DNA of 64,000 bases from Euprymna scolopes (lineage: Eukaryota): NCBI GenBank assembly GCA_053919585.1, contig CM132794.1; one strand, given 5' to 3'. The translations under genes were made by a program, and so were the position numbers. This document shows, piece by piece, positions 1 through 64,000 of the stretch. The notes below the pieces were generated by a model. The model was given only the letters and a program-made list of their open reading frames with translations. It was not told the origin of the DNA and searched no databases. Each line of letters starts with the position of its first letter. Positions within the stretch are counted from its first letter, which is position 1.

Positions 1-127
1 CTGAAATTAAAAAGACCGCTCGGCAAATGAAAAAGATATCCAGACAGATCGGAAAAATAAGTCTGTCCTGTTCAATCAAACGTGCTTGAATAATGACTTG
101 CTGCCAAAATATACAAATGTAAATACT
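1..127 (+). mobile_element. Penelope-like element, ORF N-terminal fragment
   Basis: Reads [18 protein letters not shown] / SVLFNQTCLNNDLLPKYTNVN, resembling the 'FN.TCL.N.LLPKYT' N-terminal motif of PLE ORFs. A closely similar copy lies on the minus strand at about 49128-49205. Confidence 0.65.
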
Positions 128-190
128 GAATATCTATGCAGCAATATTATCTATCCTTATAACATTTTAAGTGGATAAATTAAATAACAT

Positions 191-247
<57 letters not shown>
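191..247. repeat. (CA)n/(TA)n microsatellite
   Basis: Direct reading. Similar (TA)n tracts at about 5204-5259, 6897-6948, 16228-16264, 20033-20093, 30974-31054, 33851-33899, 36463-36524, 38451-38502, 42462-42533, 43514-43554, 49066-49127 and 56862-56910. Confidence 0.98.
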
Positions 248-249
<2 letters not shown>

Positions 250-2029
250 CCTTGAATCGTACGAGGACAGAAAGGGTAATAAGTTTAACTTTGAGAAGTA
301 ATTTTGCATGCAAGTATACCTAAATTAGCACGGGAAGAGTATATACAATTATAAAAGCACCTTGAAAATGAATACCCAGCTAGTATTAAAATGAACACAT
401 GGAGCTTGCGTTCGCACCCAAAACTATAGCTCGGCAAAAATTACTTTAACTCAGTAAGCTCATTTCCACAATTTGCCTAACTATAGTGTAGTTAACAGGC
501 GAGTAGCCTTCTCCATTTTTCACTTTCCTATATCTCTATGAAACTATCACACTCCCGTGTATGAAGCATTGTTAGCACAGATTGTTCCTTGCAACAAAAA
601 CAACCCTATCTTTTTGAACAGAGTGAAACTATGGATTTTGAACTAGCAGGAACCTATCATGTAAGCCGCAGCCCTCGGTACATTGCTGAACTCTAGTATG
701 TCCTGTTTGTTTTGAAAGAAATTCCTGGAAATGTAGTCCAATTAATTACTACGGTCAACGAAAAGTGTCCTGACAAACGGAAATTACAAAAATAAAAATT
801 ATACTTTCAATGTAAACATCTCTCTATATATTTTCTACTTTAATAGTTTTTTTTGTTTCGGATTGCTTGCCTTTGGAATTTCCTCTTTACTCCCCCGTTT
901 CACCCATATTGTTCACCCATATCGAGCCAGTATGTAAAAAAATTAATATAATGTGAACAAACATCTTGTTGTCTAAATCTCCACTTAGATTATCTTCATA
1001 AATCTATCTCATAGAAACGTGACACCTTACGCTTCGAGAACAACATTTCTTTTGGATGAACAAAAGTAAAAAAAGAAAGAAAGAAAGAAAGCATCTACTT
1101 CTCCCGTTTTAAAAGTAAGGAGGTGAGGCTTTTCAAGTGTTTAACGACCTGGATGTACGATCTTAATGTTTCAAGTTCGAATCAAGTTTGCTCAACAGAA
1201 TCACCTTCACCTAGGACGTTTGCAATATTTACGAGGCCCTTCTCGGTAATATTCGAAGGCTGTCTAGAAACACATTCTGACTATAACAAATCATCGGGGG
1301 AACGATATACTCTTCGAATACATACGATATTGTCATTTGAACAGTTCGAATGCAAAACATAGTGAAAGTCATTTTGAAAATTATGAAGCTATACGTATAA
1401 AAAAAATCTGTGTAGTTCTTACTTTTAAGCGTACCAGAAGATTACGTTTTATAAACCTTATCCAAAAAGTTACAGAAAGGTGAAAAATCTTTGTCATTTT
1501 ACCAATTATTTTTGTTTCTATTTCATATATTTTATAGATAATGATCTGGAAATCAATTATGGCTAAGTATAGCATTCAACAATGTACGCAACTTGTAAAA
1601 TTGTTTTGCTAAAACTAGTGGTCGATTGTTTTGACTCAAAGCATCTCTCGTTATATCTAGCTATAGCAATTTCAAATGGCGACCACGTTCCCCAGACTTG
1701 ACTAGCCTCAGTTTTTCTTTGGGGGGGTGTCTTAAAGAAATGTCGATGTAAACAAATCTCAAACCCTACAAAGTCTGAGGGAAAACATCTGGAACGAAAT
1801 AAGGGACTTAATCGCAATCCAGACATTCTGCAATCTGTGATGAATAATGTTTTGTAAAAAGCAAAAATAAGCGAAGCTGAAAATAGCCAATATTTACAAA
1901 ACATTATTTTTCCAAAAATTCCAGTATTGCATTTTTATAAAAATATTTGCAATTTCTTAGTCAGATTGTGTTAAAATTACAGAAAAGTTTAATAAAAAAA
2001 ATAAGGAATTTATTTAAGTTCCAAATCCT

Positions 2030-2056
2030 TGAGTAAGTTTTTGGACACCCTGTATA
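2030..2056 (-). mobile_element. Tc1/mariner-type terminal inverted repeat end (TA-CAGGGTG)
   Basis: ttttggacaccctgtata is the reverse complement of TATACAGGGTGTCCAAAA. A similar end (ttttttgggtcaccctgtata) lies at about 29283-29303. Partner ends not located. Confidence 0.5.
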
Positions 2057-4193
2057 ATACAATACCGAAATAATTCCTTTTTTTTTTAAGATAATTCATT
2101 AGTCGAGGTCCGTATTTAATATCTTCTCATTTTTTTGTTATGTATCAAATTTAAACATATTTCATTTATCACGATTTGCATGCGAAATCTCTATCAATTA
2201 CAATGTTCAGGAAAGCGTGTTAATACTCAAATCTGTATAATATTAGCATAGCCGTCCGGTTTTGCGCAGACGTAAAATCCGATTTAATATGATAATTAAA
2301 TTCGTTAAGATTTCATATATATTATTATAGAGCCAATTCGCTATTGAATATTATGTTGTATCCGGCATATAGTAATGATTTCAAAAGTTTCAGATGTATG
2401 ACGTGGGTTCCATCAGTTAAAAACGAAACCAAAACATATAGCGCCCCAGCATTATTCCATGACAATCTACCCCGCATTTATACACATCAAAACATTAAGA
2501 ATAAATGCAAACATGCACATGCGTAGAAAAGCACTTTAAGTAAACTTACGCTTGCCAAGTTAAATTTGTTTTCAATCTTGACGTCTTAGCATCTATTTCT
2601 ATTAACTAAAACAACACTGAATTAGTTACACAGGTCCAAATTTCTTATATATCAAGTTCTAAGTGTATACACCAAATATTGACAGAATAGTTAGATACAA
2701 ACTATTTCTCAAACAGACAGACGTACAGACAAAAAAAGGTTACGATATATATATATATATATATTTATTTATATAAATATATATATATATATATATTTAT
2801 ATAAATGTGTAAAACAGATTCGCAGATTGTCTTAGATTAGACAGCATAAAATATATTCTTGGATTTAGTAAACTCACTGGCACGCTTAAAAAGTATGCAT
2901 GGATTTCACAGCTTCAAAGCTATTCCCGACGCAAGAAAATTCAGAAAGGTATTGATAATTAGCAGTTTCCAATATATTTATGGATTTAGCCGCTTCCAGA
3001 TTTATCCTTGTACTTAGTACATTCTCTTGTATGCTAATTTATTGACTGTTTCAAAGATAAACTTACATCCAGCAGTTATTTTTACTGTTTCTCATTCTGA
3101 ACAAGTCTATTTCCACTAAGATCGTGAGGAGCTACTATTTAGGATCGTGTCTAACAGTTGAGTGAGTTGAGTTAGATGTCTGCTCGCGTTACATTAAAAC
3201 CCGTGCATGTTAGTATAGTCAGAGATGTAGGAAACAGGGAGAGAATTCAAAAGTCCAACAGTTCAAGGATAGAAACTATTAAACTCGTAGTCTTTCCGAC
3301 ATCTACGGACCTCAACATAAAGGAGTAACATTTTTCTGTATGTCTGCTTTGGCGAGAATATGTACGTCGAAGTGATCTAAATTAATTAAATATATTCCAT
3401 TTAAGTACCTGTAAATAATATTTAGGGATCAACATGCGGCGATGGGACGGAGGTTTGTGCTTGGTCGATAGTGACGGATTTATTAGATTGGTGACAATTT
3501 CTCAAAAAGAAGATTATGTATATAAACTCTGGACTAAGTCGTTTTTCAACCAATTAGCCGGCTACATGTAACCCTAATGAACACAAGAGAATGGACACCG
3601 CGTGTGTAAATCTTCAATGACCATACATGGAGATTCAACCAGCTTTCTCCGATGGTTCAGGTTTAATAGGAATAAGTTCACAAGCGATCCTCAGTGGCAT
3701 TTCTGTCTCGGTCAGGGGAAATGACGACACTTGTTAATTTGACATTATTTACGAAGGTGTCAGCAGCCTTCTATATAGAGCACCTGGTACCCACAAAGAA
3801 TAATCCATGACCAGGTTTAACGTTGCTAAATCTCGGCGATGTAACGGAANNNNNNNNNNNNNNNNNNNNNNNNNNNNNNNNNNNNNNNNNNNNNNNNNNN
3901 NNNNNNNNNNNNNNNNNNNNNNNNNNNNNNNNNNNNNNNNNNNNNNNNNNNNNNNNNNNNNNNNNNNNNNNNNNNNNNNNNNNNNNNNNNNNNNNNNNNN
4001 NAGGAAATGATAAAAATGCCACATGAGACATTAAGTATTATTTGATCAAACTGCTACTCCATGGTGAAGTCCATATACATATAGTTTACAAATTAATTTA
4101 CTGACAACTTTCTCCCATTGTAGGTTTGAGCGCAGCTGTGTTCGTTTTGGGACCAGTCTTATCAGGTTTGCCGATCTGTGAACTTTTGACAAG

Positions 4194-5159
4194 ATGCAGG
4201 GAAACAAAGAACAACGTTATGCCAACAAATTTGTGTTAAACCTAAAAGAAAACAAGAAGCTTATGAAATGTTGGAGGTTTAGGAGGTTGAACAGTTGAGT
4301 CTAGCAAGTTTCTAGCGGTGGTTTAACATATTTTGGAAGGACATGAACAGGTTGACGATGATAAGGATCCGGAGCACCGAACAGTCCACGCAAGAAGGAA
4401 AACATTGAGGAAGTGTAAAGATTAGTGATGCAAGACCGTCGGATAAATGTGACGATTATATCTGAAGCTGATATCGCATTGCAGAGAGTTCGAAGATCTG
4501 GGTCTCCACAAAACCTGTACCAAGTTCGTGCCAAATGTCCTCTCTGAAACAGTTTCGTGTGGAATGTTGCACTGACATTCTTGAAAAGATACAGACAGAT
4601 TCAGGTTTCCTAAATAAGGTAGTGGCTTGCAACGAGAGAAAACGTGCCAAGTGCAAGCACCCATCCTCCCCGAGGCCACAGAAAGCAAAGATGGGCAGGT
4701 CAAAATAGAAGGCAATGGTCATTCCTTTCTTTGCCTCCTAGGGACTCATTTATGTTGAATAGGTTCCTCAGATTCAAACTGTCATTAAGGAATATTTCCT
4801 AACTCTTTTGAAAATATTCAGGGAGGAAATGAGAAAAAGAGTCAAGAGCAGTGGAAGAGTGGTTCTACCAGGACAATGCCCCACGCCATAAGTCAACGCT
4901 GGTGACCACCTTGATGGCCGACAGAGGAATGAAAGTGGTACACACGACAGCCCTGAACTTACTCCATGCGACCTCTCGCTGTTCCCTTGCATAAAAAACA
5001 GCTTCAGGGGAATCAGATTTAAGTCAAAAGAAGATCTGAAAGAGGCATCATAAAATTACCTGAAGTGGCTACCGAAGAATGACTTTGAGGAGATCTTCCA
5101 CGATTGGAAGAGACGCATGGACAGATGTACATGCGGGAGGCAATTATTTTGAAGATGAC
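4194..5159 (+). pseudogene. Degenerate mariner (DD34D) transposase
   Basis: Across stops and frameshifts: MQGNKEQRYANKF, RKKENIEEV*RLVMQDRRI, DLGLHKTCTKFVPNVLS, KHPSSPRPQKAK, WFYQDNAPRH, SPELTPCDLSLFP, GGNYFED. These are mariner motifs (HDNAPAH, YSPDLAPCD, GxYFE) in the correct order. Confidence 0.93.
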
Positions 5160-5200
5160 AAAGTTTTGTAAGTTTATGAAAAAAAATATCTCTCCTGACA

Positions 5201-5262
<62 letters not shown>

Positions 5263-6891
5263 GATCTAATTTTCTAGTTCTACATCCTTAATAAGCAAAT
5301 GGTGTATTACTTCTGAATAATTACCGAGAATACTTTTGCAATACACTTTCTTGCATTCAATGGTAGTTTTTATTGCTTTTTCGCAAATAACATCTGTAAA
5401 TGTCGAGGGTTCCCCTTGAATCTAAGCTCAGCTTAACAAACACGCTTTACCTGCTTTATTTTAGCATAGTAACCCGAGGCTTCTTTTAAAAGGGCAAGTC
5501 TTAAAACGGCACAAACTAGTTGAGTATTTTGCCAGAAAAGTAGACGTATTTGATTTATTTACAAGAAGCAAAGTGTAGTATCTGTTTCGCTACTATATTT
5601 TCTATGTTTAGTCAGTGTTTTAGACTAAGGCGATTTACTCATTTCAAGAATACATAGAGATATATAAGCCAACAAATATATTTATGTTGGATAATCCATA
5701 TACCCGGGAGTGACGGTAAACAAAAGTCGGCAAAGCCTGGGATATGACGTCAGAGTGTGGTAAAATTCTAGGACTAAAATTCCTGGTCATGGAGTTTGAC
5801 CACATGTTGGAATGTTGATGTTATCTGTGCCAAATTAAAAAAAGAGAAACAGCCAGAGAACGGAATCGAGAGAACGCGACAGAAAAGGGTTCTAGCAACA
5901 TATTCCTCTCCACACTACCACCACCACCATGCATTCCATTAGACTTGTGAAACTGTCATTCGAAAACAGAACAATTATATTTACAAATAAACGAAATATT
6001 TTAATAACACAGCTGTGTGTGAATTAATTATTGCCAACGAGTGTATAAATCAAGAAATGACAAACATTGATTCTAAAAAAGAAATGATCATTGCCAATCA
6101 GCGAAATATAACAGTTACACCAAAACGCCATGCATAGATCCGTGGTAAAGAAGATAAATGGTTATATATAAATTGCGTACCAACAATCTGTCGCAGTTAT
6201 GGCACAAGAACCAGAACGTGTGCATCCTTAACTACAAAATCAGAAAAAAATGGGTATTTGTGCAAACAATAAATTATATGAACATAAACTAAAAATTTGG
6301 AAAAAGAACTGACGATAAGGTATTATTTCGCAGAACGTAAAGTTACATTCATAATGTAATGGTGTAATACTATTTCAGGAATAAATACATTTAATCAACG
6401 AAAATAACTACATGAATATAAATATAAATACATCGAAATATACAAAAATTCGTAGCAGGTATGGCTCAAGAACCATGACGCGTATTTCTGTGATATATTT
6501 CTGTTAATACACTTACATAATGAGTCTCATGCGTACGTTTTGATTATTACCAACCTGCAAGGTCATAAAGGCGAAGGAAGGAGAACTCTTTTTCGACAGT
6601 AATTTAATTTTTCTCCTTATTTACATTTGAGTTTTATGCGCATTAAAAAATCCCGCGACTGTGACTAACTCTGTCTGCGTTCGGAGGAACGTGAATGTTC
6701 GTTGTCAGATGAAAGAAAATTTCTAGCTACGGCATTACTCTGGTCCATCCCATGATTAAAAGGGGAGTATACTAAGCGAACCGTATGCTTTCGAAAAGAC
6801 ATACTGTACACGCAACGCTATCACAAACGAATCGAAAATTAAAAACAGGCTACGAGAATACATTTATGAGGAGAATGAGCACAAATGTGAT

Positions 6892-6953
<62 letters not shown>

Positions 6954-7543
6954 AAATGATAGATAAATGAAAGGAATCGTTGAAGGGGAAAATTCATGCA
7001 AAAGAAGAAATTAGGAAATCAAATGAATTATCGAAGGATACTGATATCCTTTACAGAAATGTATTCGATGTGTACAGTTTGTGATCAAAATTCTTGATCA
7101 AAGAAAAGGTTATTGAGTACAATACGTCGGATAGACGTACGTGAGAATAATCTAATTTGATAAACTTGTTATGTTTGTCTGTCTGTCTCTCTGGCACCAT
7201 TTCTTTCAAAGTGCATCTCCCCGAGACACATTTCGCAGAGCGGCGCGGGGCGAGTGAAATGATTGAATTTTTTATGAGTCATTTTGTATTAATAAGCCAG
7301 TAAAAATAGCTTCCAATGAATCAATTGAAAAAAATAATGAATTTGGCAGGAACAAGTCGACTAAACCTGTTATTTGTATGGATGCGGAAATTTATACAGT
7401 TACACATTAAATTCGGTTCATTTTTAACGATATCTCAGCCATATGTTGAGAGCTCGAACAGAAACGTCTAAGGTTGGAGCGCTATATTTTTTTATTTCGA
7501 TTCTAGATAATTACATTCAAGCCATTTTTTAAAAATCACTAAT

Positions 7544-7721
7544 AGCCTGAAGAGTCCTAGAGTAGATTAAATGCGGAATATTCAGTGTAGCTTAATCGCC
7601 ATATATATTTTATAAATTACTAACTAGCTCTACCTACGTATTGAGCACTTTTGAAGTAAATACTTGAAGTTTATGCACAGATCTTTCGTATATTAATTTT
7701 ATGTGAGTAAATTAAGTAGTT
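7544..7721 (+). mobile_element. Penelope pseudo-LTR fragment (family A) starting with a degenerate hammerhead
   Basis: agc-CTGAAGA-gtcctagagtagat-TAAA-tgcggaatattcagt-GTA-gcttaa. The downstream ~125 bp matches 48804-48952. Confidence 0.75.
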
Positions 7722-7859
7722 ATATATATATGTGTGTATAAAGATAATAAATAATAATCAATAGTCACTCTGTAATAATAAACAGAAAATCTGCATAAAT
7801 TAAGATATCATATTTAAGCGTATTTTAGGACCGGGTAACGCTGGCCACCCAAGAAGTAA

Positions 7860-9170
7860 TAAATAAAATGATAAAATGTGTAAGGAATCGTAGTGTGATA
7901 GAAGGAATAAAATAAAATAAAAGGCAACATGAAGATCACAAGAAAAGAAAAGAGAGAAGAATAAGAAGATGATTATTGATTATTGGTGGAAGATGAAAGC
8001 GAAGAAGCGAAAGAAAATTGGAGACAGAAAAGAAAGGAAAGAAAAGAAAAAAAACGCACAAGAAAGAAAAGAAAAGAAAGATACAGTGAAGGGATGATAG
8101 GAAAGAGATAATGAAGAAAGGAAAAAGAAGTAAAAGATATAATAATGAATCGAAGGGGATTATGAAGCAACAGAAAAAAATGGGAAAAAGGTATAAAAAG
8201 ACAGAAGAAATTAAGAATAAAAATAATGAGAAAAAAATAGGAAAAGAAGATAACGAAACGAAAACAATGACGAAGAAGAAGAAAATGAAAAAAAATAGAA
8301 ATCTAAGGAGGTTATGAAGTAAGCGAAAAATGATATGTGAAACGAAAAAAAAGAGAAAAATAAAAATGAGGAAGACGTGGGAAAAGAAATAACGAAAGAA
8401 AGAACGAAGAAGAAGAAGAAGAAGAAGAAGAAGAAGAAGAAGAAGAAAAAGAAATTGAAGAAAAAGAAATTGAAGATTATGATACAAGCGAAAAACGATT
8501 AAAAAAAGTGAAACAAAACAAACGAAAAAAAGAGGATTAAAAATAAGGCAAACGTAGGTAAAGGAAATAACGAATAAAGACTAAACGAAGAAAAGAATAA
8601 AAAGAAAATGAAGAAAATAAAAAAAGACATCTATGCAGATTATGACGCTAGCGAAAAATTATGAAAAAGTTGGATGAAACAAACAAGAATAATAAAAATA
8701 ATAAAGCCATAGAAAAAAAAGAGATAACGAAGAAAAGAACGAAAGTAAAGAAAGAAAAAGAAGAAAAGAAAAAAAAAGAAAAGAGAAAAGAATACACCTA
8801 AGCAGATTATGATGTCGGCGAAAAATGATAAAACAGTGGAACGAAACAAATAAAGAGACTAAAAACAATAAAGATGTAGACAAAAAGAAATAACTTAGAT
8901 TTAAAAGGCGATAATGATGAAAACATTGCTATAACAAAGTAGAATGAAAACACAGAAGAAAAAGAAGAGAAATAAACCATAAAATAAGAACTTGAAGGAA
9001 GCAGAACAAATATATAATCAGAAACATCTTTTTTAAAACCACAGAAGAAAATATAAATGAAAAAGAAGAGGAAAAAGAAGAAATAAAAAAAGAAAATAAA
9101 AATAAAGGATGAGAATGAAAAGCGTAAAAGGTAGAAGAATACGTTGAATTAATAAAAAAGAAAATATTTG
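7860..9170 (+). repeat. Purine-rich low-complexity tract with (GAA)n and a cryptic ~165-bp period
   Basis: A/G-rich; (GAA)n at about 8406-8446; recurring GATTATGA...GCGAAAAA-like anchor at 8158, 8310, 8475, 8638 and 8805. Confidence 0.85.
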
Positions 9171-9825
9171 GAAGTATTTTATTTCCTTCCAGCCGCTTCT
9201 TTATAGCCCAAAGAACGCATCCATCATTAAATCAGGTCGATGTATTTACAATTTAAATCTTAAGCGTGCCAAATAGAAAAGCCGACCGGAAGACAAAATC
9301 ACGTCATAAAAAGATGCAGACGAATACATCCTATTTCAAACGTAAGCGTAAAAAATGTGAAAATGATATTTGAAGCTTTAGTGTGACAGACTGTGTGAAA
9401 ATCCTGTTTCAGATGTTAAAAACACAGCTCGTCCCATATACGTGGACATTAGGGAATATGTCTAACAATGCGCATGTGCAGTTTACCTAATTTGGACATG
9501 ACTGTTTTAGCCAAAGAAATTACTAATTAACNNNNNNNNNNNNNNNNNNNNNNNNNNNNNNNNNNNNNNNNNNNNNNNNNNNNNNNNNNNNNNNNNNNNN
9601 NNNNNNNNNNNNNNNNNNNNNNNNNNNNNNNNNNNNNNNNNNNNNNNNNNNNNNNNNNNNTTCTCTTTCCGTAGTTTATCTTTTTTATTAACGTGGGCTC
9701 TCCTTTAATGATAAACATTTCAAATGAAATAGGCGAGGTAACTCCCGATAGCAATTTACTAGTACGTCATATAAAAACCCACCGAAATAGGTCAGTTTCT
9801 GTTGGATTGAGTGTTCATAACGAAC

Positions 9826-10800
9826 CTTTTTTATTACATTTTTATCCCAACAAATGCACAGTGCAATTTTTATGCAAATGGCTACTATCAGGGACGTAAG
9901 TTGCATGGATACTATGTAGGGATTTGAGCAGCAAGATATCTGTTCACATTACACTTGAACTGCTGCATGTCAATAAAGATGGGGTAAGGAACCCGGAAGG
10001 GAATTCCAAAGTCTAGCAGTTCTGGAAAAGAAACTATAAGAGTAGAAGGCTTTCTATGATCTGGATATCTCTACTGTGTAGGGGTGGGATTTCGCTGCTT
10101 GTCGGGTTTGTCGTTGGTATTTACGTCGGGGGAAGGAGGGGGACGATACACGGGCTTGTAGTATGTCGGAACATCCACCAGTAAACTAGTTGAAAAAAAA
10201 GATAGAGGGATACAGCAGATCGTTAATAGAACAGAGGCCGAAGCTTAGATAACAGAATGACCTAAAAAGGGTTGATATGCCGTAAAACAAAAACAAGCAA
10301 CCAACCAACCTTAGATGATAGTTCAGGATCTATCAAGTTTGAGAATCTCTTTTGAACCCTGTCCAGGAATGAGATCCTAGTAGCAGATGCACTAGCCCAG
10401 ATGTGACAACAAATCCGATACATGGGCGAATGGTGCCTTGTAGAGGTACAGGATACTTTCAGGCGAAAGTAAATTTCTAGTACGATAGGGAGAGCCCATT
10501 TTCTTCGCAACAGCCTTTGGCAATGCTATCGATGTATCTGTTCAAACTCATATTCCCTGTGAACGTTAAGCCGACGAGGTTGAATGAAGTACTTTCAGGT
10601 AATGTTCCTTTAGCTAAGGCTATTGGTGGTGTTGGAGATTTCTTGTAATCATTAAAGGAAACGAGCTTAGTCTTAGCAGCACTGAACGTGGCCATCCATT
10701 TTGACCTCCTTCCTCTACAGACTGAGGGTCTTTCTCTAGGGTTTCCTCCATTGCCTTGGATATGTATTCGTTCGTTTCCCCCATCATGTATGTTATAAAA
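9826..10800 (-). mobile_element. CR1-like LINE family A, 5'-truncated 3' fragment
   Basis: Minus-strand frames give KWMATFSAAKTKLVSF, LVGLTFTGNMSLNRYIDSIAK and CCHIWASASA...LDRVQKR. The 3' tail resembles 13760-13826. Confidence 0.9.
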
Positions 10801-11559
10801 CATGTATTTAGCAATCTAGAGTCTCAATTTGTATATAGCAGTCCAAAGTCTCATATAATCTGAAGCTGTACTATGCATACGTCTAGACTGTAAATGTAAA
10901 TTTACAAATTGTAAACGAGTATAGAGATATTAGACGCATTTGAAATAATATACGTCCATTCAATTTATGCTATTAAAAAAAAAAAACTAAAACTGGCCGA
11001 TAGAGAGAACTTCTTAGAGCGATGATTAGATACATTTACATTCGCAGAACATGAAGAAAATAAACGAAAAGTTAAAAGGAGGAAGTGATAGAGAAAATAA
11101 AAAAAAGAGTGAGAGAGAGGGGTGGAAGAGAACGAAAAGACAATGAAAATAAAAAGAAACATTTGATTGATTTTTATTTTTCGTTTTAAAAATATCAAGC
11201 GAATCAGAAGGTCAATGAAGGAAGAAATAAATAATAATAAAAAAATAGGCACAGAACATGATTCGCTACAGATATCGAGTGTTTCGTTCGAATAACTGGA
11301 CATCAAAAGCAAATATCTGGCTGAAGACATCAGTCCGAAAAAAAAATCAAAGGCTCTCAAAAGTCAAGATCAAGTACCTTTTATCTTTTTATTTTTTATT
11401 TTTTTTTATATTCTTAGTTCCTCTGTGGTTTGCCACCATTCCCTGTTCGCGTCTTCATTCGAATGCAATTCAGCCTCATCGGGTCACACCTCTGAACTCA
11501 TTCTCTTATAGTCAGATTACGCACCCTCTCTTTTAGCGTTCGTAACTCTTATTTATTAC

Positions 11560-12260
11560 GGTATCCACGATTTCTTTTTTTTTTTAATTTCATTTTGGCT
11601 TGTTGTTGTTTAGTTTGCGTTTTCTTTTTTTAATTTTTCTTCTTTATTTTTTTTTTACTCGTTTTTCTTCTTAGTTATTGTTGTTGTTAATCGTGATAAT
11701 GTTGTTGCTGTATTTTGCTCTTACTTTCTCCTTATCTCTTTCCTTTTGTTCTTTCTCGTTTTTCTATTTACCATTCTTCTTTCTCTTCTTCTCCCTTCGC
11801 TTCTTCTTCTTTTTTGTCTTCTTTCTTTTTCTTCTACTTTGTTACTATTTCCCCCTTTCTTTTTTCCTTCTGTTTTATGCCTTCTTTGTTTATTTTCCTT
11901 ACCTTCTTTCCCCTTCTTTTCCTCTTCTCTTTCCCTTAATGATGCGTATTCTCATTCGCATTTCATTTTCCCCTTCTCTTACTCTTTCTAGTTTTTCTTC
12001 CTCTTCACTTGCAACTTTTTTACTCTTTTCTTAACCTTATTTCTGTTTCATTTTCTCTTATTTTCCACATCTTTATCCTATTTTCTTCCTCTTCTCTGTA
12101 GCCTTCTTATTCCACTTTGTTATTCCTTCTTTTTCTCTCCCTGCCTTGCTCATCTACCCCCTTCCTCCCTTTCCATCACTATTCCCTTTCTTATTTCCAT
12201 TTTTCCATTCTCCTTTTTTTTTCTTCTAATTTACTCTCCGTTCTCTACCTTTCTCTTCTC
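11560..12260 (+). repeat. Pyrimidine-rich low-complexity tract
   Basis: T/C-rich; produces spurious Phe/Leu/Ser ORFs in all frames. Confidence 0.9.
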
Positions 12261-12654
12261 TTGGCAAATTGTATTATTTAGCCTCTCTTCAGCCCCTGCC
12301 ATTTCAGATGTAAAGTTTTGACTCGCTCTTTCATCTATTTGGCGTTTGCCTAGCAACTGGTATTTCCATTATTCCATGTCCTGTTTTGTTTTTCTATGTT
12401 GTTTGATTCAGTTGTCTGAATGGAAGTTGTGTACGAATTGCAACTAGCGAAATGGATATCGACCCGGATTGAAAAATCGCCAAGCCGGCCTCAATAGTTG
12501 CAATTTGGAGTTTTAACCAACGTCGTGTTCACATGGACCTTTGCTCTTTACAATAAACGTTTATTATAATAACCAAAGAATTCTAATATGTATAACAATA
12601 GCTGAAATAACTAAGCATAACGTATTAAAATATAGCTAGAACATTCTACTAATG

Positions 12655-12655
<1 letters not shown>

Positions 12656-12688
<33 letters not shown>
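12656..12688. repeat. (CTA)n microsatellite
   Basis: Direct reading. Confidence 0.95.
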
Positions 12689-12690
<2 letters not shown>

Positions 12691-13305
12691 ATAATAATAT
12701 TGATAATAATAAGAAAAAAATGTAAACAAACTTTTAGAAAATGTATACATGAAACAGACATACGATAGTTTATTATTACAATAATAAACGCAGTAATAAA
12801 AAAAAGTTTGCGGAGAAAGAAATTTAGTAATTGCATAACAGATCGATTTATTTTATATGTATACCTACTATCTTTGCAATCTTTCTTTGGTGTTCGATTG
12901 GCTATCCAAACTCGCGTAAATTACCACATCAAACACATGTTCACTTGTCAACCTTTTCCTAATTACCGCCCAGTGAGTTTAACGCTCAATAAATTCCTGA
13001 ACGAGATGCCTTAGATATAAAACGTTATAACTATGCAATATTCTTTGCCAGGAAATAACAAAACATGGTGAGACTTCAACACTTAATATCAATTCGACGT
13101 GAAAACCTAACTTACATGTTCATGTTCCTTTTTTTATAAAATCTTTAAATAAAGTTAATTTTGTTAGTGTGAAAGTTCTGGTATTTTACTTAGAATTTGG
13201 TTGCTGTCTAACCTTCATTAATTAAAGTCTGCTTAGTTAGATCAATACAGACACAACCAACTCAGAAAAATGGCGACATCTCGTCCTCAGCAAGCAACAC
13301 TTTAA

Positions 13306-13826
13306 CCATTCGCCCATGTATGGAGCATTGTTGTCATATTTGGGCTGGTGCATCTGCCACTAGTCTCTCGCTCCTAGACAAGGTTCAAAAGAGAGTCGCC
13401 AATCCGATAGGTCGTGAATTGTCAGCTAAACTTCAGCCTCTGTCACATCGACGAAATGTTGCATCCCTCTGCCTGTTCTCCAAGTACTTTAACGGTGAAT
13501 GCATTGACGAACTGCAAGTACTTGTGCCCCCTCGACGTAAATACCCCCGACAAACCCGACAAGCGGCTAAATCCCACCTCTTCACAGTAGAGATCCCTAA
13601 ATGCAAGAGGGCCTTCTACTTCAGTAGTTTCTTCCCCAGAACAGCTAGACTTTGGAATTCCCTTCCGGGTCCCTGCTTCCCCGACTGTACTGACATGCAG
13701 AAGTTCAAGTTCAACGTGAACCGACATCTTGCTGCCCAACTTCCTACACAGTTTATGTCCCCTGATAGTATTCCCCTACAATAAAGTGGCAATGTGCCTT
13801 GTTTGGGGTGAAAATGCAATAAAAAA
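13306..13826 (+). mobile_element. CR1-like LINE family A, 3' end (ORF2 C-terminus and 3' UTR)
   Basis: ORF 13320-13784 has MEHCCHIWAGA, LQPLSHRRNVASLCLF, SFFPRTARLWNSLP and KFKFNVNRHL, followed by an A-rich tail. Confidence 0.93.
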
Positions 13827-13999
13827 TTTAAAAACTCACATCAACCATCCACTATATAATTATTCCAGGCAACTACAGACCAATAGATGGAAACAAAGAG
13901 AATTAGCGAGACTCTCTGACATCCTTATATGTTACGAGACTCATGATGACACCCAACAACATAGCAAGGCTAAAAGAAAAACATATACAACAAATATAG

Positions 14000-14580
14000 C
14001 GTGCACAGGTCGCACTCATCAGCAAGGGTTTCTCAACTGCCGACCTCTTTTGTATCTCAAGTTTTTGAATCGAGTATCAGTTCTCCATAGAGAAGGTCTT
14101 TTGAGATGTTGCCGTCTTGCGTCCAGAGGACATGTTCAAACCAGCACAATCTCCGCCGACGCAAACGAGAGTACACATTGGGCACATTCACACACTCAAA
14201 TACATCGCTGTTTGTGATGAATGTTGTCAATTTTATACATATCGAGCATCCTTGTCAGATTGCACAAGTGAAAAGTATGGCGGTGATTTTCTTGGTGTTC
14301 ATACAGCGTCCAAGTCTCGCAACCGTATAGCGTCGTGCTTAGGACGTAAGCCTTATACGCCGCCATCTTTGTATTGATTGTTAATTTTTGTTCTTGCATA
14401 CTCTGATGGCAAGTCTGGTGAATGTAGAGGTTGCTCGGCTTTAGTGTCGGTCGACCGATAGTCCTATATTAAGACTGTTAGAGTTGACCCCAGGTATGTG
14501 GACACTTTGACGGCTTCAAGTTGATAGTTATTGCTGGTGATTAAAGAGGATATGTCAGTGCCCTGGCTAATGATGTTTGT
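14000..14580 (-). mobile_element. RTE-clade LINE, RT C-terminal fragment
   Basis: KLTINTKMAAYKAYVLSTTLYGCETWTLY is a typical RTE motif; upstream LEAVK...TYLGST; downstream *ETLADECDL. Confidence 0.88.
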
Positions 14581-14599
14581 TTTTATCTAACTGATAAAA

Positions 14600-14890
14600 C
14601 CCCGTCTAGCTGAAAACACTGTCAAAAATTTTCCCCACTCTTTATCTGTGCCAAAGCCAAAACGTAGTTTCCATGAACAAAGCGTCTTTCTGTGGAAACT
14701 CAGTTTGCCTGTTTCCTACCTGACTACAACCTGGATATCTTCAAGTCCAACATAAACAAATTCCTGATGATCCGCCCCCTTAAATAAGCCACTTTATCAA
14801 ATCTCGAATACTAATGTACTGTACACGCAATAAACGTTATCCCCGAGTGGCTTCCGGGCCTTGATAAGTGGTGTCTACCTTGTAAAAAAG
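14600..14890 (+). mobile_element. CR1-like LINE family B, 3' end
   Basis: Close match to 41437-41740 (cccgtctagctgaa...gagtggcttccgggccttgataagtggtg). Confidence 0.9.
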
Positions 14891-15043
14891 AAACACTGAT
14901 GGTCAGTTCAAAGGATTTATACGCTTAAATTATTCGCAATAAACGAAAGAAATCAGAAAACCAAAAGAAAGTTTAATAAATACAACCTGAACATTCAGCC
15001 GAACCCAGGTATGTTATTTAGAATGTAAAGTATGCACTACTTG

Positions 15044-15210
15044 GTGCTGCCGTCTTGCATCCAGACGACATGTCAAAAACCAGCGCAATCGATGCTGACG
15101 CAAGAGATAAAATCCGTAACATTAGAAAAGCCAGAACCGCCTATCGTAAGACCGATAAAGTTTACGGCGAACATCATATCTAAAAAAAAAAATTAGGAGT
15201 TCTGAAAGCG
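15044..15210. mobile_element. Short RTE remnants
   Basis: 15044-15103 resembles 14107-14165 (minus-strand RTE). It is followed by a plus-strand RNIRKARTAY-like segment. Confidence 0.45.
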
Positions 15211-16025
15211 AGTGACATCAAAGACTCAGAAAAAAAAAACATTTGAAGAAATTATATGGCAGGAACATAATTATTATAACGAAATTATAACGTAGGCACT
15301 TATAAAAGAGACAATTAATTGGTTAATGTCCATAGTAAGACACCCTGCTTCATAAGCTGAACAAATACGAACGTATGTGTAATCATGCGATGGGTAACAT
15401 GTTTATGTGGTGCATATGAATAGCAGACGTTGCAAGTAATATATGTTTTGTTAACGGAAGAAGAAAAACATAAATAATTAAAAATATCTGTTAAATATAA
15501 TAGATTGAATCGCCGATACGCAAAACAGCTAAAAATGCATCAAGGAAATAAAAAAATGAGAGCGTTCCTATGTAATATAAAATTCAAATGCAGTTCACAA
15601 TCGAATGTGTATCCTGCTCTGACGAGATAATTTTAATGATGCTAGATTTTGTCATTTTTCTTTTACATGTAGGTTTGTACTCCTCTCAAATAGACTAAAT
15701 GACATTTACAAATGACTATCTTATACTGATCACCCCTAACATCGGTCCACTTCAGTGACCTAACGACAATCCAAGCTGTTACATAATAAGAGGATTATGT
15801 TAACAGTTAATAAATGAGTTAGTATACAATTTAACAGACGCACTAAGTTCAGAGAGAAGTGACACGAGGATTTTCGAGATGAATTAATTCCAACTTAAGG
15901 AAAAGAAAAGATGTCAGGTCAGGTTCAAAATACAGAAAACAAACGGATATGTAAGTCGGTGTGCGCCTGAAAATATCAAATCGCGGTTAACACAGGAACG
16001 ATGGTTTCTACAGAGTTCCACGTAG

Positions 16026-16131
16026 TTTTTTTTTTACACAGTGGTCACCACTTATCAAGGCCCGGAAGCCACTCAGGGATAAGGTTTATTGCAAGTACAT
16101 ACATTACGTTAGTGTGGAGATTTGATGAAGC
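16026..16131 (-). mobile_element. CR1-like family B 3' UTR with poly(A)
   Basis: Reverse complement of 41645-41745, including the poly(T). Confidence 0.9.
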
Positions 16132-16226
16132 GACAACGGCGAGAACTATAGAAAAAGAGAAAACGATGAAAAAAACAGCAGTGCAAGCAATCAATGTAGA
16201 CGACAAAAGAACATTACACATATTAC

Positions 16227-16271
<45 letters not shown>

Positions 16272-16490
16272 GACGATTAAGCTACACTGAATATTCGGCG
16301 TTTAATCCACTCTAGGATTCCTCAGGCTTATGCGCGAATTCTGTGGTTGTTTATCGTCTTTATATGGCCCCTTTTCTATTGAGGATTTTGTTAGCCAATC
16401 AGCTTTCTAGTATCCATCGCGCTCCTTCCTATCAGCCAATGGGCATGCATTTTATCGGACAAAGGATTTGTTTTAAAACTAGGGTAGTGT
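16272..16490 (-). mobile_element. Penelope pseudo-LTR (family A) with upstream promoter-like region and degenerate hammerhead
   Basis: Minus strand: taagc-CTGAGGA-atcc tagagt ggat-TAAAC-gccgaatattcagt-GTA-gcttaa (16277-16330; G12 changed to U). Confidence 0.75.
16331..16440 (-). promoter_or_regulatory. Candidate Pol II promoter of the pseudo-LTR
   Basis: CCAAT motifs at 16395-16399 and 16436-16440; TATAAA on the minus strand at 16359-16364, about 30 nt upstream of hammerhead stem I. Confidence 0.45.
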
Positions 16491-17282
16491 TTTTTTTTTG
16501 TTAGTTTATATATAAATATATATATGTGTACATACATATATGCACATACATATACATATATATACATACATATATGTGTGATCGTTTATGTATATTCATG
16601 TTTATTTAATTTATTCATTTGTTTATTTTCTATTGTTTTTGTTAGTTTAAAAGCTATTTTGTATCGCACATATATATATTTTGTACCACACATATATATA
16701 TTTATATATAAACTAACAAAAACAAATAGCAAAGAAATATACTCCCGATTCGGCATTTTCTTTAAGTGCAAACGAAATGCATTTATTCGTATTTCTTCCA
16801 AAACAATGCAGTTCATTTTTTCCAAAGACATTTCGCACACACATGCACTTTTTAAAAGTCTCTTCCCTCACCACCTTACAGTGTCTCTTGTTAGCGCTTT
16901 CTGACCTTCGACTTTACACGCACATATGCTTCTCTCTATTGCCACGTGGCGAATTTTTCTCTATTTTTTGTGACGCAAGCTCCCGCATATTTGCTAATAC
17001 GTATACTTCCTTTAACGGCTGCTGCTGCTAATATTTTCATTAGTCAGCTATAATTCGGCTGCCGCTGATATTTTCACACGCATCCATACGCGCACTTGTA
17101 CAAGTATAAAAAAATAACAAAACTGCTTAGTCAAAATTAAGCTCAAAATAACAACGATAATTCTGGTCCTGAATTTTTGGAGGCGAGAAGATTAAATAAT
17201 TTGTTTTACTTGGATTATTTAAGCTACTGTTTATATATTGTATGCTATTCTAACAACGTTTCGCACAATTCCACCCATGAGA

Positions 17283-17719
17283 TCTATAATATAAATCTCA
17301 CCTTTCTGTGTAAATGTATATATGCATGTAGTTATGTCTGCCTAAAACTTTCGACAGAGGCGACGGATTTTCACGAGATTTCTATAATTTTGCAGTTCTA
17401 CATCTCGGACGACAAATATAGAAGTAATAGTCAAAAATATTCATCAATTCACCCTCAACTGGGCAGATTTCTTCAAGGAGGGGTCGATTTTTTACAAGCC
17501 ATTTTTTTTCATATCATCCTACCGGTTAGATTTTCTTTGCCTAATTTTACGTCCCGAACTTCCGGTCGCGTCATGGAGTAGCAGTAAGATATCATACTTT
17601 CTTTCACTTTCTTTTCCGCCTTCGCGTCACGGGTTCGATCCTGTTTGCCTACTCTCACTTTTTATATTTTGCTCAATACACACTCCTTAACACCGGGCAA
17701 CTCCGGGCACTCAGACCAG
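17283..17719 (+). mobile_element. Non-autonomous Helitron-like element
   Basis: A|TCTATAATATAAA 5' end; 3' GC hairpin ccgggcaactccgg then CCAG|T; internal B-box-like gggttcgatcc at about 17631. Confidence 0.7.
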
Positions 17720-18989
17720 TAATGGATAAATATTAGATAAAATACAATTGTATTTGACACTATTCTTGAATTTGGAGGTCCAATAATCAATGCGAACGAT
17801 ACTCAGAATACTGTAACGTTGTCCAGGAACCAACATGTTGTAGCTTAGTCGTAAAGAAGAGAAAATAACTTACTCTCGCTTTTTTTTTGTTGCGCAACAA
17901 CATTTATTTTTTCATTCTCTCATCACCGCTAAGACATCACTCACGTAATCGTATTCTCAAGCCTCATACACATCTCTAACGTGATCTCTGATGTTCTTTC
18001 CGTCTATAACTCAATCTTCTTTTTAAAGTCTTTATTTTTTCCTACCAGTAACGTCATTTTTCACGCATTTGTATACGCGCGTATGCGCTACGTTACAATA
18101 TAATTGCGGATTTCTAATGATATTTACTCGATTATTACTTCCTTAACAGGAACATTCTACCTCGTGTAATCAAAAAAAAAAAAAAAAAAAAAAAAGAAAA
18201 AAAGATTACATTGTAAATTCGGTGTAGATTTCCGAGTTTGAAAAACAATTCCTGAGTTCGAAAAGAAAAGCAGGCCGATAAAAATATTGGAACAGTACTT
18301 CGAATAACACAATTAATACAAACGATAATTCTATTTCACAAACGTCAAAGCACCAAAAAAATATATTTAAAAAAATGCGTGACAGATAAACTGAGATGCT
18401 AATTAAACTTTAAGCTCACACACTAAAGTAAATTCTGTTTAAAACTGAAACGTAACAGACGAGCCGACGTTCCGCCCGACAGCCAGAACCTTCCGTAAAA
18501 ATGCCTGGATGCCACAAAAAAGATCAGTTCTATAACGAGGGAAGAATAATGGGTAGTTTTACTTCGGATGGAAAATATTCCTCAGTTTCCATCTTTTACG
18601 GAAATATCGATTGTCATGCGACGGAAGGCGCTCAAAGGATCGAAGAAAACAGAGAAAGAAAATGAAAAAAAAAATCAAAGACTATAAAAATACATCGATG
18701 ATGAATCAAAATTGGACATGTAAGGACTAATCGATAATAAAAAAAAATATTAATATGAAAGAGAGAGATTAAAAGGAAATTTTAAAAATCAATTTTCCGA
18801 ATGGCCAAGATGTAGATCATTCACGGAATACGTCAGTAGTTCAAAGTCTTGGCAAAGGCTCGTCTTGGTAATCTTATTGACGTTACGATAATCGTGTGGA
18901 CATAGTGCGAGATTGATTTTTGTTATGACATTTCTGTATAGCTGCCTGTAGAAACACATGTTTTATGAGGGGGTGAATTAACGTTTACT

Positions 18990-19330
18990 TTTTCAAAGAA
19001 TCAAGCTGTGGGCAAATAGCTCCAATTCCTTATGGATGCCTTCATGAACGCAAAGCCTACAGGATGAACCCTGACAAAAAATCCGGTTTGCAGTTCCGAC
19101 AGGCGGATGATGAATCACTGCAACACTTTTTTTGGCAACTCCTGCGATGGCTACGACCGTATTAGCTTGCCTATCCGTCGGACTTGTTAGCAACGCCGAG
19201 AGGGGGGGTGGTTACTGGATTAACCTACTACTTCTTATCTGCATCTGCATCCGAGGAGGCAACTTTAGCTTCGACTTTATAACCATAGCAGACGTTGCAG
19301 TCCAACAGACTAGATGCAAAACGCAACTTT
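18990..19330 (-). mobile_element. Probable RTE 5'-UTR remnant
   Basis: Shares aagctaatacg.tcg.agcc...gttgcca...tgtca.gg...catcc.caagg with 41760-41950 on the plus strand. The RTE assignment is from recollection of such UTRs. Confidence 0.45.
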
Positions 19331-19549
19331 CATATTAAATAGAAGGTTACACTCACTATTTCAAAGAAGATGCTTCGTGGTTTGGTGATATTTGAAGTAA
19401 TCCAAATAGTTTATTTTGCTTTTGTATTCTAAACGATGTGTTAAATATTCTCAAGATGAAGAGAATGCTTTTATTCACAAAGAAATTTCAATTTGCCTAT
19501 GCACTTTGTCATCAATGAACTTTATCTACTGAATAGATTTTTTTTCCTA

Positions 19550-20030
19550 TAAAAAGGGAGCTGAAAATCGGCGGTCACACCTCTCAGTGACGTTCTTTAA
19601 GTGCAGCCGTAAAAGAAATAGTAATATATGTAAATCGCACCTCAAATGCGAACCTCATGGATGCAAGAGACACTGACATCCGAGAGAGAGCAGCTCTAGT
19701 CTCAAGAGAAGTAGCAAGGTTTCCCATCGACGTGGCAACTCTCAACGAGACAAGATTACTTGGCGAAGGTCAGATATCTGAAATTGGATCAGAACATACC
19801 TTCTTCTGGAAAGGTAAAGCACTGGAAGACCATTGTTCCCAGGCTGTTGGTTTTGTCATTAAGATTACGGTCCCCCAGATACCAGTAAGAGACATATTCC
19901 TCCTTCTGCGAAATTTCATCGCCAAAGTGGAGAGACCCACTATCTTTGGCGTAACAGGGAGAAACTATAATGACAATGGCTTCCTCCTCCATGGTCTCCG
20001 CTCTGAACAGGAACATTTCACCACTAAATA
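19550..20030 (+). mobile_element. RTE-clade LINE, AP-endonuclease fragment
   Basis: ORF 19657: RERAALVSREVARFPIDVATLNETRLLGEGQISEIGSEHTFFWKGK...VGFVIK; an internal deletion precedes YNDNGFLL. Confidence 0.9.
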
Positions 20031-20032
20031 TG

Positions 20033-20094
<62 letters not shown>

Positions 20095-22199
20095 GGCGTT
20101 AGTAATGTAAGACAAGTATTTATCTATGTTTCTTAAAATAAAAATGTAATTTCGTATCGATTTAATCGAATGTCATATTAAATTCAGACAACAGGTTTTA
20201 CTAATATTATATAGTGTGTAGAAGCGGCCAATTCTCGCATAGGCATTACTCTCCTAAATCTTCCCTGAGTAGGGCGTTAATGACGGACGATACTCTCGTA
20301 ATTTATTGGTGAATAGAGGAGGCAGCAGTTTTCTTTCGTTGACTTTTGACTCAAGAGATAGAGAAAGAGAGAAAGAAAGAGAGAGAGAGAGTGCGGAACA
20401 ACAGGATGAAGAGAAGAAAACAGGAAGAAAAAAAGAGAAAAAAGTAACATTTTAGTCTGTTTTTTTTTTTTTCAACCAAAATGTAATTTCCTATCGATTT
20501 ATTCGAATTTTATTCATTAATATTTAAAAAGGCGCCGGAAAAGTCTAATACTGTTACCTAAATTATTGGTTATTACTTAAAAATATACGAGGTATTTGAT
20601 ATACACTGTTGGAAAAAAGGAAACGGTTCATACCTGTCGTTCCTTTCGTTGTCCTTGGCTAAAGATTTGTGACTTTATATAGAGATGGGGATACAGAGAG
20701 AAAAAAGAAGAGATGGAAAAGGGAGAAGAAAACAAGAAAATTAATAATAATAATTTGCTCTATGCATTAAATAGCATCAAAATTTCATCATCATCACCGT
20801 AAGTCAAACGGTTATTTCGACGTAGTACAGAATGTTTTAATTCTAACCTAAGCCGGGAATTTGATCTCGAATAACTTTTTTACTTTTATTTTTACCACAA
20901 TATACTTAATCTATGAAAATTAAAACATCGAGGTAGCTCTACTAGTTTTTATATATTAGAAGTATTTTCGGGTGTCACTTAATACGGTTTTCTTTTTTTT
21001 CTGTCTTTGTCATAATTTACCGATTATCGATATCCCCATGGAAGCATAAAACTACAGACTATTTCATATTTTAACAATATGGCAACAACACATAGACGTC
21101 TTATAAAGGGGGTTATAATACCATTTTACGGGTGGGAACTGTGGATGTTGTATTACTGGCAGTACTGGCAGTACAATCACGAGGATGTAGTGCAACTTTG
21201 ATTGTTGCCTTTTTGATTTTACCTAAGCCTCTCCATAAATACATTCTGCAGTAGCATAAAAACTACCATCAGTTTTTCTCTTTTGTTAAGGCGCTGTAAT
21301 GTGAGTGTCAATCATCTACGATATCTTCGAAGGGCGAAACTGGGCAGCGCTTACCATTCATTAACAATGTAATTTGAGCGCTTTTAGACATCGTACCTAA
21401 TTCCACTTATAAGGGTTCAGTTGTTATGTGTCGTGTCGTATTTAGTTAGATGTCAAAATGACAAAGAACAGGATAGAACCCATAACAGATTTATTACGAT
21501 TTTAATCATACAGAAACCTTTGAAAAGATATGTAGCTATTAATTACGTCCCCATTCATCGATGATTTAGTAACGTATTGTAATTAAGAATATATAAAGAT
21601 GCAATTTATGTTTTTACGAAGAGCAGATGCTGCAGAGGAAGCATGATGGACTAAAGAAGAAGAGATAATAGATAATTGAAAATGTCTCTGATTGGCGTCC
21701 GATCACACATATAAACCAGCCTGTTTAAGTATGTTTCTTGACGTAGTGTGTGTATAAGTTCGTTCCAAAATTATTCTTAATAATACAGTATTGATATTGT
21801 GATATTAATATTACGATAATCATATGAAGAAAACCATACAATAAATATACTTTTCGACGCTGAGTCCGGTCAGTGTTTATATGATTTACTGTTTTGACAT
21901 AACAAGGTGAACGGAGGTGAACAATCCAATCAGGTTTATAAATACCTCACTTGGAATATTATTGACGACGGACTAGCGTCCGGTCATGAAGACTGTCCAT
22001 TTAATTCCGGTATCAAAATATTTATTAAAAAGTTTTTATTTAAAAGTCTACAGACTGAAACACAAAGGAAGTCACCGCTTATCAATGGTTATTCGATCAT
22101 AATGATGAAAGACACAGTACTTTGATAATCGGTAATGGTAAAGATTGTATAAAAGTTGATTATTTACGAACATGGGTCAAAAAGAACTTGTTTACTCTG

Positions 22200-22620
22200 A
22201 ACTTGAAAACGATCAGTTTATATTAAGTAAGGAAGCTCCACAGACAGCCAGCTCAAAGAAAAGAAGTTTTGCTCGTGGAATGTTTGTTAAGAGATAGCGT
22301 AAGGCAAATTGTTGACAGTGATTTTAGCTAGACCAAGTGTTTGACGTCAGTGTTTAAGAAATAGAAGCATGAACTTATTAAGTCGAGCATCTTCTATGAA
22401 AATAACGGTAGAACAGAAATAAACTCGCTACGTCTATTCTGTGAGAAAGAGAAAGTAGGGAGGAAAAGTAAACATATTCCACTAGATTTCGAATTCATTT
22501 TTGTATAGTGTAAATGCAGGAAAAGGTATTCCGAGCATCCCTCCCAGATATGGTAACAGTACTCCGTTTTTGGGATGCATTTGGATCATAGAAGTAGAGA
22601 AGTGAATTGGAAATGGCATG
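22200..22620 (-). mobile_element. Old CR1-like family B 3' fragment
   Basis: Minus strand reads HPKTEYCYHIWEG (cf. RPRMEYCCHIWAG) and an FHEQ..FF.RAGCLW-like segment. Confidence 0.65.
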
Positions 22621-23974
22621 ACTCGTATTGCATTAGGGGTGATGTTCGGTCCCTGTCTTTGGTGAAACTTTAGCGCCGCCTGTATATCGATGCGTATACT
22701 GCATAGTCCACCTGACGGACACGGTTGCCAAAAGCAACGATATTAATCAATATCGCCGATAGCAAAAAAACTTTCAATTTTATCTTATTGCTTCAAGGCC
22801 AGCGTGCTTGCTTTTCATTATATACAGAAAAAAACATATAAAGTATAATATACTTTAGCCAGAATTCAGATACGATGAATCTCGTTTATATTTGCTTTAT
22901 TTGGCATACATCTTCATCTACTCCTTTGGTCTCCTTCATTAATTCAATTATTCCATATCTCTCATTCTTTTGAATAAACCAAGTCTTCTACATTTATTCG
23001 ATATTATTCTATAGATGATTCGATCAGTTCTAAGGGATCAACGAGTTCTTTGCATCAAATGGAAGTTGATTCCTTTTTTTTTCGAATCAAAATTTTTAAT
23101 ACCTGCTTCGAGATGTGACCACGCAATTACAAGATCAGCCAAGGTTGCAATTGGAAATAAACATCCAGTTCGAAGATGTCACGTGGCCGTTTTTCCATGT
23201 GCGCGAGAAATATCTGTAATCAAGGAATACATTTTCAATGGTTCGCATTTCAAATATAATGCATTTAATTATATCTATAAGATTTTTAAAGCTGCGTTAT
23301 ATATTGTGACTTTACGATAGTATATAGCGATTTTCATTGCGAGTGTGTAATTTTGGAAATTGTCATATTAGTACATGCCATAGAATTCTAGCGGCATATG
23401 AAAATGTACACACAAGGAGGTGCCGTGATTGAAGCGAAGGCCAAAAGCCAACTTCTTAAAAATAAAAATATGCATGTGTCGAACGATATTACAATAAAGA
23501 CAACATCACATATTCAATCGAATATTGAGGATTTCTCTGGAGAGTCTCCTTCAAGAGCGACATAGAAAAGACACGCCCGGAAATGGTAATATAAGCGAAT
23601 GTTACTTCGAAATTATGCCCGTCTGCGTATCCCAATTTTCAAGTTAGAAAAGAACTTGCAAGGTGTTAATCTCCTCCGCAATGACTAAACTCTTATAAGA
23701 TGTAATATTTGAAAACTTAGCATTGTGTTTCGTGGACGTGTAATTTTGTTCGTCTAGCTAAATAGACGTGGCGGTCAACAATCACCCAAGGACCACGTGG
23801 AAAGAGGACGAAAAAAACCCCGACAATTCAGAGAATAAAGATCAACATATATACATAAAGACATCTATCATATTGTTATCTTGGTCGCTCACGAGCAAGA
23901 ACGAACATTTACGACATTCTACACCTGGTGAATTGTTACAGCTGAATCTAAAAAGCATTTTGTTTTTACATTTT

Positions 23975-24835
23975 CTATTCAGTTTTCACCCCAAACAAGG
24001 CACAGTGCCACTTTGAAGTAGGGTGCTACTATTGGGGACATAAGTTACTGGGGTATTATGAAGGGTGATGAGTAGCAAGATGTCTGTTCACATTACAATT
24101 GCACTTCTGCATGATAGTACAGTTGGGAAAGCAGAATACCGGAAGGGAGTTTCAAAGTCTAGCAGTTCTGGGAAATAAACTATTGTAGTAGAATGCTTTC
24201 TTGGGTGGAATTTAGCTGCTTGTCAGGTTTGTCGGAGGTATTCACGTCAAGGGGGTACAAGTGCTTGTATTTCGTCAGAGCAGTCACCATTAAAGCACTT
24301 GTAGAACAGGCAGAGGAATGCAACATTTCGTCGATGGGAAATAAGCTGTAGCTTAGATGACAGTTCAGGACCTTTCAGGTTGGCAACTCTCTTTTTGAAT
24401 CCTGTCAAGGAGTGAAAGACAAGCAGCAGATGCACCAGCCCAAATGTGACAACAGTTCTGCATACATGAGCGAATAGTGGCCTTATAGAGGTACAAGATA
24501 CTTTCAGGCGTAAGTAGCTTTCTAGCACAGTAGAGAGAGCCCAACATATTCGCAACAGCATTGGCAACGCTCTCAATTTATCTATTCCAGTTCATATTCC
24601 CTGTAAACGTTAGGCCGATGAGTCTAAAGGAAGTACTTTCGCGTAATGTGTTCTTGGCCATTGCTATTGGTGGTAGTGAATCTTTCTTGTAATTCTTGCC
24701 AGCATTGAATGTGACCATCCATTTTTGTCCCCATTCCACTGCAGATTGGATGTCATCCTCTAGTGATTCTGACATTTCTTTAGACATGTGTTCATTTGTT
24801 TTGTCCTCGTGTCTGTTATAGATAGTTATATAAGC
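23975..24835 (-). mobile_element. CR1-like LINE family A, 3' fragment
   Basis: EWGQKWMVTFNAGK, LYLYKATIRSCMQNCCHIWAGA and SHRRNVAFLCLFYK; 3' UTR matches 13780-13826. Confidence 0.92.
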
Positions 24836-25597
24836 AGCAAATATAACCATTTAGTATTGGATTTTTACTGGCCACTTTTAATTAGTTATTTTTATACTAA
24901 AGTAAACTCACAGCTTCAATTTAGTAAAAATTCTTAAACTAGTTTGCCATTTACTAATATGAAAACATACTTAAATAAAATAAACTTGAAAGGAAAAAAT
25001 GCTATGGAAAAATGTCTTTTTCTTCCAAGCAAGAATTTGTATTGCTAGGTTTTTTTTTTTCAGATTAACTGGTGAAGCTAAGAAAAATGGTTATGAAACA
25101 CAGAACATTTGACGAAACGAAATGTAATGGTTTCTGGTTACCTTGAATCATTAAGGCGAGAATATTATAATGTGAATTTTTTATCTTTATATTTTACTTT
25201 ATATCAACTTAATGGGAAATTTTGGTATTTGTCTTTTTAAGCGCACTGAGCCTGTCATGTGTAAAGTCAATAAATACTCTTTAAAGAGAGGGGTTCGTGA
25301 TGAAGAGAGCATAAATAATTAACTTTGCGCAATATTCAAGAAGAATTCTCTTTATAAACCATGGACAAAATTTAAAATGGTTAAAATTTCCTTTCACATT
25401 TTGCAAGGCTTCATAAATTAATCTGCCCTGCTAGTCGAGTCATAACATCAGCAATACCATCAGAATGATGTAAGCTATTAATCATAATTTTGTGAGTGAT
25501 ACAGACTGCGTATATTTAAATGAATACTATTAATTAAGGTTCTTAATTTGCCGTCAGACAATTTCGTTGGGTTTGTTTTGTGGTGAAGCTTTGGCTA

Positions 25598-26268
25598 TGT
25601 GTTATGTTATGGCGGTCAGTGCCAAGAGTCAGAACGAGTATTGTGATTTCTTGTTAAATTATTTAGGTTAAAAAATATTAAGAAAAATGTTTTAAAAAAT
25701 GTTAGTTAAAATATTTTTGGTAAAATATTTACCTGGGGAATTTTGGCCTAGTGGAAAATGTTATGATAAGAGTTAAAGCATAAAGAAAGTTAGCTTGAAA
25801 TTTGGGTAGAAAACAATGATGAGGCGTACGTGAAAAACAAGATACTCCACTCTAGCTTACGTCAGAGACACGTAAGGCAGGAGAAATCAGGATTAGGAAT
25901 GAGCCTGGAACGGGATGTCGACGAGACGAGTTGTAACTTAGCTATCCACTAGATTAGACCCGACAGGAGTTGTCTTTGGTCCGATGGAAGCATCTGCAGA
26001 ACAACTAACGTAGGGAGAAAGTTATGAGCTGCAGACCCCAAGACACGAATAATTTTGGAAATAAATAACTAGAAATGATTACTCGGCGTTTTGAGTGTTC
26101 TATTCAGAAGAAGGTTCTTTCATTTTCAGGTGGCTGCTGCCAGAGGAGATAGAGACAATGAATAAGGTATGTATCAAGCAAACGAGAATTTATTGGTTCA
26201 TTGTTAAATGTGTCCGTTATTGTCTCGTTAGTTATTGTTGTGGATATGTGAAAACGCCCACATACACA
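25598..26268 (+). mobile_element. Possible solo LTR
   Basis: TGTG...CACA ends with an imperfect inverted repeat (tgtgttatgttatggcg / cgcccacatacaca) and an internal AATAAA. No clear TSD. Confidence 0.35.
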
Positions 26269-26499
26269 TAGAAAGACAATCAAATGTACACATAACAGAT
26301 CAACACATCCAGACCATCATCTATACAAAGAAAAGTAACTGGCATTTATAATTCAAACAATAAAACTATATAGGAGCATCGATTACAGAAACACGTATAT
26401 CTTATGTACACTAGACATACATAAAAATTAGAAAACAATACAATAGGTCGAAGAAATTAAAAAAAATATAGATAAACATAATGAATTGAAGTGTCTAAA

Positions 26500-27214
26500 T
26501 GTGAAGGTAACGTGCTTTGGATGTTTATGTAGTTTGACTCATGCCCATGTAACCTACATCTAAAATTTCAAGTGTTTAGACTCAAAATTGGCGGAGAAGT
26601 TCGATAGAGTCTGCAATGGTGAACTCTTTCAACTTTAATCTCTTGGCAGTCAAATTTTCGCATAAAAACAGATTTGAATATCCTTTATGTAAAATTTCAA
26701 ATACTTAGATCCAGAATTGGCTGAATAGTTTTCCGTGATTGCAAAAGTCAAATATTTTGAACTTTGACCCCTTGGCAGAAGAATTCTCAGCCCCACAACG
26801 ATTAATTAGCTTGCCATATGTCTTTTTATACGTTTTGTAAAATTTCAAATGTCTATATAAAAATAGGCTGAATAATTTGATAGAGATCTCAGAGGTCAAA
26901 TTTTATAAACTTTGATCCCAATTTTGACCACTTAACATTTATTGTTTTGGGCTCAAATCAAATAAAAACAGTTTGATCGATGTCCAACTAACCTACATCT
27001 GAAATATCAAGTGTTTAGACACAGAGGAGTTTGGTAGAGTTTTTAAAGGTCAAATCGGCCGAAAACTGATTAAAAAGATTTTCCCAAATCTCAATACCCC
27101 TAATGTAAAATCTCGAGTTTGTAGACTGAAAATTGACAGAGTAGTTTGGTAGGGAAATGTACACACACAGACACAAACACACAGCCATAAAAACAGAGGC
27201 AATTTCACTTTTAT
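26500..27214 (-). mobile_element. Non-autonomous Helitron-like element with internal tandem units
   Basis: Same family as 42083-42461 and 42825-43513 (aaaatttcaagtgtttagac.caaaattggcggagaagtt; tgtagact.aaaattgacagagt). Confidence 0.75.
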
Positions 27215-28204
27215 NNNNNNNNNNNNNNNNNNNNNNNNNNNNNNNNNNNNNNNNNNNNNNNNNNNNNNNNNNNNNNNNNNNNNNNNNNNNNNNNNNNNNN
27301 NNNNNNNNNNNNNNNNNNNNNNNNNNNNNNNNNNNNNNNNNNNNNNNNNNNNNNNTTCTATTTGAAAAAAGCTGCACATGTGTAAAGTCAGCATTTGTCT
27401 TTATATTTCTTAGTATTTTATTTTTTAAATTTTAATATGCATGTACTTTTATTTAATATACCTCATTCTCTCATTCGCGATGATGTAATATTAATAAACA
27501 GTTTATATTAATTGTGGGCCTTGTTCTTGGCACATTTCAATGACGTTATCGTTATCGAAAATGGCCGTTCAAAGGCTAGCGACAAGACGCCAATCATATT
27601 TTCATCTATTGCATCATTTTAGTTTTTGAACGGATAATTCTGATCTAGATGTATTATCCCTATATCCTGCTATAGTATATTCATGACTGGTCGTAGCCCC
27701 GAAGGGGGTTTCCGCGCGCACTGCATCGTGGAGTCTCGTGCCTAGCATTCCCCATTTTCGCATCCATCAAATCGTGGCATGCTGACATTGGCTTTTTCTA
27801 GTCAATCATGGCGAAATACAGTCCCCTGACATTTTATTTGGCTCACTTGGTTAACCTCACTACCAAGAATCATATTATAAAGCCCTCTATCATCACCCCT
27901 ATTATCGAAGCTTATAGATTCTAACATCAGCTTTCTTTTTGTTATTAGTTTCCTTTCTTTACGGTTGGCGACCTCTTATCAGTTTCTCGACGCACATTCC
28001 CGGAGTTATAGGTACGTGGGAAACTGGACTTTTCTATATCCGAGTAAATAGAAATCGATAAAAAGTTATCAAGATTTCTACCCCACAGTCCGAGACGTAT
28101 TGTATATATGCGTAGTCTCGTTTATTAATAAAAAAAATTGTTTCGTTACGGAAAACCGTGAATTTTTGTATTATAAATATAAGCTAAGATAATTTTTTTT
28201 CTTG

Positions 28205-28265
<61 letters not shown>

Positions 28266-28442
28266 TATAAGATAAAATTAAAAGCCAAGAACAATGCGAG
28301 ATTTTTTTTTATATAGAGTAAAATTAAATGCAAACAAAAGAAATAAATTTCTTTTTTTTGTTGTTTGTTTTTTCTTTTTCACACAAATTTTAACTCTAAA
28401 CAACAGTAATTTTTTTTCTGTTGTATTCAATGGTGTTGTAAA

Positions 28443-28482
28443 TCTCAATATATTTCAGACTTATTAGTCCATTTTCAAGAGA
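28443..28482 (-). ncRNA. Degenerate minimal hammerhead in a PLE 3' pseudo-LTR
   Basis: tctc-TTGAAAA-t-ggac taataa gtct-GAAA-tata-TT-gaga. Stems I and II pair; there are two core substitutions. Lies about 210 nt downstream of the GIY-YIG stop codon. Confidence 0.55.
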
Positions 28483-28691
28483 AGACAGCGGAAGAGTGTT
28501 CAAAATTGGAAAAGTAGCCGCAGAGTTTGCCACGTGATACCGCGAAATATAGAACAAAAAATGACGTTAGGAGAACGTTAAAATAAATCAGTTGATGTTT
28601 GAAATACTTGTTGCGTTTGTGAATCAAGGGAGATGACTATTCAAGCAAGGTTTTTTTTTTTTTTAATTATTGTTTTTCTTATGTTTTAAAC

Positions 28692-28931
28692 TTATATTAT
28701 AAAAGCGGAGCTCAATTCCAGTCTATTGTTTAGTGTGGGAGTATTTTTTGAAATAATTAAAGATTCGAGGATACGAAGTTGACCTACGTTTCTTGAAGAA
28801 GCAAGAATGTTGATGTGAAAATCTGGTTCTGAATTAATGCAAGTGCGAATATGTTTATAGAACGACAAAGCAGTAGTGTTTAAGTGCTCTTTAATGCGGT
28901 GATGAAGCAATCTGGTAGTGCTTCCGATATA
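28692..28931 (-). mobile_element. Penelope-like element GIY-YIG endonuclease C-terminal fragment
   Basis: YIGSTTRLLHHRIKEH...LRILESLII...PTLN*: the YIG, R, H, E and PxLN motifs of PLE endonucleases. 5'-truncated at a (TA)n tract. Confidence 0.88.
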
Positions 28932-29323
28932 TATATATAAATGACAAAAAAACTATATTCCAAATTCCAAGATGCTTTTCATCTAACCGTTTATTACTTT
29001 CAGAATGGAAAAGGATGAGCAACTGTTTGGCAATTATTTGTATTTATATTTAACATACATCGGGCTTCATAAATAACATATGCTTAGTACAGGAGGACCC
29101 CCCCAAGACAAAAGCTAAATGGAGGCCATCCAGAACATATGCTGTAGAACGGAGAAAAAAAAAAGCCAAAGACCCTAGTGTTTTGACGTGATGTTTTGAA
29201 TATAATAAACTAGTTATGACGAAACTTTCATTTCATTCGGACAAAACACTAAGAAACGGGGCCTAATTAGAGTTGGAGTCCGTTTTTTGGGTCACCCTGT
29301 ATAAATAAATTGTAGAATATCAT

Positions 29324-29826
29324 ACTAGCAGAAAGACCCAGCCTATAAAAAATATAAAACTGTAGATTGGGGCGCGATTGAAAGAAATGTTTCTTTTTAG
29401 AGAACAATTTAAATATGATACGTGGTTTTTGTACACTTTATCTTGATTCAAATATTCATGCAAAATTTATTTCTCAAAATCAACATTTGGTTCTTTCATA
29501 AGACATGGGCGCGTCAAGCACAATTTGACTATGATACATGACTTTTGCATTTTAAACCATTTAGTCTAGGCATTTTTTTTTACAGATGATTTCATAAAAT
29601 CAACAATAGAGTCTGTGTAGTGTTCTGTACATTATAATAAGTCACTGTAAGAAGGATTATAGAGCTTCCTCTACAGTACGGTGGGGACCATAACTAGAGC
29701 AGGCAATCAATGGATTTGATTACAATTAGACGATTCTACCGATTTTAATGACAATGCATGTATGGGAGGGTGGAACACTTGTTGATGCTCATTCAATACC
29801 GAACAACGTCGGGTCTCCCTGCTAGT
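29324..29826. mobile_element. Helitron-like remnant bounded by two outward-facing CTAG ends
   Basis: actagcagaaagaccc on the left and gggtctccctgctagt on the right form a 14/16 inverted match; hairpin ccgaacaacgtcgg lies near the right end. Confidence 0.55.
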
Positions 29827-30560
29827 AAATGATATTAGCACTATATTTAAATGAAATATAAATTTGGTTTCTTTTCAGATAATATTATGTCATATAAACA
29901 CACGAAGATAGTGGAATTTCATAAGATGTTTGTGTTTGTCATCTAATGTAATACGTGTTTTTATGTATAATTAATTTTAATTTAATGTAGCATACGTAAT
30001 ATATGTGACATAACGATTAACTAGTGTTTTGAATCCTTCTAATTGGACTTGCCTCTACTGTTCTATAATCACATTTAGTTTTTCTAAAGGAACTGAAGTT
30101 AATATCTATCAAACGCAGCACTTTATCAGTTAGTACCACTGCTTGCTATTAAAGTACATAGGTATAGTTTTGATTTCCAATTTAGGAGTGTTTCAAATCA
30201 AGTGAGAAGAACTGTGATCTTATCCAAACGTCTGCCTGTGGATGATACCCAAGCATTTTTGTCGTAGGTAAAACACTGTTTTTTAAGGCTGTCGCTTGTT
30301 GATTTCTTAGCGTCATTACAAAGATATTTGTAAACATACAATTGGGCGACTCTAAAAGTCGCGGTAAATCTTTATATGAAACGTGGAGAGATCATTTATA
30401 AGCATCGATCCCATAATTCATATACCTGAACTGCTGACTATCTACGAGGTCATTTTTGTTTACTTCCTGGTTTTGAATGAGTGCTAGTCTAACCATATTA
30501 AAGTTGACATACAGCGAAACAATATATATGACAATATCTATAGCGATATTTACAGATATA

Positions 30561-30960
30561 CTAGCAGGCCGACAGGCATAGCCCGGTCGTTAAATTTGCT
30601 TAAATATAATATTTTGATAAATGCAGATTTTGTATTTATTAGTATATTATATTAGACTAAATATATAGTAATGATTTAAAAGTTTAAAAAATTGCTCGTG
30701 CGCCACCACCGAGATTCGAAACCAAAACGTTTAGCTTACGATTTACTTTTTTCTTTGATGTCAATGCCTGATCTATGAAGACGTGTTTGCTGCAAATTCC
30801 ATTCTTTTTTTAACTTTCACACTTTGGCGCCGATTTTCCCCGTCAAAAAATCCAAATATAAAGTTTTTCACGGCTTCGAATACCATATATATGAAATTTC
30901 ATATGTGTAGACCAAAATCTAACGGATGACTTTGGTAGGCAACTTTTTAAAAACAAATAT
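30561..30960 (-). mobile_element. Non-autonomous Helitron-like element
   Basis: A|CTAG end with adjacent ggccgacaggcatagcccgg; internal B-box-like gattcgaaacc. Confidence 0.5.
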
Positions 30961-31001
30961 GTACATGCATACATATATATATTTATATATATATGTATAT
31001 A

Positions 31002-31057
<56 letters not shown>

Positions 31058-31427
31058 GAACGCGGTTTGTGCTTACTATAACCTTTTTATGCAAATATTA
31101 CGCAAGTATAAATCATGTAGAATATCTACATAAATATAATTACACGTAATAGTTTACTAAAGATGATAATACCATAAGAGAGCCGAACAACTTATAAGGA
31201 ATTAATTAAAAAGAATGTTTAAAAAATATGCCAAAGAGCTAGATCTGTTGAAGAATGAAGGCAATTCCACGATTAATATATAACAATTTTCTTTTCTTTT
31301 TAAATAAATTGAATAAAGGGAGTTTAATGTGAATATAAATGCACATAAAAAACAAATTGGTAGGAGTATAGAAAACAATCTAATTTTATATTTATCCACC
31401 CCTTTCTCTGTCTCATGTATGTATATA

Positions 31428-33046
31428 TGTGACCTAGACACGTGTGCCTTACACGCCCTTGACCCCTGATCGCGGCCCAGTTATGATCTGCACCCTGGTC
31501 GGTGCAGTTATGATATGTCGACTGGGCAACCAGGTCTGCCAACCGTTAGTACGTCGCGTCACCCAGTGAGTTCTTCGTTAAGGCGTTGGGGATTCTTCTG
31601 GGATGCTCGGTCCTCAAGGCCTGTTCTCCGTGGATCGTCTAGTTATCCTGGGTGTTCGTTGACGGATACGGTGTCACAAATGGCAAATAAAGAATGTACA
31701 TTTATAGGGATCAACGCACATCAACAACAAAACTCCGGAGGTTGGTTAATATAATATATATTTACGGAAATTCATAAAATAAGTATTTACAGCATATACA
31801 TATAGTTGACAATTAATTCAAGCAAGCAGTTAGTTCTACAACTGAGCTTCTGTTGTTGAAATACCTGGTCGGTATCGCGGACTTTGCGTAATTCTCATTA
31901 AGTGATCGACACGTTATAAGCGTTGAGTTATCAGGCAACAAGCGAGGGGGAGAGAGAGAGGTGATTCTGCCGAGACTTATCTCTCTTCTTCTGTTCTTCT
32001 GTTCTCTCTTACTTACTTTTACTTCTGACTACTGACTTAATCTCTGATTTTTCATTTCTTTTATAATACAATTATAGAATGATGACGACACTCATGTTCG
32101 TCATCGACCAATCAAATTGCTTGATTATAATTCGACGGGGCCTTTTCTCATTGGTTGATTATACTTCGACAGGGCCCTTTTTCATTGGTCCATTTGCAAA
32201 ATTGGATTGACTTCTCCCTTAATTAACGCCCAACTTACACGTTGTATTAATTAACTCCTCCCTGGCTACTAATGGAATTTCCCCATATCCAGGAAAATTA
32301 TTTTTCCTTTGGCTTAAAGCAAATCACGCGATTTTATTTGTTTTAAAATTATCTATTGATCTCACCTTTCGCTTTGATAATTCAAAGGGATTTTAGTTTA
32401 TCTTTGAATTAAGTTCTGGTTGTCGGCCATTTTATTATATCAGACATTTTGTTTACGTCAAAAGACCAAGAATGCATTTGTCGCTTTGAACTTATCGGAC
32501 AACACATTTTCCCATCCGAGCAAACATATTTCATAACTTTCGTTCGACCTGATTCACCAAATGACAATTCTCGATACGTTATTTTATTGTTTAGAAATTT
32601 CGGACAATTCATTTTTTTTCCTCTTCTTTGTTCTAAACATAATGCCGAGTCACTGCGTGTGATTCTCTTAGATCGAAAACAACCCAACTTTTCAACTTGT
32701 CAAATTCACAGGTCAACTTTGGCTCATAGTTTTGCCAATTGCGGGTGTGAAATCCCCACCCCTCCGGCTACTGTACACTATGATTTCGGCCCTTGGAGAT
32801 CAAACATTTTATGCATTCTTTTTCGCTTTTGAAGTCTAGAATGTGATTCAACTTTTCGCTACAAAGGCACTCTTGCCGCCGCCATTTCAACAACAGACTT
32901 AGCTCAGAATTTATTCACAAATAAAAATTAATAATAATTTTTATTCCTTCAACCCGATTATCGTCCGGGAACAAAAAATTACTTTTAACTAAAAGAAACG
33001 TCACATCAACCCTACAGGTCTGATGTGGCCTCTCTTTAGTGTTACA
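31428..33046 (-). mobile_element. Solo LTR (~1.6 kb), Gypsy-like
   Basis: Termini TGTGAC...GTTACA flanked by TATA on both sides. CCAAT/ATTGG motifs sit in a ~37-bp tandem at 32107-32190. Minus-strand TATAAAAG at about 32057-32064 is followed by a TCAGT initiator-like motif about 30 nt downstream. Confidence 0.72.
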
Positions 33047-33056
33047 TATATATATA

Positions 33057-33120
33057 TTTGAAAATAATTTCTGACGAGGACGCTTCACAGAACGTCTGAA
33101 ACGCGTAAAAACGATTTCAA
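33057..33120 (+). ncRNA. Minimal type-I hammerhead ribozyme (family B)
   Basis: ttgaaaataattt-CTGACGA-ggacg cttcacagaa cgtct-GAAAC-gc-GTA-aaaacgatttcaa: intact core, 5-bp stem II, palindromic ACGCGT stem III, interrupted stem I. Confidence 0.82.
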
Positions 33121-33405
33121 TGATTTAAAAACATTATTACAATAATGCAAACATAATGCTCAATGAAAAACCAAGACACGGAATAATAAAATAATGTTAA
33201 AAAATACACATTGTTAATGACTACCCCCTTATTTCAATATATATATATATATATATAATAAAATAAAAATTACAATTAAATTTACCAAAATGATCCAAGA
33301 TTGTAAAACTAAAGTATATTATAAATATTAAAGAATTAATATTTATAAAGTAATCTCAACCAGATATAAAAGCTCGATAAAACAAAATAGGAGATAGAGC
33401 TTATA

Positions 33406-33848
33406 ATAGGGGCAAACAGTTAATAAAACATGTTAAAAACACTTAGAAAAAGAGTTAAAAACATATTTAATCTGAAAAGGAAACACTTGATAAGTGGATA
33501 GTCCTTTCTTGGAGTTACATTTTTGGATTATACCGTCATTGGATTATTTACCTTTCACCAGACTATCCATTCACGTGTAATCACCTTTTTCTTCACCATA
33601 TTCCCTCTGCTCCACGTTTTTTGTTTTCAAGTAAGATCTTTGACTTACTTGTTGTTTCATCAAATACTTCTGCATGCAAAATCCGATCCCGCATTTTGCT
33701 AATTCCTACCCTCTGATGAGAAGGAAAGTATTTCTTCGAAACTCCGCGGATTAAGGACTATCCTCTTATTAAGTGTTTCCTTTTCAGATTAAATATGTTT
33801 TTAACGTTTTTTCTAAGTGTTTTTCACATGTTTTATTAACTGTTTGCT

Positions 33849-33853
<5 letters not shown>
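33406..33853 (+). mobile_element. PLE-type insertion with ~100-bp inverted pseudo-LTR arms
   Basis: 33406-33506 is the reverse complement of 33753-33853; a hammerhead immediately precedes the right arm. Confidence 0.75.
33710..33756 (+). ncRNA. Type-I hammerhead ribozyme motif (family C)
   Basis: cct-CTGATGA-gaagga aagtat ttcttc-GAAAC-tccgcgga-TTA-agg: intact core boxes, 6-7-bp stem II, palindromic TCCGCGGA, one C-U mismatch in stem III, 3-bp stem I. Confidence 0.75.
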
Positions 33854-33902
<49 letters not shown>

Positions 33903-34016
33903 ATTTTTAATATGTAATATATGCATTACTGTATAACGTTGACAGATAGTACAGGTCACAAATCGCCTGGCATATTTTCATGTTTAGCATATATCCTACG
34001 TACATACGCTAACATA

Positions 34017-35549
34017 CAGTGACACAAAAAGAAAGTCCTTACTTGTCATTTCAAAACACCGCAGTTTAAGCTAAATTGAATGTAACTGTTTAAATCGCCT
34101 ATAACTCATTTGATTCGCCTTTTGTTCCTCTATAATTTTTCCTGATCATATTTGCCTGTTAATGAAGAACTCTAGTCTTCACATCAATTAAAAAAAATAC
34201 ATCAAATCAAGAAGGCAAAAAAAAAACTTCACTGCAAAAATTAAGCTTAAAACCAGCTTAAAATGTCCACCTTTGAAGCAACAAAGCATCTCTAATGGTA
34301 ATTGTTCTTGTTTCAGGTTATGCAACGAAGAATTTAGTCAGGAGCTCATTAATCCCCATCTTTCTGTTTTATCCAATCGGGAAATAAACCGTAGATTGAA
34401 GTGTCATGAAAAATCGATACGAATGACGGCACAAAACATCAAAACACCGGTATTGCTCTTAGAGTTACTTCTTACAGGAAGACAATGTTATCAACATCCG
34501 CAGCATCAGAAACAGATTTTAAATGGCTCCCAACGTCCAACAACAGTGTAATTTTGTTAAAAAGGTGCTCTGTTTCTTCTGTTGAGAACAGATTGGAGGA
34601 ATTAATTTGCGAAGTTCTGTTGCAAGACGCAAGTCAATGATTTCTGTACAAAACACAAAGCGCCATCTGGTTTTTGTAAGATGCAATGAATATCATGATT
34701 CTTCATATTGGTCGAAAGTAGTGTTTAGCGACGAAAACAAGTTCAATAGGGTAGGCAGTGATGGTAGACAGTAAGTTCGTCGAAGGAAGGATGAAGAATT
34801 TAACCCTAGGTGCATAGTTTAAACGCTACAAGTGGTGGAGGTTCAGTTTTGATGTGAGGCATTATTAGTGCCAATAGTCCAGGGCATATAGTTCGCTTGC
34901 AAGGTGAGAATTAATATGACCAATTACATTAATATATTGACTGAGTATTTTTTACCGTACATTGGCCGGAATTTGGATGGTAATCTCATCTTCATGTAAG
35001 ATAATACTTCCATTCACATAGCTGGCAATGTCAAAAAATTCTGTGTTTGGATTGACCCGCACAATCTACAGACCTCAATACTATCGAAAACGTATGACAT
35101 TATATCAAGCAACGGCTACGTATTGATAAAATTTTACATCTGTAAGAACTTTGGACAAAAATTAAAAAGAAGTGGGATGCCCTTTCTATCAGAGTATTGA
35201 CGCGGACTTATTCAAGGAATGTCCAAAAATTACTGGCCAAAAATTACAGAAAACCTATACTACTAAATATTAAGTTTAATGTGTTCATGTTTTATGTGTG
35301 TGGCATCAATGTTCTAAAGTTAAATATAAATAACACTATTCCTATTCTGCTGATTTTCTTTTGCCTTCTCCATTTGAAGTTGATTTATTAAATTGATGTG
35401 AACACTAGGATATTTCAATAAAAAATCAAATCTGAACAACTAAAATTATAATAAAAAGCTAAATGAAATGAGCTATAGGCGGTTTAAACAGTTACATTGA
35501 ATTTAGCTTATATTTGCGTTTTTTAAGAAACTGAATGTCTAACTCACTG
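34017..35549 (+). mobile_element. Tc1-like (DD34E) transposon with degenerate transposase
   Basis: TA|CAGTG start; inverted repeats at 34060-34115 and 35461-35518; motifs WSKVVFSDENKFN, GGGSVLM*G, LIFM*DNTSIH and *PAQSTDLNTIENV*. Confidence 0.92.
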
Positions 35550-35989
35550 AACGTCCATGTGGCAGCGACGTTCACACCGTCAAACAGACATGACGCTGAT
35601 GACGATCATTAGCTTGGATGAAAAGGATCCTAGTCACACACTCAAAGATTCAGAGATCTCCATGATTGGGTGGAAAGGTTTGGTGTTTCACGCTTTCTTG
35701 CCCATCTTGGCCGTTTCAAGTGCTACGCGCCCCTGTATATGAATGACCTTCACATCTTGCTATAAGACGCTAGGGACTTCCAACTGTAAACAGGGCATAA
35801 AGATGCACAAACTAAATTAAAAACGTTTTTTGGGCTTGTGCTAGTGTATTTTGCCAAGAATGGGGTTAACATTAAACAACTGTTTTGGAAGTCAATAGTC
35901 ATCCAGCCGGACAAGATGACCCGCCCAAAGCGTCAGGTTCTTAATAACAATTGTAGCAATACTAATGGTTTTTGGCATTATTTAAGACA

Positions 35990-36003
35990 AACACACACAC
36001 ACA

Positions 36004-36051
<48 letters not shown>

Positions 36052-36355
36052 CACACAGATATATGCACATACATATAGACATATACATAAATATATACAT
36101 GCATATATTTATACATGTATCTATATATGAATATATATATACATATTTATATGTATGCACATATACATACAGACACACACACATATATAGATATACATGT
36201 ATACATGCACATATATGTACATATATATATACATATCCGTACACACACACATATATATATATATACGTATACACACATCTATATACATATATATGCATAT
36301 CTTTCTATTTATCTCTCTTCATATATATATATATATATGTATATATACACACATA
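35990..36355. repeat. Compound (TA)n/(CA)n low-complexity tract
   Basis: Direct reading. Confidence 0.95.
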
Positions 36356-36460
36356 AATGTCTATCTTTCCAGTAATTATTTTATTGATATTTAATAATTA
36401 TTTTATTGTCTTGTTTCCTTTTGTCCAATCCTTTTTACATATATGCACTCGCGTTGCCCC

Positions 36461-36536
<76 letters not shown>

Positions 36537-37098
36537 ATATACATATATAATGTTTAGTATGCCTGAAAATGTATGAGTCATTGCTTGTAAAATTCAAGAG
36601 ATTTCTTTAAATATTCTGCAGAACTCCCCATTTCTTCACTAGAAAGAAAAAACAATGAACACTAATAAGCAATGCAATACTAAAAAAAGAATAATCTTTG
36701 GGAATATGAATATGCAGAACGATGTAAAATCCCTTTGTCGCCATATTGAATCTAATGGCTGGACTATCGGATCGATAGTAGCGCCATCTGTCGATGACAG
36801 TTTCAAATGATTTATCATATCTGCGAAAGTTCAGATTTAACGTGAACTGAAAAGCTGTGCCACGCATTTTCGGTTGCGACTAATGAAATAAGTATAAATA
36901 ATGGCCAAACAATGGCGACAAGGCCAATAATTTTAGAATCAGTTCGGTTTGGTGTCTCCATTTGGCTCCGTGGGAATAGTTTTTGTTATTCAATAACGAA
37001 TGGTAACAGCCAATTAAATGATTTATTTTATGACATTGATTGAAAACAATTTGTTATACAACTTAGAGCTGCAGGAAAAGTAAAATGTCATACATTTG

Positions 37099-37309
37099 AA
37101 AACAGTATCAGCTCATAACAAATCACAATTGTACAGAATAGTTAACGCTGGATAATTATATACAAAATAACATGTAATTCATATTAGACGCAGTAGAAGT
37201 ATGTTCTTTAACTTACTAGCCAAATTTACCGTTTATACAAACTTATGCTACACCATTTCCTTCTTTAACATCCATCTCTTGTTACTCGACTTTTAAAGTT
37301 CTTACTGCG
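37099..37309 (+). repeat. ~210-bp segment duplicated at 42577-42818
   Basis: aaaacagtatcag.tcataacaaa...aagttcttactgcg occurs at both sites in the same orientation. Confidence 0.9.
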
Positions 37310-38449
37310 ATTCACTATCGTAGAAAAAAATGTATAGTCGTATAACTTTAGAACTGTTAAAACTAGTTATATTTATTGTATGTCATTGGTTGAACGCAAG
37401 TTGTTAATTTGATAAGTACTGATGGGACACTATTAGTTCATACCTAGACACACTGATAAATGTACAGCATAAAAAACACCGGATACTTCGTATACCAAAC
37501 AAGCATAATTTACATCTGTTGTCATATCGTTGGAATAATGGTATTGTCACAAAGATTTAAATGATTATATTAATAGCCAGTGGTGATAAGAATGAACTAA
37601 TCCTGTATAAGAACTGCTGTATAAAATAAACTGAACCTTATTAATATTTAAAATGTTTTTACGCATTGAACCGGGAACGGAAGTGATCATGGCTGGGTTA
37701 ATACTATCATTTTTACCCTGAATTCCTTGAAATTGAAAATAATTTTGACTGAAATGATGCTGCAATTTTTTTTTAGTCAACCACATTTGATATTAGTATT
37801 TTGATGATTTATTTTCGATATGATTGTTAATTTTTAGGACCGTTTACTACTTATATATTGATTATCTTTTAAAATTCTCCAAGATTTTTATGACAAGAGT
37901 TCACAGAGGATTCCAGAGTTTGACATATGTATTACCGAATTTGTCCAGATACAACCAAATAAAGACGGAGGTCATTATGGCCGAAACGCAGACACAATTA
38001 ATTCGATAAATGTTATAATTGATTTAGACGTGTTCACAGTCCGCGTGGGTATCCATGGGACCAATGACGTACAACAGAAATTTTATAACCAACCAAGTTA
38101 GAAAACGAATACATTGCAATCTATACAATACTTCTAGTTTTTCAAACCTTATCACATCGGAATAAAAGAAAAACATTTTTTTTTAAATTGGACAATTTAT
38201 ATAACTCTCATTCTACTGGGCAATAAAAAGCGGCAATTGAATTTATTTCATGACAAAAATACTATCCGTCTTTACTTGTAGTTTCTTAGACTTCAATACA
38301 TCTATAATTGAAATTATGCTACATTTTTTTTATATTAAAGACAACCACATGCAATATTAACATTTTGCTAATTTTCTTCTCGCTACCATTTCTTTCATCA
38401 TTCTTATTTGGCTGATTTTATACTAACACACACACACACACACACACAC

Positions 38450-38502
<53 letters not shown>

Positions 38503-38505
<3 letters not shown>

Positions 38506-38842
38506 GTAAGCCGTGGTGAAGGCAACCTTTCTAGGAGAAGCAAATCTCTGATTTAAAAAAACCATAAAACGGGAGATCAGTACCCGCATTAAGCTGGTCT
38601 GCAGTTTAACTTGTTGCTGGCTATCTTACTCTTGCTTGTTCTCAACATTTTGAACCGAGAGAGAGAGAGAGAGACTTAGCTGTCGTACAAAGCTAAGAAT
38701 CAGTAACATCATCTGTGTATAGATACTCCCTCAGGGATTTGTCTATAAAAATGGTCCGGTGGCGAGAGAAGTCATTTATGGGCTCATAGACTTTAAGTGT
38801 CTGAAGGAGTGGCACTCGTCTGACAAGATGTTGCAATCATCA
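38503..38842 (+). mobile_element. 5'-truncated copy of an RTE-related non-autonomous retroelement
   Basis: Highly similar to 63214-63553 (gtaagccgtggtgaaggcaacc...gttgcaatcatca); embedded in (TA)n. Confidence 0.8.
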
Positions 38843-39658
38843 TATATATACCGTTTTAGGTTTTCAATAAATTTCCTGACGGAACGGCAAACATTTATCA
38901 CCTGTGAACAAATAACATTTTAATTACAAATATCCCATTATTTGCAGAGTTCAACATAAGAATTTGTTGTGTCTGCACAAATAATTAACAAGAGCACGGA
39001 AAGTAAAGGTATACAATAATATATTAGGCAGAACAGTTATATACATATTTACATGTCTTCAGATATACTTAAGTTGGAGGTATTCCGGCAGGTGGCATGT
39101 TGGATGTCTTACTGGATGGAGCATAAGCGTTTTGCCTATTTGGCGGTCGTTGCCGGACTCCCCCGGTATTGGTGATTGATACCTTTATATATCACACTCA
39201 CCCGCCTATGTTAATTAGTGGGTGTCTCCACAACATAATTAATAAGGTAGTCAAGGTACACTCGAAAAAGGTTGGAATTTATGACGGGCGAAACGTTGTA
39301 AAATGTAAAATGTAAACATAGATGTTTAAATAATCTAAAAAAGAAAACTTATTCTCTTATCATTCAGAAACTGAGACACTATTTATTAGATCAATGTTAT
39401 AATCGATTTAAGAGTTCACATAGCCTGCGGTGTTATCCATTAGGTTTATGACGTGCAGTAGAAAATTGTAAAAATCAAACGAGATAATAAAATGCAATCT
39501 ATATAATACACCCCATTTTACCAAAATTTATCACGCCAAAATAAAATGAAGATGAGATGAGATGTCAAGCTTCTGAACCACGATATAGTGGTTTTCTGCA
39601 TTTGATGCATTGCCTCATCTCCCGTGTATATACAGTTGCAACTAATGTTGCTTTTCTT

Positions 39659-41752
39659 GAATGGTTAATTGTAGGCATAGACCAATTCATACCATCTAAA
39701 AAATTCCAACAAAAATCTAACAGCCAGCCATGGTTCTCCCCAGAATGTGCTGCTGCTATCGCGCACAGAAATCACCTTTTCCATAGCTACCAACGTAATA
39801 GACGCACTGAGATTAAAGCTGCTTTCAGGACTGCCAGCAATCACTGTAAAAGAGTAATAAAAAATGCAAGAGAACTATATGCCCAGTCTGTTAAATCCAA
39901 GGTAGCTGATCAGCGGCTTGGTTCCCACCAGTTTTGGCAAATAACAAATAGGATTATCAATGGACCAGAGGTCATCTCGTCAGCGTCAGACAAGGCCAAA
40001 CTATTTGCAAAGAACTTTGCAGCTAATTCTACCCTATGCGACGAAGGCCATCAACTCCCCATATTTCCTCCTATAACACAGAACAAGCTAGGTAACATAC
40101 AAATATCCGTGCATGAGGTCGCCAAGCTAATCAAGAACCTAGATTTCAGTAAAGCAACTGGCCCTGATGGCATCCCAATTATAGTGTTAAAAAACCTTCA
40201 ACCAGAACTTGCTCCCATACTTACATAACTATTTAAGCTGCCTTAAGGAGAAGTGCTTTCCGACTCCCTGGAAGACCTCATCAGTTTGCCCTGTATTTAA
40301 GAATTCAGGTGATAAGTCATCTCCCTCTCAGTACCGACCAATAAGTCTCCTGTGTGTTATGAGTAAGTTGCTGGAATCCATATTAAATAGAGAAATAGTC
40401 AACCACCTCAGCAGGAATAACCTTCCTAGTGACACACAATATGGTTTCCGCTCTGCAAGATCTACCGCAGATGTGCTGACGGTTATATCCCACAGGATTG
40501 GTGAATCTCTTGACAAAGGCTTCCTTTCTAGGGCAATTGCTCTTGACATATCAAATTCCTTCGACAAGGTATGGCATAAGGGTCTACTTCACAAGATTTC
40601 CAGTTACGGTATAACTGGAAATGTTTTCTCAATCATTAAATCATTTCTCTCTGATAGGCTCATAAGAGTAGTGGTAGATGGACAAAAATCGGAGGCCTGC
40701 AATATAAATGCTGGAGTCCCTCAGGGATCAATCTTGGGCCAAACTCTCTTCCTGATCTACATCAATGATCTCCCTAAACACATACTTAAATCATTCGTTG
40801 ACATCTATGCTGATGACACGACCATCTACGGAAACACATCAAAGGCTGTAAATGAAAAAGTTCTCTCTGATTCTCTCTCCTCTGATCTCGAGCGCGTGGT
40901 TCAATGGGGGAAGATGTGGCTGGTTACCTTTAATGCATCCAAAACCAAACTCCTATCCTTACATCATCAACGCTCTGATCCCCATCTGGCATCAATTGTG
41001 ATGGATGGCTCTCGTCTTGTTGCGGCCCCGTGTTTTGACAAGCTTCTGGGGTTGACCTTTACTCCTGATCTGAAATGGAACACGTACATCAAGTCTGTTG
41101 CCAAGGTCGCTGGAAAGATGGTGGGATCCTTCTACCGCTCCAGAAGATATCTCACTACTGATGTAATTCTCTATCTATATAAAAGCCAAGTACGTCCAAG
41201 GATGGAATAATTTTGCCATATCTGGGCAGGAGCTGCTAAAAACAGCCTATCCTGCCTTGACAGAGTACAAAATAGACTTCGTGGCTTAGTGGGGGATGCC
41301 CTTTTCTCTACCCTGCAACCTCTCTCCCACAGAAGAGACGTTGCGAGCCTATCCTTGTTTTACCGTTATTTCCATGGCAGGTGCTCGTCTGAACTCCAAT
41401 CTTTGGTCCCCCCTCGCCAATCTTTCACGAAAAACACCCGTCTAGCTGAATCCACTGTGAAAAATTTCCCCCACTCTATATCTGTGCCTAAATCAAACGC
41501 GGATTCTATGAACAAAGCTTCTTTCTTAGAACTGCACGCCTGCGGAATTCTGTTCCGTCTGCCTGCTTCCCACCGGACTACAACTTGGATGTCTTCAAGT
41601 CCAACGTAAACAAATTCCTAATGAACCGCCCCCTTAAGTAAACACTTCATCAAATCTCCACACTAACGTAATGTACTTGCAATAACCCTTATCCCTGAGT
41701 GGCTTCCGTGCCTTGATAAGTGGTGATCACTGTGCAAAAAAAAAAAAAAAAA
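39659..41752 (+). mobile_element. CR1-like LINE family B, 5'-truncated ORF2 (reverse transcriptase) with poly(A)
   Basis: PWFSPEC, KATGPDGIP, YRPISLL, QYGFRS.RST, GVPQGSILG, YADDT, WLVTFNASKT and LSHRRDVASL. Frameshift at about 40225, stop at 41208-41210, poly(A) at 41736-41752. Confidence 0.97.
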
Positions 41753-42082
41753 ATAAATGCAAGCCTGAGCAGGTGAAAAGAACAAGGTTTTCCCAGTTCG
41801 CTATCGACGAAAAATAAGCTAATACGATCGGAGCCAGCACAACTTCAGCAGTTGCCAGAAAGGGTGGCTATCGCAACTTCACACCAGATTTATTGTCACG
41901 GTTTAGTCACTTAGCCATTGCCTTTCCCAAGACATCCACAAGGTAGTAGTACNNNNNNNNNNNNNNNNNNNNNNNNNNNNNNNNNNNNNNNNNNNNNNNN
42001 NNNNNNNNNNNNNNNNNNNNNNNNNNNNNNNNNNNNNNNNNNNNNNNNNNNNNNNNNNNNNNNNNNNNNNNNNNNNNNNNNN

Positions 42083-42460
42083 GTCTGTGTGTGTACGTTT
42101 CCCTACAAAATTACTCTGTCAATTTGAAGTCTACAGACTCGAAATTTGGTATACAGGCTACTGAGATTTGTGAAAATTTTGTGATCCGTTTTCTGCCAGA
42201 AATTTGTCTGTTAAGGGCTTAAAGTTACAACGATTCGACTTTTGAGAACTCAACTAAATTCCTCCGACAATTTTGGGTTTAAACACTTGAAATTTTAGAT
42301 ATAGATTCCTTGGACATGGATTAAACTTAATAACTTTATTTGAGCCCCAAACAAAAAAATGTTAAAGGATCATAATAGCGGTCAAAGTTAAAAAATTACC
42401 GCTTTCTTTTTGCTCAACATACACCTCCAAACACCCGGGCAACGCCGGGCTGAAATGCTA

Positions 42461-42461
<1 letters not shown>
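42083..42461 (+). mobile_element. Non-autonomous Helitron-like element
   Basis: 3' hairpin cccgggcaacgccggg followed by CTAG|T; the 5' end falls in a gap. Confidence 0.8.
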
Positions 42462-42535
<74 letters not shown>

Positions 42536-42536
<1 letters not shown>

Positions 42537-43511
42537 AAAAATGCGGTCAATTTTTATTAAACTTTGACCCTTGTTTTAAAACAGTATCAGATCATAACAA
42601 ACCACAATCATAATTGTACAGAATAGTTAACACTGGATAATTATATACAAAATAACACGTAATTCATATTATATACAGTAGAATGATGTTCTTTAACTTA
42701 CTAGCCAAAATTAACGTTTATACAACCCTATGCTACACCTTTCCTTCTTTAAAATCCATCTCTTTGTCACTCGACTTTTAACGACACTCAATGACCGGTA
42801 GCCAAGTTCTTACTGCGGTTCCTTAACATTTATTGTTTGAGGCTCAAACCAAGTTAATAAGTATGATCCATGTCCAAGGAACCTCTATCTAAAATTTCAA
42901 GTGTTTAGACCCAAAATTGGCGGAGAAGTTTGGTAGAGTTCCCAAAGGTCAAATCGTTGCATTTGACCCCGTAACAGCCGAATTTCTGGCAGAAAATGGA
43001 TTAAAAAGATTTTACCAAATCTCAGTACCCTGTAAATCAAATTTCGAGTCTGTAGACTAAAAATTGACAGAGTTATTCCGTAGGTAAATGTACACACAGA
43101 CACACAGACATACACACACACACACGTTCACTTTTATAGATATACTAGCATTTTGGCCCGGCGTTGCTCGGGTGTATGGAAGTGTATGCTGAGCAAAAAA
43201 AAAAAAAAGGTCATTTTTTTTTTAGCTTTGAACCCTATTATGACCCCTTAACATTTATTGTTTTGGGCTCAAAGGAACCTATATCTAAAATTTAAAGTGT
43301 CTAGACCCAAAATGTTCGGAAGAGTTTGAAAGAGTTCTCAAAGGTCAAATGATTGAACTTTGACCCCTTAACAGCCAAATTTCTGGCCGAAAACCGATCA
43401 CATCGATTTTCCCAATATCAAATTTCGAATCTGTAGACTAAAAATTGACAGAGTTATTTCGTAGGGAAATGTACACAGACAGACAGACAGACACACAGAC
43501 AGACACGTCCA

Positions 43512-43513
<2 letters not shown>
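42536..43513 (-). mobile_element. Two tandem Helitron-like copies (42536-43143; 43145-43513)
   Basis: Reverse complement of 42083-42461; A|CTAG plus hairpin at 43145-43173; (CAGA)n/(CA)n near the 5' ends. Confidence 0.8.
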
Positions 43514-43557
<44 letters not shown>

Positions 43558-43774
43558 TTGTTGCTGTTGTTGTTTTTATCAAAACAAAGGAACGCGTTTT
43601 CACTCAGTCGGCGATACAAAATGTTAATTAGTTGCAAATATTAATATGCTGCAAAGAAGGTAGGTTCGAACTAAAATACTACTCACACCTGGGAGTATCC
43701 TGTATCTCTACACGGCCATACACTGTTCCTGTTTTATAATTATGTTAATTGAATGTGTTTGATGAACTCGTTGC

Positions 43775-44075
43775 ACCGTTCCTCGTTCGACGTACATATC
43801 CCTGACAAACCCGCTTAGCAGTAAGATCTCACTCCTTCACTGTTGGGGCCTCTAAAGTCCAGAAAGCTCTCTATTCTAATAGTTTCTTCCCTCGAACAGC
43901 TAGACTTTGGAATTCCGTTCCTGTTTTCTGCTTCCCTGACTGTACTGATATGCAGAATTTTAAATGTAACATAAACAAATATCTTGTTAATCCTTCCTAG
44001 ATATGACCCCTAATAGTAGCCACTTATGTCCAAGTTGTGATATGCTTTGTAAGGAGTGAATATGAGTAGAAAAAT
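43775..44075 (+). mobile_element. CR1-like family A 3' fragment
   Basis: tagtttcttccctcgaacagctagactttggaattcc (SFFPRTARLWNS), then a 3' UTR matching the reverse complement of 57563-57710. Confidence 0.88.
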
Positions 44076-45019
44076 ACTGACAACCAATAGAATACGATCG
44101 ATAACCCTTGGTTTGTATTTCTTCATCTTTTCTCATTGTTGTTTTTTAATGGAGATAGTTCATATAAATTCGAAGATTTATACAACTTCCATTGCATATG
44201 TAAATAAAATTCAACAATTGAGTTCATCTCATGGCAAAATATTTTTACTGAAACTTACTAGAAAAAATGCGTCAAAAATTTACAAAAAGAACCGTAGAAC
44301 GCAGTTCTACAAATTCCAATTGAATAAGTATTTATAAAACATTACAGTAAAAAGTTATATTTTTTCATAAGTTTACTAGAATGTTCACATATACTTCTTA
44401 TAATCTATTTTATTTGAAAGTTTCCCAAAATAATTTTATGATAAGGAAACGTGGTTTTGGCACTGCAAGTAAATACTTTTGTAGAATTCCAAAATAGGTA
44501 AACATTCGGATATCTCAGATCGAACAACTGTCATTCGTTTGAAGCGGACTTTCTATGAATATTTTTTTATTGTTTTTTCTTTTGTAAATTGTTTGTGAAT
44601 ATTTATTTTTGTCAAATTGCTTTTTGAAAAAATTTCTCTTTTAAAAAAATATTTGAAACTTTTATTTTATGGGAACTTTTTTAATTTAATTTCTTTTCTT
44701 TTTTTAGAATTCTATTTGGAGAATTGTACGAAAATCTTCTCTGACTACCTTCAAATAATTTTCCTTGTTTTTATTTTTAGTATCGGACTTAAATGATCAT
44801 ATTGGTATTCATGTCTATTAATCAANNNNNNNNNNNNNNNNNNNNNNNNNNNNNNNNNNNNNNNNNNNNNNNNNNNNNNNNNNNNNNNNNNNNNNNNNNN
44901 NNNNNNNNNNNNNNNNNNNNNNNNNNNNNNNNNNNNNNNNNNNNNNNNNNNNNNNNNNCGATTTACAACTTTTATTATATGGATCATTCAGACAATTATT
45001 TTCACAAAGTGTCTGGCAA

Positions 45020-45330
45020 TGTAATTGATCGTACTCCGCAATCATTCTATCGAACTCGAGAATCATTCTATCGAACTCCGGACTTAGTCCACGTAACATA
45101 CTCTCGTCCTATATGGCATGACTAGGTCAAATGTCCTAAATTATCAGCAATTATATGTATGAGTGTCATTCACATAAAAAGTTTAACATTCAACCTCCAG
45201 AGGAGTGTACTTTACAACTGAACTTTACCAAGTACTTTATCCAATATGTCCTTGACTTAGTAGTGACGTAGAGTTTTACAAAAGGTTCCCAAGTTTGACA
45301 GAATAATCCCTGAGTTCGACGAGTTACACC
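45020..45330. repeat. MITE-like remnant with 21-bp subterminal tandem motifs
   Basis: aatcattctatcgaactc occurs twice (45040, 45061); inverted counterparts (aagtttgacagaataat, gagttcgac) lie at about 45291-45320. Confidence 0.5.
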
Positions 45331-45915
45331 AGAAGAAGGCTACATCGATCCAAACTATTGTGCGAATAATAAATAATCCAAATACTATATTTATCATTTA
45401 AACATTAGTACAACAAGTAAGCTACACAACAACGCTTGTGTTTCGTTCCATAAATTAAGTTTTACAATGGCCTGCTGACTTAACCCAGTAAACCGCACGT
45501 CTTGTCGTGTATCATCACTAACAAGAATGTAAATATATAAAACGATGGATTTTTTTTACCCAAATTATTATTTTCGTTTTATGTAGTCAAACACAAAAAA
45601 CTGTATTATTTTCGCTTACGTGCACTCTCTCTCTCTTTCTCTCTCTCTGTGGTTCTGCCCCAGCAACAATCTGCTAGAGAAGGTGTTAATACTGCTAACT
45701 ATATACATATTACCAATCGCCTTAGACAAACATACATATGGCATGTCGGTACTCTACATTTTAACTGTCTTGTTTTTATGGACATTTTGTCAACATAATT
45801 GATTGATTATAAGTATACTGCTAATATCTTTTCAGATATTGGGCATTCTCAAATAAATAGACAAAAAAGTTAATTAAATATAATCATATAGTATGCTTGT
45901 ATGCAAAAATCAGTA

Positions 45916-45950
<35 letters not shown>

Positions 45951-46709
45951 CTAGCAAAAGTACCCGTCGTTTACTGGGTTCAAAAATAGCCTACAGAAAA
46001 TGGACCCTGATTTATGAAAGCATGATAGGTTATGAAAAGGAAGGCTTGTAAAGAGATAGCTTCGAATTTGGGAGTATCAAAACCAAAGCAAAATATGATG
46101 AAAGTAATAATATAATAGATAAACACTATAATTTATTATACCATACCTGTCCACACTGAAACACATATCACAATATTCTGTGCATCTATATTAAAAAAAA
46201 ACTTTGTTAAACTTTGTGACATATTTCCATTCTATGGGGGTCAGGCGCGAACGAACACCCCATAATTTTATTATACCATAGTTTTTCAAACTGAAACATA
46301 ATTATCCAAGTATACTTACGCAGATAGATATGAAAAGTCTTTATTAAAGTGTGTGCCTATTTCCATTGTATGGAGGCCAGGCGCGAATGCAGACCCCACT
46401 ATTTTATTATACCATCCTTATTTAAGTTAAAACATACTTATCAAAGTATTATTATGTACATCTATATCAAAAACACTTGTAGACGTTTTTTTTTTTTTAA
46501 TTTTTAAATTTTTATTTCCATACTTTGTGGACCCGGCGCGTACGAACCCCACAATTTTAATGAATTATCATTATGCCAGATCAAACATACCAATTCCTGT
46601 GTCTCGATACATCTATCATTATATGTGATCAGTTTTCTATAAAGGTCAACCATATAGGAGCCTATTCGTGACCAGGCACACACACAGGCGTTCAGCTTTA
46701 TATTATAGA
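45951..46709 (-). mobile_element. Non-autonomous Helitron-like element with ~135-bp internal tandem repeat
   Basis: 5' A|TCTATAATATAAAGCTG and 3' CTAG|T; ttattataccat at about 46133, 46268 and 46404. Confidence 0.78.
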
Positions 46710-46725
46710 TATGCAGATATATAAT

Positions 46726-47384
46726 CTTTACCTATACATAACATTATTTTGACTGCGTATGTGTCTGTGTGTATGTTCCCTAAAGACTCTGAAACGGTTG
46801 CATCAGTCTTTTTAAATTTTACACAATGTTGCTATGTGGCTGGCAGTTTCCTTACGTTTAGGAATACATAATCGAAAAAAAAAATCAGATTAAAGAGGAA
46901 TCAGTCCGATTTTGTTCAAAGTACACACCTTTATACAACCTAACATCATAAGTAAATTTGAGAAGTTTTATCATCGCATAAGCAAAAGGGTTCGGTGCAT
47001 AAATTTACAATAACTTTATTTGATGTGACAGGAGCATGTATGAAACGAATCCTTAAGTTCAGAGCACGATTGAACCATGATCGTTTATTTTTGCATTTTA
47101 TTTTTAATTAAAGATTTTATATTAATATAATTTCATAAAAATAACAGCTGGTCCTCTATAGTTAAATCTACACTGCAATGTACTGTGAACTAAGTCAGGG
47201 CAAGAAGGGGTGTTAAGCTCCCTCTCGATGCACGGCCGTGTATCCCCGAATAGAGCAGACAATCAATCGATGTGATTGGAAAATTGGCGATTTCATCGAT
47301 TTCGATGACAATAAATGTATTGGAAATGTAGGACATTCGTTGATCGTTGATTCGATACCTGACAACGTTAAGTCTCACTGCTAG
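46726..47384 (+). mobile_element. Non-autonomous Helitron-like element
   Basis: 5' region with (GT)/gtct repeats and gaaacgg; 3' decayed hairpin then tgCTAG|T. Confidence 0.6.
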
Positions 47385-47794
47385 TATGTATATAATGCTT
47401 ACAAATAAACAATATAAGAGTACATTCCAGTGACTAAGATTTATTCATTAGTCATTGATTACATTTTAAAGCTTCAGTAAAATTTTACGAGGTGTTTCTA
47501 ATCCAGAAGAACCTCTAACACATTCACGTCAAGCATGGCGTAGATAAAATGATCAATAAAATTAAAAAAAAATATACTGTTTCCTGAAATATAGCTCGGT
47601 GATGTTAATTTACCACGTTCAGATTTTATATGCAAAAAACCATCGAGATTTTACTTTGAAGAGTTCGAGGTATAATACAAATTGAAAGAATATTAAAAAA
47701 ACGTTTCCCGACATGCGATGCTCTTTGTGTTAACAAATTGAGCTTAGGTACTTCGGACGATGTCAAAACATCGTTAATTCACGACTCGCACAGC

Positions 47795-47915
47795 AGCCGC
47801 CGATTACCGTAATGGTTAGGAGCGTTGGCTGTCATACAGTCGGTCAGGTTTCAATCCTGGCTTGAGGTAGTTGCCTGTCTAGCCGCACTTATGAGCTGTA
47901 AAACAGCGAAACACT
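47795..47915 (+). mobile_element. tRNA-derived SINE head
   Basis: A-box-like taccgtaatgg and B-box-like ggtttcaatcc at tRNA-like spacing; no full cloverleaf. A similar head lies at about 56448-56515. Confidence 0.6.
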
Positions 47916-48090
47916 AATGTATATGGATGACTATATGATATATATATATATATATGTATGTATATATATATATATATTTATTTGTTTGTTCATAGATACC
48001 TATGAATCTATCAATGTGTTAATATTTACATTCTACTTATTTTCTCTTTTTCACTTTAATTTCACTCTCTTTACACACACCCACATACAT

Positions 48091-48151
<61 letters not shown>

Positions 48152-48723
48152 GAAGTGAAATTTAGTGAACCATCGATAAGTTGGAAGACGAGCAATTCTT
48201 TGCTATTGATTACCGATATAAATCACTCGGAGGATTTACTATCTGATACTATTGATCGCAATATCTACTTCGAAATAATCAAAAGGGATTAGCCGTTAAT
48301 CCTTCCTTTTACGTTTTGCAGTTAATCTATCACTGCATTTTTGACTTAACCCATCAAATGCCCCTGGCCTCGTCAATTTTTGGTTTATCTTTTTTAATTC
48401 TCTGGCCCGACAAATCGATCGCGTAAGATGGTACAAATTCTCGACCCGCGACACGTTCTTTCACGCTCCTTTGCTTAAATTGACACAAGTTGTCTTTAAT
48501 CGTGTGGAAAACGCGCATCTTTAGTTCGATTATCTGTGAAAAAATATATCTTATTGTAATTCTGTGTATTTAGTCGTCTATACAAAAAAGTATCATATGT
48601 CAAATGAGAAAAAATTAATAGAAATGTATGTTGACTTTTTAAAATACGTATATATATACATATATATACATATATATATACATATATATACATATATATA
48701 TATATGTATATGTATATATATAT

Positions 48724-48952
48724 GTAGTTATAAAATGTATATGGCGATTAAGCTACACTGAATATTCAGCGTTTCATCCACTCCAGGATCCTTCAGGCTT
48801 ATATATTCAATGTAGCTTAATCGCCATATACATTTTATAACTTACTAACTAGCTCTACCTAAGCATTGAGCACTTTTGAAGTAAATACTTAAAGTTTACG
48901 CATAAATCTATACTTTCGTATATTAATTTTATGTGAGTAAATGAAGTAGTTA
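48724..48952. mobile_element. Family-A Penelope pseudo-LTRs in inverted arrangement, with a minus-strand hammerhead
   Basis: Minus 48748-48801: taagc-CTGAAGG-atcc tggagt ggat-GAAAC-gctgaatattcagt-GTA-gcttaa (A9 changed to G). The plus arm 48804-48952 restarts inside stem III. Confidence 0.82.
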
Positions 48953-48956
48953 TATA

Positions 48957-49008
<52 letters not shown>

Positions 49009-49060
49009 CCTTGGAAGAAAATGATAATTACTGCTATGTGTTGGTGCCTTCCTTCAAAGC

Positions 49061-49127
<67 letters not shown>

Positions 49128-49129
<2 letters not shown>

Positions 49130-49236
49130 AAGACGACAGAATCATTCCTTTTCCGATCTTTCTGGATATCTTTTTTATTTGCCGAGCGGTCTTTTTAATT
49201 TCGGCATCCCTGGAAAAGATATCCAGAAAGATCGAA
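49128..49236 (-). mobile_element. Penelope ORF N-terminal fragment with a short inverted duplication
   Basis: Reverse complement of 1-76; aaaagatatccagaaagatcg at about 49214-49234 inverts 49154-49174. Confidence 0.7.
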
Positions 49237-50456
49237 AAAAAAACAATAACCTCGNNNNNNNNNNNNNNNNNNNNNNNNNNNNNNNNNNNNNNNNNNNNNN
49301 NNNNNNNNNNNNNNNNNNNNNNNNNNNNNNNNNNNNNNNNNNNNNNNNNNNNNNNNNNNNNNNNNNNNNNNNNNNNNNNNNNNNNNNNNNNAATGGGAAT
49401 CCGGCTTTCCTGCTTTCTTGCTTTGCCCCCTTTTTTATGTCAGTGCCCAATGAATGATGTCAGAAAAGGCATCGTGCATATTGAATGACATCACAAAAGA
49501 GGATACAGTAAACAGTCATTTATCGAAGTAGAAGATGGGGATTGGTGTACTAGACAAAATGAGAGACAAATATTCGGGATAGGAGCGAGATATTGGAGAA
49601 ATGAGACTACAAAACGAGAAGGAGTGAAAAGATGGAAAATAAAGAGAGATGGATGAATTCATGGTTCCATACTTAACGTTGAACTCCTTTACATGCGAAT
49701 AAAACGAAACCGTTGTTTTCTTTCTTTTTCCTTATCCAAAGCAGGGCACAACACCAATGAAACAACAGAATCTACTATAAATCAGGGTCATCATGATGGG
49801 GTGTTGTAAGCTAAATTTTTATTCAAATTACATGTAAAATTCTGCATGTAGATAGTCAGAGAAACAATTAACAGAAAGCTTAGTCCATAGTTTTGATCCT
49901 GTTGTCAAATATTTCCCGCGTCAAGAAGCAGACTCGTTCTCCTATAGTCGAACGTTTCCTTGTAATGATAGGGGAGGCACAATGCAGTACTTCCAGCGAT
50001 ACTCGATTAATATTTCTATTATGAAAATGCTGGAGTAGTAAGCATAAGGATCCGTCGTCCATTGTTCTTTTTTTATCATTTTGTTTTAGCAGGAGACATG
50101 CAATCGCTCTCTCATATATTTTGCCCAGGGATCATTTTAAGGTTCTAACCACCCTTTTATACGTAATCGTTTGCATCAACAGAAACTGTCGCTACAACAG
50201 TCGGAATCTGAAAGTGATGCAGTGAACAACAACACAAATCGGCGACGTTGGTGTGCAAACTACGAGTCAAGTTTGTTTCATGGAAACACTTTCACATAGA
50301 GATGCTTGCAATTTTCACGTAGTCCCTCCCGGAAGTAGCTTATGAGTCGCGTTATAAATGCAATATCTCGGATCATGACTTACATTTCGTTACTACATAA
50401 ATTTTAATTCGTATTTGTAGTCCTGTTTGTGTTGAAGCAAAAGAAGTTACTCTAAC

Positions 50457-50917
50457 CCTAACCCTAAACCTCTGGCACGCTTTGGAATTAAGGAATAATA
50501 TATGTACCAATCGGTACGGACCCGACTATGGAAGATCAGATAATAAATAAATGTGGATTTATAAGATCAAAGAATCCAACCTTGATCGCCCTTCGGGGCC
50601 CGTGGCGCAGTTGATAGAGGCGTTGAATCTCTACAGTTCCAGATGAACATTTTCTGAAGATAGCGGTTTCAATCCCACCCAAAGCGTGCCAGAGGTTTAC
50701 TTGGCCAAAAATGTGGTGAGACGACAACAACTACGGACGGCAGTTATGGCTGAGAATGCAGTTAGGAGATTCGAAGTTCCTATCCGTCGCGGTTACCACC
50801 TGACGAAGGCCAGAGGAATAGTTGGCCGAAACGTTGCGAATGAACAAACCAATAAAAGATGAAAAACAACAACTAATAAAGATGAGAATAATAGTCCGAA
50901 ATAAAAATAAATTAATA
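50457..50917 (+). mobile_element. TSD-flanked composite SINE-like element: (CCCTAA) repeats, tRNA-like head, hammerhead tail
   Basis: 19-bp direct repeat caaaagaagttactctaac at 50438-50456 and 50918-50936; A-box-like 50603-50614; B-box-like 50665-50675; 21-bp perfect inverted repeat 50465-50485 / 50679-50699. Confidence 0.8.
50797..50838 (+). ncRNA. Minimal hammerhead motif (family D)
   Basis: cac-CTGACGA-a-ggcca gaggaatagt tggcc-GAAAC-GTT-gcg: 5-bp stem II, loopless palindromic AACGTT stem III, one mismatch in stem I. Confidence 0.72.
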
Positions 50918-51041
50918 CAAAAGAAGTTACTCTAACAAATAAACAAACGTTTGTTTTCAAATTACAATCAGTAAGATGGGTGTCTTTATCATTTTTGTTA
51001 TCTAATGCCTAACATTCAATATCTATTCGAACGATTCATTA

Positions 51042-51500
51042 CAGGTTGAGGCCAAAAGAGAAAATGGGTACGACTTTTTGCAGTTTATTTCAAACTCAAC
51101 CTGTAAATTGACAACTTTTATAAGTTTGGGATCTGCTGAAAACGAATATCACATTTAGAACTGGCGCCCCAAATATTTTTCCTGATATTAAGACATTAGT
51201 TTTACATATGTAATGATCATCAGTGGTAGCAGTATTCTTTTTTTTAAACTTAAGACTATAACATACATAAACCGCATGCGAGTAAAGTTTTTTTTTCTCT
51301 CTTAAAGATTAGTAAAACAACAATGGCGATGAATGAAAATCATTAAGTAATACCTTGAGAAAAACGAAATGTTAATATCAGGAAAAGTGTTTTTTAGCAC
51401 CAGTTTTAAATGTAACATTGTTTTTCAGCAGACCCGAAATCATAACAGTCGTCAATTTTAAGGTGATTCTGCAGTTAAGAATAAATTGAAAATTGATCGA
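51042..51500. mobile_element. MITE with long imperfect inverted repeats
   Basis: TA|CAGG start; about 51105-51200 inverts 51367-51460 (aaattgac.act.ttat...tctgctgaaaa...acattt.aaactgg.gc). Confidence 0.75.
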
Positions 51501-52112
51501 AAAATGTAATTTCCTTTTGTTTATGCAAGTGTTCATCAATTGTACTTTAATTTGTTATCTATATGTCCATCATAAAACTTTACGATCTGAAGTGATTCGA
51601 AAAGCAGACCTCTTCAGAGCAATCTAATTGAACAGTGTTACTCCATTTGCTGTGCTCTGTAAGTAAGAGCGGTTAAGCAGTAAGGACAATGAAGCAATCT
51701 TGCATAAAAGATATTATGACTTAGAAAAAATGCATCATATCAGTGACGATATAATCTTTAATTCTTTAATTTCTGTACACCTTCCTTCTGTGCAAATTAT
51801 ACGTGATGATTGTTTGATCCTGATCTTAGATTTAATCACAAATGGCTTCATATGAATGTAAACACAGTTCGAATTAAGGTTTGGATTCAGTTAAAGTTTC
51901 TGGATAAGATGAATCCCTAATCACACAGTGCTCATGTCAAATCCAATCGACGTGAAAACATGAAAACGATTAACAAGTCAAAGGGATCAGGAAAAGGAAA
52001 CGAAATATTAATATATTCATGAGGTTTAATGTAATGCAAATACAAAAAGAGGACTCATACAGGCACACAAAGATACACACACACAAACGTACACACATAC
52101 ACACACACGCAC

Positions 52113-52149
<37 letters not shown>

Positions 52150-53456
52150 CAGTATATATTCTTACCAAGTTTAAGTAAGATTAAGGGCTTCATAATAATT
52201 ATTAATAAAAATTGCAAAATTATTTATAGTCTGACGCCAAAGATATACATTTGAGTTCTTGTTTATTTTTCTTATTTACACATTCTACGAATGTATTTCC
52301 ATAATAATTTGGAGCACCAATAGAGTGGCATAAGCGAAACGCAATTTGCATAACATATATTTATAAATAATTTATTTCGTCAATATTGCTGACTTGATTA
52401 TATATATATACACACACATATATATATAAGCATATATATATATATCAATATATATATAGCTATATAATAACAGATCTATAGATACGTATGCATATTGTAG
52501 ATATGNNNNNNNNNNNNNNNNNNNNNNNNNNNNNNNNNNNNNNNNNNNNNNNNNNNNNNNNNNNNNNNNNNNNNNNNNNNNNNNNNNNNNNNNNNNNNNN
52601 NNNNNNNNNNNNNNNNNNNNNNNNNNNNNNNNNNNNNNNNNNNNNNNNNNNNNNNNNNNNNNNNNNNNNNNNNNNNNNNNNNNNNNNNNNNNNNNNNNNN
52701 NNNNNNNNNNNNNNNNNNNNNNNNNNNNNNNACTTAGAAATACTAGACACTGTATTTCCTATACATATATATGGGGTATAACTTCTAGATTTGAAATTAC
52801 CATAAACTCTTACTTTCAGTATAAGACGGAATGCCTGACTCCTTTAGAATATCATTAAATTTGGTATTACTGCTTATTTCTTCATACATATAACGAAATT
52901 GTGGTTGCTAAAAAGCGGGAAACTTCTCAAACAATAATATATTTTAACAAAAGCAAGAAATTAATTTGTTTTTTAAACCGATTACTTTTTGGTTTGTTGC
53001 AGCTGCTTCTTAACCTCCTCCTTTCCAAGTTGACGCAACATTGCAACATAGAGGCTTTTTTATAATTGACAGAAAAATAATATTCGTTAACACGGCAAGA
53101 CAATATTTTTTGCAATTCACAAGTCGAATATTTACTATTGAAATAAAAAAATCACCTGGTTTTAGAAGTCTGGAACTTGTTTTGCGTTGTTTCCCTCGAT
53201 AATATAATTATTAAAATCGTAGAAGTTAATAATTTAGCTACAATATATATAATTGAAACATAATAAACTGTAAACAATGGATTTTCCAACCTGAAATTTC
53301 CNNNNNNNNNNNNNNNNNNNNNNNNNNNNNNNNNNNNNNNNNNNNNNNNNNNNNNNNNNNNNNNNNNNNNNNNNNNNNNNNNNNNNNNNNNNNNNNNNNN
53401 NNNNNNNNNNNNNNNNNNNNNNNNNNNNNNNNNNNNNNNNNNNNNNNNNNNNNCGA

Positions 53457-53510
53457 TTAAGCTACACTGAATATTCCGCGTTTCATCCACTCTAGGACTC
53501 TTCAGGCTTA
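53457..53510 (-). ncRNA. Type-I hammerhead ribozyme (family A), intact
   Basis: taagc-CTGAAGA-gtcc tagagt ggat-GAAAC-gcggaatattcagt-GTA-gctta: all core nucleotides present and stems I, II and III pair. Confidence 0.88.
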
Positions 53511-53513
53511 TGC

Positions 53514-53568
53514 TTAAGCCTGAAGAGTCGTAGAGTGGATGAAACGCGGAATATTCAGTGTAGCTTAA
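53514..53568 (+). ncRNA. Type-I hammerhead ribozyme (family A), intact core
   Basis: ttaagc-CTGAAGA-gtcg tagagt ggat-GAAAC-gcggaatattcagt-GTA-gcttaa: 6-bp stem I; stem II shortened to 3 bp by a C-to-G change. Confidence 0.85.
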
Positions 53569-53570
53569 TC

Positions 53571-53606
<36 letters not shown>

Positions 53607-53639
53607 TAATGATTAAAGTTAAATTCTGTAGAAAAAATA

Positions 53640-55965
53640 TGGCAATTGCTTTGTCTTTACAAACACTAGCCACATGATTGCTAATCACCACCCTTACTGT
53701 AGTGGCTGGCTGACTCGGTAATGACACCAAACCATGTCCGTGTGCCTGAAGGTCACTTTTCAGAGCAAAGTTTACTTGCATAACATGCCACATTTATGGC
53801 AGACAATGTTTAGTGTTGGAACTTGTTTCACATCTACTTCCGCTTTTCAGCGTCTTTTGTTCGCAGCGTGTTTTTTTTTGTTAATGTAAGCAGTTTCGAT
53901 AGAAGCATCTGATCAGAAGCTTCACATTTTCAACCGTTACCCGCATTATGTAAAACTGACACATTGCCTTTATTAAGATTTCTCTTGAGCTTAGAATTAT
54001 CGATTCTTTTCTCTTTTATTTTAAATAAAACAAAACAAGAACACTTTAAATCCACCTCTAAGTAGCCCTTTCCATTCGAGCCAACATTACGCCAGATTTC
54101 CTCAGTTCTGAACAGTAATCTTGTCTTTTATACAATCAATGCAGCGACTTTTTGGACAATACTGATGATGTTTTCCAGTTTTAAGCTCGCCGTAGAACAA
54201 CCGTGTTGGCAGATTTACATTCCTCATCTGAACAACATGACCTGTTCTGTGCAACTGGTTGCTTATCACCATCGCTTCAATGATTAAACACTCAGCTTTC
54301 ATGAGAAAATCCCTTTCAGGTGTCAGTGACTGTCATTTTACATTCAGAATTCGCCTGCGCTATTTCTGATGGGATATCTCATGTTGGTTTAAATGTCAAC
54401 GCTGTGTTGTCCAGTATTCTGATGAGTAAATTAAAATCGAAAGTATACAGGTCGAGAAAACACTAATATAAGTTTAGACAGAGATTCCACGATCACGTCA
54501 AATCAGCTTTTCTAGTATTTCAGATGCCGTGCTGGCCTTCTGGTTGCGAATACTTACCTCCGCATCCAAGGAGCAATCTCTAGATACTGAGCTATCTAAG
54601 TACACAAATGTACCTTAAAGATCTAGCCTTCTCTCTCACACATAGATATTTGGTCCAGGTATAAACATTACTTCCCTCTTATTACTGCTGATAGTTAAGT
54701 CAAAGGCAACACATATTGCTGAAAAAATGATTATATCTTGAATATCTCGTTTTGAATAAGACACAAAATCAGCATCATCAGCATAAAGTAGTTTCGTAAT
54801 TAAGCCTCCAAACGTTTTAACGTGTTGTTAAATCTTATTAGATAGAATACTCTGCTAATTGTACCAAAGCGGAGAAAGACATCTTTATAGCAAACCTTAA
54901 ATCTGTATGCAAGAAGCATTGCGAATTAAATGAAGAATAGAATTAAAGCCGAAACATTCTTCTATTTGACATTGTTGTCAACAGAAAAGTCCTCCCGCAA
55001 TTCCCCGTTAAGTGCAACTCGAGCCGTCATGTTTCTGTAAAGTTCCTGAAACATCTTGACAAACGTAGGACATCCGTTACTCCCAAGAACAAGTGAAGCA
55101 TTCATGGTCCCCCGTGAGTTCACTGTGAATGAGGCATTAAAAATGACTAAGTTCAGAATTTGTCTCCCCCATTTAGATACAAAAGTCCCCAGGGGACGTC
55201 AAATCCTGGTGAAAATTAACAAATGGTGCAGTTTTAGACCTTAGCATATTTAAATTGTAGTTCTGCACCATCCAAAAATAAATAAATAAATAAATGACTA
55301 AGTCCATCATTTTGCCCTTCCCATTTAGCCTCAGAAATCCACAAAGTCTTAACATTTTGATATTTGAGGTCAGAACCACGCAAAACTACTAAATAGTCAC
55401 ACATAGAAAAGTTTTGACAAATATGTAAAAATAGTCCCCAAAATAGAGTATTTTTATAACCCACAAAAGAGCCCCTGAAGGGCACCCAAGAGTTATTGCG
55501 AAGTATAGACAAACAAAATTATATAGAAATCAGTTAGTTACAACTTTTCAGAAAATTTTATAAAAATCCAAGACATCAATTTTTTTAATAAGCACAACGG
55601 TGTCAATTTATCCATTTTACCCGAAAATCATCTCCAGGGAACCAGAGTCTACTCATATCATGATTAAATGTTTGTTCAAAATTTCAAAAAAATTCAAGGC
55701 GTAGCAATTGAGAAAAGTATGAACAGACGAACGGACGAACGGACAAGGGTATATTTAGAGGTCCACCCTCTTTTTGTCGGGGGACCACTTATCAACAAGG
55801 GGTTACTATTTACAGTGTAAAATGCCTTTCTGAAATCAATAAATTCTGGATAAAGTAGCATCTGTCGTTCAATACATTTTTCCTGCAAAGTAAATATCAT
55901 ATCCACAGTGCCTGTACCCTCGGTGATACCACATTACGCCCAAGGAATCATTAATGGACGTATGT
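53640..55965 (-). mobile_element. RTE-clade LINE, degenerate RT to C-terminus, interrupted by insertions
   Basis: DMIFTLQEKCIE...FIDFRKAFYTVN, [insertion], GCP, LLYADDA, YLDS, GHVVQM...LPTRLFYGEL and terminal VCHKCGMLCK...LQAH. Confidence 0.9.
55088..55790 (+). mobile_element. HINE/Helentron-associated-like non-autonomous element nested in the RTE
   Basis: Begins AACAAG; subterminal inverted repeat tggtcccccg (55105-55114) / cgggggacca (55778-55787); gacgaacg repeats and a short hairpin near the 3' end. It splits the RTE between KAFYTVN and GCP. Confidence 0.65.
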
Positions 55966-56602
55966 TATTGNNNNNNNNNNNNNNNNNNNNNNNNNNNNNN
56001 NNNNNNNNNNNNNNNNNNNNNNNNNNNNNNNNNNNNNNNNNNNNNNNNNNNNNNNNNNNNNNNNNNNNNNNNNNNNNNNNNNNNNNNNNNNNNNNNNNNN
56101 NNNNNNNNNNNNNNNNNNNNNNNNNNNNNNTTCTACAAATACTAGTATAGCATGCGTTTCTCAAAATTGTCTTATTCATTTCCCGCTTCCTTAGTTCCCG
56201 CTTGCTGAACTCGTTGGTTTTGAAGTCTTGTTCAATTCCCTGTTTTAATACCTCATTCTAACACGGCTCCCTATTTCAGTAGGTTCTTTTCAACGACTGT
56301 AAGGTTATCGAATTCACTTCGTGCTCAATGTTCTCCTTTCACCTACAGCCTTGGTCTTTTCAAGACCAAGGTTAATAGGCACGCCCTGTCTCTACCATAA
56401 TCAGCTTTCGTAAATTTTAGCTGTCACTGTCAGTTGCGAGTTTAATTGACGTGGGTTGTAAGGCACCTGCCACCTCTGAGAACGACCTTTAATTCGGTGT
56501 TCGAATCCACGCTTAGAAACATCTGCTTTGTCTTTCTACTCGAAAATTTGTGATACGATGAAGCACGTTTCTTTCTGTTTTACTCTCATGTATATATATC
56601 TG

Positions 56603-56658
<56 letters not shown>

Positions 56659-56860
56659 ATATTTAGATATTTAGATATAGTCTGCTTATTATACAAACAT
56701 TATTGGTTACATATGTGCATACATGTTTCAGTGGAGTCCCAATTCAAGGACAACATTAAACAAACTATATCCTAGCTCTGCCCTACATTGGGCACTCTTT
56801 AATAATCACATGAGTTTGATTGGATTTACATCTAAGAAACCAATCGATACGACCAATATA

Positions 56861-56913
<53 letters not shown>

Positions 56914-57562
56914 GTGTGTCTGTGTGTGCCTGTGTGTATGTGTTTGTGCTCTGCACTGATAGGTAAAGCTTACCGCTACAGATATAACGGCTCCAGGAAT
57001 GGAAAGATAACTTAGGTTACCGAAGAAAAATGCAAAGAAACGAAATACAAATGGTGTTTTAATGTTTTCTTCTGTTAATAGCGAGTTTGTTAGCCCAAAG
57101 TCAAATATACATGACAACCCTGATCACAATTGGACATGGTCTGACTTTCAAGTTACGAAACTTGGTCGAATCCACTTGTTCTTTCTAGTCACACTGAAAC
57201 ATCATGACACGACGAAACAGCTACCTTGATATTGCGATATGTTTATATTTTTTATTCAACGAACAGTTTACATTGTTTTATACAGTAATCGATGTATAAA
57301 TTTCCGAATTGAAAATTACAATTTTTAGACACAAAACTGTTTAGTTTGTAAGATATGTATGTAAAAACATTTCTTTATAAAAACATATTTTTACTATAAG
57401 TAATTTTCGTACAAAATATATTTTCGTTATGAAAATGTAAAAATATAATTAATTTCAGTATGTTTTTTTACATAGGCATCACCACACTATAAAGGCCAAG
57501 AGGCCACTCAAGGATAAGTATTTGCGAAATAAAAAAAAAACATTATAATTACATAAAAAAGA

Positions 57563-58190
57563 TTTTTTTTACTCATGTTCACCTCTTACAAAGCATATCG
57601 CCACTTGGACGTAAGGGGCTACTATTTGGGGCCAGGTCTAGGAAAGATTAACATGATATTTGCTAATGTTACATTTAAACTTCTGCATATAAGTACAGCC
57701 AGGGAATCAGGCAGCAGGAAGTGAACCCACCATCTTTGCAACAGCCATTGCAATATCGTCTATGTATTTGTTCCAGTTCATATTGCGCGCAAATGCTAGG
57801 TCGAGGAATTTGAAGGTAGAATTCTCAGGTGGTGTGCTATTTTTCATGGATATAGGAGGTTGCAGAAGCGTCTTGTCATTGTTAAAGGAGAGCAGCTTTA
57901 TTTTCCTAGTATTAAATGCTACCATCTATTTGCTGCCCCATTCAACTATAGTTCCATGCATATTATGGAACGTTGTATCATCAGCAAATATACCCATCTC
58001 GGACACAATATTATCAGGGAGGTTGTTTATGAATATAAGGAATAATAATGGTCCAAGGATCGACCCCTGAGGCACTCCCGCATTAATGTTATGCTACTTG
58101 GATATACGTCCGTCAATGACAACCTGCATGCTTCTATTGTCTAAGAAGCATCTAATTATATTTAGTATACGTCCAGTTATACCTTACGAT
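57563..58190 (-). mobile_element. CR1-like family A fragment with internal deletion
   Basis: GVPQGSILGPLLFLIFINNLP, FADDT, VAFNTRKIKLL and WNKYIDDIA, joined directly to the 3' tail. A family-B tail is adjacent at 57478-57530. Confidence 0.9.
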
Positions 58191-58429
58191 TTAATTTTCA
58201 GTTTGTAATAGAAATAAAATTTTAAATTTTTAATGCAAAAAAAAAAAAAAATCAGTGACTTAAAATACACGCGGAACTGATTTTTGGGCTTCGCCGCTGT
58301 CTTTCGAACTAATTCTCAGACGTAAATGCGAGTCTTAGGCGTTATGCCCTTTTAACATTATCAGGTGTATGACTATCAAAACGAAAGCAAACAACGTAAA
58401 AAGTGTAAAATCAATGAGTCACGTCAGAA

Positions 58430-58432
<3 letters not shown>

Positions 58433-58488
<56 letters not shown>
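58433..58488. repeat. (GA)n microsatellite
   Basis: Direct reading. Confidence 0.98.
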
Positions 58489-58489
<1 letters not shown>

Positions 58490-59472
58490 ATTATTTATGG
58501 CAAGAAAAAGCCGATACCTTATCGCGAAACCTATTCTCTTTAGCGGCGATTGTCAACAGCGAGTGAAGGATTCGCCATGTCCGCAATGGCGGAATTATTT
58601 ACGGCTGTTTCGAAGTGGCAATAAATCAAGCCGAAAAGGTGGCAACATACTTATAATTCTTTGAAGGTACCGCCATGTTTTTCTCTGTTTCCCTGTAAAC
58701 AGAGTAGATAACTGCAACCTGCCACATATAACGAAAAAAAAAAAAAGCACAGAAAAAGAAAAAAACACACACACACACAGAAACAATGTCAGATAAAGCA
58801 AAGATTTTATCTACGGTTCATCAAAGCAGAGATAAATAATCGTTAAACTAATACACAGAGAGGCAAAACAAGACTAGTTTTATTTATTGCAATTACAAAT
58901 CTGTTCATCAGGAAACAACTGCATATGAACACTGATATAAATGCCTGTTTTGACCCATCAAGTCGTAAGATATCTACATTTTTTTTACTATTGAGTGAAA
59001 CCATATGCAATGTCCATCCATTCCCGATTAATCCACTTCTATTTTATATCAGACTTTTCTTTATTTTCGTTACGATAACTTACGATGTGAGAGGCAATCT
59101 TCAAAATAACACATAGTTATTGCGAATTAACTAGACATTTTTATAGGTGTTTTAAAAATTTAAATACCCGTTCAACTTAGCATCAAAGAAGAATACAATT
59201 AAAAGAGAAAAGAACAAAAAGAGTAAAGAAAAGAAAAGAAAGAAAACGAAAAATAAAAAGACAAAAATGTAAACAAACAATAGAAATGAAATATTGGAAA
59301 AAGAAAAGAAAGGATTGGATTAAGCAATATTTCGTCATTTTAAGAATCATATTATATTTGCATTTTGTCATCATCGTTGATATTTATTTTTGGTGATAAT
59401 ATTTGTTTTGATGGGTGTTTGCAACTACATTTTAACGATAAAGTGTCAGGGTATCTAAATGTATGTATGTCA

Positions 59473-59527
<55 letters not shown>
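59473..59527. repeat. (TTA)n microsatellite
   Basis: Direct reading; another at 63688-63740. Confidence 0.98.
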
Positions 59528-59692
59528 GGATTAAAACTTTATGTAATGACTATAAAATGTTCAAATTCCCAAACTGAAAAGAAATAAAGTTATTTATTCA
59601 ACAATAAGCAGAAATATTGATGCTCTTATGAATATTAAGCTGGGTATATGTGATATATTTTAGAAATCCATAGGACGATAGGATATAATTAA

Positions 59693-59998
59693 TTTTTACA
59701 AAGAAACCATCACTTATCAAGGCCGAGGGCAACTCGAGAATAAGGATGCATGCATGTGAGGTGGTAGTGTCGTAATCGTTAATGGCGAATATTGGGTAGA
59801 ATTTGAATTATTTAAGGTGAGGACTTAACAAAAATTTGTGTTACATTAGACTTGCTACCATACTGTGGCTACCATACTTTGGTCCGCCCCGGAGCAACCC
59901 CGTGGAACACTGCTCCACAGGCGGGTAGTTCTAGCAAAGAAGCTGTATTCATGAAAGTTGCGTTTCGATTTAGGCACAGATACTGAGTGGGAGAAATG
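59693..59998 (-). mobile_element. CR1-like family B 3' fragment
   Basis: cacttatcaaggcc tail and ttaggcacagata segment match the reverse complement of 41465-41735. Confidence 0.8.
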
Positions 59999-59999
59999 C

Positions 60000-61917
60000 C
60001 AGTTGTTGATGGGAATTCTCTACTAAATGCTTCTGTTAATATAATTGCAAAATTAGCCATTTTGTCTCCCGGGGACAGAAAAGATAAAGATCATGATAAA
60101 AAGAAACATAAGAGTAATTTATGTTTGGCAGGAGCAGCGAAAAAGTTAGCGAAAAAGTTTATTAAAAACCACTTTCCGGTCAATTGATGAGTCTTTAAAA
60201 CTGCTTGGAACTCCCTCTCGCCCACGCTTAGATGAAATTCCAATTTTGGAACTTCTTATATGTAAAAAATAGGTACGGGCAATTTAATGGCTGCTTCGGT
60301 AGCGGGCATGGTTTCTAACGCCGACTAATCATATTTTTTTAAATTTTCGATTACCTTTTTATTGTGTTTGAACGATTATAGTTTAAACTTAATTTCTCCA
60401 AGAAAGAAAGTGTGTGAAACAAAAAATACATGGAATAATTTTATCTCAAATCTGAAAAACCATAGATTTCATGTAAAAATTAATTATAAGAAAGATCGTG
60501 TTTACATATTTCTGGCAAGAAAAATATAATTTTTCTGGAATTATTTCCAAGTTAAGTATTAAGTTAAAGTCTTAAGATAATGAATTAATACAATAAATGT
60601 ACTTAACTTTTGCTAAAATAGTAATAATTATCCAAAAATGGTAAACTGGTAGAAACGAGACTTGTTTATCGCAAAAAAAAACAAACAAACAAACTCTGGC
60701 GGCAAAATTCAAATATGTATGGAAGGACAAATTAGACATGATTTATTTCTTTATTTAACATTATTTCGGCATACCGAGCGACTATTTTTGATTTTGAATC
60801 GCAGACCTCCATTCTATTCATTTAAAAATAGATAAAAATTAATTAAACTCATTAATTATACTACTGACAATTTATTCATTGAAAAAGAAGTTAGCACCGT
60901 TATTTATTAATATTAATACAAAATTACAACTGGTTATGAAAACAAATTATAATTATTGAAAAACTTACACTAAAAAAATACAAACCTAGGTTAAAATTTA
61001 TCAGAATGTTTTCGTGAAATTTAAAGTTGAAAAACACAAACAAGCGGGTAGTTAAAAAGAGGAGGAGGGTGGGCAAAACAGACTGGTTTTCTTTTCAAGA
61101 CTGTGCATCCGTACTTACCGACATGGAACGTTCTTATTATTTTTACCATTTTTAAATTTAGTTATTTTTCTATGTTCCTGGAGTCAATTTAATTTATTTT
61201 ACTTTATTTTTCAAGATTATATAAACATTATTTTACGTTGATGATCATACGTTCATGCGTGCAATGGAAATATTAAAATTTTACATGTAAAGATTACATC
61301 AAAAATGTAAGCGTAAAATAGAAATAATTTTTGCAATTAAACTTTTTTATGTGAAAATATTAAATACACAATGCTTAATTCAATGACAATATTGGTAGTT
61401 GGAGAAATTAATTCTTCTTCGAGTTATATCGATTTCGTTAATACAAACTTTAAGGGCTTTTCTCGTAATGTTCCTGTAAAAATTAAATAATTATTTTTAT
61501 TGTTACAAATTACGGTGCTTTTTTTACTTAAAAAAAGCAAAAATAAATTCTTGCATTTTTGATTTACTACTGAAAACCATAAGTTTAGTAAAGCTATTTT
61601 TTGTTTGAACAAAATAATATGTTTTCACTAAGATTAAAATTAAAATAATTAGTCCATTATATTCTGCGATCATTATTTGATGAATACTGAAAATTTCATT
61701 ACAATTGGTTAATTTCCTGATCTTTCGTGAATTTTTAAGTCAATGGAGGGGTCAGAATACTTATACATTGCGGATATCGGCATTCATTTTGCACGTACTT
61801 AGTAAAAAGATAGCACATGAGCGGCTAACGGCTTTAGTTTTTAGAGAGGAGTGCATTGTTTCAGCATGTCAGGAAGGCTTCGTTTACACATGGGCTCAGT
61901 CAGGGAAAGTGGTAAGT
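60000..61917 (+). pseudogene. WDR20: WDR20/DMWD-family partial non-processed pseudogene (parts ~60000-60269 and 61802-61911 plus splice donor)
   Basis: IAKLAILSPGDRKDKDHDKKKHK, [frameshift], IDESLKLLGTPSRPRLDEIPILELLICKK, [insertion], KKIAHERLTALVFREECIVSACQEGFVYTWAQSGKV|gtaagt. This matches the WDR20 C-terminus as I recall it (LGTP.CPR...P.LEPLICKKIAHERLT.L.F.EDCIVTACQEGF..TW.RPGKV). Confidence 0.9.
60270..61801. mobile_element. Non-autonomous TIR DNA transposon (hAT- or MULE-like)
   Basis: Left end TAGGTACGGGCAA and right-end reverse complement TAAGTACGTGCAA, with imperfect similarity over ~50 bp; flanked by gtaaaaaa (60262-60269) and gtaaaaag (61802-61809). Confidence 0.78.
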
Positions 61918-62389
61918 TCTTCTTGTAGTAAGACTACATTTCTTTATCTTCTTTGAACGTTTATCTGTGTTTTTTTTAATGTTATTATTGTTATTAGTGG
62001 AGAAAAATGTATGAATTGGAGATTATCAAGTATAATACTCAAGAGGATTTGATTTATATCTTTCTATTCAATTACGCCAAATTTCCACTACTAACGAGTC
62101 TTGACATGTGATGACCCCTTTGTGAAAATAAAAAAAAATGTTGATAGTGGTTGTAGCTAGTTGAGTGTTTTTGTGTGAAAGTTTAGCAAGGATAAACCAT
62201 ATATTGTAGCTAAAACGAACACTTGAAAATAACGACAGAGCAGAGACAGGCTAGCAACGTCTCTTCAGTGGGAAGAGAAAATAGCATCATCAATCAGGTT
62301 TTAACACAACTATAATAGTGCTGGTTAGTACAGAATTATTCTGAAGAAATAATAGAATTCATGTATGTCTATGAACTCCAATTATGAAC

Positions 62390-62680
62390 AATTTCCCCTA
62401 TTCGCTATGTGACCAGAGATTTCATGAACAAAGCTTCTTTCCTAGACTGCCCGCCTCTGTGGAACTCTGTTACGCTGGTCTGCTCTCTATAATGTGTTGG
62501 TCTTCAAGTCAAATGTAAAGAAGTTCTTGCTCAACTGTCGCTTTAAATAATCATATTATATTATATCAACTTCCATATACTAATTACTACGCTGTTTTCC
62601 CGATTATCATGGTACACTTATTACTCTTTATCCTCAGACTTTCGGGCCTTTATAAGTGGTGAGTTCGTTGTATAAAATAA
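62390..62680 (+). mobile_element. Old CR1-like family B 3' fragment
   Basis: catgaacaaagcttctttcctaga...cgggcctttataagtggtga. Confidence 0.75.
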
Positions 62681-62856
62681 TTTATAAATTAAAAAAAATA
62701 TATTTTGAGTCCTGTTTAAAAGACTATGATACATTATAAATTAGATTAATCATGTTAAAACAAGCAAATATATTCTCCAAATAAAGTAACCCCTGTCTGC
62801 GCGTTTAGCAACGAAAGAGGAAAACAAAACTTATTGTATTTTATAAATGTATTTAC

Positions 62857-62974
62857 GTATATGTATGCATGTATGTATGTATGAATGTATGCATGTATAT
62901 GTATGCATGTATATGTATGCATGTATATGTATGAATGTATGTATATATATGTATGAATGTATTTATGTATGTAT
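62857..62974. repeat. (TATG)n-like microsatellite
   Basis: Direct reading. Confidence 0.9.
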
Positions 62975-63553
62975 GGTCATGTCATATGCTACTGGTACCA
63001 TGTAACCCAGTACTACCTGCCCCATGGTCGGGTCACCGGCGACTAAACTGGTTCCCCCACCAGACTTGTTTGGTGAGGAGGATGGCTAGTCTCCCTGAAG
63101 GATTAAAAACACGGCTTTCCAAAGAGCGAATGAACCCTTTTTTGGGGTCAATGGCAAACTAGCACCGTGTGTTTGTGTGTGTATGCATGTGTGTGTTGGG
63201 GTGGAGAGGGCGCCCGTAAGCCGTGGTGAAGGCAACCTATCTAGGAGAAGCAAATCTATGATTAAAAAAAAAAACAGAAAACGGAAGACCAGTACCCGCA
63301 TTAAGCTGGTCTGCGGATTAACTTGTTGCTGGCTATCTTGCTCTTGCTTGTTGCTGGATCTCACTATTTTGAACCGAGAGAGAGACTTAGCTGTTGTACA
63401 AAGCTTAGACTCTGTAACATAATCTGTGCATAGATACTCTCTCAGGCATTTGTCTATAAAAGTGATCCTTTGGCGATGGAAGTCATTTTTGGGTTCATGG
63501 ACTTTAAGTGTCTGAGGGAGTGGCACTCGTCTGACAAGACGTTGCAATCATCA
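62975..63553 (+). mobile_element. RTE-related non-autonomous retroelement (~580 bp) with a structured 5' end
   Basis: Non-coding and inserted in (TATG)n; contains ggcaacctatctaggagaag (RTE 5'-UTR-like by recollection); ends in ATCATCA; second copy at 38503-38842. Confidence 0.65.
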
Positions 63554-63687
63554 GGTATGAATGTATGTATCAAAATACCAACAGCTAACATATTTCCGTG
63601 CACTCTTTATGCTATCTATATGGTTGGTGCACAAACTTTTGCCGGTTTGTAAAAGTGTAATTTTTAAGCCTTGTAATTTATTTTCAC

Positions 63688-63742
<55 letters not shown>

Positions 63743-64000
63743 AATATACAAGGTGCCTTCAATAATTTTTTTAGACTTTTCTGTACAGGGACTTAAAATT
63801 GTCGTAGACTTTTAAAAATTCAGTTTGTTAGTGCTGTACATCGTATGAGATGACTGACTTATTTTTATGATTTCAAGTAAAAAATGACAGCAGAAATTGA
63901 ATACACTTTACTAACGCCAGTTGTCACAGCTAGTGACTTTCAAAAATACAATCTAAACGCGACGACATTTTAGAAGAACGACATGCAATAAAATTCTGTT

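What the first reader, a model, noticed from the sequence alone, without database searches (positions are those of the whole stretch)
50438..50936. Candidate Penelope-mobilised SINE: telomere-like cap, tRNA-like Pol III head and hammerhead tail inside a 19-bp TSD
Seen: an exact 19-bp direct repeat brackets 461 bp. The insert starts with (CCCTAA) repeats and has a perfect 21-bp inverted repeat (50465-50485 / 50679-50699). It then has A- and B-box-like motifs, a 5'-truncated hammerhead half (gccagagg...ttggcc-aaaa, about 50688-50715) and, about 120 nt later, a full CTGACGA...GAAACGTT motif. Known: minimal hammerheads, partial tandem pseudo-LTRs and 5' inverted segments are hallmarks of Penelope-like elements, whereas tRNA-derived SINEs normally borrow LINE 3' tails. 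Inference: this is a Pol III-driven, non-coding, ribozyme-bearing element copied in trans by a PLE RT/GIY-YIG protein. The TSD end (CTAAC) is microhomologous to the telomere-like cap, hinting at how the 5' junction formed.
Basis: partly seen in the sequence, partly recalled or inferred. Interest (0 to 1): 0.85.

Follow-up and report, generated by a model that had tools for sequence, protein, structure and literature searches.

The report
Hammerhead-bearing SINE moved by Penelope elements
This is one copy of a young, thousands-strong family of short non-coding jumping elements in a mollusc genome. The family carries tRNA-type promoter boxes and a minimal hammerhead ribozyme motif, and its insertion scars show that Penelope-like retrotransposons copy it. 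The kind is already known, and the telomere-like cap is a one-off junction scar.

Summary
The insert is a real retrotransposed copy of a young family with a ~462-nt unit. A 27-mer from its hammerhead occurs 2,622 times in the genome, and copies lie about 3% from the family majority.

In 50 copies examined, 35 are head-to-head pairs of 5'-truncated copies with both 3' ends facing outward. Another 13 are partial tandems. Copies are flanked by different 9-19 bp target-site duplications. This is the hallmark of Penelope-like elements (PLEs), not of LINEs.

The same genome holds a very young autonomous PLE family with an RT plus GIY-YIG ORF. Its pseudo-LTR carries a hammerhead-like motif that aligns with the SINE's and covaries with it in helices I and II. 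Both elements end in (TA)n.

The A and B boxes are conserved in a relative that is only 74% identical. No tRNA fold is detected, and 116 nt of element sequence lie upstream of box A, so Pol III transcription is plausible but unproven. Ribozyme activity is untested, and Rfam finds no hammerhead.

The telomere-like cap and the 21-nt inverted patch are private to this copy and are 5'-junction filler.

The closest precedents are the Schistosoma Sm-alpha elements and animal non-LTR retrozymes. This scan has noted the same kind of element on other DNA of this genome (19 notes).

The parts
50438..50456 (.). left copy of the 19-bp target-site duplication
   Evidence: exact repeat of 50918-50936; other copies have different TSDs of 9-16 bp
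50457..50467 (+). telomere-like filler CCTAACCCTAA at the 5' junction; private to this copy
   Evidence: occurs once in the window; cap next to the element start occurs once in the genome, this locus itself; no such cap at two other tested junction types
50465..50485 (-). 21-nt inverted patch: reverse complement of unit 194-214 (50679-50699); private to this copy
   Evidence: other copies begin to match only at 50486
50486..50917 (+). family sequence proper: unit positions 1-433 of a ~462-nt unit
   Evidence: 40 scored genomic matches at 95-97% identity, 38 of them starting at query position 30, i.e. 50486; layouts
50588..50599 (+). GCCC-UUCG-GGGC hairpin just upstream of the tRNA-like part; possible stall point for the reverse transcriptase
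   Evidence: read from the sequence; arm 5' ends cluster at unit 108-129, 8 of 97 arms; the stall is inference
50603..50613 (+). box A-like motif
   Evidence: unit 117-142 is 24/26 conserved in a relative that is 74% identical overall
50665..50675 (+). box B-like motif
   Evidence: unit 163-190 is 27/28 conserved in the 74% relative, while the stretch between the boxes is about half identical
50675..50710 (+). degenerate paralogue of the hammerhead; helix II is kept, the core is lost
   Evidence: 72% direct repeat, inside the ~115-nt internal duplication of unit 122-235 and 255-355
50800..50835 (+). minimal hammerhead motif: CUGACGA, an extra A, a 5-bp helix II, GAAA, an ACGU palindrome in place of helix III, and the triplet GUU
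   Evidence: no Rfam match
50836..50917 (+). A-rich tail ending at the first of the family's two (TA)-tract 3' termini
   Evidence: 3' ends cluster at unit 429-442 and at 463+20..30
50918..50936 (.). right copy of the 19-bp target-site duplication

Best explanation
Positions 50486-50917 are a copy, about 3% diverged, of an abundant non-autonomous retroelement with a ~462-nt unit. The unit is built from two tandem ~120-nt modules, each a tRNA-like segment followed by a hammerhead. The first module keeps the A and B boxes. The second keeps a minimal hammerhead core of the dimer-dependent, PLE type. An A-rich tail follows and ends in a (TA) tract.

The element's RNA is copied in trans by the RT/GIY-YIG protein of a Penelope-like element through target-primed reverse transcription at staggered nicks, which gives TSDs of 9-19 bp. 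The 3'-OH ends of both nicks usually prime on an RNA 3' end, which gives head-to-head arms. Template jumps give partial tandems.

In the window copy the cDNA ran to unit position 1 and then copied 21 nt of antisense element sequence. It gained about 8 nt of TTAGGG-type repeat beyond the patch (an 11-nt filler that shares 3 nt with it) and was joined to the target through the 5-nt GTTAG/CTAAC microhomology.

Shown: family membership, mobility, the insertion architecture, the motif shared with a PLE, and the conserved boxes. Inferred: the trans-mobilisation itself, the polymerase that makes the template, ribozyme cleavage, and the order of events at the 5' junction.
For: Family and mobility:
- 1,658 genomic candidates; the 40 that were scored all carry head and tail together, 38 covering query 30 to about 461.
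- The hammerhead 27-mer occurs 2,622 times against 0 for the reversed control.
- TSDs differ from locus to locus.
- Copies agree with the family majority at 97% of positions on average.

PLE-type architecture:
- Of 50 loci, 35 are head-to-head, 13 are partial tandems and 2 are single pieces; none is tail-to-tail.
- Among the first listed 27-mer places I count 12 divergent pairs against 1 convergent pair.
- 3' ends are defined and 5' ends vary.
- These are the traits described for PLEs in PMC8557442 and PMC8969392.

Candidate partner:
- More than 15,000 GIY-YIG candidates in the genome.
- Its pseudo-LTR motif aligns with the SINE hammerhead (score 31 against 20.3 +/- 3.1; 1 of 500 shuffles reaches it).
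- 4 of 8 helix pairs change on both sides and 96% of cells pair, against 16-43% for slid controls.
- Both elements end in (TA)n.
- SINE 3' flanks are enriched for (TA)4: 14/86 against 40/1000, p = 3e-5.

Promoter boxes: conserved islands in a relative that is 74% identical overall.

RNA: contigs from oligo-dT and polyA RNA libraries carry the family.
Against: - Outside the ~45-nt hammerhead region no similarity to the sampled PLE family was found. The true partner may be another PLE family that I could not fetch.
- The PLE motif has U where the canonical core has C3.
- Rfam finds no hammerhead and no tRNA, even at E <= 10 on short stretches. ARAGORN finds no tRNA.
- Minimum-free-energy folding pairs part of the core into a competing stem.
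- Arm 5' ends are not enriched at the predicted cleavage site: 4 of 97 lie at unit 345-351.
- The RNA evidence consists of assembled contigs only. It gives no strand, ends or level, and DNA carry-over of a multi-thousand-copy repeat cannot be excluded.
Confidence: 0.75

Rival explanations
1. It is a retrozyme in the strict sense. Multimeric transcripts are cut by paired hammerheads, the ~462-nt monomer is ligated into a circle, and the PLE reverse transcriptase copies the circle by rolling. This would explain arms longer than one unit. It is a variant of the main reading that differs only in the form of the template.
For: The unit is circularly permutable, with tail, 30-nt linker and head contiguous in most copies. 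Arms reach 706 nt, about 1.5 units. Rare true tandems have 462-464 bp spacing. Animal retrozymes of 170-400 nt form circles and are linked to PLEs (PMC7229834; bioRxiv 10.64898/2026.07.22.740005).
Against: 3' ends fall at two fixed (TA) tracts rather than anywhere on a circle. No arm exceeds two units. There is only one intact hammerhead core per unit, and it is of the weak dimer-dependent type. No 5'-end cluster lies at the cleavage site. The runs offered were held only as contigs, which cannot show circles.
Confidence: 0.2
2. The template RNA is made by Pol II, or another TATA-dependent start, from a pseudo-LTR-like promoter in the tail and linker. The A and B boxes would then be a relic or serve another role.
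For: A TATATAA lies about 25-31 nt upstream of unit position 1 in the linker. Position 1 is the exact 5' junction in 4 of 50 loci, including the window copy. All copies carry the 116 nt upstream of box A, which a Pol III start next to box A would not include. PLE promoters lie in their pseudo-LTRs (PMC6765202). The family is present in polyA and oligo-dT libraries.
Against: Boxes A and B are conserved islands in a 74% relative, which points to selection on them. The whole sense strand lacks T4 runs, although that is expected about 39% of the time by chance. The Sm-alpha precedent shows that a Pol III head inside a tandem can transcribe the next unit (PMC6765202).
Confidence: 0.35
3. It is an ordinary LINE-mobilised tRNA-derived SINE whose hammerhead-like motif is a coincidence.
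For: It has A/B boxes, TSDs, variable 5' truncation and a short simple-repeat 3' end. Cephalopod SINEs with RTE-derived parts are known (PMC5786205).
Against: Head-to-head arms with both canonical 3' termini outward dominate, at 35 of 50 loci. The motif is expected 0.01 times per 64 kb and covaries with a PLE pseudo-LTR motif. The two Ceph-domain motifs quoted in PMC5786205 are absent. There is no poly(A).
Confidence: 0.05
4. It is a chance nesting of unrelated pieces (a tRNA-like SINE head, a PLE fragment and a telomeric repeat) inside a fortuitous direct repeat.
For: The cap and the inverted patch are indeed foreign to the family.
Against: Head and tail recur as one unit in all 40 scored copies and in the sample taken in coordinate order. 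The 19-bp exact TSD brackets the whole insert.
Confidence: 0.01

Closest known systems
Sm-alpha / Sj-alpha SINE-like elements of Schistosoma (Ferbeyre et al. 1998; Laha et al. 2000; as summarised in PMC6765202 and PMC2770079)
   Same: A short non-coding retroposon in which a tRNA-type Pol III promoter is followed by a hammerhead. It has thousands of copies, and tandem or partial-tandem copies are needed so that an upstream promoter can transcribe the next unit.
   Different: Sm-alpha heads are recognised as tRNA-Gln pseudogenes, and its hammerhead is the canonical type I that matches Rfam. Here neither a tRNA nor an Rfam hammerhead is detected, and the ribozyme motif is the minimal, helix-III-less PLE type. 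The unit is an internal dimer of the module, and the insertion scars are explicitly PLE-like. Sequence homology was not tested.
Animal non-LTR retrozymes (PMC7229834; bioRxiv 10.64898/2026.07.22.740005)
   Same: Non-autonomous, AT-rich, hammerhead-bearing repeats of a few hundred nt, with TSDs longer than 4 bp. They co-occur with PLEs and are related to PLE pseudo-LTRs.
   Different: Retrozymes are described mainly as tandem arrays with canonical type I hammerheads that yield circular RNAs. This family is dispersed, mostly under two units per locus, dominated by head-to-head arms, and it carries A/B boxes. Circles are untested.
Minimal hammerheads in PLE pseudo-LTRs (PMC4209133; Lunse et al. 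2017 as cited in PMC6765202)
   Same: A conserved core with no helix III loop, only a short palindrome (ACGU here), which implies action as a dimer. The motif lies about 70-135 nt from the element's 3' end.
   Different: Here the motif sits in an element with no ORF. It has an extra A between A9 and helix II. The sampled autonomous PLE of this genome has U at core position 3.
Ceph-SINEs of squids and cuttlefish (PMC5786205)
   Same: SINEs with a tRNA-type head in a mollusc host.
   Different: The two Ceph-domain motifs quoted in that paper are absent. Ceph-SINE bodies derive from RTE LINEs, and no hammerhead is reported for them.

Membership tests
Hammerhead ribozyme (type I, minimal PLE variant) | Conserved core CUGANGA ... 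GAAA | tested here: met
   CUGACGA and GAAA lie within 50800-50835. The pattern is expected 0.01 times per window and is kept in 66 family copies.
Hammerhead ribozyme (type I, minimal PLE variant) | Helix II closing the core | tested here: met
   A 5-bp GGCCA/UGGCC helix; 100% of cells pair, and 2 of 5 pairs are changed on both sides relative to the PLE motif. One extra A lies between A9 and the helix, which is non-canonical.
Hammerhead ribozyme (type I, minimal PLE variant) | Helix III with A15.1-U16.1 and an NUH cleavage triplet | tested here: inconclusive
   GAAAC-GUU leaves no loop. The ACGU palindrome can form helix III only between two copies, as described for PLE minimal hammerheads (PMC4209133). 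This was not tested physically.
Hammerhead ribozyme (type I, minimal PLE variant) | Helix I joining the two flanks | tested here: inconclusive
   Only 3 bp (CAC/GUG) in the family majority, with compensatory changes in a subfamily and in the PLE. In the window copy a private C at 50837 breaks the middle pair.
Hammerhead ribozyme (type I, minimal PLE variant) | Match to the curated covariance models | tested here: not met
   No Rfam hammerhead hit at the gathering score or at E <= 10 on 101 nt.
Hammerhead ribozyme (type I, minimal PLE variant) | Self-cleavage | not testable with these tools
   Needs an in vitro assay. Minimum-free-energy folding favours a competing stem over part of the core.
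tRNA-derived Pol III SINE | Internal A and B boxes | tested here: met
   Boxes at 50603-50613 and 50665-50675. They are conserved 24/26 and 27/28 in a relative that is 74% identical overall.
tRNA-derived Pol III SINE | Recognisable tRNA homology or cloverleaf | tested here: not met
   ARAGORN finds nothing at default settings, with or without introns. The Rfam tRNA model gives no hit at E <= 10.
tRNA-derived Pol III SINE | Element starts just upstream of box A | tested here: not met
   116 nt of family sequence precede box A in full copies.
tRNA-derived Pol III SINE | 3' tail shared with a partner LINE | not tested
   No LINE of this genome was sampled. The insertion architecture argues against a LINE partner.
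PLE-dependent non-autonomous element / non-LTR retrozyme | PLE-type insertion scars: inverted 5'-truncated copy, partial tandem, extension at one end | tested here: met
   35 head-to-head and 13 partial-tandem loci out of 50. A second 3' terminus lies about 51 nt beyond the first. Criteria from PMC8557442.
PLE-dependent non-autonomous element / non-LTR retrozyme | Sequence relationship to a PLE pseudo-LTR | tested here: inconclusive
   Only the ~45-nt hammerhead region aligns (z about 3.4), with covariation. The rest of the tail is unmatched.
PLE-dependent non-autonomous element / non-LTR retrozyme | Autonomous EN+ PLE present and recently active in the same genome | tested here: met
PLE-dependent non-autonomous element / non-LTR retrozyme | Long tandem arrays and circular RNA | tested here: inconclusive
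   Only rare 462-464 bp tandems. Contig data cannot show circles.
Ceph-SINE | Ceph-domain core motifs | tested here: not met
   The two motifs quoted in PMC5786205 are absent at up to 2 and up to 5 mismatches respectively.

The most novel reading that the evidence does not exclude
The cap records a telomerase-type event inside a Penelope-type integration. The free 3' end of the cDNA ended in ...GAGGTTTA, which resembles a telomeric G-strand end. It was extended with TTAGGG repeats, by telomerase or by the telomerase-related PLE reverse transcriptase, and then annealed to the target through GTTAG/CTAAC. That would be a natural footprint of crosstalk between telomere addition and PLE retrotransposition.
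Probability: 0.1. Interest if true: 0.7.

Novelty: new member of a known kind. Interest (0 to 1): 0.42.

Why it matters
No experiment has shown which enzyme moves the hammerhead-bearing SINE-like elements and animal retrozymes. The link to Penelope-like elements rests on co-occurrence and pseudo-LTR similarity. This family adds a different kind of evidence: thousands of young copies whose insertion scars are the PLE signature, next to a nearly identical set of intact PLE copies. That makes the mollusc genome a practical place to test PLE trans-mobilisation, the role of the dimer-dependent hammerhead, and whether a Pol III head can feed a PLE. For genome annotation, these loci should be masked as one PLE-dependent family, not as separate tRNA-like, ribozyme and inverted-repeat features.

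Tried and rejected
- Rfam (gathering score on the whole window; E <= 10 on 1.4 kb, 101 nt and 121 nt): no hammerhead and no tRNA.
- ARAGORN: no tRNA at default settings. Only implausible calls appear at thresholds of 60-80%.
- BLAST of the unit against 20 PLE loci: only low-complexity A-rich matches apart from the hammerhead. An A-rich local alignment inside the PLE ORF was dismissed as compositional.
- Recurrence of the telomere cap: none next to the element start, at the unit-415 junction hot spot, or at the PLE 5' end. Four other genomic CCAGAGGGTTAGGGTTAG sites are unrelated to the family.
- 5' ends at the predicted cleavage site: not enriched.
- T4-free sense strand as Pol III evidence: about 39% likely by chance.
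- Minimum-free-energy folds: helix II forms, but the core is partly sequestered and no dimer helix III is predicted.
- Read laying: only assembled contigs were available, so there are no molecule ends, strand or circles. The window's unique flanks have zero depth in the three RNA runs.
- Ceph-SINE membership was rejected.

Full report
**Observation.**
- An exact 19-bp direct repeat (50438-50456 and 50918-50936) brackets 461 bp, and an exact 21-nt inverted repeat joins 50465-50485 to 50679-50699.
- The insert opens with CCTAACCCTAA, which continues the CTAAC that ends the target-site duplication (TSD). That 11-mer occurs nowhere else in the 64-kb window.
- Box A-like and box B-like motifs lie at 50603-50613 and 50665-50675.
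- The pattern CTGANGA, 8-38 nt, GAAACGTH matches once, at 50800-50835, against 0.01 expected.
- The 'half hammerhead' is a 36-nt, 72% repeat of the real motif.

**It is a mobile family, and only part of the insert belongs to it.**
- A search of the window's own genome (5.9 Gb) gave 1,658 candidates. The 40 that were scored are 95-97% identical, and 38 of them cover query 30 to about 461, that is 50486-50917.
- The first 29 nt of the insert (cap plus inverted patch) are private to this copy.
- A 27-mer across the 3' half of the hammerhead occurs 2,622 times with at most one mismatch; the reversed control gives 0.
- Copies agree with the family majority at 97% of positions on average.
- TSDs differ from locus to locus and are mostly 9-16 bp.
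- Run labels point to a mollusc, and window GC is 34%.

**Anatomy of the unit.**
- In most copies the tail runs on through a 30-nt linker into the head, so the unit is a circularly permutable ~462 nt.
- 3' ends fall in two short (TA) tracts, at unit 429-442 (the window copy's type) and about 51 nt further on, at 463+20..30. 5' junctions are scattered.
- The unit contains an internal duplication of about 115 nt, unit 122-235 against 255-355 (score 44 against 21.7 +/- 4.2; 0 of 1000 shuffles reach it).
- It is therefore two tandem modules, each a tRNA-like segment plus a hammerhead. The first keeps the A/B boxes and has lost the ribozyme core. The second keeps the core.

**Insertion architecture.**
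- I examined the 30 best-matching loci and 20 more taken in coordinate order from the 27-mer list. Of these 50, 35 are head-to-head pairs of 5'-truncated copies with both 3' ends outward, 13 are same-strand partial tandems, 2 are single pieces and none is tail-to-tail.
- Among the listed 27-mer places I count 12 divergent pairs against 1 convergent pair, plus two tandems at 462-464 bp.
- Partial tandems that form a pseudo-LTR, an adjacent inverted 5'-truncated copy and a short extension at one end are the published hallmarks of Penelope-like elements (PLEs) (PMC8557442; PMC8969392).
- L1-type twin priming would not place the same 3' terminus at both outer ends.

**A candidate partner.**
- The genome has more than 15,000 GIY-YIG candidates.
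- Eight fetched loci carry a ~3-kb element with an 804-808 aa ORF (one of 870 aa). [quoted passage not shown] Copies are 97-99% identical and have a 71-bp pseudo-LTR and an inverted arm.
- The element ends in (TA)n.
- About 70 nt before its end lies a conserved hammerhead-like motif with the same odd features as the SINE's: an extra A after the core, a 5-bp GC-rich helix II, and GAAACGTTG. It has U instead of C at core position 3.
- The two motifs align locally (score 31 against 20.3 +/- 3.1; 1 of 500 shuffles reaches it).
- On a seven-row alignment (A1), 96% of cells pair, against 16-43% for slid controls, and 4 of 8 pairs change on both sides. Only about three lineages are independent.
- SINE 3' flanks are enriched for (TA)4: 14/86 against 40/1000.
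- Beyond the hammerhead, no similarity to this PLE was found.

**Promoter.**
- In a relative that is 74% identical overall, box A (24/26) and the box B region (27/28) are conserved islands, while the stretch between them is about half identical. That argues for selection on the boxes.
- Against a simple Pol III SINE: no tRNA fold is detected, and 116 nt of element sequence precede box A.
- The Sm-alpha model fits, in which a Pol III head in an upstream unit transcribes the next unit (PMC6765202).
- So does a TATATAA in the linker, 25-31 nt upstream of unit position 1. Position 1 is the exact 5' junction in 4 of 50 loci, including this one.
- I cannot choose between these two.
- The window copy's TTTT at 50650-50653 is a private change; the family majority reads TTGT.

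**Ribozyme.**
- The motif meets the sequence definition of the minimal, dimer-dependent PLE hammerhead (PMC4209133).
- It is not matched by Rfam.
- It is not the predicted minimum-free-energy fold.
- There is no excess of 5' ends at the cleavage site.
- In this copy a private C at 50837 breaks helix I. Activity remains untested.

**RNA.**
- Contigs of oligo-dT and polyA RNA libraries hold the family in large numbers, with the highest summed depth over the hammerhead bin. None covers the window's unique flanks.
- One contig of run X1 (molecule type only guessed by the tool; I read it as DNA from its even low depth over the unique flank) spans the left junction, cap included.
- Contigs give no ends or strand, and DNA carry-over cannot be excluded.

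**The cap.**
- The cap next to the element start occurs once in the genome, at this locus.
- No cap was found at two other junction types, and look-alike sites elsewhere are unrelated to the family.
- My reading, which is inference, is as follows. The cDNA reached unit position 1, switched onto antisense element sequence for 21 nt, and ended in ...GAGGTTTA. It then gained about 8 nt of G-strand repeat beyond the patch (the 11-nt filler shares 3 nt with the patch). It was joined through the 5-nt GTTAG/CTAAC microhomology.
- It is a single event.

**Comparison and verdict.**
- It is not a Ceph-SINE.
- This scan has 19 notes of the same kind of element elsewhere in this genome, and one follow-up reached a similar reading.
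- Verdict: a real, well-defined, PLE-dependent hammerhead SINE. It is a new family of a known kind, with one curious junction scar.

Noticed in passing
L049:3039-6034 (also L043-L048, L050): A very young autonomous PLE family: a ~3-kb unit with an 804-808 aa RT + GIY-YIG ORF. Copies are 97-99% identical, carry a 71-bp pseudo-LTR and a ~353-nt inverted arm joined at the same point in all copies, and end in (TA)n. The full-length arm begins 3 nt before the predicted cleavage site of its own hammerhead-like motif, whose core has U instead of C3.
   Followed up: partly
window 53454-53571: Head-to-head pair of hammerhead-like motifs (CTGAAGAG...GATGAAACGCGG) forming a palindrome next to a masked N run. 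The same motif type, also head-to-head, lies about 2 kb upstream of the PLE ORF in L048 (at about 8301-8308).
   Followed up: partly
window 33071-33110: Another minimal hammerhead-like motif, with an ACGCGT palindrome in place of helix III. It is unrelated in sequence to the family studied here.
   Followed up: no
L004:2496-3200: Satellite with a period of about 37 bp. Each unit carries TTAGGGTTAGGG(TTA) followed by about 22 nt of non-telomeric sequence.
   Followed up: no
G000:C11:1.68-2.16 Mb: Dense tRNA gene cluster on one strand: 61 of the 62 tRNA matches reported by the Rfam tRNA search lie here. The first look found about 506,000 tRNA-like candidates genome-wide.
   Followed up: no
window 39260-39320 and L050:2303-2366, L024:622-685: Decayed relatives of the same hammerhead tail (...GAAACGTTGT...). 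RNA contigs also show subfamilies that share the hammerhead but diverge just after it, many with the canonical GUC triplet.
   Followed up: partly
   Followed up: no
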